This document shows positions 1 through 64,000 of a stretch of 64,000 bases of DNA, in pieces. The position numbers and the translations under genes were made by a program. This DNA is from Octopus sinensis (Eukaryota), in contig NC_042997.1 in the NCBI RefSeq assembly GCF_006345805.1, forward strand, positions 162,254,001 through 162,318,000. The letters run 5' to 3'. The notes under the pieces are model-generated. The model was not told the DNA's origin. It ran no database searches and saw only the letters and a list, made by a program, of their open reading frames with translations. Within the stretch, counting starts at the first letter, position 1. Each line of letters opens with the position of its first letter.

Positions 1-700
1 CAGACTAACTCTTTCAAAACAATAACTTACAAGACTTCACTGCAGAGAATTATCCTACCTTTAATAAAAACAATTAATCCTGAAACTTATTGTGCAAAAG
101 TTTTTTCTACAATTCATAACACATGCACAATGACTTAAGAAAGCAACAGCTTGTGTTTAGTTGAGTTTTATACATAACTTGTGAATAGTATGCTAAAATC
201 AGATTTGAAGGCACTCCTTGTACTGATAAATGGCCTGAGTGACACAGACTTGGAAAAATACATATAGCCTGGAAATGTTAAAAACATGAGAATATATTGA
301 TCATAGTTGACTCAGCAACTGTTCCAGTAGAAGCTAGGAAAACTAAGGTGCTTATTTTTCATTTCTCCCTAGATTTCAGGTTCCAATGACAATGCTAGTA
401 TACAATGAGTTGGAATTAATTCAATTAAAGGAGTGAATAGACTGACATAATTGCAAGAAAATGGAAATTATAGTTAAAAATTTAATGGTGCAGTAGAAAG
501 AACAATGAAAGCAATAAAAATAAACATTGAAAGTTTTCAATTTGTAGACATACTATGTGCAAGTATCGTTAAGTGAGAAATTAGTTGATAGTTAACAAGG
601 TTGGCCAAATGGTTCATTACAGGAACAATATAATGGAGTTTCCATTAGAAACGTGTTATTTAATCCATGCTGGTAGAAGCATAGTCTGAATTAGATGTCA
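1..700 (+). mobile_element. Highly degenerate Gypsy-type integrase relic; also block 1 of the segmental duplication (paralog about 21008-21720)
   Basis: Frameshifted translations give KVFSTIHN (Zn-binding region), ENILIIVDSATVPVEA (first catalytic Asp region) and NYS.KFNGAVERTMKAIK (P.xNGxVER integrase motif); many stops. Collinear with 21008-21720. Confidence 0.45.
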
Positions 701-1934
701 ACATTGTTTTCCCATCCACTTTCTCATGCTCATGAAGATTGGATGAACTTTGTTGAGATTGACTTTCAACAACAGGATGCACCTACTGCTGACAACCCAC
801 TCCTGTTTCTGAGTCAGGTAATATTTTCTCTTGGCTGGAGATGTTTTCAAAATGATTGGAAATGAAGGACACCCCTTGCATGATGGTTTATAACTATCAT
901 GCATTAACACACACAAAGGAATCTCTAAGGAATTCAGAAGCCACAAAGATATAATGACTATTACAGTTTAACTGTTAAGGTTAGATTAATATATTTAGTG
1001 TTCTAACAACTTACTTATTTCATTCGCTAACACACACACACAGCATTTAACACTCTACCTTATGTGGTTAGTTATTCAAATTCCTAATACTAGCCTCAAT
1101 GACCTAAAACTATTTAGTTTTAATACAAATCAACCTTTGTCAAAAATGAACTCTATTAATTGTAAATTTAAACTGACTGAAGTTAAAAACAAAGTTAACC
1201 CTTTCGTTATTGTATTTATTTTGAGATGCTCTGTGTTTCTTTCAATTACTTTAAATATAACAAAGAATTTAGTAAAATAATTTGGTTATCATTAAGCTAG
1301 TGTTAGGAACATAAATTGTAACTAAGGTTTGGTGGAAGATTTTAATTCAAAACTTATGAAAACAAGACAATCATACTCAGAGCCAGAGCTGGGTTGGTAA
1401 CGAAAGGGTTAAGCTGATGATTCCAGATCAAGATTGAAACAAGCCTAAAGTTTGTCATACACCTCCCAAAGATTAGAATGCCCTTTTATCACTCATGAAT
1501 TTATTCATAATTTCTTGAAATTATCTCTTCTTATTATTGAGTCAATAACTATAGCCACTAGGTTTTTGTTTTTCTTCTGTAAGGAAAATTTTAATAAGGA
1601 TTTACATGTACAACATTCAGTACACATCATCCTTCACTTTATACATATAATGGGCTCTCCCATTAAACAAGACATATGAGCATCTAACTTTTGCTAAATG
1701 ACCTGCACAAACGATTTGTTTATAGTGACCAAATGTATGTGCTGTACATTAGCTCACTCCCTCCATCAAATCAACGTTTCCTGAACGGGTGCACAACGTA
1801 CCATGTGTCAGGTGTCAAAGTGATCACAGAGCAACATGAGATGAAGTGTTTTGCTCAAGAATGGAATGCACCACTCAATCTAGGAATTGAAACTACGATT
1901 TCATGATCATGAGTGCAATACTCTATAGATGTGA

Positions 1935-2045
1935 CTGTATGCTAAGAGGTTTGCCTCCCAACCATATGGATGAGTCAAGCTCCACTTCATGGTAACCTTG
2001 GCTAACTGGATTTGATAGATGGAAACTGAAAGAAGCCTGTCATTC
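1935..2045 (+). mobile_element. Degenerate SINE fragment
   Basis: ttgcctcccaacca...gatagatggaaactgaaagaagcc matches the better-preserved copy at 34742-34895. Confidence 0.4.
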
Positions 2046-2439
2046 ATTCATGTATGTTTGTACATAACTATCAACTTGCCTAGACTTCATATAAATGAAT
2101 GTTATCATCATGCAAATGTTGTCTTTCATTTCTAATCTTCCTTGAAAACATGACTAGTCGTAGGGAATCAACAAAGCATTCAAATGTACAAAATCCACAA
2201 TACATTTCATCTGATCTATGCAAGCACAGAAAAGTGGATCTTAAAAGATGATGATATGTACATACAAACACTTTAAAGTAACAAATTTTTATATCGTATT
2301 TAACTATATGACAACTATTTGTGTTAACATTTTCACTTGTAGCCAATAAATTTCTTGAAATAGACCAACCTATCTTTATAAGTTATTACAAACCAAATGG
2401 GTACTCTCACATCACTGATTCTATTTTATGTTCCTATCC

Positions 2440-2900
2440 TAATGATAATCATCATTGCTTAATGTCTTTTATCATGCTAGTACAAGTTGGATAGTTCAAT
2501 AGGAATGGAGGCACCAGAGGACTGTACTGAGCTGCAATATCTGTTTTGGTCGGATGCCCTTCCTAATGTCAACCACTTTACAGAGTATACTGGTTATATT
2601 TCCTGTGCATGAGCACTAGTGAGGCCACAGAGTAACTTGTAAAATAAGACCCTCTCAACAGTGTAGCATTGAGGGGTGGCTTTATGCTAGGTGTTTAAGA
2701 TATTAAAGTATGATAGAGGGTCAGGAACTGGTGTCTTGCTGAAGAGGAGATACATGGTTTCCCCAGTAGGAAAGAGATAATAGACACTGACAATCAGAAA
2801 TCGTGGATGGGTAACTTTGTGAGTATGAGTGTGATAGATAGTTAAAGATGGGAATAAAGTAGTGAATAGTCAATATACATATTATCTTTTTAGAGTCCAG
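2440..2900 (-). mobile_element. RTE-type LINE 3' tail / RTE-tailed SINE fragment
   Basis: ggatgcccttcctaatgtcaaccactttacagagt is the reverse complement of the ttggcattaggaagggcatc motif at 18570; also related to 30790-30900. Confidence 0.5.
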
Positions 2901-3281
2901 GATAAAGAAACTGACTTATACATCACAAAATTAGCTTAAATAGTTTATTCAGCTTTTATCACAGCACAATAATTATAACTGCTTATGCATATGTAGCGAG
3001 AAAGACTCCTTTACCACGCATCTAGATAATGAAGTTCAGTTCACTAGAACCCCCAAATTACCTCCCTTCAACTATAATTGACATTTTGTTTGTTGAGATC
3101 CTCAATAAGTGTTTTTCTTCTTACTAAAAAGCACTTTAACCATTAATTTATGTAAAGCTCACTTTCATGTCTATCTCCTACAGTTCCAACTACAAGCCAC
3201 TTTAACATTAGGTAATGGCATATACATACACAAAACAAGAATCCTCAATTTGGTTGATATTGTTATAATGTTTCATTTGTT

Positions 3282-3703
3282 GTGCCCTCCAGTCTTATTC
3301 GGGTACCAGTTATAATTCATAATGAATTTGGAACCATTATTTACATTTGAACTCATCTTGTTTGTTGTTAACACAATGTTTCGGCTGAGATACCCTCCAG
3401 CCTTCATCAGAGGTCTTGGGAAAATTTCGAACCTAGGTTCTCATTCTTCTTCAGGTTACTGCTTGGAATCGAACTTGGAATCTTGGGGTAAGTAGCCTGC
3501 ACTCTTAACCACTGTGCCATATGCCTACGGGCATAAGAAGAAGAATGAGAACCTAGGTTCGAAATTTTCCCAAGACATCTGATGAAGGCTGGAGGGTATC
3601 TCAGCTGAAACATTGTGTTGTGAACAACAAACAAGATGAGTTCAAATGTAAATAATGGTTCCAAATTCATTATAACTGGTACCTGAATAAGGCTGGAGAG
3701 CAC
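3282..3703. repeat. Long inverted repeat (arms 3282-3452 and 3537-3703, 84-bp spacer)
   Basis: The reverse complement of the left arm matches the right arm over about 170 bp with only a few substitutions and small indels. Confidence 0.92.
3320..3527 (-). mobile_element. tRNA-headed SINE with hammerhead-like tail (family A), short copy
   Basis: Minus strand: A box tggcacagtggttaaga, B box agttcgattcc, gaagaag, then aatgagaacctaggttcgaaa...ctgatgaaggctggagggtatctcagccgaaacattgtg. Same order as the 61243-61890 copy. Confidence 0.75.
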
Positions 3704-3830
3704 TGATGAAGGCTGGAGGGTATATCAGCCAAAACATTGTGTTAACAACAAACAAGATGAGGACAAATATCCGTCAAATGTAAATAATGTTACATAATTC
3801 CTCATCTCTTAAATACAGAACTGTAATTTG
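3572..3830 (+). mobile_element. Two tandem family-A tails, each with a mutated hammerhead core
   Basis: CTGATGA-A-GGCTG..CAGCT-GAAA-CATT at about 3579 (stem III palindrome broken) and CTGATGA-A-GGCTG..CAGCC-AAAA-CATT at about 3702 (G12 to A). Confidence 0.7.
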
Positions 3831-4199
3831 GAACCAATCCTTTTATTAAACCCATGAGGGCAGATTGTTCTTTTTCCATTATCAATAGAGATGTTCTTTT
3901 TATTAATAATTCTGCAAGTTATGATGCCACTAATTTATTACTTTCAAGCAGAACCAAGATATTTAACAGTTGATCAACACTTACACTCACTATACTGTTG
4001 TCCACTAGGACAGTTAAGACCACTAAAGCCCAATCTTTTCAAAAGATTTTCTTTTTTATTTCTTTCTAAGTTTAAAGCTAATCTAATATCTATAAACTTT
4101 CCTCTATGACAATGGAATAGTGACTATAAGTGTTGTTTTGGGAGTTGTGATTAGTGGATGGCCGGAGTGGGAGTTGGATACAACTGTACTGTAAATACT

Positions 4200-4800
4200 A
4201 TGATGTATATATTAGACACATACACAAAATATATCACAGCACAAGATGGGTGTGAATAAAACGGCTTGTCGTTTCTATCTTGAGTTGGTCCTTTTTAGGT
4301 ATGCAGCTTGGATAACAGAAATGAACCCTGATGCACAGACATAACACATATGAAGATTTATACTTACAGCAGAAAAATAATATAACAGTAAATAAGATAT
4401 TGTCTGTGATTAGTTGGAATATCTGATAAAAGCTTTGAAACTGCATTATAAAGTTTCAGAGATAAAAACCCAGCCAAAGGATACGATAATCCAAGAAAAC
4501 TCCCGTCGAAATTTGGTATAAAATACAAAAATAGGGAAGATGTTAATAGTTTAAAAATCTGAAACGACTCTGAAATAAGTGTGAATATTATCTCTAGAAA
4601 CTTTTTTGGTTGTTTTTAATATTAAAAATAAAAACAAACAACCCTAGATTAATTAAATAAAATTATTCGTAATAGAAAAAGAAGTTCATTGAATTTTTAA
4701 TTGAAATCGTGAATCGACAACTGAAGGGGGAAAACGAATTAATTGTAAAATGCTTTTTAACGATGTTTATAAAGTTCAAATCCAAAGTAATGTTTTAGAT
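4200..4800. repeat. Segmental duplication block 2 (paralog about 21990-22550)
   Basis: Shared runs such as gggtgtgaataaaac.gcttg and cccagccaaaggatac.ataat, in the same orientation. Confidence 0.85.
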
Positions 4801-6508
4801 TTAACGTGTGATCAACATTTCTTCATAAACGTTGATTAAACAATACTATCAAATACTGCATTAGTTGGAGTTAGTTTACAAAGAAAGTGTTAGAATTCTA
4901 AGAAAAGATAGTTAACCCGACAATCAGAGTTCATTATAAGTATTTAAAAAAAATACAAAAGAATGTAATGATGGTTGAGTAATAAAACTAGCGAATTGGT
5001 TTGTATTGAAGTTAAGTTTCAATACATTTTTTCGAAGGGACCCTTGCGCCCTCAACTTTCCTTGAAAGTACACGAAGTGATCTTGGTTTACATCTACATG
5101 AAGTTCCGATACATAATTCATTCATAATCCCTCATCAGTTCTACCCAACACTAGAAACTAGGTGTATCCTGTTTGAAGCAAAGAGAACGTTAAAGATTGA
5201 AACAATATGCGTTAATGAATGAAGTGACAGCAACAGGTGTTTGTGTTTATCATTTACAAACGATATTTATATAACGTCAGGTCGACGTTCTATTCTATTT
5301 TCTTTCGTTTTTTAAGTATCTAAAAGCCTACGTACGTCTATAAACTAATTATTTCAAATAAACTTTAACAAATCGATTAAATAATATTGGAAAAAAAAAC
5401 AACAACAATGAATATACGTTAATTATGTAATTATACAATAAAGGATTTGCTAAAATGAAGAAAAAAAAATTAAAGTTTCATTTTACCTTAATCGCAGGTG
5501 ATTCTAACAATTCTAAACAGAAGTATGACGAAGGGGCGTAAAGGGGCTTCTCGTGTCCTTTTTTTTATGTGACCCCCCTTTTTTTTTTGTTTTAAATCCT
5601 AAAAAGCTAAAGAGAGACAAAAACTGTTTTACGCAGCCTGCTGTTATTTCAAACATACTGTCTTCAGGGTTTCAAAACTTTTAGGGACAAACACACACAA
5701 CTATGTATATATACATTCAAGTATGTATAACCGTTCACCAGTAGTGGTGACAGTTATTACATACAGTGAAGTAATGATCCCTTAGTATAGGATCAAAGAA
5801 GCGATCATTTATTCTACAACGCAATTAAAATTACAACAGCTGCACAATACGGAAAATATTGGAGACGTACGAAAATAGATAAGTAACTACAAATTGTATG
5901 AATGATGGATAAAGCAACAAATACAAAGTCGCAATATGTGTCAAGAAAAAAATCTAAGAATCCACCCACTCAGCATTAAGATATTAACTCGAAAACAGAG
6001 GGTACGTATGAGTTGATATAGGGAGAAACGTTTATAGTACAATGCATTCTACGCAACGTAAGTGTTATTCGGACGACGGAATATGAAATAAGGGAAAGTA
6101 GTCTTATTATATAATAGACGAATTTAACGATCTGGGGGCAGATGAAACATAGAAGTAGGTGAAAATGTCATCAATAGATATTAAGTCGCTAAACACAGGG
6201 TTAATTGGGAAAAATCTACATGAATGTACGATCTAATTCTGTTTGATGAATAGTCAAAGTTTACAAATAGTGAGCAATTAAATGAATTTAAATTATCAAT
6301 GTACATATGTGTGTGTGTGTGTGTATACATATACATTTATATATATGTATACACACGCGCGCACACACACATTATAAAGGGTTTGTTTATCAAGGCGATA
6401 GGATTACAAAAATGATATTTTTTTAAATATTACAAATCATTTTGTTACCTTTTTCTTAACTGATGAGAACAGACAGCTTACATAGAACGATGAGAAAATC
6501 CTGATCAG

Positions 6509-7620
6509 TTAATGTGGGTGCCACAGTCCACCTTCATTTTACGACGAAGAATACATCCAGTTATAGCAGGTTGGAATTGTAAATTGACAAAAATCAACAG
6601 AAATGAAGACCGAAACAAAACCACTTGAATAATATAATTTATTATTTGAATCAGGAAACTCTAACAAGCATTCAATGTTAACTCCCTGAACAAGTGTAGC
6701 ACAATGACGGAATGATATTGGTCGATCTACGAAGGAATCGTGTCACCTCCGAAGTCCTGTCTACATCAGTCGACAACAACTATAACACGTTAGGATCGAT
6801 ATTAAACCGAGAAATAATAACATAGCATTAAAAACAATCTATCAACCATAATATATCAATGAAAAATTCACATTTACCTGACTGTCTTGTGTGAAATATC
6901 TTGGTATGTTGATCTCAACAAACTTAAAATAAGAATTCTCCCGCCATGTTGTTGATGTGCAAAAAAAAGCAATGCGCAATAATCGTAAATTCTTATATTG
7001 TTGATAAAAACAAGACTTGAAATGTATGTTTACTGTATTTGTTTATTCGATATATCTTTTGAGTATTCTCTGGATAACTTAAGAGATCATCAAAATTTTA
7101 TTTAGTGTTACAGTTGCGAAGATGGTTGTAGTACTACATTTGCAGCGTAATGACACAATTGAATGAGACTGGACTAATTGGGAACCTCGTTTTGAAAAGT
7201 GATTTTAAACTTGGACGCGCGCCTTTTGATTATCCAATTCGTGCTACTTTAATGGTTCTTGGGTTGAAGATTATTTTTCCATTAGAATTTCATTCTCGAT
7301 CATGTTACAAATAAAGGCAAATAGGAAATGTTAACTTTGATAATACTAAAAATTCAAATATTATTCGTTTAATGGTGGTAAATTATACTATGATTATTTT
7401 CGCTTAAAATCTTCACTTCAAATTCTAGAATTTTATAATGCACAAGTAACTCGAATTTCGAGGGAGGGTACAATCCGTGAGATGATTTTCACTACTTGAC
7501 TTGTACTTTACATAACTATGAAAGAAAAAACTACCAGCCTCGGTGGGATTTGAAATAGGAATTAAACTAAGTAGGTATTTTGTTACTAACTTCGCCGATC
7601 TTTGAAATCCACCCCCTTCG
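6509..7620. repeat. Segmental duplication block 3, the best-conserved block (paralog about 25388-26800)
   Basis: Long near-identical runs, e.g. cttcattttacgacgaagaatacatccagttatagcagg and gtactacatttgcagcgtaatgacacaattgaatgagactggactaattgggaacctcg. Confidence 0.9.
6872..6960 (-). promoter_or_regulatory. Putative short non-coding first exon with splice donor in a promoter-like region
   Basis: Minus strand CAACATGGCG (YY1-like; opens a 7-codon uORF) followed by CAG|GTAAAT donor at 6878/6877. The donor is retained in the paralog. No downstream coding exon could be assigned. Confidence 0.3.
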
Positions 7621-7649
7621 TCTCATCCACATTATAAATATTGGTAACT

Positions 7650-7993
7650 CTTTTAAAGACCTGAAATTTTGGAGATGAGGACTAATCGATTACATCGATC
7701 AGATGAAAAGGAAAAGTCGACGTTGGCGGAATCTTAACTCAGAACATAAAGCCAGAAGAAATGCCGCGAAGCATTTTGTCCGGTGCTGTAACGAGTCTGC
7801 TTGTTCGCTTTAATAAATATTGGTTTCAATTTTTGGCACCAGGCCAGCAAGTTCAGGGGAGGAGTAAGTTGATTATATCGACCCTAGTGCTCAACTCGTA
7901 CTTATTTTACCGACCCCGAAAGGATGAAAGCAACGTCGATCTCAGTGAAATTTGCATTCCCGGCGTGCTAACGATTCTGCCAGCTCGCCGCCT
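7650..7993 (-). mobile_element. Two partial copies of the abundant tRNA-derived SINE (family 1)
   Basis: Reverse complement of gcggcgagctggcagaatcgttagcacgccgg and ctttcatcctttcggggtcg core motifs. Confidence 0.8.
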
Positions 7994-8403
7994 TCGCTGA
8001 AATAAATTTTGATAACATAAGTGTACACATATATATACTAATAATATATTTGTGTGTGTTTTTGTTTGTATATACGCCAGCACGTATACACACGCATTTA
8101 TGACTGACAAATTCAGAAATGAAGAAAGGAGTTATAATAAATACACACATCTATATTTATGTTGAAGTGATTCGACTATATCATATATCAGCAGGAACAG
8201 TGGAAGTTCCACGCTTCATAAATGTTCTTATTTCTGTGTTGATGGATATATTTTTAGACCTTCGTAACATTTTTTCATTATGTTAAGGCGTAACACTTGA
8301 AGACATATCGTGACAAGCAGAATATCACACACACTTCCCCCTCACTTTTTCTCTTCCTCTGTGTGTGTATATGTATGTGTGTATATATATGTGTGTGTGT
8401 GTA

Positions 8404-8634
8404 TTGTGTTTGGGGAGTCATTCTCTTTTAGTGCCTTATTATTTAACATACCGGTTCAATTTCCACTCATTTATTTATTTATGTATTTAGAAAAAACAAA
8501 TAAGTAAATGAGTGGAAATTTTACCGGTGAGTGTGTTAAATAATAAGGCACTAAAAGAGAACGACTCTCCCCAGACACAACAAAATCTGCTTGAACACAC
8601 GAATTCGCATAAAGAATCTTGCAAACAAAATCCA

Positions 8635-8640
<6 letters not shown>
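8404..8640. mobile_element. Foldback element (arms 8404-8480 and 8498-8580, plus 3' extension running into (TA)n)
   Basis: ttgtgtttggggagtcattctcttttagtgcctt... versus ...aaggcactaaaagagaacgactctccccagacacaa; same family at 20508 and 46503. Confidence 0.8.

Positions 8641-8710
<70 letters not shown>
8640..8710. repeat. (TA)n microsatellite
   Basis: Direct reading. Confidence 0.97.
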
Positions 8711-8712
<2 letters not shown>

Positions 8713-8749
8713 AATGCCAAAACGAATTTCAGTGTGTCACACTTTTACG

Positions 8750-9072
8750 GTGGGTTGGTAGAAATGTTAGCACGCCGGGCGAAATGCTTAGCGGTATTTC
8801 GTCTGCCGTTACGTTCTGAGTTCAAATTCCGCCGAGGTCGACTTTGCCCGTCATCCTTTTGGGGTCGATAAATTAAGTACTAATTACGCACTGGGGTTGA
8901 TATAATCGACTTAGTCCGTTTATCTGTCCTTGTTTGTCCTCTCTGTGTTTAGCTCCTTGTGGGTAGTAAAGAAATAGGTATTTCGTCTGCCGCTACGTTC
9001 TGAGTTCAAATTCCGCCGGAGTTGACTTAGCCTTTCATCCTTTCGGGGGCGATTAAATAAGTACCAGTTACT
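8750..9072 (+). mobile_element. Family-1 SINE, head-core-tail-core dimer
   Basis: gttagcacgccgggcgaaatgcttagcggtatttcgtctgccgttacgttctgagttcaaattcc; the second core starts at the gaaataggtatttcgtc junction (about 8975). Confidence 0.88.
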
Positions 9073-9073
9073 G

Positions 9074-9200
9074 GGGTCTTTCTGTTGAAAAGCGTAGGCT
9101 CGAAACGTAAAAGACTTTTTCTATTCCTGAGCGTTATACTAATACATCTGTTTGTTTTGTACACAACCTGTCTTCGTCTTTTGTTTTTTTCGTAAACTAT

Positions 9201-9204
<4 letters not shown>
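9074..9204 (+). mobile_element. Penelope-like terminal fragment with variant hammerhead fold (9076-9115)
   Basis: GTCTTT-CTGTTGA-A-AAGC GTAG GCTC-GAAA-CG-TA^-AAAGAC: 6-bp stem I, zero-loop stem III, core A6 to U and an A-C mismatch closing stem II; runs into (TA)n. Confidence 0.6.

Positions 9205-9262
<58 letters not shown>
9205..9262. repeat. (TA)n microsatellite
   Basis: Direct reading. Confidence 0.97.
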
Positions 9263-9269
<7 letters not shown>

Positions 9270-10100
9270 GGGAATATGATTTCAAACTTACAGGGAAAAA
9301 TTCAATTTAGTAATACTAAATCAAATTTCACAATATATAATACATATATATATAAATTAGAGAAGAATCACCATGTAGCAATTCAACAATGATATACTTA
9401 AATCATAACATATAGAAAAAAAATTAAAGATACGATAAAGCATTTACCTAGAACTAAATAAAGTACGAAATGATAAATGAATAGTATATATTTAGTAAAT
9501 AGACTACACGTGTTTCGTGCATATATTTTCAAATTGATAGCAAATTAATTCAGTTAAAATATAGTCACTCATCAGGTCGAAGATAAAAACAATAAAATAA
9601 TTAAATAAATGTACGTATATCATCTTATAAAAAATATGAATATATATTATAATACGTAATTTTACAAAACGAAACAAAAAAACAAAATTCAACACTATAC
9701 CTTAAGATAAAAACATGAAATATTGAATATATTCTGTTAAATCATTAAAATTAATTCGTAGGACTTAGTGTTTATAATAAATTTATCTCGTTAAAAACGT
9801 GGTGTAACTATAACTAGAATAAATAGATAGAAATATTTATTTTATCTATGAAAATATATTTTAGCTTATAGAAGAAAAAATAGACTATAGTATATCATTA
9901 CTGGAAAATTAAAATACAAGTAATTAAAACAAAATATTTAAAACAATATATATATAATACATAATATACATTAAGCGAAGCTAGAATACTATAATTTAAT
10001 CTATATCCATTAAATTATTTATTTATGTATTTATTTAATAAACATCTAAGTTTTAATCTTAATCTAATTATGTAATATATACTAAAAAACTTCATGCCCA
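9263..10100 (-). mobile_element. Very AT-rich Penelope-like terminal repeat segment ending in (TA)n
   Basis: Contains the hammerhead at 9502-9578. Its (TA)n-proximal end (attagggaatat...acagggaaaaa) recurs at about 17445-17490. Far boundary uncertain. Confidence 0.45.
9502..9578 (-). ncRNA. Type I minimal hammerhead ribozyme with intact catalytic core
   Basis: Minus strand GAC-CUGAUGA-GUG(AC)UAUAUUUU...AAAAUAUA(UG)CAC-GAAA-CACGUG-UA^-GUC. Stem I 3 bp; stem II 3 bp + 2x2 loop + 8 bp; stem III is the 8-nt palindrome ACACGUGU. Predicted cut between 9505 and 9504. Confidence 0.7.
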
Positions 10101-10104
10101 AATC

Positions 10105-10255
10105 ATTGCATGATATTGTTGAAAAATGGTGAGCTTTAAATGCTATTATTCGTTCTAGCATGCGACAAGCGTAGTTGCTAATGCAACATATTGTCTTCGT
10201 CTATATCTGTTGCATCAAGCTTGAGACCGTTCAGTGCACTTTGCAGCGAATCACG
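10105..10255 (+). mobile_element. hAT transposase C-terminal fragment, inverted partial copy of about 10900-11035
   Basis: gcccaaatcattgcatgatattgttgaaaaatgg...ctgttgcatcaagc matches the reverse complement of 10925-11031; translates ISVASSLRPFSALC. Confidence 0.75.
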
Positions 10256-10557
10256 TAACCAAAGTTCGGTCTCAGTAATAGGTCCCGCACCCTACTCTTA
10301 TGTACAGTGAGGTATGACACAGGGTATCAAACAACAGGACAGCAGTGGCTCGGGAACGAAATTTGCTTAAGGAGTGGAGACCAACGTGCAAATTATTCTA
10401 CAAACAAGGTCGATTTTTTTCAATCTTAATATTAAAATTAAAACACTATTTAATTCTAGGTAAATGTTTTACCTTTAATTTTTTTTCTATATGGTATGAT
10501 TTAAGTATGTAATTGTTGAATTGTTACATGGTGGTTCTTCTCTAACATATATATATA

Positions 10558-10600
<43 letters not shown>

Positions 10601-10769
10601 CATCCATACATATATGTATGCATATATATTTATATGTAAATATATATATATAAATTTAAACACAAGTATAATGATAATAATTACTATTATTATAATTATA
10701 TTTGTACATCAATCAAATCAAATAAATCTCATAATAGAAAAGTAATACTTCAAACCAGTCCAATTTTTT

Positions 10770-12650
10770 TAATGCTCGTTCGTTTTGGCAGTAGGACGTT
10801 CGAAGCGTTTTCATTGCACAAGTTTTTATATACATGCATTACGAGACAGTGGGTCATACAGTGTTGTGTCATTGTCCTACGGAGCTAGGTTTTCAAACAG
10901 CAAAGTGCGCTGAAAGGTCTCTCGCTTGATGCAACAGATACAGGCGAAAACAATAAGATGCATTAGCAACAACGATTAATAGCATTTGAAGTTTACCATT
11001 TTTCAACAATATCATGCAATGATTTGGGCAAAGTTTCCTTTTCCATTCATGGGCCTGTAAAGAGTTTCATTTGTGATGACAGTAAGGGCAAGTCAAAAGA
11101 AGGTAGGTGTGTATTTGCGAACTTGAACGTGCCAGAGTTGACTGCTGATAACAACAGATCCTATCGCTCAGTGCATTAAGTTCACTTTCAATAAATTGCC
11201 AACACCAGTCGACAGAAAGACCACCTTCTTCAGTTGTTATGTGTCTGAAATGCAGCAGTGTATTCTTGGAACGAAAAGTGTTGGGTATTTTTGCAAAGTC
11301 AACAGAAGATACTTCATCGGAGCAGTTTTCAAAAATTTCTTCGTTTCTCATTTATGAAAAGAAATCCTTCAACTTATCGATCAGCTTCAAGCAGTCATCG
11401 TCTGTTGTGCCTGGACGCCACTGTTTCACACTCTCCAAATATTTTCCCAGCAACTCGTATTAATACCGAAGTGGAAGCTTTGCCAGATTGTTTCCGCAGT
11501 CCTTTGACAGCAGCCTCTGTTGTTGATCTTAGCCATGCGTCTTGCTTTCAGCCTGTTTCATTGTTGTTGCTTTAATGCACCAACAAGATTAATGCACGGT
11601 TTGCAGCATGACGATATCCTCACCACAAAGGCTTGTTCATAGCGCTTTTCTTTTTGGCGATTCTTGCAGAAGAATGGTGCATTGGTGAACAAGGTTCAGT
11701 ACATCAACGACAAGGGCAACTGTGGAGCCAACTTCTTAGAGGACAAGGTCGAAAGAGTGGTTTCCGCAGTGTTCAAAATTTGTACCTGGAAACATGTTTT
11801 TTATCTCTTTTGTACGCCTGTAATGTTCCCACTCAAAGGAAAAGCAGCATAATTTTGAGCCCAGTGAAATGTTTTGGCGGCAAAAAAAAACATTCTGAAT
11901 AACTTTAGTCAGTATTTCCGAAGAGCAGTCAGAAGGATTATAAAAGCCGAGAAAATCTTCGTAGACATTCATGTTTTCAAATACATAACGAACAATAATT
12001 TATTCTTGTTCCAATCATATATAATACCAATAAACAGAGACTCATGAACCTTTTTTCTGATCTCATGCAGAATGTTATGAGCATGTGTCTTTAGGATTTC
12101 ATTTTGTATGATATCAGATAAGAAATTATCTCGTCGTTTAAGCCACTGACTTCTGTAATGCATTCTTCGACAAGATTTACAAATTTTCCCTTGTCATGAT
12201 CATGCTCTTGTATGCTATGCCTTACCTGCTACATAATTCAACCGTTCCGAAAATTATTATTAATTGCCGCTGGGTCAATCGTTGTTGAATTAGCTACTTA
12301 TATAGAGTCACAGATATGTCTGTCTTTCAAAAAATAAAAGAAAAAAGCGTTAGCTGCTTTCATATAGTGACTGGAACGGCTACGTGCAGCAGTCTTTCTT
12401 GTAATTTTGCCACAGTTTCCTACTCTATTCTACTGAATGTTATAATGATGTCACGGGGCTTCATTGAACCAGTCTGGGCAGCATAAGTGTTTCTTTGCAT
12501 CCTTGGAAAAGTCGAATATCTTTCGAGGCACAAATTCTTCTGACTTGCAAAACTTTGATGGCACTTCTTGACATGTTGAAAATACGAAGACATTCCAAAG
12601 TTTGTTTGATCCTAAAAAGTTTTGTAAAGCAAATTAGGTGTTAATCACTA
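10770..12650 (-). mobile_element. hAT-superfamily (ZMYM1/DUF4371-like) transposase relic
   Basis: Minus-strand fragments in order: DKGKFVNLVE; SDIIQNEILK..EIRKKVHESLFIGII; YEDFLGFY; FEHCGNHSFDLVL; ASSERPFSALCCLKT*LRRTMTQ (hAT dimerisation domain). Multiple stops and frameshifts. Confidence 0.85.
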
Positions 12651-12869
12651 ACACCAATATTACATGCATCAAAAATGCTTTAAAATAATTGTACGAACAA
12701 AATGCCAATTATGGAAGATATAAAGGATTTCTTACTTTTTCCTTAAAAATACAAACTAAAGACAACAGCTGTGCAAAATACATCCGAGTTAAAATTATAA
12801 ATGATTTGTTTATTGAAAGCAATTACTCTCACAGCCCTTTTCTCCCTGTCTCTCTTTCTTTCTCTATGT

Positions 12870-13190
12870 GAAGGCGCATGGCTCAGTGGTTAGAGCGTCG
12901 AGCATACACGATTGTGAGGTTGTGAGTTCGAATCCCTGACCGGGCTGCGTGTTGTGTTCTTGAGCAAGACACTATATTTCACGTTACTCCAGTTCACTCA
13001 GCTGTAGAAATGAGTTGCGACGTCACAGGTGCCAAGCTGTATCGGCCTTTACCTTTCCCTTGGATAACATCGGTGGCGTGGAGAGGGGAGGCTGGTATGC
13101 ATGGGCGACTGCTGGTCCTCCATAAACAACCTTGCCCGGGTAACTTTCTAGGTGCAATCCCATGGTCAGTCACGACCGAAGGGGGACTCA
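12870..13190 (+). mobile_element. tRNA-derived SINE, family 2
   Basis: A box tggctcagtggttagag, B box gagttcgaatcc, body tgttcttgagcaagacact; second copy at 45063-45385. Confidence 0.88.
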
Positions 13191-13383
13191 ACATACATGT
13201 ATGTATGTATATAGAAAAATTATCATTTCTAAATCTCTCAACGAAAGACATTCAGTAACAGTACTCTAAAGTAAAGATTATTTGCCATCATAATGTGGGT
13301 AGGACGAATGTTACTGCTAATTAGCCCCAGGAAACATCGTTTCTTGCTGGCTATACAACACACTTTGTCCTTACATATATTGA

Positions 13384-13417
<34 letters not shown>

Positions 13418-13560
13418 TTATATACATATACACACGCACGACATACTTAAATACACAAATGAGGCTGTGTATTTATGGACTTAGCAGACTGCTTCTTCCC
13501 TTGCTGTTCTCTGGCGTCTTTGGTTGGTAGACTGATCACTGGTTTCCTCACTGATGCCAA

Positions 13561-13596
<36 letters not shown>

Positions 13597-14209
13597 GTGT
13601 GTGTGTATACATATATGTTTGTATACATAGAAGTATGTATATGAAGATGTATAAAGATATATACATTTATATATATGATATATATATAAATGAATGCTTA
13701 TATATACTGTATATAAATATATATGTATATATGCAAAAACGCATGCACATAGGTAATCCATATACATACATATATATGTATGTATGTATAATCATATATG
13801 GGTATGCATGCATCTGTCTATCACGGTTCGTCCATACAACCTTGGGGCCAAATGTAGTTTTGTGGTCTGAAAAGGCAAAGCTTTCAGTCCGTGGGAAGAA
13901 GGGTGAAATCAGGCCTACAAATCAAAGTGTACCAACTGATTTTTACCATTAACCACACCTCCAACCTTGTTGCTCACTCACTATATTCACCCCTACTATC
14001 TGTCATTACCTCCTAAGACTTTTATGAAATTACCCACCCTCTCCTTTCTCATCGATTCACTGTCTGAATTCTCTTATACTTACCTTCTTGTACCTTCAGA
14101 GTACGCTCTGGTAACTTCGTTACACCATCTTTATTTTTTTTCCGACTGCTCCCACTCATCGTTTAACAATGTGGGGTAGTCATGTATGTCACCTCTAGCA
14201 AGACATTAG

Positions 14210-14490
14210 TACTTATCTGTCATAGAGACAAGCACCTGGCATAACACAACCTTTCCTTCTCTCAAATACACTACTATATAGCTGAAGAAGCTTTTTGCGT
14301 TGCAAATTACTTGGCGACCTCACTAGTGCGGTGGCGCGGAAAAAAACATCAAGTATACACTGTAAAGGGGTTGGTATCAGGTGGGGAACCATGTCAAAGC
14401 GGACAAAGGAGTTGATGCAGCTCTGCGGCTTATCGGATCCTGTCAAATCAAATTGTCCAACCCGAATAAACGTGGAAGAAGGACGTTAAA
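14210..14490 (+). mobile_element. Degenerate RTE-tailed element fragment
   Basis: catcaagtatacactgtaaaggggttgg...gtcaaatcaaattgtccaacccg...ggacgttaaa resembles 18560-18712. Confidence 0.45.
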
Positions 14491-15039
14491 AGGTGAACAT
14501 ATTTGATAATATTTTGACTCAGCTCCACATTACTTCAAGTTTCATAGGTGCGTCAATCTCGTCAGATATTCAGAGACAGAATAGAAATTTTAAAAGTAAT
14601 TCAAAATGACTTCTAGGTTTTAGGCCTTTTATTGGTTAGCTGTGATTACATTTTCGTAATACTATCAAAGCGACATAAAGTATTTTATTTTGAGTTCCAT
14701 GTGCTGCAGTCACGATGTTGAGGCCACTTTGATGGCAGGTCGCAGTTGCTTTCAGGGTCATCATTTCCTTGCATTAGGTACCGCTCGTGGTGGGGAAGGC
14801 TCAAAGTCCACAGAATGATGTGGACTTTGAGCATATTATTGGTAGCAATCAATTTACAGGAGTAACCATTTGATGGTATTGGGATACAATTACGGGCAAG
14901 TGATCAATGAATAAACTGCAGTCTATAAGGGTACCAGGGATCATATAGCTTTGTGCATCAGTAAACTAGGCTCAGACTGATATATCCAGGTTATCGGTGG
15001 CCAGAGGTTTGAAGTTCATAAACAGAGCGTACCCCTAAT

Positions 15040-15900
15040 GGCAGCAATGATGGTTTATTCTTCCGATTGCTTGATTCTGCAGGCTAGTGAAGTATATGCG
15101 GTTTCTCGCAGAGACAGTGTTGGCAATTACGATCTTCCGGTAAAGAAAGACTATCAAGGATGGGGAGGAAACTACAAAGGCATCAAATTGTTAGACGTTA
15201 TTACAAAATTAATTAGGAAGATTGGCCTAGATGCGATGCAATTTGGTTGTGCCAGGAGGAATCACCAATGCTTTCTTCCTTGTGTGACAACTGCTTGAGA
15301 AGCACCTAGGAGTGAGACTCTATACCTAGCATTTGTAGACCTAGAGAAGGTTTTCAACAGAGACTCTCGCTCTGACGTCTGATGTGTAAAGAAGCTACCA
15401 GTAGATGATTGCTTTGTGAGAGCAGCACAAATTATGTGTGTACAGAGGTGCAGCCAGCAAAGTATGAGTTAACAATGAATTAAGCAACAAATTCAGCATG
15501 AGGAAAGAGTTCATCGAGGGCCAGTCTTCAGCCCTCGCCTGGTTGTTATAGCTCTTCAAGTCACAACAGAGGAATTTTAGACTAGCTATCTATAGGAACT
15601 CCAGTATACTGATAACCCTGTCTTTATAGCACAATCTGTGGAAACCTTGGAGAAATTCCAGACATAGAAGCAAAACCTGGGAATGAAGATTCTTAAAATT
15701 AACTTGGCCAAGACTAAAGTTATTCTTAAGAGAAAAGAATGCAAAAGAAGCTGGGACTTCTGCTCTCAGAAAGATTACCATGCTCAGTAAATATAAAAGG
15801 AGTAGGGGAGGAAGTCCAAAGTGTGTGCTTTATGTAAATCATGGATGCACAAAATTTATAGTGGTATCATGCTAACAGCAAAGTTAGCCATCATATATAA
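15040..15900 (+). mobile_element. RTE-clade LINE reverse transcriptase relic
   Basis: NYKGIKLLDVITKLI, DAMQFG, LYLAFVDLEKVFNR and a degraded segment ending INLAKTKV; many stops. Confidence 0.8.
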
Positions 15901-17554
15901 AAGGTATGTAGTGGCACTAAGCATGAAGCACAACTAGGAAATAAATTATCTCATCTGTTCAGAACGGGTCCCCAGAAAAAAATAAAAAAGCAATAGTTTC
16001 TCAGCACTAAGTAAATGGGAGAGGAAGATCTAGAAAAATATGGCATGAAGTGGTGAAAACCTGATCTCAAGATACTGAACTTCACAAAAGAGATGATAAA
16101 GGAACTTTTTTATGGGTGACATGCTGTGCTAGAGAAAACCCACACTCTTGGGTAAGTATAGCAGAGAGTACTTTAAAGTGAGGAGTGATGGTCACTGAGA
16201 AATTCTTGCTGCATTCATCCTGTTCTCTGTAATACCTTATTACATCCTCCTACTTCTTTTTCTCTCACTGCTCAAACTACATTCATCCACTGCTGCCCAG
16301 ATCTGTTTTTCACTCTTATGATCTTCCTTTCTCTGACCCTACTCCACCTTTACCATATCTCTTCTCTTTCTTTCACTGACCTTCTCCTTGCCGAAACTCT
16401 GGCTCTTCATCACACTAATCTCTGTTTTTCATGCATTACAGCCTCCCATATGCATTGTAATATGGTTTAACACTAGTTTCCACTTACTCAACCCACTCCA
16501 TTCATCCTTACCTTCCTGACTTTTTCTCACTAATCCTTAACACAACTCTTCCTTTTTCCTTAGTCCCTTTCATGACTCTGTGTGTTACTCTCTCCACTGC
16601 TACCTTCTTAAAACAATGTGTTCCTCCCTTCAAACTGTAGTTTCTCTGAACACTTCAGAAAAAAAAAGACACCTAATACACAGTAAAAAGAGATTGGTAA
16701 AATGAGCAGAGACAATGCAGGCTCAAGAGAATTTGTTAGTCTTGCCAAAGACAAGACAACCTCTAAAGTACTGGTGCCATGAAAATTGAACTGATACTTT
16801 GTAGAAGACACAATTTAAGAGTCTACCTACTTGAGAAACTGCATATTCTGAAGTAGCCCAAGATATCTCTTAGCAAGAAATCTGAGTTGATTCACAAGTG
16901 CCATCACAGTTGATTATTTCTCCTTAGTAGAGAAACTCTAGAGGAAATCAAGTAGACTCCGATGCTAATGAAAGATAAGCTTGATCAAACTGCTTTACAT
17001 TCTAGCAGCACTGATTAGTATCTTACAGCAGCAGCCTGTAATAATTTCTACTAAGTTTGTCAAAGACCAAGAAAAGTCTGCCTTTTAGGTTGCATGCAAC
17101 TAAAACTTTATTCATGGTAGACTTTTGAAAGAGAGGTTAACAACAAAGTTAGCTCTCACATGTAACAGATATGCAACAGCCCTGAGTAATGGATGCTTGA
17201 ATAAACAAATGTCCATCAATACACACCCATCCACAATCATACAACCACTCCTTCCAACATGTAATATATAACAACTTACATTACATAATACATAAAAAGT
17301 ACTGGCACTTATTCTATCAGTCACTTATGTTGCACCACTAAATTAGGGGGTCATAAACCAACACTGGTTGTAAAGTGGTGGGGTGGGGGGCAAAGACAAA
17401 CACATCTATATGTGTGTGCATGTATATATATATATATATATATAATAAATATTAGGGAATATATCCAATTTACAGGGAAAAAATTTATTAAATTTTATGT
17501 ATTGATTAAGTCTTTCCTTGTTTGTTTTGCAAAATAGTGGTTTTGTCTCAAATA

Positions 17555-17612
<58 letters not shown>

Positions 17613-18559
17613 CAAAATGGGTTTCTTTCAGCTTCAATCTATTAAATCCACTCAAAAGGTTTTGGTCAGCCTCAGCCTATAGTAGAAAACACTTGCCCAT
17701 GATGCCATGCAGTGTGGCTGAACCCAAAACCATGGGGTTTGGGAAGCAAACTTCTTACTACACAACCATATCTGCAATCATCAATTTTATGACACTTAGG
17801 CGAAATTTTTAGGCTTATGTAAAAATTTAATGTGAACATAAAATATCACCTAAAATTCTCCATCGACTGTTTTGTTTGTTCCAGTGACACATCAAATATT
17901 TTTGAAGGGAATTATAGATGAATACATCCAAGTATTTTACTAGCGCACATTTTAACTGATCTCATTTACCTCTTCAATTTAATCCTTAGCATTCAGATTA
18001 TCCCATCAAATGTAATTCTTATTTATTCATATTGTTTTTAATTTATCATGTATTGTTGTAGCTTAAAGATTTCAATGACGTGATAGTTTATTTTTAGAAT
18101 GACATTGTAGGGTAGGTGTGAGAGGCTAGACGTGGCCAATTTAAACAAAAAACAGGTAAAATATTTGTGCCAGATATGCTGACAAATTCATTGAAGGAAA
18201 ATTCATACATGAATTATATATGAGAAATATAAACAAATATTCAATTAACAATGTTGTCTTAGACCTACAAAATTAGGTCTAAAACAATTTACTTCAACTT
18301 ACTATACTTAAAAGCTATTCTACAAGCTTCTGCCTAGAATGTTGCTTCAATTCTATTCTTTAGTCTCAACCAGAATTAGAGTTAGATGTCACCAAATATT
18401 TTGGGGACAATGGATAGCTCACTGTCACTTATAAGCACTAACCTGTGCAACTGCAACTTTGCTCTGTGAAATGTTACACCATTAGTGAATTTTCTTTTCT
18501 TTTTAATAATTTATAGCATGTCTCAGATGTAGCTATTTTCAAGTTAAAATTTTAGATTT

Positions 18560-18712
18560 TTAGGGCTGGCATTAGGAAGGGCATCTAGTGTAGAAAACCA
18601 AGCCAAACCAGACTGGAGTCTGGTGCAGCCTTCCAGCTTATCAGCCCCAGTCAAACTGTCCAACTCATGCAAGTATGGACAATGGGTGTTAAATGATGAT
18701 GATGATGATGAT
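18560..18712 (+). mobile_element. RTE-type 3' tail ending in (GAT)n
   Basis: ggctggcattaggaagggcatc...ccagtcaaactgtccaactcatgcaagtatgg...gttaaatgatgatgatgatgatg. Confidence 0.65.
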
Positions 18713-19289
18713 TTGCTGTATCACTCTGTGTGTGTGTGTGTGTGTGCCATGTCTCAGCACCTTGTAAGCAGAAAGTTATTTTCAATAATAACAATAACTA
18801 GAAAATTAAATAATAGCAACTACATTTCCATTAAATCACACTCTACTGTCTTATAAATGATATATAAGACTACATTTGATAGTAGATAAATGTAATATTG
18901 GATATGACAGGATGGTTATGGTTAGAAGGCTTTTGGTCATAGGTTTCTTCAATCAAAGTTGATATGAAGCCACCAACAACTAAACAGTTAACAAAGTTTA
19001 GTTTTTAATTGATTTATTAACCTGTAAATGCATGGTGCTTTACAACTGTTATGTATCTTCTTTGTTCTTTTTGTCCAAATTTTAATTATGCTTTATTGTT
19101 CATGTTATGATAAATGATCTTGGAAGGATGAAATACAAAATTAACTTTGGTGGGGTTTGAACTCAGAACACAAAGAAATATAACTAAATACTATTAACAT
19201 GTTATCCAGCACTCTAACAATTCTGTTAATCCACTGCCTCTATTTCTTTTCTTTTTCCACCAACAGAGCAGAAACCGTCATTATGCCAA

Positions 19290-19790
19290 GCTCAGTGTGT
19301 GCAGTATGTTCTCAACTCTCTCATGGAATTCGCTAATAGCATTAGCTATTTGATTTATAGTCAATCACCTGTCATCCACACAATCAACGTTTTTGTCAGT
19401 GGTGGCAGTTGCAGGACATGCAGACCTTGGCTCATCTTCAATATTCTTCCTTTCTCTCCTAAATTCAGCTGTCCACTTTAGCACTGTTGATAAAGCTGGA
19501 GCATCATCCCCTAATGTAGCAGCCATGTCAGCATGAATCTCTTTGGGGTTTAAACCCTTTTTCTGCAGGTACTTGATAACACCACAATGCCAAATTTCAT
19601 CCATTTTCAAAAGGAGTTGCTAATAGTTACTTTTGAAGCCTTCTTTGAACAGTCAGTCAGAAGTCAGTTTACCTAAAAAGAAACAATACAGTTATTAAGA
19701 AGTGTTAACATTAATGAATGCAAGATTTCACAGCCCTATCATCACTCCTTCATAGCCAGCCTATGAACTTTTCAGTCCACCTTTGTAGAT
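19290..19790 (-). mobile_element. Mariner 5' fragment (TIR plus HTH-domain ORF)
   Basis: ORF 19365-19610 GVIKYLQKKGLNPKEIHADM...IEDEPRS; TIR-like tacaaaggtggactgaaaagttcataggctg at about 19757-19788. Confidence 0.85.
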
Positions 19791-19879
19791 GTCTCAAAAT
19801 ATTTTGAGTTAATGTGTTACACAAATCTAAAAAAAAAACAAACTAAACCAAGATAGTATCTCTCTCTCTCAACATATAC

Positions 19880-21720
19880 ATACTGGTAAATTAATAATGC
19901 GCTGATTACAAGTTACATTTAAATGATGAGATTCAAACTTTTCTTGTTCAAGTCCTCAGTACAAAACAATGTTTACAGATATGCAAAGAGAAAAGTTTTC
20001 TTCCTTAATAGATAAAAGAAAATGCAGGCTGACAGACTGATTTCAATGAGAACTCTAAGAAATTGTGTGCAATAATTACAAGCAAATAGTCTTAGTCAAT
20101 TAACAAAGATGGGTTTCGAAAATAGCTGTCCCATTGGATAGATGTATGTATGTGTGGGTGGGTGGGGGTATGAATATATATATATGTATATGCACATGTA
20201 TGTAAGCATATGGATATGAAAGTAAACAGATCAACATACAGACGGATAGTTACGTAGGTTATATGAACAAACAAGCACACATACGCAAATAAAGACTGAA
20301 ACACATGACCATATATATATATGTACATACACACACGTTACTTCACACAAGGACACATATGGAGACACACGTCCACACATATGGAGATGCACATCGATAC
20401 ATATAGACATAGTTGCAAAACACACAATACACACTCAGACATGCACACACAAGAAGATAGAGGTACACACATATACAAACAAACAAAAAGGAATGCAGTG
20501 TGAGTAACAGACAGAGTCAACGACTATTGAAAAGGTTGCAAGACACAACAAAAATTTTAGAAAATAAAAGAAATAAGTGGAAATTTTACCAGTGAGTGTG
20601 TTAAATTATAAGGCACCAAAAGAGAATGGCTCTCCCCAGACACAACAGAATAAAAAATTAGCTTTGAAACTTTGCATACTGGAGACCAATCATCAACTAT
20701 TGTAATTAATTTTTTCAAAACAGAGTGAATTTTCTAGAAAGTTTCTCAGAATCCACAGATGGGGACTTGATATTATTACATGAATTCAAATCATTCATAT
20801 ATCTGGTGAAAATCAATCACCATTTACATTGATCTTCTTACATGACTAAATATGACTCACATCAGTTCTTCATAAAAACATATTTTCACATTGGTGATGA
20901 TGGATTAATTTTCCTGATGCCAATACAGCTGAATATATTAAAAATAATTTTAACATATACAACCTTTATATTCACATAAACAACTGCATTGCTAGAAAAA
21001 GTAGCTCCAGACTAACTCTTTTAGAATAATTGGAAGACTTCACAGCAGAAAATTATCCTACTTTTGACAAAAATTGGCTACTTATTCTTGAACCTTATTG
21101 TGCAAAAGTTCTCTCTATAATTCATAACATACACACAAATACTTAAGAAAGTAACAGCTTGCGTTTAGTGAGTTTAATATTAGTTGAGTTTTATCATAAT
21201 TTGTGACTAACATGCCAAAACCAGATTTTAAGGCACTCCTTGTACTGATAAATGGCCTGACTCACACAGACTTGGAAAAATTTCATACAGCCAGTTGATG
21301 TAAAACAATGATGAGAATATAATGATCATAGTTGACTCAGCAACTGTTCCAGCAGAAGCTAGGAAAACTGAGGTGCATATTTTTCATTACTCCTAGATTT
21401 GAAGTTTCAATGACAATGCTAACATACAATGGGTTGGAATTTATTCAATTAAAGGAGTGATTAAATTGACATGATTGTAAGAAAATAGAAATTATAGTCC
21501 AAAATTTAATGGTGTAGTGGAAAGAGTAATGAAAGCAATCAAATTTACATCGAAAGTTTTCAGTTCAGAGATATCATAGTATGTGTAAGTCATCTCCAAC
21601 TGAGAAATTATTTTGTAGTCAGTTAACAAGGTTGAGCAAATAGTTCATTACAAGAACAATATAATGGAATTTCCATCAGATAAACGTCAATTAAATTTAT
21701 GCTGACAGAAATGATTGGAT
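19880..21720 (+). mobile_element. Highly degenerate Gypsy pol relic (RT trace, then integrase), interrupted by microsatellites and a half foldback element
   Basis: LHLNDEIQTF...SINKDG (RT-like), YCAKVLSIIHNIH, ENIMIIVDSATVPAEA, NYSPKFNGVVERVMKAIK. 21008-21720 is paralogous to 1-700. Confidence 0.45.
20508..20655. mobile_element. Right half of the foldback element family (8404, 46503)
   Basis: agagtcaacgactattgaaaaggttgca...agtggaaattttaccagtgagtgtgttaa...ctctccccagacacaacagaat. Confidence 0.75.
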
Positions 21721-21989
21721 GAACTTCATTGAAGCAAGTTTTCTATAGTAGAATGGATTTAGTTTCAAATTCTGAGAACATGACTAATTTTTAAAAAATT
21801 CTAAGTCAAAGGCCCTCCAGGCATGATGAGATTCATAACATTAATATTCCTCTTAAATCTTTGTAAGTAAAATATAGAAACAGGAAATCTATGAGCAGAG
21901 AGCAAATTCCAGAGGGCCAACATTGCTAGAAAGGAAGGTTTGGGCATTATGATTATTGGAGAGCCTGGATAGGAGTTAAACACACCTGT

Positions 21990-22550
21990 ACAGAAAATTC
22001 TATGATGTATATTGTAGACACATACATACAATGCATGCACAGCATGAGAGGGGTGTGAATAAAACAGCTTGCTGTTTCTATCTTGATGTTTTTTTAAGTG
22101 TACTGCTTGGAACCTTGATGCACAGACATAACACAACTGAAGATTTGTACTTAGTCTAGAAAAATAATATAATCACAGTAAATAAGATAGTGTCTGTAAT
22201 TAGTTGGAAAATATGAAAAAAGCTTTTGCATTATAAAGAAAAGTTTCAGTGTTAAAACCCAGCCAAAGGATACAATAATCTAAGAAAACTCCCATCGAAG
22301 TTCGGTACACCATACAACAATAAAGAAGATGCTAATATTCTAAAGATCTGAAACTACTCAGAAATAAGTGTGAATGTTATCTCTAGAAACTTCTTTTGTT
22401 TGATTTTAATGCTAAAAATAAAAACAAAATGTTTGAGATTGAAAAGTTTTATTAAAAAAATTATTTGTAATAGAAAAAGAAGTGCATTATCCATCACAGA
22501 AGTGGGGAAAACCGATTAATTGTAAAATATTTTGTTACGACGTTAATAAA
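21990..22550. repeat. Segmental duplication block 2, second copy
   Basis: Collinear with 4200-4800. Confidence 0.85.
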
Positions 22551-22552
22551 GT

Positions 22553-22720
22553 TATGAGGTCTATCTGAAAAGTAATGGGACTGGTGTCACAATTTATTAT
22601 AATTTCAAACAACAAACTATATTGTTTCTCTTTCAAAGTAATCCCTCTTGAGTCTAATGCACTGCTGGAGGGATTCATCTGGGATGCCCCCCACTACCCA
22701 TACAATGAACTGACTACAAC
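22553..22720. mobile_element. Mariner-type terminal fragment
   Basis: tatgaggtctatctgaaaagtaatgggactgg resembles mariner TIRs (TA-CGAGGT...AAAAGT); it marks where the paralogy breaks. Confidence 0.5.
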
Positions 22721-23024
22721 ATAGGGGTATAATATTACAAAATTATAATTTCAAAATGCAGTATATTCCATTGAAAAAATTGTCTATTGAGACTAATTCC
22801 CCAAAGTATGGAACCACTAAAAGATATTGTGATAGTCGCACTGCAGGCAGAAAATGAAATAAAAAGTATTATGACTAATATTATCCAAGAACTGCCAGTG
22901 ACTGCACAGGATATTGTTGCGTATTGAGAAATTATTCGAATTTGTATTTTTATTCTGCTTACTTTTTAAAGCTTCTTTCCTCTTTGTTATATACTCATTG
23001 CCTACAGATTTCATACCGACTACA

Positions 23025-24063
23025 TTACAAAAACGTGTATTGTAGCAATTCTACATCGGACACCCAAAAATGGTGAGGAGCTACGTCGGGCACCCAGAAA
23101 TGGTGAGGAGCTAACGTCTATTGGCTGACTATGGGCCAGGATATTGAAAATTTGGTGAGAACTTATTGAGGTTGCACACTTGCAGCCAAGGCCGAGCCAG
23201 TAAAATATCAATCATGGTTGGATACTGAGAACCCATGGCCTAGGTTACATATCGACTATGCCAGACTGGTGAACGCCGCTTACTATCTAATCGTGGTAGA
23301 CAGCTGTACAAAGTGGCCAGAGGTATGCAAGTGCTAAGACAACTATAAAGTTCCTACATGAAATGTTTGCACTATATGGTGTTCCAGACATGTTAGTTTC
23401 TGATAATGGAATGCAATTCTCGGGGTATGAATTCAAGAACTTCTGTAAAATGCATACGATAAAGCATATTGTCACTCCACCCTACCACCTGAAATCAATT
23501 GGGCAGGTAGAAAGATTTGTGGACACATTCAAAAGAGTGTTAAGAAAAGTTAGGAACTAATAAAGCACTAACAAAATTCTTAAGGGTATATAGAGTAACT
23601 CCTAATCCAAGTACAAATTCAGGAAAGTCACCTGCAATTCACGAGAAGAATAAAATCGATTTTTGAGAAAAAAAAGATGTACAGGAAATACAAAAGATGC
23701 AACGAAATATTTCGAAGTAGGAGATAAAAGTGCATTTTAAAACCTACAGAAATGGTAAAGAAGGTTGGGAGGATGGCCTTGTAACCAAAAAAATATGACA
23801 TATGATGTATCTAATTAAAGAACCCTGCTGGGAACATGAGACATATAAATCAACTAAAGAAGAGACATAGTGAAGAATGGAGAGAAATTCCTATGGAAGT
23901 ATTTTTTTTATGCATTTGATGTTCCAGCACCGAAAGTAATGAAGTCTCATAGAACCAGCATGAGAAAACTGAAGCAGACCGAACACCTTGAGATAAGGTC
24001 CAAGCAAATAATAATAATAAATAAAATTTATTCCTTTGGAACTCAAAATCTCAAAAGAGGAGA
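23025..24063 (+). mobile_element. Gypsy LTR retrotransposon integrase remnant with polypurine tract
   Basis: PWPRLHIDYA...YYLIVVDSCTKWPEV; LFALYGVPDMLVSDNGMQFSGYEFKNFC...TPPYHLKSIGQVERFVDTFK; PPT aaaagaggaga at 24053-24063. Confidence 0.9.
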
Positions 24064-24265
24064 TGTGACGAGAGTACGACACCCTTTGACAAGAATGGAT
24101 GGGACCACTACATATAAATAGTAGCGGTCTGACGTAGTCGGCAGTTCATAGTTTGGTCTTCATAGTCCGGGTACAGTTTACAGTTCGGATTAGTGTGTTG
24201 GAGATATTGATTGTTGGTTTGTTACTGATGCTGTTTCTATTTTGTATTGTTATAACACTGTTACA
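24064..24265 (+). mobile_element. Short 3' LTR (about 202 bp)
   Basis: Begins TGTGAC directly after the PPT, contains tataaata, ends GTTACA. Confidence 0.65.
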
Positions 24266-24269
24266 GAGC

Positions 24270-25000
24270 ATTCTTTATTTATCGTCGATAAAATCAATAA
24301 TATTGGAGGTGTAAGGATATAACACTTTCTTTGTCCTCAGATATGTTGGAGACTTCCACTGACAGCTCTGGCAATTGGCTTCCTGGTTGTACTCAAAAAT
24401 CCATGTTTCATCACCAGTAATGACTTTATAAAGCAAGTCTGGTTCAGTTTGAAGACGTTCGAGGATGTTCTGACACACCTGCATGTGGCACGCCTTCTGT
24501 TTATCATTCAGCACCTTTGGCACCATTTTTGCGCAGACCTTCCATATGCCCAAATCTTCAGTGATAACCTTCCAAACACTGTCCCTTTTCATGTCCATCT
24601 GACTTGCAATCATTCGTAGTCAACTGAGGATCATCACACACCACCTGCCTTACCTGCTCGACGTTGACCTCATTCCTGCTTGTTGAAGGCATCCCGCTCC
24701 TGGAGTCATCTTCCACCTCCTCGCGCTCCTCTGTGAATCTCTTGCACCACTCAAAAATACGTGTGCTCGATATGGAGTTATCTCCATACACTTGCTGAAG
24801 TATTTCAAGAGTTTGTGACGGAGTTTTCCCCAACAGAGCCAAAAACTTCAGGTTTATTCGTTGTTCATCGTTCGTTCCTCAGTGCTCATAACTGAACGAC
24901 CCGAAAAAGTGGAAATGCATGTGAAAAATATGCAACGGTTGCAGAAAGCTAAGATTACAGTTATATACTTCGCATTTTGGATTTATCATAACCTGCCCGT
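24270..25000 (-). mobile_element. Mariner transposase relic (frameshifted)
   Basis: ORFs 24558-24842 (HTH; VEDDSRSGMPSTS) and 24275-24613 (KVCAKMVPKVL; VITGDETWIFEY containing the first catalytic D). Confidence 0.9.
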
Positions 25001-25108
25001 CGAGGCATGGTATTGTAACGTAACGGTAAATAAATACTTTCTTAAAACTTTATGCATTGTCCATCTTTCACATCTTACAGTATGCAATCATAACAATAAA
25101 AGGCGTAA

Positions 25109-25251
25109 CTTCGATATAGGTACCGGAAGTACCGGATACATTTCAAGAGTGTTTTTTTTTATATATATGGGGGGTGGGGGTGAAACGGGTTTCTGTTATC
25201 TTCAGAAATGTAAACAAAGCCACTTCCGGTACTACGGTACCTATACCGAAG
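25109..25251. repeat. 143-bp element with about 28-bp imperfect terminal inverted repeats
   Basis: cttcgatataggtaccggaagtaccgga versus ttccggtactacggtacctataccgaag; no TSD seen. Confidence 0.65.
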
Positions 25252-25387
25252 GATTGCCCAACAAAATAATTATCGTCACAACTGCTGACATCGACACATC
25301 ATTAATATTGTTACTAATCAATTTAAAACCGTTACATATATAGACACACACTATAAAGAGTCTGTGGCGATCTTTGGCGATCTTTCG

Positions 25388-26800
25388 TTAATGTAAGTGC
25401 CACAGTCCGCCTTCATTTTACGACGAAGAATACATCCAGTTATAGCAGGTTTGACTTGTAAATTGCAAAAAGAACATAAGTGAAGACCAAAACAGAACTA
25501 TTTGAATAATATCATGCATTATTTGAATTAAGTAACTCTAATAAGCATTCAATGTTAATTTCCTGAACAAGAGTAGTACAATGACGGAATGATATTGGTC
25601 GATCTACGAAGGAATCGTGTCACCTCCGAAATCCTGCCTACACGTTAGGATAGATATTAAACCGAGAAATAATATCATAGCATTAAAAACAACCTATCAA
25701 CCATAATATATCAATGAAAAATTCATGTTTACCTGACTGTCTTGTATGAAATATCTTGGTATGTTGATCTCAACAAACTTAAATTAAGAATTCTCCCACC
25801 ATGTTGTTGATGTGCAAAAATGTAAACGCAATGCGCAATGATCGTACATTCTTATATTGTTGATAAAAACAAAGCATTCAATGTTAATTTCCTGAACAAG
25901 AGTAGTACAATGACGGAATGATATTGGTCGATCTACGAAGGAATCGTGTCACCTCCGAAATCCTGCCTACACGTTAGGATAGATATTAAACCGAGAAATA
26001 ATATCATAGCATTAAAAACAACCTATCAACCATAATATATCAATGAAAAATTCATGTTTACCTGACTGTCTTGTATGAAATATCTTGGTATGTTGATCTC
26101 AACAAACTTAAATTAAGAATTCTCCCACCATGTTGTTGATGTGCAAAAATGTAAACGCAATGCGCAATGATCGTACATTCTTATATTGTTGATAAAAACA
26201 AGACTTGAAGTGTATATTTACTAAATTTGTTTATTCGATATAACTTTTGAGTGTTCTCTAGATAACCTAAGAGATCATCAAAACCTTATTTAGTGTGACA
26301 GTTGCGAAGATGGTTATAGTACTACATTTGCAGCGTAATGACACAATTGAATGAGACTGGACTAATTGGGAACCTCGTTTTGAAAAGTGATTTTAAACTT
26401 AAACGCGCGCCTTTTGATTATCCAATTCGTGCTACTTTAATGGTTCTTGGGTTGAAGATTATTTTCCCATTAGAATTTTATTCTCGATCAAGTTACAAAT
26501 GAAGGCAGATAGGAAATGTTAACTTTGATAATACTAAAAATTCAAATATTATTCGTTTAATGGTGGTAAATTATACTATGATTATTTTCGCTTAATATCT
26601 TCATTTCGAATTCCAAAATTTCATAATGCACAAGTAACTCAAAATCCGTAAGATGAGGTTCAGAACTTGACTTGTGCTTTACATAACTATGAAAGCAAAA
26701 AAGCGCCAACCTCGGTGAGATTTGAAATAGGAACTAAAATGAATGGGAATTTTGTTATTAACTTTGCTGATCTTGGAAATCTACCCACTTCTTTACCTAA
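25388..26800. repeat. Segmental duplication block 3, second copy
   Basis: Collinear with 6509-7620 apart from an internal 329-bp duplication. Confidence 0.9.
25543..26201. repeat. Perfect 2 x 329-bp tandem duplication
   Basis: aagcattcaatgttaatttcc starts at 25543 and 25872; no differences seen by eye; aa microhomology at the junction. Confidence 0.95.
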
Positions 26801-26829
26801 TCCACATATATATTGGTTTCAAATTTTGG

Positions 26830-27320
26830 CACAAGGCCAGCAATTTTGGTGGAGGGATAAGTCGATTCCTGAGTTTCCCTCTTCCACGAGTACTATCCAC
26901 TTTCAGTGATCGGTACTTCTTTATACAGCTGTCCTCATTCATACGCGTCACATGTCTAAACTAGCGTAGTCTTCTCTCTTGCATGCTACATTTGATTCCA
27001 CTTATGCCCAACTTTTCTCTCAATACATTTGCACTTTGCCGTACATGTGCACTAATGTTGCACATCTCAATGGAGCATAATACCTCCATTTCTCTCCAGT
27101 CTACGCATATCTTCTGCATTCAGAGCCCATGTCTCACTACCATGGACTATAACTGTCCATACACAAGCATCATATAGTCTACTTTTCACTCTGAGAGAGA
27201 ATCCTTTTGTTGCCAACAGAGGTAATAAGCTCTCTGAACTTCCTCCACCCATTATAGATATTGTACACACCGATGTTTTAATCAAAGGCTGTTTCAAGTG
27301 TCATAGCAGATTAGTGTTAG
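26830..27320 (-). mobile_element. RTE-clade LINE 3' fragment
   Basis: LLPLLATKGFSLRVKSRLYDACVWTVIVHGSETWALNAEDMRRLERN is typical RTE C-terminal sequence. Confidence 0.85.
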
Positions 27321-27454
27321 GGGCATACACTGTTGCAGCATATCGCTGCATCCACCATTTACCTGTATTTGCTTGGATCATCTCTGCAGCAAGAGTGAAT
27401 ATTGATTTCAAATTTTGGCACAAGGCCAGAAATTTGGAGGGAGTGGATAAGTTG

Positions 27455-28950
27455 ATCATAGCGTCGTCAGGTGTGGAGAAGCAGCGAGTTTTGACACGAA
27501 GGCATCTGAGGGTTTCGTGCGTGAATTCCGTCAGCTCATCACAACTGAGGAGTACACCGCATAACAGGTGATGAAACTGACCTTTTGTTTTCAGAAAAAA
27601 AAATGCCCAGAAGAACCTACATAACTGCAGAAAATGTCAGGCCACAAGCCCATGTGCCAATGTGATTGGAGACTTGAAGATTAAGCCGCTCTTTGTCTAC
27701 CATTGCAAAACCACACGAATGTTCAAAATCCTGAAGGAGAATCTACAGGTCATGTGGAGGGCAAATATTAAGATCTGGTTCACTAGGCAATTCTTTACCG
27801 AGTGGGTCAACCTTGTATTCGGACCAACAGTGAAAAAGTACCTTCTGGAGAACGATCTTCCTCTTAAGGACCCCTCGTCCTCGACAATGCTCCTGCTCAC
27901 CCTCTTAACCTCGAAGATGCATTCTTAGACGAATTTGAATTCATCCATAAAAGTTCTGTACCCTTCACGCAACATAACCCCTATCTTGCAGCCTATGGAC
28001 CAACAGGTGATTTCTAATTTTAAGAAATTGCACACCAAACACCTGTTTCGTCGGTGCTTTGAACTCATCGAAAATGCAAATTTAACCCTTCGTGAGTTTA
28101 GGTAGGAGCACTACAACATCGTTAACTGCTTGAAAATCATCGATATGGTCTGACAGGATGTAACGAGGAGAACGCTGAATTCTGCATGGTGGAAGTTGTG
28201 GCCCGACTGTGTATCCGAAAGAGACTTCGAGGGGTTTGAGTTTGAGACACCTGTAGTCGAGGAGATAGTGTCTCTTGGCAAGTCCATGGGCCTCGAGGTA
28301 GACGATGGTGTCATTAACGATCTCGTCAAGGAACACTCAGCGGAGCTGACAACAGATGGACTCCTGCAGCTTCAGGAGCAGCAGCATTCGGAAGAGATTA
28401 GTTTTCTAGAGGAGGATATTGTAGCGCAGAAGGCTATCTCTTCAAGTGACATAAAGCCAGTGTTGGCAAAGTGGCAGTATGTTCCTGAATTTGTAGAAAA
28501 AATCATCCTGAAAAAGTATGTACAGGTTGTGCAACTACTTTATTTGATAACACTGCTCTGGCACATTTTCGTAACATTTTGAAAGGCAAGAAAAAGCAAA
28601 CAAACTTAACTTGATATGTTTCTAATGATACGACCGGCAGGTGTAAAAAATGAAGAAGTGTGCCCCAAAAGCCTAAACTAAGAGAAGTGAGAGAGAAAAC
28701 GCAAGAAATTGTTTTTCCTGAAGTCTTAATGGAAGGAGATTCTCCTTTCAGGCAATAAACCTCCTCCCTACTCTATCGTCTTCCTCGCGCACAAAATCGT
28801 ATCATCTTTAAGGTAAATAAACTAATAAAACCATTTCACATATTTCTCTTGCATTCTTTTTTATTATGTTTATATAATTGTTATATTTTTTTCTGTTTTA
28901 AAACCCATAAAAATTGATTTTGGGGTGGTTTCTGGGGGCTGGAACGGATT
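27455..28950 (+). mobile_element. Tigger/pogo-family transposase relic
   Basis: VRCGEAASFD; KPLFVYH; VMWRANIKIWFTRQFFTEWVNLVFGPTVKKYLLENDLPLK; DNAPAHP; LQPMDQQVISNFKK; VEEIVSLGKSMGLEVD. Frameshifts and stops. Confidence 0.9.
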
Positions 28951-29079
28951 AGTTACGAGAAGTTACAGAATTTTTCTCTGTCGGACAAGCCCGTTGTAGT
29001 TTAGCTTCCACCGCTAGAAGCCACTTGGTGCAACCCTCAGACATCAGTCTGCCAACCGGCGGCGTCGGGGAAGCAAGTA

Positions 29080-29800
29080 CTGCCATGTAGTGCGTCTTTG
29101 TTTTGCAGTGCTTCTCCACTGTCCGTCGATTTTTGCCATGGCTGAAATGAAAGAACAGAACGCGTCCCTGAAATTGTTTTCTGCTGGGGAAAACGGCGGC
29201 CAGAACAGTTGTCATGCTTCAAACAGGTTTCAAGAACGCTGCTTTGTGCAAAACTCAAGTTTACAACTGGTTTTCACTCTTTAGGAACGATCACTTGTCA
29301 CTTGAAGACCAGTCTTGTTCAGGGCGGCCGTCGACTTCGCGAACGAATGCAAAAATCACGAAAGTTCATGAACTGATATCGGAGGACTGTCACTGAACAA
29401 TTGACGAACTTCTTAATATGACCGATGTGTCTTAGAGCTCCTGCCAACGAATTTTGAACGAGGAATTGCAAATGAAAAAAGTTGCAGCATAATTTGTGCC
29501 TCGCTTGCTCACGGAAGATCAAAAACAGTAATGACTGAATGTGTGTCGCGCACTGAAAGAACAGTTGGAAGTTGATCCGGACCCTTTTTGTTACCCCCAA
29601 TGAAAAAAGTCCTTAATGGAAAACTTTTTGTAGATGAAGGAAAAAAACGACGAAGGCGTTAAAAAGCATCACTCTTCAAGAGTTCCAGCACTGCTTCGAA
29701 TAGTGGAAAACGGGCCTGTACCGATGCACTGCTTCAAGCGGAGAATAATTTGAAGGCGATAAACGTGTAAACATATAAAACTAAGTAAATAATATATCAA
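29080..29800 (+). mobile_element. Mariner transposase relic, internally deleted
   Basis: MAEMKEQ; KTQVYNWFSLFRNDHLSLEDQSCSGRPSTS; FVPRLLTEDQKQ. Confidence 0.85.
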
Positions 29801-29985
29801 AATGATGCACAAACACTGCATCAGATCCAAATTGGATTATGGTAGCATTCCCTTCAGGATTCCAGTCTCACAATAGTAAACTAGTGGACATGTATTTAGA
29901 TTCCTTTTAAAGCATGTGCCTTCGGTTTTATTAATGGATGAATGTAATATGTTATTTTTCAGACTTATGGAAATACTATAGCCAA

Positions 29986-30146
29986 TTTTTCGATGTGGTG
30001 TCTATCAAAAAAAAAAAAAAAACTGTGTATATTTACGACTAAGAGGAAAGTGTTTGTCTATTAGAGTTTTTTCGATATGGTGTCTATCAAAAAAAAAAAA
30101 AACTTTCTATATTTACGACTAAGAGGAAAGTGTTTGTCTATTAGGG
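29986..30146. repeat. 2 x about 80-82-bp tandem duplication with poly(A) run
   Basis: cgat(g/a)tggtgtctatc(A16/A14)ct....tatatttacgactaagaggaaagtgtttgtctattag occurs twice. Confidence 0.9.
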
Positions 30147-30400
30147 TTAGGTGTCTTCCTATTTTAAATTCTACATTGAGTGAAAATGGGTGTGTGCATC
30201 ATTTGATATTACAGTGCTTCATTTTAATTATCCTTTATCATTTTAATTAATAATCCTTTAGCTACTAAGACAGAGGATTGCCTTATTGAATTTTTCCTCA
30301 TTGGCGGTCATACAAGGGATGTGGCTAAGGTTCATAAACACCAAAGGGTGTTTCATTTGGTTTGCTGAAGGTTTATGCAATCTAGTTCTTAAACATATTA

Positions 30401-30431
<31 letters not shown>

Positions 30432-30949
30432 TAATAATAATAATAATAATAATAATTGTGTACAGTGCTCGGGTGCACTACAACTCATCTAAAGTGTAAC
30501 AAGGAAGTGTAATGTGTAGTATCTTTGCTGTATTTCTCAATTTGTTTTATGTCATATTTGAGCTTAGTCTGGAAGGCTATATGAAAATTAATCTGCGTTA
30601 CCAGATCTAGGAAGATTGATTCAAAGGGTCCCTGAGTCTTAATTCGCAGAGGGCAGTTCTGTGTTTTGACACTATGACTGTATAATAATGTATCATTTAT
30701 GCCAGAGTAAAAAAAAGAGAAAGTTTGCTTTCTTGTATATGCATTGAACTAGACCTTCATTTTTCCACTGTACTTTCCTGACTTTCCTGGTCAACTACTT
30801 TACAGAGTGTATTGAGTGCTTTTACGCAGCACCGGAATGAGTGCGTTTACGTGGTACCAGTATGAGTGTTTTTTTACATGGCACCAGCACCCACGAGCCC
30901 GCAGGTTAGGAATGCTCACCTGTATGTGCACATAAGTTTGGTTGAATAA

Positions 30950-31410
30950 TCAAGAGATACAAAACTTAAGACACGAGTACAGAGTACATGCACATTTTTA
31001 TTTTTTTAATTGGCAGAAAGATATTAAAGTGACTTGAGGGCATAACACTTATCAAACTCTTGATCAGTGACAAACACGGAACTCTCAGCTCTTGAGTCAC
31101 TTATGCAAGTTTTTCCCATTAATGAAAAAATAAGTATATATGTTTGTGTTTATATGAGGTTTTGTAAAGAAAGAAATTGTTCTTTCCAGAGATGTCTTAC
31201 ATCCTAGCTTCCTCCGGTTTATCCATATATCTGTGAATTTATTGGAATTTGTTTCTCTGTGTTAGCCCTGAAGAGATCTCTACCTTTTGAATTTATAATA
31301 CAATTGTTAATTGTAAGGCCTCATATAATCGACAGTTATGCAAATAAATTGATTTTGCTAAATTAAAACTCTCCATTTTCTTTATATTATACTGCTATGT
31401 ATGTGTGTAT
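30950..31410 (+). mobile_element. Possible Penelope-like 3' remnant with a decayed hammerhead trace, running into (TA)n
   Basis: LKTRV..H-like translation near 30980; gccctgaagagatc...aatcgacagttatgc resembles CUGAAGA-GAUC..GAUC-GAAAC; heavily degraded. Confidence 0.3.
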
Positions 31411-31411
31411 A

Positions 31412-31790
<379 letters not shown>

Positions 31791-32194
31791 CATATGTGTG
31801 TATGTGCATGTATGTATATGACAGCATATATACATGTTTTCACACTCATCAATACATATACACACATGCTATCTTTCATTTTGTCAACTGAAATGACCTT
31901 GTCCGTTTTTTATTCTTTGCATCTAATGTTAAACTAGAAATGTTTTGCTAGCGACCTAGTAACTGTAACCTAAAACTTTTGCGTACGCTATTCCTGTTAT
32001 TTGATTCCTTTTAATGATAGCCTAACCATGAGTTTATTGGTTACGTATGCTCAGCAAAATATTTTAAAATTGAAGCTAAAACAACCCAATTGTTTAACGG
32101 CAGCAAGGCAAGAAAAGAAAATTTTGTAAGCTGATATATATATATACACACACACACTTATATACATACGCACATATATGCATTTATACACTAA

Positions 32195-32264
<70 letters not shown>

Positions 32265-32330
32265 CACAAAAAGGCGGTGCTCCAGCATGGCCGCAGTCAA
32301 ATGACTAAACCAAGTAAAAGAATAAAAGAA

Positions 32331-32414
<84 letters not shown>

Positions 32415-32429
32415 CATATATGCATATAT

Positions 32430-32845
32430 AGTTGTCGAACAATTCATGAGTTAAAAAAAAAGATAAAACCAAGCACGGATAAATTGGTAAAAAGAGTGAG
32501 CATATATCTTACTAATCGGGTTGCATACTAGGATTTGAAAACAATCGGCATTCATCAGAAAATGATGAAAGGAACAGTATGACGTGGGTTCTTTGCTCCT
32601 GGAGATCTGAAAAGGTCATATCCGGTCAGCTGGTCGTATAGCTATTGTAAAAGCTGGAACAAAATTGTCCCTGAGGGAAAAGAAATTTTTTGTACACTGG
32701 AGTAACATCCTTGAATTGGGAGCAAATAAAGCCACCACATTATTTGCTTCTAGCGTGGGGTTGAGGCTGGAGTGAAGTAGAAATGCAAGAAAGTGGAAAT
32801 AAAAGATAGCGGAAGATTAATTTCCTCATCATGTAACGTCGTGTG

Positions 32846-32931
<86 letters not shown>

Positions 32932-33800
32932 TGTGTGTGTGTGTATCAGTTAAGTGTGGTAAGCCTTATACTGATTTCGGTGACAAAAAAACCCGATATG
33001 GGTGCTCGAATGCTTATATTTATGGTGCAGTCGGTCAGTATTGTAGGACAAATCTGCGTTTATAAGGGCAGGATCGGAAAATTCTACTCTTACAGTTAAA
33101 GTAATAAAAGGGTGGAGATAGTTCTTTACTATGATCCTTTTCGCAGCTAAGCAGGGCCTGCCTCTCTTACAATTTTTATCGTAAGGTTGGCACTTTTCCA
33201 CTATCCTCCACTTGAGATCGTAATACGCAGCGTTCTTCCTCAACACCCATATATGCCTCGCTAGGGATGTGACATTCCCCCTCTCTAGGATGGTAAAAAG
33301 GGGAGGACTTTTGGTTGTTGAGTCTGGCTCTAAAGGGATCTTCTGTCGCACCCACATATTTTCACACGTCCGTCACTCCATGTGGATCATCTCAACTTCA
33401 CACAGGACAGTTTCTGCATTGCAATGGCCGTTAAGTGGATACACAGTGTTATCTCTGCATCGGCAGCCTGCCCCTATTTTAGATTTGAGCCTACTTGTTA
33501 GTATTTTCTTCTAAGAGGGACCCTCAAGCTGTGCTTATTAAATATTTTTTATACTAATGTGTTTGGGAAAAGTGTTCATGGACTAAACTAAGACAGATAC
33601 TGCTTACACAGTTCTTTCGTTCAGAGAAAATGGGGTTGTAGACCATATGGCTTGATGGTGGGATTTTCTCTTGGAGAGGGCAGGGTCGAGTACCTCAGAA
33701 AGTGGTGCTACCCCGTTAATGCTCCCTTGATAGTAGTAATTACATATAGCATTGTTTATTGGTTTATTAAACACTCTGGAATAGTGTAACCCTACAATAA
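32430..33800 (-). mobile_element. Penelope-like element remnant (Cys linker plus GIY-YIG C-terminal region), interrupted by (TG)n
   Basis: IWSTTPFSLN; GCRCRDNTVYPLNGHC; TSLARHIWVLRKNAAYYDLKWRIVEKCQPYDKNCKRGRPCLAAKRII (ORF 32950-33357). Confidence 0.75.
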
Positions 33801-34101
33801 TCAAGAAATGTTCATGGCGCTGTTTCGAATTTTGTATACATAACATAGCGGACAAAGTGAAATAAACTGCATCGATTGAAAGGGAAAAGTGAACGATTAA
33901 TCGTTAATAATCGGTAAAAGATATAAAAAATTGATAATAAAGGGTATTCGTAAAATGCAGTTGATTTATTTTAATAGTTCTGCTTTTTGTTTTTTTTTAA
34001 TTATTTATCCGAACGTTTAATAGCAGAAGATAAAATAGAAATAAAACCTGCGAAATCAATTTTGGTATAAAACATGAGCGCGCACGCCCCCTCTCTTTCT
34101 T

Positions 34102-34138
<37 letters not shown>

Positions 34139-34479
34139 GATATGCAAACCGCATTTAGGTACACATACATGCACTATGACAGTTGGCACCGTCATTTCAC
34201 TTTCAGTCGGTGCACTTAGTTTCTTATAATCCGCCATATTATATTACATATTATATTACATAAGCCCGAATGATTGCTCAGTTTATTCTACCCAACATTA
34301 TAATTTGGAATATACGTTAACAAAAAGTTCAAATACGAACACTCTAAAACGAACTATTCGTATCATAGAACCAGTGTCTCATTATTGCCAAGTTGATATT
34401 TGGAATATACGCTAACAAAGGATTCTCTCTTACGCGTTGACGTCAAAACAAATAAAACAGTTCTATATTTAAGAGATGA

Positions 34480-34610
34480 GAAATTATGTACATTATTTAC
34501 ATTATTTATATTCGACGGAAGACGGCTGGAGGGTATATCAGCCGAAACGTTGTGTTAACAACAAACGAGATGAGGACAAATATCTGTCGAATGTAAATAA
34601 TGTAAAAACA
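34480..34610 (+). mobile_element. Truncated family-A tail (hammerhead 5' core missing)
   Basis: ggctggagggtatatcagccgaaacgttgtgttaacaacaaacgagatgaggacaaatatc. Confidence 0.75.
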
Positions 34611-34741
34611 AATAAACTTTCTCATTTTCACTATCGTAATATAGTCAATATCATTAAAAAGGATGATGGCACATTATTTCCAATTAAGTGTTAAATACTT
34701 GTTTTCTTTATTTGAGATAAAAAATTTCATGTTTATTTCTG

Positions 34742-34895
34742 ACTGTGTGGCAAGAAGTTTTGCTTCCCAACCGCCTGGTTCTGTGCTCAGTCCCACGGAG
34801 AGGCACCGTGGACGAGCGTCTTCTATAGAGCCTCAAGACGTCCAAAGCCTCGTGAATAGATTTCGTAGACAGAAACTGAAAGAAGCCCGTAGTGT
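34742..34895 (+). mobile_element. Degenerate SINE
   Basis: tgtgtggcaagaagttttgcttcccaacc...gtagacagaaactgaaagaagcccgt, followed by gtgtgtatata. Confidence 0.55.
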
Positions 34896-35324
34896 GTATA
34901 TATATGTTTAATTTTCAAGGAAAGATCCGTAGAATCCGTAGAATATCTTTTAAGATATTAGTAACCACACGCGTGTATATAAATATGTAATTATATGTGT
35001 GTGTGTATTTGTCCTTCTTGACAATCGGTTTTGGCGTGTTTACGTCCTCGAAACTTAGCAGTTCAGCAAAAGAGTACCAGGCTTTGAAAAAATAAGTACT
35101 GAGGCTGATTTGTTCGTCTAAAATTCTTCCAGACGGTGCCTCAACATAGCCGCAGACTGAAACAAGTAAAGAGTAATACACACACACACACACATGCATA
35201 TACATACATAGATACCAATCGGTTTCACACTTCATACCACATTAAATAATGGTGTCTTCAGTAGAGTCGTGAATGGAGCGATTTTGATCACACGTTTGTT
35301 GGGTCAAGGCTGATCAGCAACTAA

Positions 35325-35371
35325 GCTCCTCCTCCCCTTCCCCTTCCTGTTCCGCCTCCTGCTCCTCCCCC

Positions 35372-35439
<68 letters not shown>

Positions 35440-35505
35440 ACTACTACTACTACAACTACCACCACCACCACCACCACCACCACCACCACCACCACCACCA
35501 CCACC

Positions 35506-35569
<64 letters not shown>

Positions 35570-35570
35570 G
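35325..35570. repeat. Compound trinucleotide microsatellite (CTC/CTA/CTG/CCA/CTA)
   Basis: Direct reading. Confidence 0.95.
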
Positions 35571-35595
35571 ACATTCATTGAATTGATACTACAAG

Positions 35596-35634
<39 letters not shown>

Positions 35635-36174
35635 TTATATATTTATATATATGTATATGTATAATTCTTAGTGTACTAAATCTACTAAACCCATTGGCAT
35701 CTCTCGGTGTTGAGCATTTAATTCTATAAAATCAAGTATCTATGATCTCAGATGGCAGTATAAGTGTTTTTGACCTAAAAGAACGGGGACATGAGAATTT
35801 TATTTATAGTTATATTAACAGTATCAGTTCAGTGAGCCTTCATCAAGTGGTATAACCTTTTACTTGATTATATTCTGTTTTCTAAAAAATATACTATTTC
35901 TATTAGAAAAGCAAGATTTTATAAATGAGCCGACGACTTGGTAGAAATAGTAGCTAAACCTCTCTCTCAAACTTCGCTTGATAATCTTAGAAGAACATCC
36001 TTGTATAAATGTAACCAGAAGCGCATTGATGTTACTCCACCCACCACAAAAAAAAAACAAAAACAAAACAAACAAGCAAACAAACAAACAAACAAAAGGG
36101 GGATGATTATAGCTGGGATGTTTTTTCATCATAGGTTTGTTTAGTCAGGGCCGGCCAAGGGCTAAAGAAAACGA

Positions 36175-36290
36175 GAAAGCAAAGAGGAAGAAGGAGAAGA
36201 AGAAGAAGAAGAAGAAGAAGAAGGAGAAGGAGAAGAAGAGAAGAAGAAGAAGAAGAAGAAGAAGAAGAAGAAGAAGAAGAAGAAGAACAA

Positions 36291-36322
<32 letters not shown>

Positions 36323-36384
36323 GCAATAGCAACAACAACAACCGCAATAGCAACAACAACAGCAACAACAGCAGCAGCAACAAT

Positions 36385-36422
<38 letters not shown>

Positions 36423-36444
36423 CAACAACAACAACAAACAACAA

Positions 36445-36486
<42 letters not shown>

Positions 36487-36738
36487 TAGCAACAACAACA
36501 ACAGCAATAGCAACAACAACAACAACAACAACAGCAGCAGCAATAGCAACAACAACAACCGCAATAGCAGCAGCAACAACAACAACAACAGCAATAGCAA
36601 CAACAACAACAACAACAACAACAGCAACAGCAACAACAACAACAACAACAGCAATAGCAACAACAACAAACAACAACAGCAATAGCAACAACAACAACAA
36701 CAACAGCAACAACAATAACAACAATGACGACGACGACT

Positions 36739-36777
<39 letters not shown>

Positions 36778-36790
36778 CCACCAAAAGCAA
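36175..36790. repeat. Compound trinucleotide microsatellite (GAA to CAA/CAG with CAATAG interruptions)
   Basis: Direct reading; source of the poly-K/R/T/A/N/S ORFs. Confidence 0.95.
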
Positions 36791-36814
36791 CAACAGTATG
36801 ATTATACAATCAGA

Positions 36815-36960
36815 TAGGTCGACTTTGCCTTTCATCCTTTCGAGGTGTCGATAAATTAAGTACCAGTTACGCACTGGATTCGATGTAATCGACTTAATCA
36901 GTTTGTCTGTCCTTGTTTGACCCCTCTGTGTTTAGCCCCTTGTGGGTAGTAAAGAAATAG
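36815..36960 (+). mobile_element. Family-1 SINE, 5'-truncated
   Basis: ggtcgactttgcctttcatcctttcg...gggtagtaaagaaatag. Confidence 0.85.
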
Positions 36961-37200
36961 ATTATACAATCAGTTCAATGACTAAAACAAGTAAAAGATA
37001 CAATCTCATTATATTGGTTGTACGCAACCTACAAAGCTTTTTTTTTCTGAAATTTTCCAACTGTAAAGGTAATTTATGCATACGCCTGTGCCTATACATT
37101 TATAGTTTTAATTAACATTTAACTATTCATTGCTCATGCAGAAGGCACCCCTGGGAAAATTCCTCTATGTCGTTAAGAAATATAACCCTTCTCTAAAATA

Positions 37201-37710
37201 TCTCTCTATATAAAACTCTAGTTGTGTGAGTGTCTGTCCCCTTCGATTTAGATTCCTAACTCCTCCCACATTTTGCGGTGCAGTTTAACCAAATTCGGGT
37301 ATCTTATAGTCGTGATTCATATCGAGCCCGTCTAGCTATTAGCGCGCGTCAACGATGAGTCTACGATTTTTAAAATAATTTAACATAATTTTTTATTCCA
37401 TTTTAATGCATAATTTTTCGTGTGTCGATGGCAGCGGAGTTGGCGTCCACGCTCACAGCTGCACCTGTTTGCTTCTCCCCCTTCCCTCCCTCGTGAAGCT
37501 GTGGGGAAGGGAGTGTAAAGAAATCAACGTCGTAATGCGTTGTCAAGGAGACCAGCGTTCTTTTAGAACAACGACTTCATGGCTTGAAGACACCAAAACA
37601 GAAATGGCTAAGAAAGCCTGAATTGGCATCTATAAGGGAAGTAACTCTCTAAAAATGCTTATATAGTTATTTCCCTTACAAACCCGAGCAACGCCGGGCG
37701 ATACTGCTAG
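37201..37710 (+). mobile_element. Non-autonomous Helitron (510 bp)
   Basis: Starts TC(tctctatataaaa) after A37200; ends with hairpin cccgagcaacgccggg, 8 nt, then CTAG, followed by T37711. A|T insertion with no TSD. Confidence 0.8.
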
Positions 37711-37757
37711 TTCTTTATACGTATGCCATGATGATAGGAATATCGCACTGTATCTGG

Positions 37758-37990
37758 TGGCGGCGAGCTGGCAGAAACGTTAGCACGCCGGGCGAAATGC
37801 TTAGCGGTATTTCGTCTGCGTTACGTTGTGAGTTCAAATTCCGCCGAGGTCGACTTTGCCTTTCATCCTTTCGGGGTCGATAAATTAAGTACCAGTTACG
37901 CACTGGAGTCGATGTAATCGACTTAATACCTATGTTTGTTCTTGTTTGTCCCCTCTGTGTTTAGCCCCTTGTGGGTAATAAAGAAATAGG
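37758..37990 (+). mobile_element. Family-1 SINE, near full length
   Basis: ggcggcgagctggcagaaacgttagcacgccgggcgaaatgc...gggtaataaagaaataggta. Confidence 0.9.
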
Positions 37991-39224
37991 TAATATAGAT
38001 ATGTTGGAGTATCCTGTAATATATTTCAAGTTTGTATTTTGTTTTTAATGTACCCTAAAATTTCGTTAAGGAAACAATATTGTACTCCTTTCGTTCAGCT
38101 TATGTATGTGCAACCAGGCAAGGTGCAGCCAAAACTATGCTATACAGAATGCCCTTCTTTTCTTAAAAAAAAAAGAATAGTGTGTAATTTGAGAGAGAAT
38201 CGAGAGCTATTTCTAGAGGATTAATCAACTGAAGAAAAGTTCCCTCCGTTGAGGAAGGCGATTGAGAACATCTGAATATTTAATACGATGTAGTTTCTCC
38301 AGATTATGCCTGATTTGAAATCCTACTGGAGTCTTTTTTTTAGCTCTTCGTACTTTCGAAATTAATTGAATATATTAATTCTGTTTCTTCCCTAAAGGTA
38401 TACCTAGATGGAATTTAACATACTTAATGTAGGGAGCAAAGAAAGAAGTTTTAATCAATTGGAAGAATGAGAAGAATAGCCATTAGTATTTATGATGGTT
38501 CTCATAGACCGAGACAGAGGAAAAAACCTGAAATTATTTAAAATTAAAACTTGAAGAGAAGAAATGCAGTGGGAACTGAGTTTGATCTTTGGTTCAGGCA
38601 GTAGCATTCTCGGATATGTTTCGGTCTTATTATACCTCCACAGCAAAGGATTACATAGAGGATACTTATCAGGCATTAAAATGACTGAGAACATAGCAAT
38701 TTTAGCGTAAAACCTTCACAGATGAAGTAGTTTAAATAGTGATAGTTGTCTCTTGTATTTTTGATTATAGGGTTAAGTGGTGATTAACATAGCAGTCAAC
38801 TCATTGCTTTAAATCAATTTCTAATCAATAAAACACATACCCCCGACATTCACACACGCACAGAATTGTTTTGTAGTATCTAGTGACAAGCAACGTAGAG
38901 TAGCAGGACTTTCTTAGTGTGGTGAGCCCAATTTCTTTGTGAATCGCTTTCGAAAGTTACATGTGACAAGGATTTAATTGTTCTCATATTACTAACGCCC
39001 TCGAAAAAGATATAAAATTTCTCTTCTATCGCGTCTATAAATATGAGGTTTAGTAGCTATTAAAAATAAATATATATTCTAAAATATTAGTAGGATCTGT
39101 TATTGTTGTGAAGCATAATCTATCCGCGAGACGATATTTGATGTAATTCCTCTAGTTTCGTTAAAACAAGCAATCTATCACAACTAATTGTAATCTATCT
39201 ATCGATCTGTCTGTCTGTTTATGT

Positions 39225-40255
39225 TATGTTTGTATGTATGTATGTATGTATGTATGTATGTTTGTGTGTATGTATGCATGCATGTATGTATGTATGTATG
39301 TATGTATGTATGTATGTATGTATGTATGTATGTATGTATGTATATGTATGTATGTATGTATGTATCTATCTATCTATCTATTTTGTCTGTCTGTCTGTAT
39401 GTCTGTTTGTATGTATGCCTACACCAGCGCAGCTACACACACTCCACCTCACCCTATCTCCATCTCAAGCACGCACGCGCGCACGCGAACACGCACACGC
39501 ACACACACACATGAATCCACTTACATCTCCACTCACACACACACACATGTGCACACATATACACGCGCATACATGCTCTTCCACATATACACGCACGCGC
39601 GCCCATAGACACACACATCCCCACACGCTCACACGTAGACACACACACATATATATACAGAGAGAGAGAGAGAGCGACAGAGTGACACAGACCCACACAC
39701 GCACCCATACACATGTGCACACACACACACACGCAGTTTCTGCCACACACACACACATACACGCTACCATACCTACACACGCTACCATACATACACACGC
39801 TACCACACACATACACACACGCACGGATACACATACCGACCATTTTTACACTCTCCTGCCCCTGAAAGCACTTTCTCTTTGTCCTTCTACTTCTGGTCAC
39901 TTCAAAAATGTAACCACGCGTGGATTATTGGCGATTTTTTTCCTGCTTCTTCCTTCTTCCCATTGGACTTTACTGTTTTTCCTGCTTCCAAAGAAGAGCT
40001 ATACTCGAAATGTAAAACAACTACTCTTTTCCTTCTCCGAGCGTCATATTAATACTTTGCTACGTCCTCACGTTTCTTCTTTTCTTCTTCCCCTGTTTCT
40101 TTCTGTGTTTTTTAAATTAACTATGTATGTGCAGGAAAGATCCGTCCATCCATCCATCCATCCATCCATCCATCCATACATACATACATACATACATATA
40201 TACATACTACATACATATATATGTATATATATATGTGTGTGTGTGTATGTATGTA

Positions 40256-40309
<54 letters not shown>

Positions 40310-40315
40310 ATATAT

Positions 40316-40346
<31 letters not shown>

Positions 40347-40410
40347 GTATGTATGCATGTATGTATGTATGTATGTATGTATGTATGTATGTATGTATGT
40401 ATATGTATAA
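39225..40410. repeat. Microsatellite complex (TATG, CA/AC-rich, CATC, CATA, TA, TATG) with a decayed Penelope-like tail at about 39960-40125
   Basis: Direct reading; the insert is homologous to 31570-31719. Confidence 0.85.
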
Positions 40411-40766
40411 AACAACAGGATTTCACTGCCGGCAGATGTAAGAGTGAATTTCTAGAGCGACACAAGAGATTTGCAACTTTCAGGATATTTCTACTGCATT
40501 GGGTTCGAATATTACAAAGCTGTTACCAAGCTATGAGACACGAATGTAATTCTACTTTGACCAAGTCTAAGTCATCCGTTCACTATGCTTCCTCTATGAT
40601 CACAACTTCCTAAGGTACCCTTGCCTATTATCCAATACAACACCTGTACATTCATCAGATGTAGGCTTTATAACCACTTAACTGCTACAATTGCTACTAT
40701 ATACACTAGTTCATCTTCTAAAACTCTGTTTATCTCATGCATTGCATATGTCCATCCAGACCATAG

Positions 40767-41085
40767 TCAACAACTATAACAGAATTTATGAATCAAATTT
40801 CTCCAGCTACAGCGATCATCAACTAGCTGATACCATTTGTCTGTTGGGATAGACAGATATTTCAGGTTCCGCTTGACAGTGTCCTTGAGTCTCAGTATGG
40901 ACTTACCAATGTTTCGGTAGTTATCTGCCAGTTGCGAAAACATGATTTTCTTTGGGAGTCTATCATCGCCAAGTCTTGTTGTATAATCTGTCCAACGGAG
41001 ATTTATTTGCATCAAGAGTTATTGCATAGATTGAAATCCAGTCTTCCTGAGGACTTCGGAGTTTCAGATATGTTGTTGCCGTCAT
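40767..41085 (-). mobile_element. RTE/BovB-like LINE C-terminal fragment
   Basis: NSEVLRKTG; QINLRW; DDRLPKKIMFSQL; LRLKDTVKRNLK; DDRCSWRNLI. Confidence 0.75.
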
Positions 41086-41720
41086 TGGTAAGTGATGCCA
41101 AGACACCCTCAGCCTTCTTGGAAATTTTAGCAATGTGTTTTGTCCAATGCAGGTCGGTGTCGACAAAAATGCCCAGGTCACGTTCAAAAGAAGACTTTTT
41201 GACATTAGTGTTGTGGAGGGAGTAAGTAGACACTGGGTTTTTCCTCCCAAAATGCATGGTGGTACATTTGTCCACAGCCAGCTTGAGTTGCCAGTCCATG
41301 ATCCACTGCTGCATTGTGTCCAGGTCTAATTGCAATAAAGATCTATAGTGTACAGGATCTGTTCTCTTTATTTCGAGGTACAACTTGATGTCATCTGCAT
41401 ATTTCAGCACTGTGGCAGTCTTTAAGTTGGCATCTATGTCATTAACATATGCAACAAATAAAAGGGGGCCAAGAACAGATCCCTGTGGCACACCAGATGT
41501 CATCTCAGAGGGCGAAGAGTGCTGTCCTTGAACTGTGACAACATCTTTTCGGCCGATTATGATCATGATAGCTCTCAAATGTTGCATATATTCACTATAT
41601 ACAATTTCAAATGGTAATGATCTAAATGTTTCCACTGGGAAGAATAATGTCTTAAATCTTTTATCGAAGATATATTTGACCTTTCGGAGTTATACATGAT
41701 GCAGGTGAATTGAAACTGGA
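41086..41720 (-). mobile_element. CR1-type LINE reverse transcriptase fragment
   Basis: ORF 41012-41635: TSGVPQGSVLGPLLFVAYVNDI; KYADDIKLY; WQLKLAVDKCTTMHFG; ERDLGIFVDTDLHWTKHI. Confidence 0.88.
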
Positions 41721-42057
41721 TCAACTACACCGTGGAAGAGTCATTCTCGCTATTTAATAACAAACAGCAGTAAAATCTACTTTAAGTATGTTTCATGAGT
41801 TGCAGTAGAAATGTGTTTGTAATCAGGCCGCAGTTGTGCAACGAAAATTTTGATACTTCATTAAATAAGTTTAATTTTATAGTGAACTTAATATCTTTGC
41901 TTCATTAAATGGCTAGAATGGGTTTTTTTAACGATATTTTTTTGGCTTTTTCTTTTATAAATATTTAATTCAATCTTTATTTTGTGGGTTTGAAAAATTG
42001 ATTATTTGATTTCGATAAATACATTTCTTCTAACATTAATACGGCATTCACATACAG

Positions 42058-42300
42058 GCATCCATCCATCCATCCATCCACCCATCCATCCATCCATCCA
42101 TCCATCCACACACACACGCACACATACATACATACATACATACATACATACATACATACATACATACATACATACATACATACATACATGCATGCATGCA
42201 TACATACATACATGCATACATGCATACATACATACATACATACATACATACATACATACATACTACATACATACATACATACATACACACATACATACGT
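42058..42300. repeat. (CATC)n/(CATA)n microsatellite
   Basis: Direct reading. Confidence 0.95.
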
Positions 42301-42674
42301 AAGTACCTACATGCATTCGTAAAGACATGTATATGGCTAGCAACCTTCAGAATTCCAAATACAACTTTCTGTTGTTCCTTCATTGAATATTTCTACAATA
42401 TTTATTTTCCGTCCATTCCTACATCAAAGACGATTGAGCTAAAAAGTACTCCATTTCGGGTGAATCCAAATCTCTTACCTTTTCTGATTTATGGATCCGC
42501 CAAAGGAAAAAAAACTCTGTAACTCGCGTAAAAATAAATCGCTCTTCTCGCGACTGAATGCAAATCAGGAATCATTCTCCGAGGAAATATAATTCCTTAT
42601 GTTTATTTTGTGAGTGTTTAGAACAAAGTGGAATACACATTATAGAGTTACACTTTATCATCTTAACTTCAATG

Positions 42675-43110
42675 AGTGCAGGCGACTTCTCTAGCTGTTG
42701 CTGATTTCGTAAGTATAGGTGTCATTCATAAATGAAGCTGGCTTTTACAAGCGCAGTTGCCTTTATGGCTGACTTCTACAAATGTTGTTGACTTTCATAA
42801 GCAAAGGTCTCATAATGGCAGTTAGTGTAACCAATACAGAAAGCTGACTTTTATACGTGCTGTTGAGTTGTACAAACGCAGTAGACTTTTTCAAGTGCAG
42901 ATGGCATGAATATGTGCTTCAGATTTTATAAGTGCAGCAGTTTATAACAAGTGCAACTGACTTATAAAACAGCTGGCTTTTACAGGTGCAGACGACTTCT
43001 ACAACATGCGCAGCGGAATTTCACATCTACTATTGACTTTGATAGCAAGGGAAGCAAATTTTCACCACAAAGTGATTGGCCCCAGCAAAATGTGCAGTAG
43101 ACTTTCACAG
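42675..43110. repeat. Degenerate 18-19-bp minisatellite (consensus near gcagctgacttttacaagt)
   Basis: Recurrent agctggcttttacaagcgc, gctgacttctacaaatgt, gcagtagactttttcaagt, gcaactgacttataa, gcagacgacttctacaa. Confidence 0.6.
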
Positions 43111-43185
43111 TTATATCAGCTCAAGAAGACAAACCGCGACAGATAGACAGACAGACAGACAGACAGACACACACACACACACACA

Positions 43186-43228
<43 letters not shown>

Positions 43229-43983
43229 ACAGAAACAGCAACATATATTTAAGTATATGTGATTATTTTAAATACAAATTTATTTTTAGTCCTCTAAATA
43301 TAACTTTCAATATCGTATTTAATTCCCATGTCTTTCACTTTGAAAACTTCATTTTTATACCAACCCTAATATTGGGTTCCTTGGCTGCTGCTTAAATCGA
43401 CGTTCTTCTAACACTAAGTTTATGAGAATGTACATGTTAACTTGTTAGTCTTTCACAGAAGTAAATGTTCTCACGAGTTCTTGTATCTGTTACAGTTAAA
43501 CTCAGACAAATAACATAAATAGAAGTATCAAAAACATAACGATACGACCCTAATATATTTTTACTCATAATCCATGAACTAGTACTTTAAAACATTTTTT
43601 GACTCAGATATTTCCTTTCTGCCGTCTGCTGAGAATGGCTGGCTGTTTTAGATGCGCATGCAGTCTAACATAAGATACAGTGATATTCTGAAAAGAAGAG
43701 TGACGGTAGCCGCTCGGCTTGTATCTTCACTCACGTCCTGTGTCTTTGAGGTTACTTGTATTTGGTCTCGTGGCGATAAATGTTTTTGTGGTTTAGCGCT
43801 TAGCCCCTATCGAGCAGGCTTATTGAAGATACTACCATGACCATGTCTTCTATTTCAGACACTATTTATCTAGAAAACAGTTTAATGTGTTCTTTCCTTC
43901 CAAGCGAAGTCATCCATGATTTGCAATATTGCAAGGTTGTTACATTTTCTTTACTCATTCCATCTTAACATTTTCTTCCCATT

Positions 43984-44190
43984 TAAGGTGGTGAACTGAA
44001 AGAATCGTTAGCATGCCAGGCGAAATGCTTAGCGGCATTTCGCCCGCCTTTACGTTCTGAGTTCAAATTCCACCGGGATCGACTTTGCCTTTCATCCTTT
44101 CGAGGTCGATAAAATAAGTACCTGTTGAACATTGGGGTCGATTTAAGCAACTTGGCCCCTCCCCCAAACTTGTGCCAAAATTTGAAAGCA
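43984..44190 (+). mobile_element. Family-1 SINE with the alternative tail (tgtgccaaaatttgaaa)
   Basis: gaatcgttagcatgccaggcgaaatgcttagcggcatttcg...gtcgactttgcctttcatcc. Confidence 0.85.
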
Positions 44191-45062
44191 ATATATTCTT
44201 CCAAGTGAGTGATTTTCTAGGCACTCACACAATGTCGCAATTTTTATTTCATCTATTTTTTTTTCCATTTTGCATTTTGACCGTTTCAATCACAATTTTG
44301 TTTATTTCACAACTATATGTAAAAATAAGTTTACATTTTATTAGATCAGTATTGTGAAGGTTTTGATATTTTTTATATTTGACGTTTTGTTTCTCATTGT
44401 GTTAATAACTGTGGCTACGAAAACAGTATTATCTTTCTTTTGGCTCAGACTACTATATGTTTTCATTAGATGAATTAAAGTTTAATATAAAAGGAAGAAA
44501 ATTGTTTTATCATGTCTTGATTATGGCACAAAAAAATCTCAATATTAATTAGCCAAGCATTATACTATGCAGTGTGTATTCTTATATAAAAAGACATTAT
44601 TTTTAGCTCACAGGTCAACATCACAATTACCATACTTAAACACTGTGACTTCATACAAATATGCTATTTGTAGAAACCTATATTGTTAATGACTTTATTG
44701 ATATTTTAGTTATCATTGTGAAACTGTTTTCGTTCTCTCTTTTACCTAACATCATACTTTGAAGATTTGTCATATTTATTTATTACCCACCCAAACTACG
44801 TTTATTCTTATCCAGTCTCAATAACAAGTAACATGACATTCTTTCGGTATGGTCTATTAGTGACATCAATTTATATAGTTTTTAATCAATATTCAGAAGA
44901 TAATCAAAGACTAAAATATCACTAAATTCTTCGTCGTAAAACTACTAATTTATGGAATATAGCACTACGTTTCTATTTCATACGCCACTGTATTAATAAG
45001 TAACGATAAGGCAATGGTATATTTCCAAACTTCATAAATCTTGTTTGTATATTCTTTATTAT

Positions 45063-45385
45063 GAAGGCACATGGCTCAGTGGTTAGAGCGTCGAGGTTGT
45101 GAGTTCGAATCCCGGACCGGACTGCGTGTTGTGTTCTTAAGCAAGACACTTTATTTCACGTTGCTCCAGTTTACTCAGCTGTAGAAATGAGTTGCGACGT
45201 CACAGGTGCCAAAGCTGTATCGGCCTTTGCCTTTCCCTTGGATAAGATCAGTGGTGTGGAGAGGGGAGGCTGGTATGCATGGGCAACTGCTGGCCTTCCA
45301 CAAACAACCTTGCCCGGACTTGTGCCTCGGAGAGTAACTTTCTAGCTGCAATCCCATGGCCAGTCATGACCGAAGGTGGTCTCAG
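45063..45385 (+). mobile_element. tRNA-derived SINE, family 2
   Basis: Homologous along its length to 12870-13190. Confidence 0.88.
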
Positions 45386-46502
45386 ATATTCTTTATTGTG
45401 ATGTTATTTCTACTGTGACTTCATGTTAATTACTATTATTTTTAGTTCTACATTTAAGGCAACGAGCCAGCAGAATCGTTTGCACGCCGGACAAAGTCGG
45501 TAGTGATATCTCATCTAGCTCTTTAACTTTTGAGTTCAAATTCCATCACTGTCGACTTTGTCTTTCTTCTCTTTCGAAATCGATAAAGTAAGTACTGGGA
45601 CCGGTTTTCTTTTTCCCCTCGAAAATGTTGAGCTTCCGTCAAAATTAGAAAGAATTATTTTAGCACCTCCTTGAAAGAACCGCTGGAGTGTCGAACAAAA
45701 TGCTTTGTGATTCTTAGATATGGTTCATTAAGCTATCAGTTCAAATCCTTTCTGAGTCGACCTTGTTTTTTTTAACGTTCTGGGGTAGGGGGAGCTGATA
45801 AAATAAGTACAAAGCAAATATTGGGATCGATATAATCGATTGTTCTCTCATTTGTGAATTTATGTCAGTGTAAAAACTGTGTAATACAGTTACCTGTATT
45901 ATCATCATTACTAAACCCTAATTCTTTTTCGTAATTCTTGATTGGCACTAACATTTTAGTATTTCATTCTGCAAAATTTATTAATAAAGACAAATTTATA
46001 TATTTCAAAGAGCAGCAAACAATGTGGAAAATTTCAAATGTTGAATGTGTAGCATCAATTTCTAATCATAAAAAGTGTCAAAATGCATATAATCCTATGC
46101 CATCAATTTAATTCTATTACCTATTGCTCCTATTTTCTGTATCACATATAACCACTTTTTCATACAGTGGAAACAAATAGAATATGGGAGAAGTGTTGAA
46201 GTAATTAAATTAGTATAATAATAAAGGAATGTATATTTTCAAAGATCAATGTCAGTTGTGGAAAGGATGTTATTACAATTCTGCTTAAATCACTGAAAAG
46301 TAGTTATTGCTAAGGCATAACCATAGATTGTATGTTAATGACTATGAGTGACCCTATGTGATTACTCACAAAATGCTATAAAACATCTTGAATTTATCAA
46401 TACTAATAAAAGAGAAGAGAAATATTGCGAATGATGATGAAAACAAAAAGTGTTACGGGTATTGCTTCATAATATTTTATGAGAGATAAAGAAATATTGT
46501 AA

Positions 46503-46830
46503 ATTCTGTTGTGTCTGGGGAGAGTCGTTTTTTTTTATGCCTTATAAAGTAACATACTCACCGGTAAAATTTCCACTTTTTTCTTAATTTTATTTTCCTA
46601 AACTTTTCGTTGACTCTCAGAGACTCTTAGAGAGTCAATACTATTGAAAAGGTTGCAGACGCAACGGAAATTATAGGGAAAATAAAAATAAGAAATAAGT
46701 GGAAATTTTACCGGTGAGTGTGTTACATTATAAGGCACAAAAAGAAAATGACTCTCCCCAGACACAACAGAATATGCTTCAACACACGAACTCATATAAA
46801 GAATCTTGCAAACCAAATCCAAAAACGAAA
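46503..46830. mobile_element. Foldback element (arms about 46503-46585 and 46690-46773; internal hairpin 46610-46638)
   Basis: attctgttgtgtctggggagagtc... versus ...gactctccccagacacaacagaat; same family as 8404 and 20508. Confidence 0.8.
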
Positions 46831-46885
46831 TATTGTAAAGATAACTTTAAAATACAATATAAGACATCATATGCTGCAACAAAAT

Positions 46886-46891
46886 TTTATT
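46886..46891 (-). terminator. Candidate reflectin polyadenylation signal AATAAA
   Basis: First canonical AATAAA on the minus strand, about 115 nt after the stop codon. Confidence 0.5.
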
Positions 46892-47006
46892 GATATAAAT
46901 TTAAATGTGTCCGAATACTGAGGACGTTAAAAAAATGTGTCAAGTTTCCAATTAACATTAGCCAGTAGAATTTCCGAAAAGTTTTGTCGTTTGTCTGATT
47001 ACAAAA

Positions 47007-48272
47007 TTAAAATCTGTGCATGTTCATCCAGCGCCCATTGAAGTCCATCTCGTAGTGAGACATATCAAAGAATCTTTCTGGGTAGTCGTGGAACCTATGT
47101 CCCCAGTTGTAGTTATAGTGGGGATAATAATTATAGTAGTGGCTCCCTCTGTGGTAATGGTTATAACCAAAGAAAGGATAGGAGTATTGATTGTACATGT
47201 CCATCCAGTTACCGTCGAAATCCATTTGGTAATGGGACATATCATTGAACATGTCGTAATAGTTGTGGTACCTATGTCCCCAACTGTAACTGTTACCCGA
47301 ATGATGATAACCGTTGGAGCCATTGAATGAATGGAAAGGTTGATAGCCATGACCATACATGTTCATCCAGTGACCATTGAAGTCCATCTGGTAGTGGGAC
47401 ATATCAAAGTATCTTTCTGGGTAGTTGTAAAATCTATGTCCCCAGCTGTAGTTAGAGTGGGGATAATAATTGTGGTAGTGGCTCCCCCTATAGTAATGGT
47501 TGTGACCAAAGAAAGGATGGGAGTAATGATTATACATATCCATCCAATGACCATTAAAATCCATCTGGTAATGGGACATATCCATGGATCTCTCGGGATG
47601 GTACATATGCAGGAAATTCATATATGGACAATTCATATAACGCCTGTAATAGTTGTCATATGGACTACAGTGACGTCCGTATCTGTCCATATATTGGCCA
47701 TTCATGTCCATTTGGTAGTGGGACATATCCATGAATCTCTCGGGATGGTACATATGAAAGGAATTCATATATGGACAATTCATATAACGCCTGTAATAGT
47801 TGTCATATGGACTACAGTGACGTCCGTATCTGTCCATATATCGGCCATTCATGTCCATTTGGTAGTGGGACATGTCCATGTATCTCTCAGGATAGAACCC
47901 GTAACGACCATTGTAGTAGCTAGAGTTGTAGCCATGTCTTGAAGAATTGAACATGTAGGAGTAGGGGCTAGAGTAGTGTCCGTGCATGTCCATCCACCTT
48001 CCATACATGTCCATCTGATAACCGGACATATCCATAAACATATCTGGGAAATCCATGAAATAATCAAATCTATGGAACCTATCGAAATCATGGAAACCGT
48101 GATAGTTGTACATAGATCTACCATAGTACCTGTCTTGGTCATGATATCTCCCATCGAAGCCGTAGGATCTGGGGTCAACCATTCTTCCATAAGAATCCAT
48201 GTATCTGCCATGGAAGTCCATTGACATCATGTGCATTGGTTCCATTCTACCGTTGTATCTGTGTCCGTACAT
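47007..48272 (-). CDS. Reflectin (cephalopod structural-colour protein), 421 aa, single coding exon
   Basis: Uninterrupted ORF from ATG 48272 to TAA 47007. N-terminal motif MEPMHMMSMDFHGRYMDSYGRMVDP; seven (M/F)D-X5-MD-X5-M(D/N) motifs, five preceded by PER; rich in Y/M/H/D/G/N/R with no A, I, K or T. The family is certain; the paralog name cannot be assigned. Confidence 0.97.
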   Translation of the reverse strand: MYGHRYNGRMEPMHMMSMDFHGRYMDSYGRMVDPRSYGFDGRYHDQDRYYGRSMYNYHGFHDFDRFHRFDYFMDFPDMFMDMSGYQMDMYGRWMDMHGHYSSPYSYMFNSSRHGYNSSYYNGRYGFYPERYMDMSHYQMDMNGRYMDRYGRHCSPYDNYYRRYMNCPYMNSFHMYHPERFMDMSHYQMDMNGQYMDRYGRHCSPYDNYYRRYMNCPYMNFLHMYHPERSMDMSHYQMDFNGHWMDMYNHYSHPFFGHNHYYRGSHYHNYYPHSNYSWGHRFYNYPERYFDMSHYQMDFNGHWMNMYGHGYQPFHSFNGSNGYHHSGNSYSWGHRYHNYYDMFNDMSHYQMDFDGNWMDMYNQYSYPFFGYNHYHRGSHYYNYYPHYNYNWGHRFHDYPERFFDMSHYEMDFNGRWMNMHRF

Positions 48273-48319
48273 GATGGAATACAAAAACTGGTTACCAATC
48301 TCTGTAAGTTCAATTCAAG

Positions 48320-48352
48320 CTGAAATTAGAAAATATGTGAGTGAGTTACTGA
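48320..48352 (-). promoter_or_regulatory. Splice acceptor and branch point of an intron in the reflectin 5' UTR
   Basis: Minus strand taactcactcacatattttctaatttcAG|cttga; 47 nt upstream of the ATG, with an in-frame TGA just inside the exon. Confidence 0.6.
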
Positions 48353-48485
48353 AAAATTACACAATATATATCTGAAAAATTTTATGGTTTGCATTTTATT
48401 CCCGTCAATGTGCTCTTTACAAATCTACGTATCTATACAGGCAAACAGATAACACACAGATAACGTATAACTTCGCACAAATTTA

Positions 48486-49233
48486 TGTACGTACGTACTT
48501 ACGTACGTACGTATGTATGTATGTATGTATGTATGTATGTATGTATGTATGTATGTATGTATGTATGTATGTATGTATGTATGTATTATTTATGTATGTA
48601 TGTATTATTTATGTATGTATGTATGTATGTATGTATGTATGTATGTATGTACGTATGTATGTATGTATTATGTATGTATGCATGATATTTCATTGAGTTT
48701 TAAGTCCTTCTTTAGAGAGTTCAAGCCAGTCGCTAACAAAGCGACAAGATTGTTTGAGTTAAGAGAGTTCCCGCTGTTTGTAAATATGTGGTTGAGTTGG
48801 TGTGTTGGTCAACTATCGATGCATACACCCAAGTGGGTGCATATATTCATCTAAAGAATCTCAGCTGGAAATCTTTGGAATATCTTACAAATATTCACTG
48901 TACCACTAATAGATTGGATTCGGAGAATCCACGCCAGCTTCTTTTGCATTTTCTTAAAAAAAAAAACCTTGTATTTCTTTTTTTTTCTTGTAATTTGTTG
49001 GTACGTAGCCAGTCAGGGTACAAGTGTTGTAAGTTCCTTTTTAATTCACCATATGTATGTACGTATGTATGTATGTATGTATGTATGTATGTATGTATGT
49101 ATGTATGTATGTATGTATGTATGTATGTATGTATGTATGCATGTATGTATGTATGTGTGTGTGTATGTGTGTGTGTATGTAGGTATGTATGTATATATGT
49201 ATATATGTATGTATGAATGTATGCATGCATACA

Positions 49234-49264
<31 letters not shown>

Positions 49265-49518
49265 ATGTATGTATGTGAGCGTGCATGTATGTGAATATTC
49301 AGTTTATTTCAGGATTTCTTGCCAATAGAGAAAGAACTGGTTTCTAACCTAGATCCAAGGCTCCTTCATTAGAATTTCAGCATCAACAACAGGGTATTTT
49401 TGTATGTATGTATGTATGTATGTATGTATGTATGTATGTATGTATGTATGTATGTATGTATGTATGTATGTATGTATGCATGTATGCATGTATGTATGTA
49501 TGTATGTACGTACGTATG

Positions 49519-49552
<34 letters not shown>

Positions 49553-49688
49553 TGCATGTATGTATGTGCGTACGTATGTATATGTATGTATGTATGTATG
49601 TATGTGTGTGTGTATGTGTGTGTGTGTATGTAGGCATGTATGTATGTATATATGTATATATGTATGTATGAATGTATGCATGCATACA

Positions 49689-49719
<31 letters not shown>

Positions 49720-49945
49720 ATGTATGTATGTGAGCGTGCATGTATGTGAATATTCAGTTTATTTCAGGATTTCTTGCCAATAGAGAAAGAACTGGTTTCT
49801 AACCTAGATCCAAGGCTCCTTCATTAGAATTTCAGCATCAACAACAGGGTATTTTTGTATGTATGTATGTATGTATGTATGTATGTATGTATGTATGTAT
49901 GTATGCATGTATGCATGTATGTATGTATGTATGTACGTACGTATG

Positions 49946-49979
<34 letters not shown>

Positions 49980-50017
49980 TGCATGTATGTATGTATGTAT
50001 GTATGTGCGTACGTATG

Positions 50018-50049
<32 letters not shown>

Positions 50050-50055
50050 TGTATG

Positions 50056-50087
<32 letters not shown>

Positions 50088-50110
50088 TGCATGTATGTAC
50101 GTATGTATGT
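48486..50110. repeat. (TATG)n arrays containing a 127-bp unique segment duplicated at 455-bp spacing (49275-49401, 49730-49856)
   Basis: gtgagcgtgcatgtatgtgaatattcag...aacagggtattttt is identical twice; microsatellite interruption patterns also repeat. Confidence 0.92.
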
Positions 50111-51605
50111 GCAGTATTTTCGGTTTTAATTCTTCCCACTAAGAAGTTAGTTCTGACAAAGAAAGAAAGCTTAATCGCTGGAATTGGATACCCAGAAAGG
50201 TGCTAAACGCTGAACTCTAGAAAATTCTTGCATATGTTTACTGCTCTGTTTACACATTGTGTTTGTAAGGTGCATGCTAATTGGTTACTTTGTTTACCTG
50301 AAAATGATAGTTTTCAAGAATGAAACATTTACTAACATAACCAAATGCACCAATAATGATTATACGATGTAAATGTGAATTTATAATAAGGTTTGAGAAG
50401 TTGCAAGTTTTGAAGCAGTTGCCTACAAATATTCTCCTTGTCACTGATTAGGGATAAGATGTTCACACGTTGATATCTGCTGATATCAACGACCAAACAT
50501 AATTTCTCCTTCCTGCGTATGTGTATTTATTGTGTGTGTGTGTGTGTGTGTGGAGGGGTGTGTGAACGTGCATGTGCATATATCAAAATGCAGCAAAAGA
50601 AAGCAAATGTGTCTAGTTCATTTTAAATAAAATTTTAAAATATCTTTCGTTCAAAATAGAAACTGCACAAACTCAAAATACAAACCAAATCATAAAAAAA
50701 AATGGATGCATCTTTTGTGTATGAAACGTCACTCAAATTTAAATTACTAAAACAACAATAAGCTTTGTTAAATAAATATGCACACAATATCATAAAAACA
50801 TAATGATTATCTATAACTATAGCTCTAAAAATGACCATTACCCTATGAAAATCGATCGAATTAATTGCAAATAATTTATATAGGTTTTTAAGGCTACATT
50901 CACGGACTGGTTTACATTAGACAATATTGCCTACAACGATATACTGTAGATCAAAAGAATTTGAAACGCGATCCTCAAACTTATTATGTGTGGTTCCCGA
51001 GATGATTTTGGCTTTCAGTGTTACTTTTCCTAAAGCAGCCTTGACATCCTGCCAGCTGTGGAACTGAAGACTTGATAGAAGCCTTTGCAGTGATTAGGAG
51101 TCCAAACGCGAAAAAAGCAGTTCACGGACTTGATTAAGCCACAATCGCATCATACAACTTTCACAAGAACAACCTAAAAATCGACCAATCAGCTTGAAGC
51201 TATCGTGTGAACAGCATCTCGAATGTTCTCGAATGTTTTTTCCTACTTTAGCAGGTTGGCCTATCACAGTAGAGCGTTGTTGGTATTCAGCCAGGACAAA
51301 AATCGGTTTTCATCTTAACGTGCGGCGGACACACATCTTTTGTCATTGGTTTTTCAGATAGCAAATAGCCGAACAAACGCAGTTAAGTCAGTTCTTACAT
51401 ATTATTCGGATAACCAGTGAAACATTGATAATTTATGTACGATACGTGTACAATCTTCTCTTAATAAAAATATGTTGTTAAACATTTGCGAGTTTGCTTT
51501 TGTGGACATATATGCAGCCAGTCTGATCTTACATTCAGTTAATAAAGATACAACATCAATCTTTCTCACGACAACTCGTTCCCATAAAGATTATAAAGAT
51601 TGGTG

Positions 51606-51700
51606 ACTCACCGAAGAAAGATCTACAACGAACAACAACAGGACCCCTTCAATGAGCAATCATTAATCAATATACTTAAGTAAGATTGTAGTCATATATA
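51606..51700 (-). promoter_or_regulatory. Candidate reflectin TATA box, short non-coding exon 1 and donor
   Basis: Minus strand TATATATG at about 51700-51693 and CG|GTGAGT donor at 51612/51611. Caveat: the donor overlaps a palindromic AP-1-like site (GGTGACTCACC). Confidence 0.35.
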
Positions 51701-53182
51701 TTCTTTTCCTAAATATAATTTAAGAAATATTTTTGTGGATTTTAAGTACAAAAAAATGCCACATATGTCTCGTATCTAAAACTCGCCCATTTCTGCTATA
51801 GATTATGATACCAGGGACAATTTGAATGTTAACTGAAATATTAAAATGGCAGGAGGAATATTTTATTTTATATTGCAATTGGTGAAAAATAGTGTCACTA
51901 GTTACATGCTTCCAACAGGATATTCATTGGGCCAATGAAATTCCGACATTTTTGCATATAATTATTTATGATAATAAAGTTATAATTACCTCCACGAACC
52001 ACACACACACACACACATACACACACAGAGAAAGAAACAAAAACTCTAAAGAAAGCATTCGATAGTACGACTTGGTCAGCTAATATGTCAATTTATTGCA
52101 ATTATTTCTTAATTGTCTTCTGCGTGTTTTCTACTGTGAATTGAAAGGAAGTTTGTAAAATTAAAGAAACACAAGGAAAATGAGATTTGATGCCAATACG
52201 AAAGTAAATACTGTTTAGCAAAATCTTCACCTCTTCTGGGTCCACACCATCAACATTGCACATTAGAAGGCAAAAATATAAAGCTCCAATACGCAATACG
52301 TTAAAGAATGAATATAGAAATCACCGAACACGTTCTAAGCTTTCATATATTTGTATTTTGTAAAGATTAGAGATTTTACCTATTATTATTCTTGTATGTT
52401 TAAGTGGCTAACGTGTATAATTAATGAATAGCACATAGTTATAAATTAGTAGCTATGAAATTAATCTGAAATGAAAATGAATTGAAACTGGAGAACAGCT
52501 ATGTATGAAAAAAAATGCAAATTAGAACTGAATATTTGCAAAATGTAAAGAATATAATAATTTATACTGAATTATTGTAACTGAATTAATAACAAAATAA
52601 AGGAATATGCTTTATAATATAATCAAAGACAAAAGATAGATATAAACTAGCACAGAAACGGTAAAACATAGAAAATATATATCAGTTACTAAGAGAAGAA
52701 ACATTTGGAACAATTAGCACTGTATTACTATTAGTAATTGTAATCAAATTGTCTCACCTTAAGAAGAGCCGAAGTTTCTCAATCGAGATGACGAGTAACA
52801 GAACACTTGTTCTTGGAATGATTTAGGAAAGATATTTTCCACTTTATATATCTTTACAACGATAATTAAAATGCTGTGGCAGATTAATTAGTTAATTATA
52901 TAAGAAGTATTTAACAAGTGTATGTTTAATGACTAGCTAAACTTAGTAATTTGATTAACTTTCATAAAAAATGAAACAAAATAGTTTTTTTTTAAATATT
53001 ACAAAGAACGCTGTATTTTTTGTAAATGGCAAAGATATTTTCAGTTTTTATTCTGAACGTTGAATGTTTCATATTTTATTTAGTAATCTTTATTGCTGAA
53101 ATAGATCGTTCTTATTGATATAACTGGTTTTACAATTAGTGTCATCCACTTTAAATATTTCACATATTTACGGAGGATCGTA

Positions 53183-53830
53183 GTTTCGATTCCCAGACCG
53201 GGCGTTGTGTGGGTTTATTGAGCGAAAACACCTAAAACTCCACGAGGCTCCGGCAGGGGGTAGTGGTGACACCTGTTGTACAAAATGGCAATGCTCCAGC
53301 ATGGCCACAGCTCGTGAGCTGAAACTAGATAAAATTAAAAAAAAAAACTCAAAAATATACCTTAACTAATCATGTTTGTATTAAGGTAAAAAAAATAACT
53401 GTATCCTTATCAATATTCGGAAGACCGCGGTTTCGATTCCCAGACCGGGCGTTGTGTGGGTTTATTGAACGAAAGCACCTAAAACTCCGTGAGGCTCCGA
53501 CAGGGAGTAGTGGCGACCCCTGTTGTACAAAATGGCAATGCCGCAGCATGGCCACAGCTCGTGAGCTGAAACCAGATAAAATAAAACAAAAAAACTCGAA
53601 AATATACCTTAACTAATCATGTTTGTATTAAGGTAAAAAAAATAACTGTATCCTTATCAATATTCGGAAGATCGCGGTTTCGATTCCCAGACCGGGCGTT
53701 GTGTGGGTTTATTGAACGAAAGCACCTAAAACTCCGTGAGGCTCCGGCAGGGGGTAGTGGCGATCCCTGTTGTACAAAATGGCGGTGCCCCAGCATGGCC
53801 ACAGCCCGTAAGCTGAAACTAGATAAAATA
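53183..53830 (+). repeat. 3 x 247-bp tandem array of a headless SINE (family 3) plus flank
   Basis: gtttcgattcccagaccgggcgttgtg starts at 53183, 53430 and 53677. Confidence 0.92.
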
Positions 53831-54559
53831 AAAAATAAAATAAAATAAAAAAAATATAAGACAAAGAGAATAATAGGTTTATTTTCCAATTTAGTTGCAA
53901 TACAATCATAGTATCCTAAGAAATACATTCGTCTTGCTTTTACAATGCATAATATTCAACATTTTATGGAAATAAATTATATTAAAGATATGATTTTTAA
54001 CCACTTTATGCTTCTTCTGGACCGGCTTCATTCATAGAAGAAAAATGGTTTCAACTGAAATTGTAACTGTTGTAACATTGTTCCAATTAGTATCTGACAT
54101 ACAAAATAGTTATGACTAGTTTATACACCTTTAAATAATAGGGTGAATTTTACATTGATAACAGATATACTTATCAGTGGTCAAGAAATAGTTGTGTGTT
54201 ACCAACACAGGCAAACAAATATACTTTCAAACAAAACATAAGAAGCTTAGATATTTTACGAAATCTTATTAAATACATAAAGCAAGTTTGCATGCCTTTT
54301 TATGTTTAAATGTCTACATAAGTTTTTAAAGCTGATTTCGGCTCTGTTATTAGATTTTTTCCCATCACATCTAGTTTTTCAGTAATAAAGTTTTTTTTTG
54401 AAATTATGGTATCAGAGAATCAGATGACAGTGACTATCTGATTTATTTTGCTCAACAAAATAGATCGCGATAAACCAATGCTGACCAAATATTAGTAAAA
54501 GTAAAATAGCAGCCAATGTAAAGTTTATTAAACAGTTGTTGGCAACTCTGACAGACGAC

Positions 54560-56330
54560 GTGGGCCTTGAAAAGCTGTGTACACGATTGCTAACTCATGC
54601 TTTAGTTTTGTTTTAGTAGTTCTAGAGGTAAGTCGTTGGTGATATTTACTTATAAACTCCATTTAAAATGAATGCATATAGATATAATCCAGACATATTC
54701 TGCTATATTAGTGGCAGATATGTTGTCATCAAGCAGAAACAAAACACAACTGATCTTGTAAAAAATCTATATTTTGCTTATTTGGGTGTAAACTCGGTGA
54801 TGAAGACAAACCTTGGGATCCACACAAAGTATATCACATTTGTGTGGAAGGGCTGAGATTCTGAAAAGCCGGTAAGAAAAAAGAAATGCCCTTTGGCATA
54901 CCGATAGTGTGGCGAGAGCCGAGTAACCACGCTGACGATTGTTATTTCTACATTAGTAAAGTTGATGCGTATAGTGCAAAAAATAAACATAAGATAGTGT
55001 ATTATAGTATTCCTTCAGTTATACGGCATATAGCACATGGGGTTGACATTCCAGTTCCTCTCCTCCACTTGCTTTGAAGAATGTCACATCAGATAGTATC
55101 GAAGAAGGTAATGACTGCACTCCTGACAAAATCGAAAGTCCGAAGTTATTTAACAGGAAGAGCTCAATGATTTGGGGAGAGATTTGAACTTAGCAAAGGA
55201 TGCAGCGGAACTTCTTGGTTCTAGACTAAAAAATGAAAAAAAGCTTTTGTTACCGGGAACCTTCTTCTCTTGGTATCATCACAGGGAACATGAATTGTTA
55301 CCATTCTTTGCTGAGGATGAATCAGTAGTGCTTTGCTATAATATTCCAACCCTGCTAAACTATTTTGAGATCGAGAGCAATCCCTCAGAACGGCGGCTAT
55401 TCACTGATTCCTCCCATGTAAATGGGACAGCAGAGCTAAAGAAAAGCACTGGATGGTTAAAAACTGGCCACAAAGGAAAAGTTTGTTACCTGGATCCAAA
55501 AGCAGTCAGCATGAGCCATTGATTGAATCTACAAAAGTACTGCGACCACCTTTGCACATCAAACTGGGTTTGATGAAACAGTTCGTTAAATCTTTGCCTG
55601 CAGACGGACCATGTTTGCAGTATCTATCAAAAAATTCCCAAATACAACCAGTGAGAAAATTAAAGCAGAAATATTTGTGGGTCCAGATTATGAGAAATCT
55701 ATGAATGAATCTCAAAAACAGGCATGGGTGAGCTTCAAGTATGTTGTCGAGAACTTTTTTGGGAAACAATAAGTGTCCAAATTACAAAGTCATAGTTGAT
55801 ACAATGTTACAAAATTTGAGTGCAACATGAATGTTAAAATGCACTTTCTTCACTCACACCTTGACTATTTCTCGGAGTACCTTGGTAATCTAAGTGAAGA
55901 GCACGGTGAGAGATTTCACTAGGACATTAAAGAAATGGAACGGAGGTACCAAGGGGGTGGAATGTAAACATTATGGTGGAGTGCTGCTAGACCATAAAGA
56001 GAGACTGCAAGCAACTACCAAAAGCTGGAAGAAAATGAAAGTAAAAGAAGTTTGAAAAATAGTAAAAATAATTTAAAGCCATGGTATGTGCATTAAAAAA
56101 TATATTTAGTCAATATATAGGCCTACATACTACTCATATCTTTTTTATTATTGTTCTATATCATTTGTTCTTAACTTCATCATACCTTTATCTAAAAGTT
56201 TGCTACTAAATAGAATGAATGGCAAGAAAAATCATGTCTTTGGCAGCCATTTGTACAAACTCTGTACGTGATAGGCAAAAACTAAAAGCATATTTGAAAT
56301 CAGCGTTAGCAAATGGTTCAGAATCACCTA
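54560..56330 (+). mobile_element. DNA transposon relic, Chapaev3/CMC-like transposase
   Basis: PDIFCYISG; MPFGIPIVWREPSNHADDCYF; RDLNLAKDAAELLGSRLK; PPLHIKLGLMKQFVK; MHFLHSHLDYF...SEEHGERFH*DIKEMERRYQG. Superfamily assigned from recalled motifs; frameshifted. Confidence 0.7.
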
Positions 56331-57544
56331 TAAGTAGACAAATATCGTTTACTTCATTTAAAAATGAAGACTTGTGAATCATAACTACTAATTTCTGTTA
56401 TTGGGCATTTTAATGAATGAAATGGAATCCCACTACTTTTAAGTCAAGAATAGTTACTGAGTTAATAAATAACTGACCGGATTAGAATACATTATTGAAC
56501 ACATGTGACAGGAATATAACACAAACATGAATATCCATGTTGTAAACATGGCTCACCTGCACAACCACACAGCAAGCAGGCAGACAATATAGTCATGCCA
56601 ATACAATGAGGTACAATGGAGATATCTGATCTGAAATTTCAGAGGCACACGGTGAGAAGATGATGCACGTAGTCAAAGACTTTGCATACTGATGTTATCA
56701 AGGAAGAGTTAACACTGATAAGTGACCAAACATAGCTTGTTTGTCAGTGTGTCATAGATGTGGCTTAACTACAACCGTGGAGTTTAGAAAGGACATTTGG
56801 AAGGAGCATATTGTGGCTTAATTGTCGAATGTTTAAGGAGTTCACTCAGTTACCTCGAAGACCCGGGTCTGATTATGTGACATTTTGGGAAAATGCCTTT
56901 TTCTACAGTCTCGAATTGAAACCAAGTCTTATGAGCGAAATTATATAGGCAAAACCATATGGAAGTCTACAGTCCATCATCCTGTTTCTGCCCAAGAAGT
57001 ACGTTAGAAATACAGGAGTCTGTAGAAGATTTAAAGTTTGGTCAATTGAACTGCAATTCAAAGAGTAGATGGTTCTGCCGATCGAACAACTAGATATTCA
57101 TCGTTGAAACCAATAAATAACCATTTATTTCACAGTGGTATTCTTCGTAAGACAATAAATGGATATATCCATAACATTTGCAAACAACAGCTTCTTGCAA
57201 AAACATAAAAGGGAACTGAAAAAATAAATGTCAAATGTCATAGTAAAAAAAGAGCAGTCATTAGAGCAATTATACAGGAGACGTGAGGACTGTGTAGGCT
57301 TGCAATACAAACAGTATAATACAATCAATTGCTCAGCTATATCAAAAGATCACTTTCTGAAGATAAGCACGTATCTTTGCATTACTTATACAACAGTCGT
57401 CGGACACTAATAATCTGTTTACAAGATGTGGTCATGTCCATAACATAATCCAACAATGTAGAAAGAATAAAACAGGACAAACTAAAATATCGTAACAGCT
57501 GCTACTCTGAAAACATTTCAACATGACACCACCGTTTACACATA

Positions 57545-57759
57545 CGAGGGGATACTGAAAAGTTCCTGGCTTTGAGTGAAAGAAAATACAGGAGGATCAA
57601 TTAATTATGATTTTATTAAACATATTCCCCTCCCAGATTCACACATTTATTGCAGTGGTTTTCAATTTTTCTAAGCCCTGTGAAAGAACTCAGAAGGTTG
57701 AGGCTCTAACCAGGCCTTTCGCGACACCCTTAAAGCCAGGAACTTTTCAGCACCCATCA
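57545..57759. mobile_element. Mariner-derived MITE (215 bp, TA flanks)
   Basis: TIRs cgaggggatactgaaaagttcctggcttt and aaagccaggaacttttcagcacccatca; TA at both ends. Confidence 0.85.
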
Positions 57760-58394
57760 TATTCTTTGAAAAAGAACTTGTTTATTAGCAGTTTTGGCTA
57801 TTTGGTTATCGCAAAATCAGATATTACTGCTATCGTACACAGAGTTTCCAGAACATTAAATATCCAGTTGTAAATATTGGGGTAAAAGTAGTCTTTGTTA
57901 TTCATGTGGTCGTTCAAATCGAAAAATAAAATGTATTTTGGAAGACTTACTCCTATATGATAATATTTATTACTCCTGAAGAATGTAGAAGTAAAGAAAT
58001 GCGTCAGTTGTTACACATCAAAGTTTGGTGACTCAGAATTAATCACAAAGTAGAATGAAGTAGAAAAAAGGATTGCATAAATGTTTGGTTGCTGAATCTA
58101 ACAATAATATTCACTTGTATTATCTCTATTTCTGAGAGAATATTGACTGAATGTAATAGGATTTGTTTGTTGTTATTGATTACACCTCGAGAAGTTATGT
58201 ATTTTTGCATGAAGTAATATACGCGTTGCTATTGATTTCTCTCCAGATTTTAAAACTTAAAACGGTCTTGATTTACATTTTTTCATTGTTTTTGTCTGAT
58301 TGAAATCGGCAAGACTAACACAATCACTCATTGAACACTACGTACCATCACATACAGATTTTTTGTAGAATTTGAAAATGTTCTTTTCTACCCT

Positions 58395-58932
58395 AAGCAC
58401 AAGGCTTGAAATTTTGGGGGAGGGGGCCAGTCGATTACACCGACCCCAGTGCGCAACTGGTACTTAATTTATCGACCCCGAAAGGATGAAAGGCAGAGTC
58501 GACTTCGGCGGAATTTGAACTCAGAACGTAAAGACGGACGAAATACCTATTTCTTTACTACCCACAAGGTGCTAAACACAGAAGGAACAAACAAGGACAG
58601 ACAAACGGATTAAGTCGATTATATCGACACCAGTGCGTAACTGGTACTTATTTAATCGGCCCCGAAAGGATGGAAGGCAAAGTCGACCTCGGCGGAATTT
58701 GAACTCAGAACGTAGCGGCAGACGAAATACCTATTTCTTTACTACCCACAAGGGACTAAACACAAAGAGGACAAACAAACGGATTAAGTTGATTATATCG
58801 ACACCAGTGCGTAACTGGTACTTATTTAATCGACCCCGAAAGGATGAAAGGCAAAGTCGACCTCGGCAGAATTTGAACTCAGAACGTAACGGCAGACAAA
58901 ATACGGCTGCGCATTTCGCCCAGCGTGCTAAC
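58395..58932 (-). mobile_element. Family-1 SINE trimer (one head, three cores)
   Basis: aaatac anchors at 58541, 58725 and 58899; the head appears only at 58905-58932. Confidence 0.9.
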
Positions 58933-59495
58933 GTTTCTGCCAGCTCGCCGCCTAATGAATGTATATGATATTGGTTATATACATGGTGAGTTTTGCTTTG
59001 TGTTAATTGCAAAATGGTTGAAATTTGAATAAATTTAGCAATGTTTATTGTTAAATAGAGAGGAGATGAATGATTGTTAATTCCTACGGAATTAAAGCAA
59101 AACTGCAAATAAGGATGCAGAATTCAAAGATTTGGGGATTAAAGATTAGGAAATAGGAAGAGGTAGTAATATTCGTTGACATTCTTGGTAGAAATCGTCC
59201 GATTACATGACATCAAATAGAAAGAGTTGATCCACAACACTTGTGTATTCTCTTGATGGTCATTTCATATAAATTTTGTTTGCGGGTGAAATCCTCAAGA
59301 TGAAGACGATGGCTTTTTTTTTTTAGTTGTTGTCTATATTATTGCTTTTTTTAGTTGTCTATTTTATTGCTTTTACGGTAGAGATGAACTTTCAGTAAAT
59401 TATTCCAAAATTATTTAGTTTGTGAGCCTTGTAGTGGTGTTTGATGTTCAGTGACATATTGAGAAAGATTGCTTCAATTGCTTATGCTGGATGTT

Positions 59496-59693
59496 CGAGG
59501 AGTGCTGAAAATTTCCAGGCTTTAAATGTGTCATAAAAGGCCTGGTCGGAGGCCCAATCTTCCGAATTCTTGTTCAAGGATTAGAAAAACCGAAGGACCT
59601 TTGTAACAAGTGAATGAATCTGAGAGGGGAATATGTTCAATAAAATCATACTTTTCTCTTACCCAAAGCCAAGAACTTTTCAATATCTCTTTG
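59496..59693. mobile_element. Second, more decayed copy of the 57545 MITE, opposite orientation
   Basis: cgaggagtgctgaaaatttccaggcttt...aaagccaagaacttttcaatatctc; interior is the reverse complement of the 57545 copy. Confidence 0.7.
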
Positions 59694-59829
59694 CAAATGA
59701 AATATATTTTCTGTCATGAGTGACTTTCATACATTTGACAAACATCTAAGTATCGGACTTCTTTGATATTTTGTCAGAGTTTGAAATGTGATGAAGTAGT
59801 AATCAGATTTAATATTTATCGATATTAAG

Positions 59830-60026
59830 ACGGCAATGTGCTCGAATCGTTAGCACGCCGGACAAAATGCTTAGCATTTAATTTAGAGATTTAATTCCGC
59901 CGAGGTCGACTTTGCATTTTCATCCTTTCGGATGAAGTAAGTACCAGCTGAACACTTGGGTAGATGTAATCGACTTGTCCGTTCCCCGAACTTGCTGATC
60001 TTGTGCCAAAATTTGAAATTAATATT
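59830..60026 (+). mobile_element. Family-1 SINE, diverged
   Basis: gaatcgttagcacgccggacaaaatgc...cgaggtcgactttgcattttcatcc...tgtgccaaaatttgaaa. Confidence 0.8.
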
Positions 60027-60250
60027 TACCTATTTCTTAATTACCCACAAGGGGATAAACACAGAGAGGACAAACAAGGACAGACATAGGTATTAAGTCG
60101 ATTACATCGACCCCAGTGCGTAACTGGTACTTAATTTATCGACCCCGAAAGGATGAAAGGCAAAGTCGACCTCGGCGGAATTTGAACTCACAACGTAACG
60201 GCAGACGAAATACCGCTAAGCATTTCGCCCGGCGTGCTAACGTTTCTGCC
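60027..60250 (-). mobile_element. Family-1 SINE, near full length, tail-to-tail with the previous copy
   Basis: Reverse complement of the 37758-37990 copy. Confidence 0.9.
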
Positions 60251-61242
60251 TTAATATTTACCGATATGGTAAAATTATTTAAACAGTGACGTGTACGTAA
60301 CCATTGTGCAACACTGTAAAGAATGCTGTTTGAGAGAGTTTGATCGTATCAGTAAGTCTATCAACTGTAAACTATTGGATGAACTAAGTGGACTATAGAG
60401 GTAAGAGAAATGTTGAACGTGTGAGAAATTAGACTAAGCAGTTGAAAAAGTCACATCATTTCCTTTGAGTAAGATACCAGCATCAGGTATCTTAGAGTTA
60501 CCTGATGCAGGTAAGATTTTCGTAATTCTGCTCTAGCTGAGAGTAGGTACCAATCACAAGATAAGGAATAAAAATATCTTGAATATGTTAACTGAAGGAA
60601 TATCTTTCCAAGATGTCCCATAAGAACTCTGAGACCAAATTATTTGTCTACGAGTTGAAATGGTAAGATTTTGCATTTTTACAAAAAATTGTTACATTTA
60701 TTCAGGCATACCTATTGTTTGAAAGTATAGAAGCAGAGACCATATTAACAATGAAAACAAGCAATAAATTAGATCGTTAACAGATTTTACTAGCCCTGTT
60801 TGGCCTCCAATCTCTCCACAGTAAACCACAATAAACCGCAATAATATAAAACGACACACTTTACATTATCACAGGTTGAACGTATGTGGAATAGATTTTG
60901 TCGCCGCAGCAAAATTTAAACCTTACAAAACCTGCAACCAGATGAAATGTCATTTCCAAACAACCAAATACATATGAAACACTATAGAATATTACTATTA
61001 CAAGTCAGTGTTAGCGCCTCAATGTGAATGCTCGACCGGTTAGAAATAACAGACAAATCTGCATCACCTTATCGTCTTGAAAAAAAAAGAGAGAAAAAAG
61101 AAAAAAATGACACTTTAAATAATGTTGTTCTGGGTTCCCTGCACATAGTAAAATGGCGGAATGATGATGGTCTGAATACCTTTGATTATAGATCTGCTTA
61201 AGCAGCAACAATAGCTGCAACAGCAACAGCAGCAACCACTAC

Positions 61243-61315
61243 GCTATATGCCCGCGGTAAAGAGCGCGGGCTACTAACCCCAAGGATTCCGAGTTTGATT
61301 CCAGGCAGTGAACTG

Positions 61316-61404
<89 letters not shown>

Positions 61405-61418
61405 TGATGATGATGATG

Positions 61419-61453
<35 letters not shown>

Positions 61454-61478
61454 AATAATGATAGCAATAATAATAATA

Positions 61479-61562
<84 letters not shown>

Positions 61563-61890
61563 TGATGATGATGATGATGATGAGGATGATGATGATGATG
61601 ATGAGATGATGATGATGATAATAATGATAGCAATAATAATAATAATATAATAATAATAATAATAATAATAATATAATAATAATAATAATATAATAATAAT
61701 AATAATAATAATAACATCGAAAAATACCTTAGGAATGAGAACCCAGGTTCGAAATTTCCACAAGACATCTGATGAAGGCTGGGGGGTATATTAGCCGAAA
61801 CGTTGTGCTAACAACAAACAAGATGAGGACAACTATCCGTCAAATGTAAATGATGTAAATAATGTACATAATTCCTCATCTCTTAAATAT
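61243..61890 (+). mobile_element. tRNA-headed, microsatellite-filled, hammerhead-tailed SINE (family A), long copy
   Basis: Head agagcgcgggctactaaccccaaggattccgagtttgattcc; about 380 bp of (CTA)/(AAT)/(GAT) repeats; then the family-A tail with hammerhead. Confidence 0.75.
61764..61809 (+). ncRNA. Type I minimal hammerhead ribozyme with intact core
   Basis: CAU-CUGAUGA-A-GGCUG(gggggua uau)UAGCC-GAAA-CG-UU^-GUG; stem III palindrome AACGUU; predicted cut 61804/61805; stem I only 3 bp. Confidence 0.62.
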
Positions 61891-62033
61891 ATAAATGTAA
61901 AAGAATATATATAAAGAAATTATGTAATGCTTTATAATTTCTTTATATATCATAGCTTTCTTTGTTCTATATTTTTGGAGCTGCATGTAAACATACATAT
62001 CAAGCCAAATTTATGTTTATCTTCCTGAATGCC

Positions 62034-62065
<32 letters not shown>

Positions 62066-62104
62066 TGTATGTATGTATGTATGTATGTATGTATGTATGT
62101 ATGT

Positions 62105-62146
<42 letters not shown>

Positions 62147-62168
62147 GGTGTCGATAGGTGATATATAG

Positions 62169-62229
<61 letters not shown>

Positions 62230-62484
62230 GTGTGAGTGATTGTGTATAGAAGAATATATTAATAAAAAGAATTCCAACCTTGTCTGATTTTCACGTTTTA
62301 TTTACAATCTTATAATGATATATTATAAGATAATATATTATAATTGAATAAAATAAAATGAAATAGTAGAATGTTAAATGTTCATTCTGATTGAACTAGT
62401 ACTTTCATGCATTGAATTCTGCAATCTTCGGGTTCATGTAGTAGTGTTGACAGTCATGCTTCACAATTTTATATATATATATGT

Positions 62485-62790
62485 ATCAGCGTGACCGATC
62501 AGGCTATCAGATGTTGGTACACATCGTTGGTCACAATGCGCTTCGTATTGTTTTAGCCTTCAAATGACGCCACCCCGCTAGCAAAGCGAGCAGGCTCACA
62601 GAGGAAAAAGTGAGAGAAAGTTGTGGCGAAGGAGTACAGCAGGGATCGTCCCCCCGCCCCTACCGGAGCCTCCTGGAGCTTTAGGTGTTTTCGTTCAATA
62701 AACACTCACAACGCCCGGTCTGGGAATCGAAACCGTGATCCTACGACCGCGAGTCCGCTACCCTAACCACCGGGCCATTGCGCATCCACA
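62485..62790 (-). mobile_element. tRNA-derived SINE, family 3, near full length
   Basis: Minus strand A box tggcccggtggttagg, B box ggtttcgattcc; body shared with the 53183 array. Confidence 0.85.
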
Positions 62791-62850
62791 TGTATATATA
62801 TATGTGTGTGTGTGAGTGTGTGTGTATGTATATGCAGACATACATATACA

Positions 62851-63691
62851 CAGGATGCGATGGATAAATTGTCGCCCTTTTATATTTTTTTATTTCGTGC
62901 ATGCGAATTGCTTTTGATTTTGTCAACTACTCAGTATAGTAGGGTCAGATGGGCACTGTCTGTGAGGAAAACAGCGCTCTGACGTAATTCACTCTGCCAG
63001 AAATTTAGAAACGACATGCTGTACTGTTTGTATTTGCACCAGAAACTCCAATACGAACATTTGAGAGTGTTTTGGTGTCAATATAAGGACAGTGCAGTGG
63101 ATTCAGAAAGAGTTGGATGAGTTTAATGGTGATTACGAAGGTGCCTGGCGTGATCAGTAGTGATGGCGACGTTATGCCTCTATTTATCTTCCCACACGGC
63201 CTCAGACTCAACACGGAAGCCTACATCAAGTGCCAGGACGAGGTAATACTGCCCTCAGTCAAGAGGGTGGCTGCTGGAAGATCCTATGTTTGGCTGAACG
63301 TTGCACCACACCACACAAGCAGGAGTATACAGTCATGACCGCCAGATAATTTCTATGACCACATCACCTCTAATATCTGGCCACTTAACTCCCCAGACTG
63401 CAACACTCTTGATTATTATGTGTGGGGTGCAGTTGAGCGAGAGATCAACAAAACTCTTTGTAACACCAAATATGAACTGAAGGCAAGAAGACCGTCCAGA
63501 AGAGTAGCAGGAGATTCCGAAGTCGTCCGAAGGCCGTTGTTGTAGCCAATGGCGATTTCATTGAATAAATTTACTCTTTAGTATTTCAAGATATTTTTAT
63601 GTAATTTTGGTAAATGTAGCTGTTAAAATGAGATGACAGTGTTATTTTCAGTTTTGCGTAATTTAGACAATAGTTTATTCACCGCACCCTG
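62851..63691 (+). mobile_element. Internally deleted Tc1/mariner element (maT/DD37D-like)
   Basis: TIR-like caggatgcgatggataaatt and tttattcaccgcaccctg + TA; GVISSDGDVMPLFIFPHGLRLNTEAYIKC; IWPLNSPDCNTLDYYVWGAVER. Confidence 0.82.
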
Positions 63692-63860
63692 TATGTATGT
63701 ATGTATGTATGTATGTATGTATGTATGTATGTATGTATGTATGTATGTATGTATGTATTTATGTATGTATGTATGTATGTATTTATGTATGTATGTATGT
63801 ATGCATGTATGTATGTATGTATATACATACATACATACATACATACATACATACATACAT
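63692..63860. repeat. (TATG)n immediately followed by (CATA)n (inverted microsatellite)
   Basis: Direct reading. Confidence 0.92.
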
Positions 63861-64000
63861 CAAATGGATGCGTCACGTTCAATGAAATAATAAATAATAC
63901 ATAATATATGATATATATCTATCTATCTATCTATATATATATATGCATAGATGGACACAGGGCGTTACGAACGGTGCAAATAACATGAAATACGTAAACA

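What the first reader, a model, noticed from the sequence alone, without database searches (positions are those of the whole stretch)
47007..48272. Intact reflectin gene with seven repeat motifs
Seen: 421-aa ORF with the reflectin N-terminal motif and seven repeat motifs, undamaged amid heavily decayed TEs. Known: reflectins are cephalopod-specific proteins that self-assemble into high-refractive-index structures in iridocytes and leucophores, producing structural and, in some squid, tunable colour. This is the only clear host gene and the main biological system in the window. Its linkers look unlike the Arg-rich squid reflectins I recall, so it may be an uncharacterised paralog.
Basis: partly seen in the sequence, partly recalled or inferred. 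Interest (0 to 1): 0.9.

Follow-up and report, generated by a model that had tools for sequence, protein, structure and literature searches.

The report
Intact histidine-rich octopus reflectin gene
The window holds an intact gene for a reflectin, one of the light-reflecting skin and eye proteins of cephalopods. It is a previously undescribed, unusually histidine-rich copy in the known reflectin cluster of Octopus sinensis, and its counterpart in O. bimaculoides is cut down to a 99-residue stump.

Summary
Window 47007-48272 (minus strand) is one uninterrupted 421-codon ORF. It has the reflectin N-terminal motif (23 of 26 consensus positions) and seven repeat motifs: four strictly canonical, three with one substitution each.

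The window is Octopus sinensis chromosome CM016859.1. The gene lies about 117 kb from another reflectin-like gene, so it sits in the known octopus reflectin cluster. Named reflectins of Sepia, Acanthosepion and Loligo match at E 1e-42 to 1e-59.

No protein more than 57% identical over its length was found in the databases searched. The exact sequence is not in the 15-billion-protein collection.

The O. bimaculoides ortholog (UniProt A0A0L8FMH8) is a 99-aa ORF that lacks residues 86-407 through an in-frame deletion.

Purifying selection is indicated but the counts are small. dN/dS is 0.27 against the ortholog and 0.12-0.33 between internal duplicates. The coding sequence is more conserved than its flanks.

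The protein has 10.7% histidine, the highest in my 14-protein panel, and normal arginine. Its net charge is -8 with histidine neutral and +37 with histidine protonated.

Expression could not be tested. Verdict: a new member of a known family, of moderate interest.

The parts
47007..48272 (-). Reflectin coding sequence: 421 codons plus TAA stop, one uninterrupted ORF
   Evidence: homology; called as a 421-aa gene on GCA_006345805.1 CM016859.1
48168..48245 (-). Reflectin N-terminal motif (RMN), aa 10-35, MEPMHMMSMDFHGRYMDSYGRMVDPR
   Evidence: 23 of 26 match the published consensus
47961..48035 (-). RM1, aa 80-104, canonical. An extra MD(X)5 step starts at aa 73
47805..47879 (-). RM2, aa 132-156, canonical
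47658..47732 (-). RM3, aa 181-205, canonical
47511..47585 (-). RM4, aa 230-254, canonical, no Arg or Lys
47334..47408 (-). RM5, aa 289-313, third step MN instead of MD, no Arg or Lys
47172..47246 (-). RM6, aa 343-367, starts ND instead of M/FD, no Arg or Lys
47010..47069 (-). RM7, aa 402-421, ends MN, runs to the C-terminus
47586..47879 (-). Recent in-frame tandem duplication: two 147-bp units (RM2+linker and RM3+linker), 95.9% identical, dN/dS 0.33
   Evidence: TRF 47560-47893, period 147, 2.3 copies; codon comparison
47019..47585 (-). Older internal duplication: block RM4-linker-RM5 (47358-47585) against block RM6-linker-RM7 (47019-47246), 86.8% identical, dN/dS 0.12. These blocks carry the His/Tyr-rich linkers
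47052..48017 (-). Segment (aa 86-407, 966 bp) missing in frame from the O. bimaculoides ortholog
48320..48333 (-). Inferred 3' splice acceptor (TTTTCTAATTTCAG). It aligns with a pyrimidine-tract+CAG that three paralogs carry about 18 nt before their start codon
   Evidence: alignment; inference only, no transcript seen
48311..48313 (-). Relic of the ancestral start codon: TTG where paralogs have the ATG of MNR.... It is out of frame with the present CDS. An in-frame TGA lies at 48315-48317
48362..48374 (-). TATA-like CAGATATATATTG about 95 nt upstream of the ATG, conserved in O. bimaculoides. An alternative to the spliced-leader model
   Evidence: inference
46886..46891 (-). AATAAA polyadenylation signal 116 nt after the stop codon

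Best explanation
This is a protein-coding member of the reflectin family in the reflectin cluster of Octopus sinensis (CM016859.1, about 162.301 Mb).

Shown:
- The whole protein is encoded in one exon: a short leader, the conserved N-terminal motif, then seven Met/Asp repeat motifs alternating with Tyr/His/Asn/Gly/Arg linkers.
- The gene grew by in-frame duplication of motif-plus-linker units, and the copies have since been kept under purifying selection.

Inferred from published squid reflectin biophysics:
- The product is an intrinsically disordered block copolymer that condenses into dense, high-refractive-index assemblies in reflective cells once its net charge is low enough.
- This copy has 45 histidines, no lysine, and three repeat motifs with no basic residue. 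Its net charge is slightly negative when histidine is neutral (-8) and strongly positive when histidine is protonated (+37).
- It should therefore be condensed by default at cytosolic pH. That suits the static reflectors of octopus. It should also be unusually sensitive to pH between about 6 and 7.

The same gene in O. bimaculoides has lost residues 86-407, so the full-length form is kept in only part of the genus.
For: Identity:
- Homology to named reflectins and octopod reflectin-like proteins.
- RMN at 23 of 26 positions and seven RMs.
- Composition A0 I0 K0 T0 L1 V1, with Y 17.6%, M 12.4%, R 8.1%, as described for the family (PMC9779258).
- Another reflectin-like gene (XP_029640368) lies about 117 kb away on the same chromosome.
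- AlphaFold gives no fold (pLDDT 38.4, pTM 0.21), and there is no Pfam or PDB match. Both fit a disordered, family-specific protein.

Functional constraint:
- 421 open codons where the chance is about 2e-14.
- Against the O. bimaculoides ortholog: dN/dS 0.27, and the CDS is 95-95.6% identical while flanks are 90-93% identical.
- Internal duplicates have dN/dS 0.33 and 0.12.
- Polarised with outgroups, the O. sinensis branch has 1 nonsynonymous and 3 synonymous changes. The O. bimaculoides branch has about 6 nonsynonymous and 1 synonymous, counting one search's changes (minus the Q86E deletion junction) plus R5I and R48S assigned by eye.
- An AATAAA follows the stop by 116 nt.
- A conserved acceptor-like site and a TATA-like box lie upstream.

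Charge mechanism:
- Composition and charge tables.
- Published work shows that net charge density sets reflectin assembly, and that added histidines make assembly pH-reversible (bioRxiv 10.1101/456442; PMC11354490 abstract).
Against: - No expression evidence. The exact-sequence look-up found the ORF only on the genome record, not on any assembled sequencing-run contig.
- The protein is absent from the searched protein collection under four possible starts, so public annotations may not call it.
- The ancestral start codon and the N-terminal MNR... extension are lost.
- The O. bimaculoides ortholog is a 99-aa stump, and a nearby paralog there is a pseudogene. This subfamily is therefore dispensable in at least one congener.
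- The selection statistics rest on few substitutions. The branch contrast gives a Fisher one-sided p of about 0.09, worked out by hand from those counts.
- Charge values come from sequence alone and assume standard pKa values.
Confidence: 0.75

Rival explanations
1. A young pseudogene or silent gene. The ORF is still open, but the gene is no longer transcribed or translated, and it is on the same path as its O. bimaculoides counterparts.
For: - Ancestral ATG is mutated to TTG and the upstream frame is broken.
- The ortholog is truncated to 99 aa, and the neighbouring paralog in O. bimaculoides carries at least 7 stops and a frameshift.
- No annotated protein was found.
- No assembled transcript carries the exact ORF.
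Against: - 421 open codons against about 7% stop probability per codon.
- dN/dS is 0.12-0.33 in three independent comparisons.
- The CDS is more conserved than its flanks.
- Most amino-acid changes fall on the O. bimaculoides branch.
- An in-frame ATG 9 codons before the conserved motif, a polyA signal and upstream signals are all intact.
Confidence: 0.2
2. The repeat number is an assembly artefact. Either the O. sinensis long-read assembly inflated the repeats, or the O. bimaculoides short-read assembly collapsed them. In the second case the 99-aa ortholog is not real.
For: - An N-gap starts about 72 bp after the stop of the O. bimaculoides ORF.
- Repeated coding units are hard to assemble.
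Against: - The O. sinensis repeat units differ by substitutions with dN/dS below 1 and no indels. That is not the pattern of long-read error or artificial duplication.
- The deletion junction in O. bimaculoides shares only about 8 bp (AGATGGAC) between RM1 and RM7, too short for a k-mer collapse.
- The 99-aa ORF was already modelled as UniProt A0A0L8FMH8.
Confidence: 0.05

Closest known systems
Octopus bimaculoides A0A0L8FMH8 (99 aa, 'uncharacterized protein'), the positional ortholog
   Same: - Collinear flanks at 90-93% identity.
- Same degraded upstream region, same start codon and same last 13 codons plus stop.
- 89.7% identity over 97 aa.
- Shares the His substitutions in the N-terminal motif.

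   Different: Lacks aa 86-407, six of the seven repeat motifs. What remains is the N-terminal motif plus one chimeric RM1/RM7 motif. It carries more derived amino-acid changes.
Argonauta hians GAB1597764 and the Octopus sinensis/vulgaris LOC115215306 (XP_029640368) / O. bimaculoides XP_014779614 group
   Same: - N-terminal half is 66-68% identical.
- Same RM1-RM3 and same GRHC(S/N)PY...YRRYM linkers.
- Same cluster.
- Sister clade in the N-terminal tree, 87% bootstrap.

   Different: - Those proteins keep the MNR... N-terminal extension.
- They have 2.5-3.8% His against 10.7% here.
- They end in a non-canonical ...QVEFGGKWPSQEYE tail instead of RM4-RM7.

Octopus bimaculoides XP_014779611 (named 'TBC1 domain family member 5 homolog A' in RefSeq, but a reflectin)
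   Same: Best match for the C-terminal half (52%). It shares the ...WG(Q/H)R...YPERFFDMS.YQMDFDG.WM repeat-linker pattern and has a similar length (442 aa).
   Different: Has Q, N or R where this protein has His (5.4% His). Net charge with neutral His is +2 against -8.
Decapod reflectins: Sepia officinalis reflectin 1, A. pharaonis reflectin 14, and Doryteuthis opalescens A1/A2 as the studied model
   Same: Block-copolymer plan of N-terminal motif plus repeat motifs and linkers, and the same odd composition. The assembly rule based on net charge density is taken from this group.
   Different: - Fewer residues (242-284 aa in the two database relatives).
- Net positive with neutral His (+3 to +4).
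- More Trp (5.6-9.1% against 1.9%).
- The tunable squid forms are switched by phosphorylation, which is neither shown nor implied here.

Membership tests
Reflectin | N-terminal motif MEPMSRM(T/S)MDF(H/Q)GR(Y/L)(I/M)DS(M/Q)(G/D)R(I/M)VDP(R/G) | tested here: met
   aa 10-35 match 23 of 26 positions. The deviations are S5H, R6M and Y19. R6M is shared with other octopod members.
Reflectin | Several repeat motifs M/FD(X)5MD(X)5MD(X)3-4 | tested here: met
   Four strict matches (RM1-RM4) and three with one D-to-N or M/F-to-N change (RM5-RM7). All seven fit the relaxed definition of bioRxiv 10.64898/2026.04.14.718489.
Reflectin | Composition: no or almost no Ala, Ile, Leu, Lys; rich in Tyr, Met, Arg, Trp | tested here: met
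   A0 I0 K0 L1. Y 17.6%, M 12.4%, R 8.1%. Trp is only 1.9%. Y+M+R+W is 39.9%; criterion from PMC9779258.
Reflectin | Significant sequence similarity to named reflectins | tested here: met
   Sepia reflectin 1 E 1.8e-59; A. pharaonis reflectin 14 E 1.2e-42; Loligo MRRP1 E 9e-48. Only 14 library hits, all of this kind.
Reflectin | Gene in a tandem reflectin cluster, with the coding sequence in one exon | tested here: met
   Single ORF. XP_029640368 lies about 117 kb away on CM016859.1. The O. bimaculoides cluster has the same neighbours. Single-exon clusters are described in PMC9635652.
Reflectin | Cationic linkers between anionic motifs | tested here: inconclusive
   With neutral His, linkers are +3.8 per 100 aa and motifs -7.6, within the panel range. 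The whole protein is -8. Linkers become strongly cationic only when His is protonated.
Reflectin | Intrinsic disorder as a monomer | tested here: met
   AlphaFold mean pLDDT 38.4, pTM 0.21, only 3 residues at pLDDT 70 or above. This is indirect evidence.
Reflectin | Expression in iridophores, leucophores or eye, and assembly into high-refractive-index bodies | not testable with these tools
   No transcript or proteome data were reachable. The exact-ORF look-up returned only the genome record.

The most novel reading that the evidence does not exclude
The most novel reading I cannot exclude has two parts.

1. This could be a lineage-restricted 'histidine-switch' reflectin. Its 45 histidines, rather than phosphorylated cationic linkers, would set assembly. 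The protein would be condensed at cytosolic pH and would dissolve or swell on mild acidification.

2. Keeping it in the O. sinensis/vulgaris lineage while losing it in O. bimaculoides could contribute to species differences in structural whiteness or iridescence.

A more remote variant: the Gly/His/Tyr-rich linkers could act like the histidine-rich beak proteins that octopuses lack (PMC9068888), in a tissue with no optical role.
Probability: 0.15. Interest if true: 0.55.

Novelty: new member of a known kind. Interest (0 to 1): 0.35.

Why it matters
Octopus reflectins are poorly classified. Most are labelled 'uncharacterized', and one is misnamed as a TBC1-domain protein.

This copy adds three things:
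- An apparently unannotated seven-motif member, with the highest histidine content in my 14-protein panel.
- A clear case of a reflectin gene growing by motif-plus-linker duplication.
- A natural contrast between full-length and truncated forms in two congeners, which could be used to ask what this paralog contributes to octopus reflectors.

For materials work, it is a natural variant at the extreme of the charge-against-pH range that governs reflectin assembly.

It does not change what is known about the family.

Tried and rejected
- Pfam has no reflectin model. The only hit was noise (Formyl_trans_C_2, E 0.43).
- PDB by sequence: nothing.
- The sigma-70 promoter and terminator scan is meaningless for an animal gene and matched the shuffled expectation.
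- Rfam: no match in the window.
- Logan contigs L004-L006, which carry P0001, were tested as possible transcripts to define the 5' UTR intron. They are collinear with O. bimaculoides genomic DNA over their whole length, so they give no splicing information.
- Two more protein searches were aimed at finding an O. vulgaris ortholog. The C-terminal half returned only P0007 at 34%, and the 99-aa ortholog returned only itself.
- Exact look-ups with alternative starts found nothing.
- Antisense ORFs inside the gene (203, 104 and 82 aa on the + strand) are by-products of the stop-poor reverse complement of Met/Asp/Tyr/His codons. They have no family match above threshold.
- The 394-aa ORF at 39226-40410 is microsatellite translation.
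- I considered a mosaic origin: the N-terminal half resembles the LOC115215306 type and the C-terminal half resembles the XP_014779611 type. I did not pursue it, because Argonauta GAB1597764 shows the same two linker types in one protein.

Full report
**1. Observation**

On the minus strand, an ATG at 48272 opens a reading frame of 421 sense codons that ends at TAA 47009-47007. It is the longest stop-to-stop frame in the window. With the window's composition (35% G+C, 7.2% stop probability per codon), 421 open codons have a chance of about 2e-14.

The product carries MEPMHMMSMDFHGRYMDSYGRMVDPR at aa 10-35. That matches 23 of 26 positions of the published reflectin N-terminal motif.

Seven repeat motifs start at aa 80, 132, 181, 230, 289, 343 and 402.
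- Four fit M/FD(X)5MD(X)5MD exactly.
- RM5 and RM7 end in MN.
- RM6 begins with ND.

The composition is typical of the family: no Ala, Ile, Lys or Thr, one Leu, one Val, with Tyr 17.6%, Met 12.4% and Arg 8.1%. The gene is on the minus strand.

**2. Source and context**

An exact-sequence look-up places the ORF on Octopus sinensis GCA_006345805.1, chromosome CM016859.1, at 162,301,007-162,302,272. The window is then 162,254,001-162,318,000.

A second reflectin-like gene (XP_029640368, LOC115215306, identical in O. vulgaris) lies at 162,418,773 on the same chromosome, about 117 kb away. The gene is therefore part of the octopus reflectin cluster that the literature already describes (PMC9635652; bioRxiv 10.64898/2026.04.14.718489).

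No other reflectin sequence is in the window. The rest of the window holds:
- a reverse-transcriptase fragment;
- a weak Mos1-type HTH;
- microsatellites that create spurious long ORFs;
- a 270-bp foldback element 234 bp beyond the stop;
- no Rfam match.

**3. Relatives**

- The whole protein finds octopod reflectin-like proteins at 48-53% BLASTP identity (57% by HMMER for the best hit) and named decapod reflectins at E 1e-42 to 1e-59.
- A full HMMER scan of 1.84 billion representatives gives only 14 hits, all of this family.
- The N-terminal half is 68% identical to Argonauta hians GAB1597764 and 66% to LOC115215306.
- The C-terminal half is at most 52% identical to anything in the panel, the best being O. 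bimaculoides XP_014779611. A database search with the C-terminal half alone returned only P0007 at 34%.
- The exact sequence, with four alternative starts, is not in the 15-billion-protein collection.
'Unannotated' is therefore likely but not proven.

**4. The ortholog in O. bimaculoides**

At the edge of locus L009 (CM046601.1), flanks collinear with the window at 90-93% identity bracket a 99-aa ORF. This ORF is UniProt A0A0L8FMH8, 'uncharacterized'.

- It has the same degraded upstream region, the same start codon, 86 homologous N-terminal codons and the same last 13 codons and stop.
- It lacks window 47052-48017 (aa 86-407).
- RM1 is fused in frame to the end of RM7, across about 8 bp of microhomology.
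- An assembly gap begins 72 bp after its stop. I therefore keep a small probability for assembly collapse, although the junction homology is too short for that.

About 9 kb upstream, in inverted orientation, O. bimaculoides also has a paralog (LOC106882379). It carries at least seven stops and a frameshift, and it shares the His-rich C-terminal linker and the 3' flank of the window gene. O. sinensis lacks this segment: the window jumps from 58517 to 58785.

In an N-terminal neighbour-joining tree, the window protein and the 99-aa ORF pair with 100% bootstrap. They sit beside the Argonauta/LOC115215306 group at 87%.

**5. Is it under constraint?**

- Against the ortholog: 13 nucleotide and 7 amino-acid differences in 86 codons, dN/dS 0.27. 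The coding sequence is 95-95.6% identical while the flanks are 90-93% identical.
- The two 147-bp tandem units (RM2+linker and RM3+linker; TRF) differ at 6 sites, with dN/dS 0.33.
- The older RM4-RM5 against RM6-RM7 blocks differ at 30 sites, with dN/dS 0.12.
- Polarised with three outgroups, the O. sinensis branch carries 1 nonsynonymous and 3 synonymous changes. The O. bimaculoides branch carries about 6 and 1; this count excludes the Q86E deletion junction and includes R5I and R48S, which I assigned by eye. Hand-calculated Fisher one-sided p is about 0.09.
- The numbers are small, but all of them point to purifying selection in the O. sinensis line and relaxation in O. bimaculoides.

**6. 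Gene structure**

Three paralogs share a pyrimidine tract plus CAG about 18 nt before their MNR... start codon, and little else upstream. This looks like a conserved 3' splice site for a 5'-UTR intron.

- The window keeps the site (48320-48333).
- The ancestral ATG is now TTG (48311-48313) and is out of frame.
- A TGA sits in frame at 48315-48317.
- Translation must therefore start at 48272, nine codons before the N-terminal motif.
- A TATA-like box about 95 nt upstream and an AATAAA 116 nt after the stop are present.
- These signals are inferences. No transcript was available, and the Logan contigs I tested are genomic.

**7. What is unusual**

The protein has 45 histidines (10.7%), against 1.9-7.0% in the thirteen other reflectin-family proteins I collected, apart from its own 99-aa ortholog at 8.1%.

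- Arginine is normal (8.1%; linker R+K 10.4% against 10.0-13.4%).
- RM4-RM6 have no basic residue at all.
- Histidines mostly sit where relatives have Tyr, Asn, Gln or Arg.
- Net charge is -8 with neutral His and +37 with protonated His, the widest swing in the panel.

Published work on squid reflectins bears on this:
- Assembly size follows net charge density.
- Adding histidines to reflectin A2 makes assembly reversible on acidification (bioRxiv 10.1101/456442; PMC11354490).

By inference, this protein should be assembled at cytosolic pH and strongly pH-responsive. AlphaFold gives no fold (pLDDT 38.4), as expected for the family.

**8. Verdict**

What would interest specialists:
- the apparent lack of annotation;
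- the seven motifs built by two rounds of internal duplication;
- the histidine-rich, net-anionic chemistry;
- the full-length against truncated contrast between two Octopus species.

Expression and assembly behaviour remain to be tested.

Noticed in passing
L009 9974-11600 (O. bimaculoides CM046601.1, about 152,674,800-152,676,500); missing between window 58517 and 58785: An inverted reflectin paralog (LOC106882379, XP_014788524, modelled as 100 aa) is a pseudogene. It has at least 7 in-frame stops, a frameshift, a microsatellite in place of the MEPM start, and about seven copies of the RM2-type unit. Its C-terminal linker and 3' flank resemble the window gene at 81-82%. O. sinensis lacks the whole 5.6-kb segment.
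   Followed up: partly
window 46503-46773; related ends at 8512-8529 and 20577-20594: A foldback (MITE-like) element with 71-nt and 34-nt inverted arms lies 234 bp downstream of the reflectin stop. The same terminal sequence recurs twice elsewhere in the window.
   Followed up: partly
P0008 = XP_014779611.1 (O. bimaculoides): A clear reflectin (N-terminal motif plus six to seven repeat motifs) is named 'TBC1 domain family member 5 homolog A' in RefSeq. The same label appears as 'reflectin/tbc1 domain family' in the Argonauta paper (PMC9635652). This looks like a propagated misannotation.
   Followed up: no
window 48485-48680, 48990-49740, 39226-40410: (TATG)n/(TACA)n-type microsatellites flank the gene. 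They produce long spurious ORFs (MYVC.../HTYI... translations, up to 394 aa).
   Followed up: no
window 49233-49415 and 49688-49870: One 183-bp segment of O. bimaculoides (L009 1285-1467) matches the window twice at 91% identity. This is a local duplication in O. sinensis about 1-1.6 kb upstream of the gene.
   Followed up: no
window 41012-41635 (-) and 24558-24842 (-): A reverse-transcriptase fragment (RVT_1, E 2e-16) and a Mos1-type transposase HTH just below the Pfam threshold.
   Followed up: partly
window 36107-36809: A block of trinucleotide and low-complexity repeats is open in several frames (poly-Leu, poly-Val, poly-Cys, poly-Ser translations). It is not a gene.
   Followed up: no
L004-L006 (Logan runs SRR11869384, SRR11869385, SRR11869391): Contigs carrying a 423-aa reflectin (P0001) are only 87-89% identical to the O. 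bimaculoides locus of XP_014779611, over coding sequence and flanks alike. They come from another, unidentified Octopus-like species.
   Followed up: no
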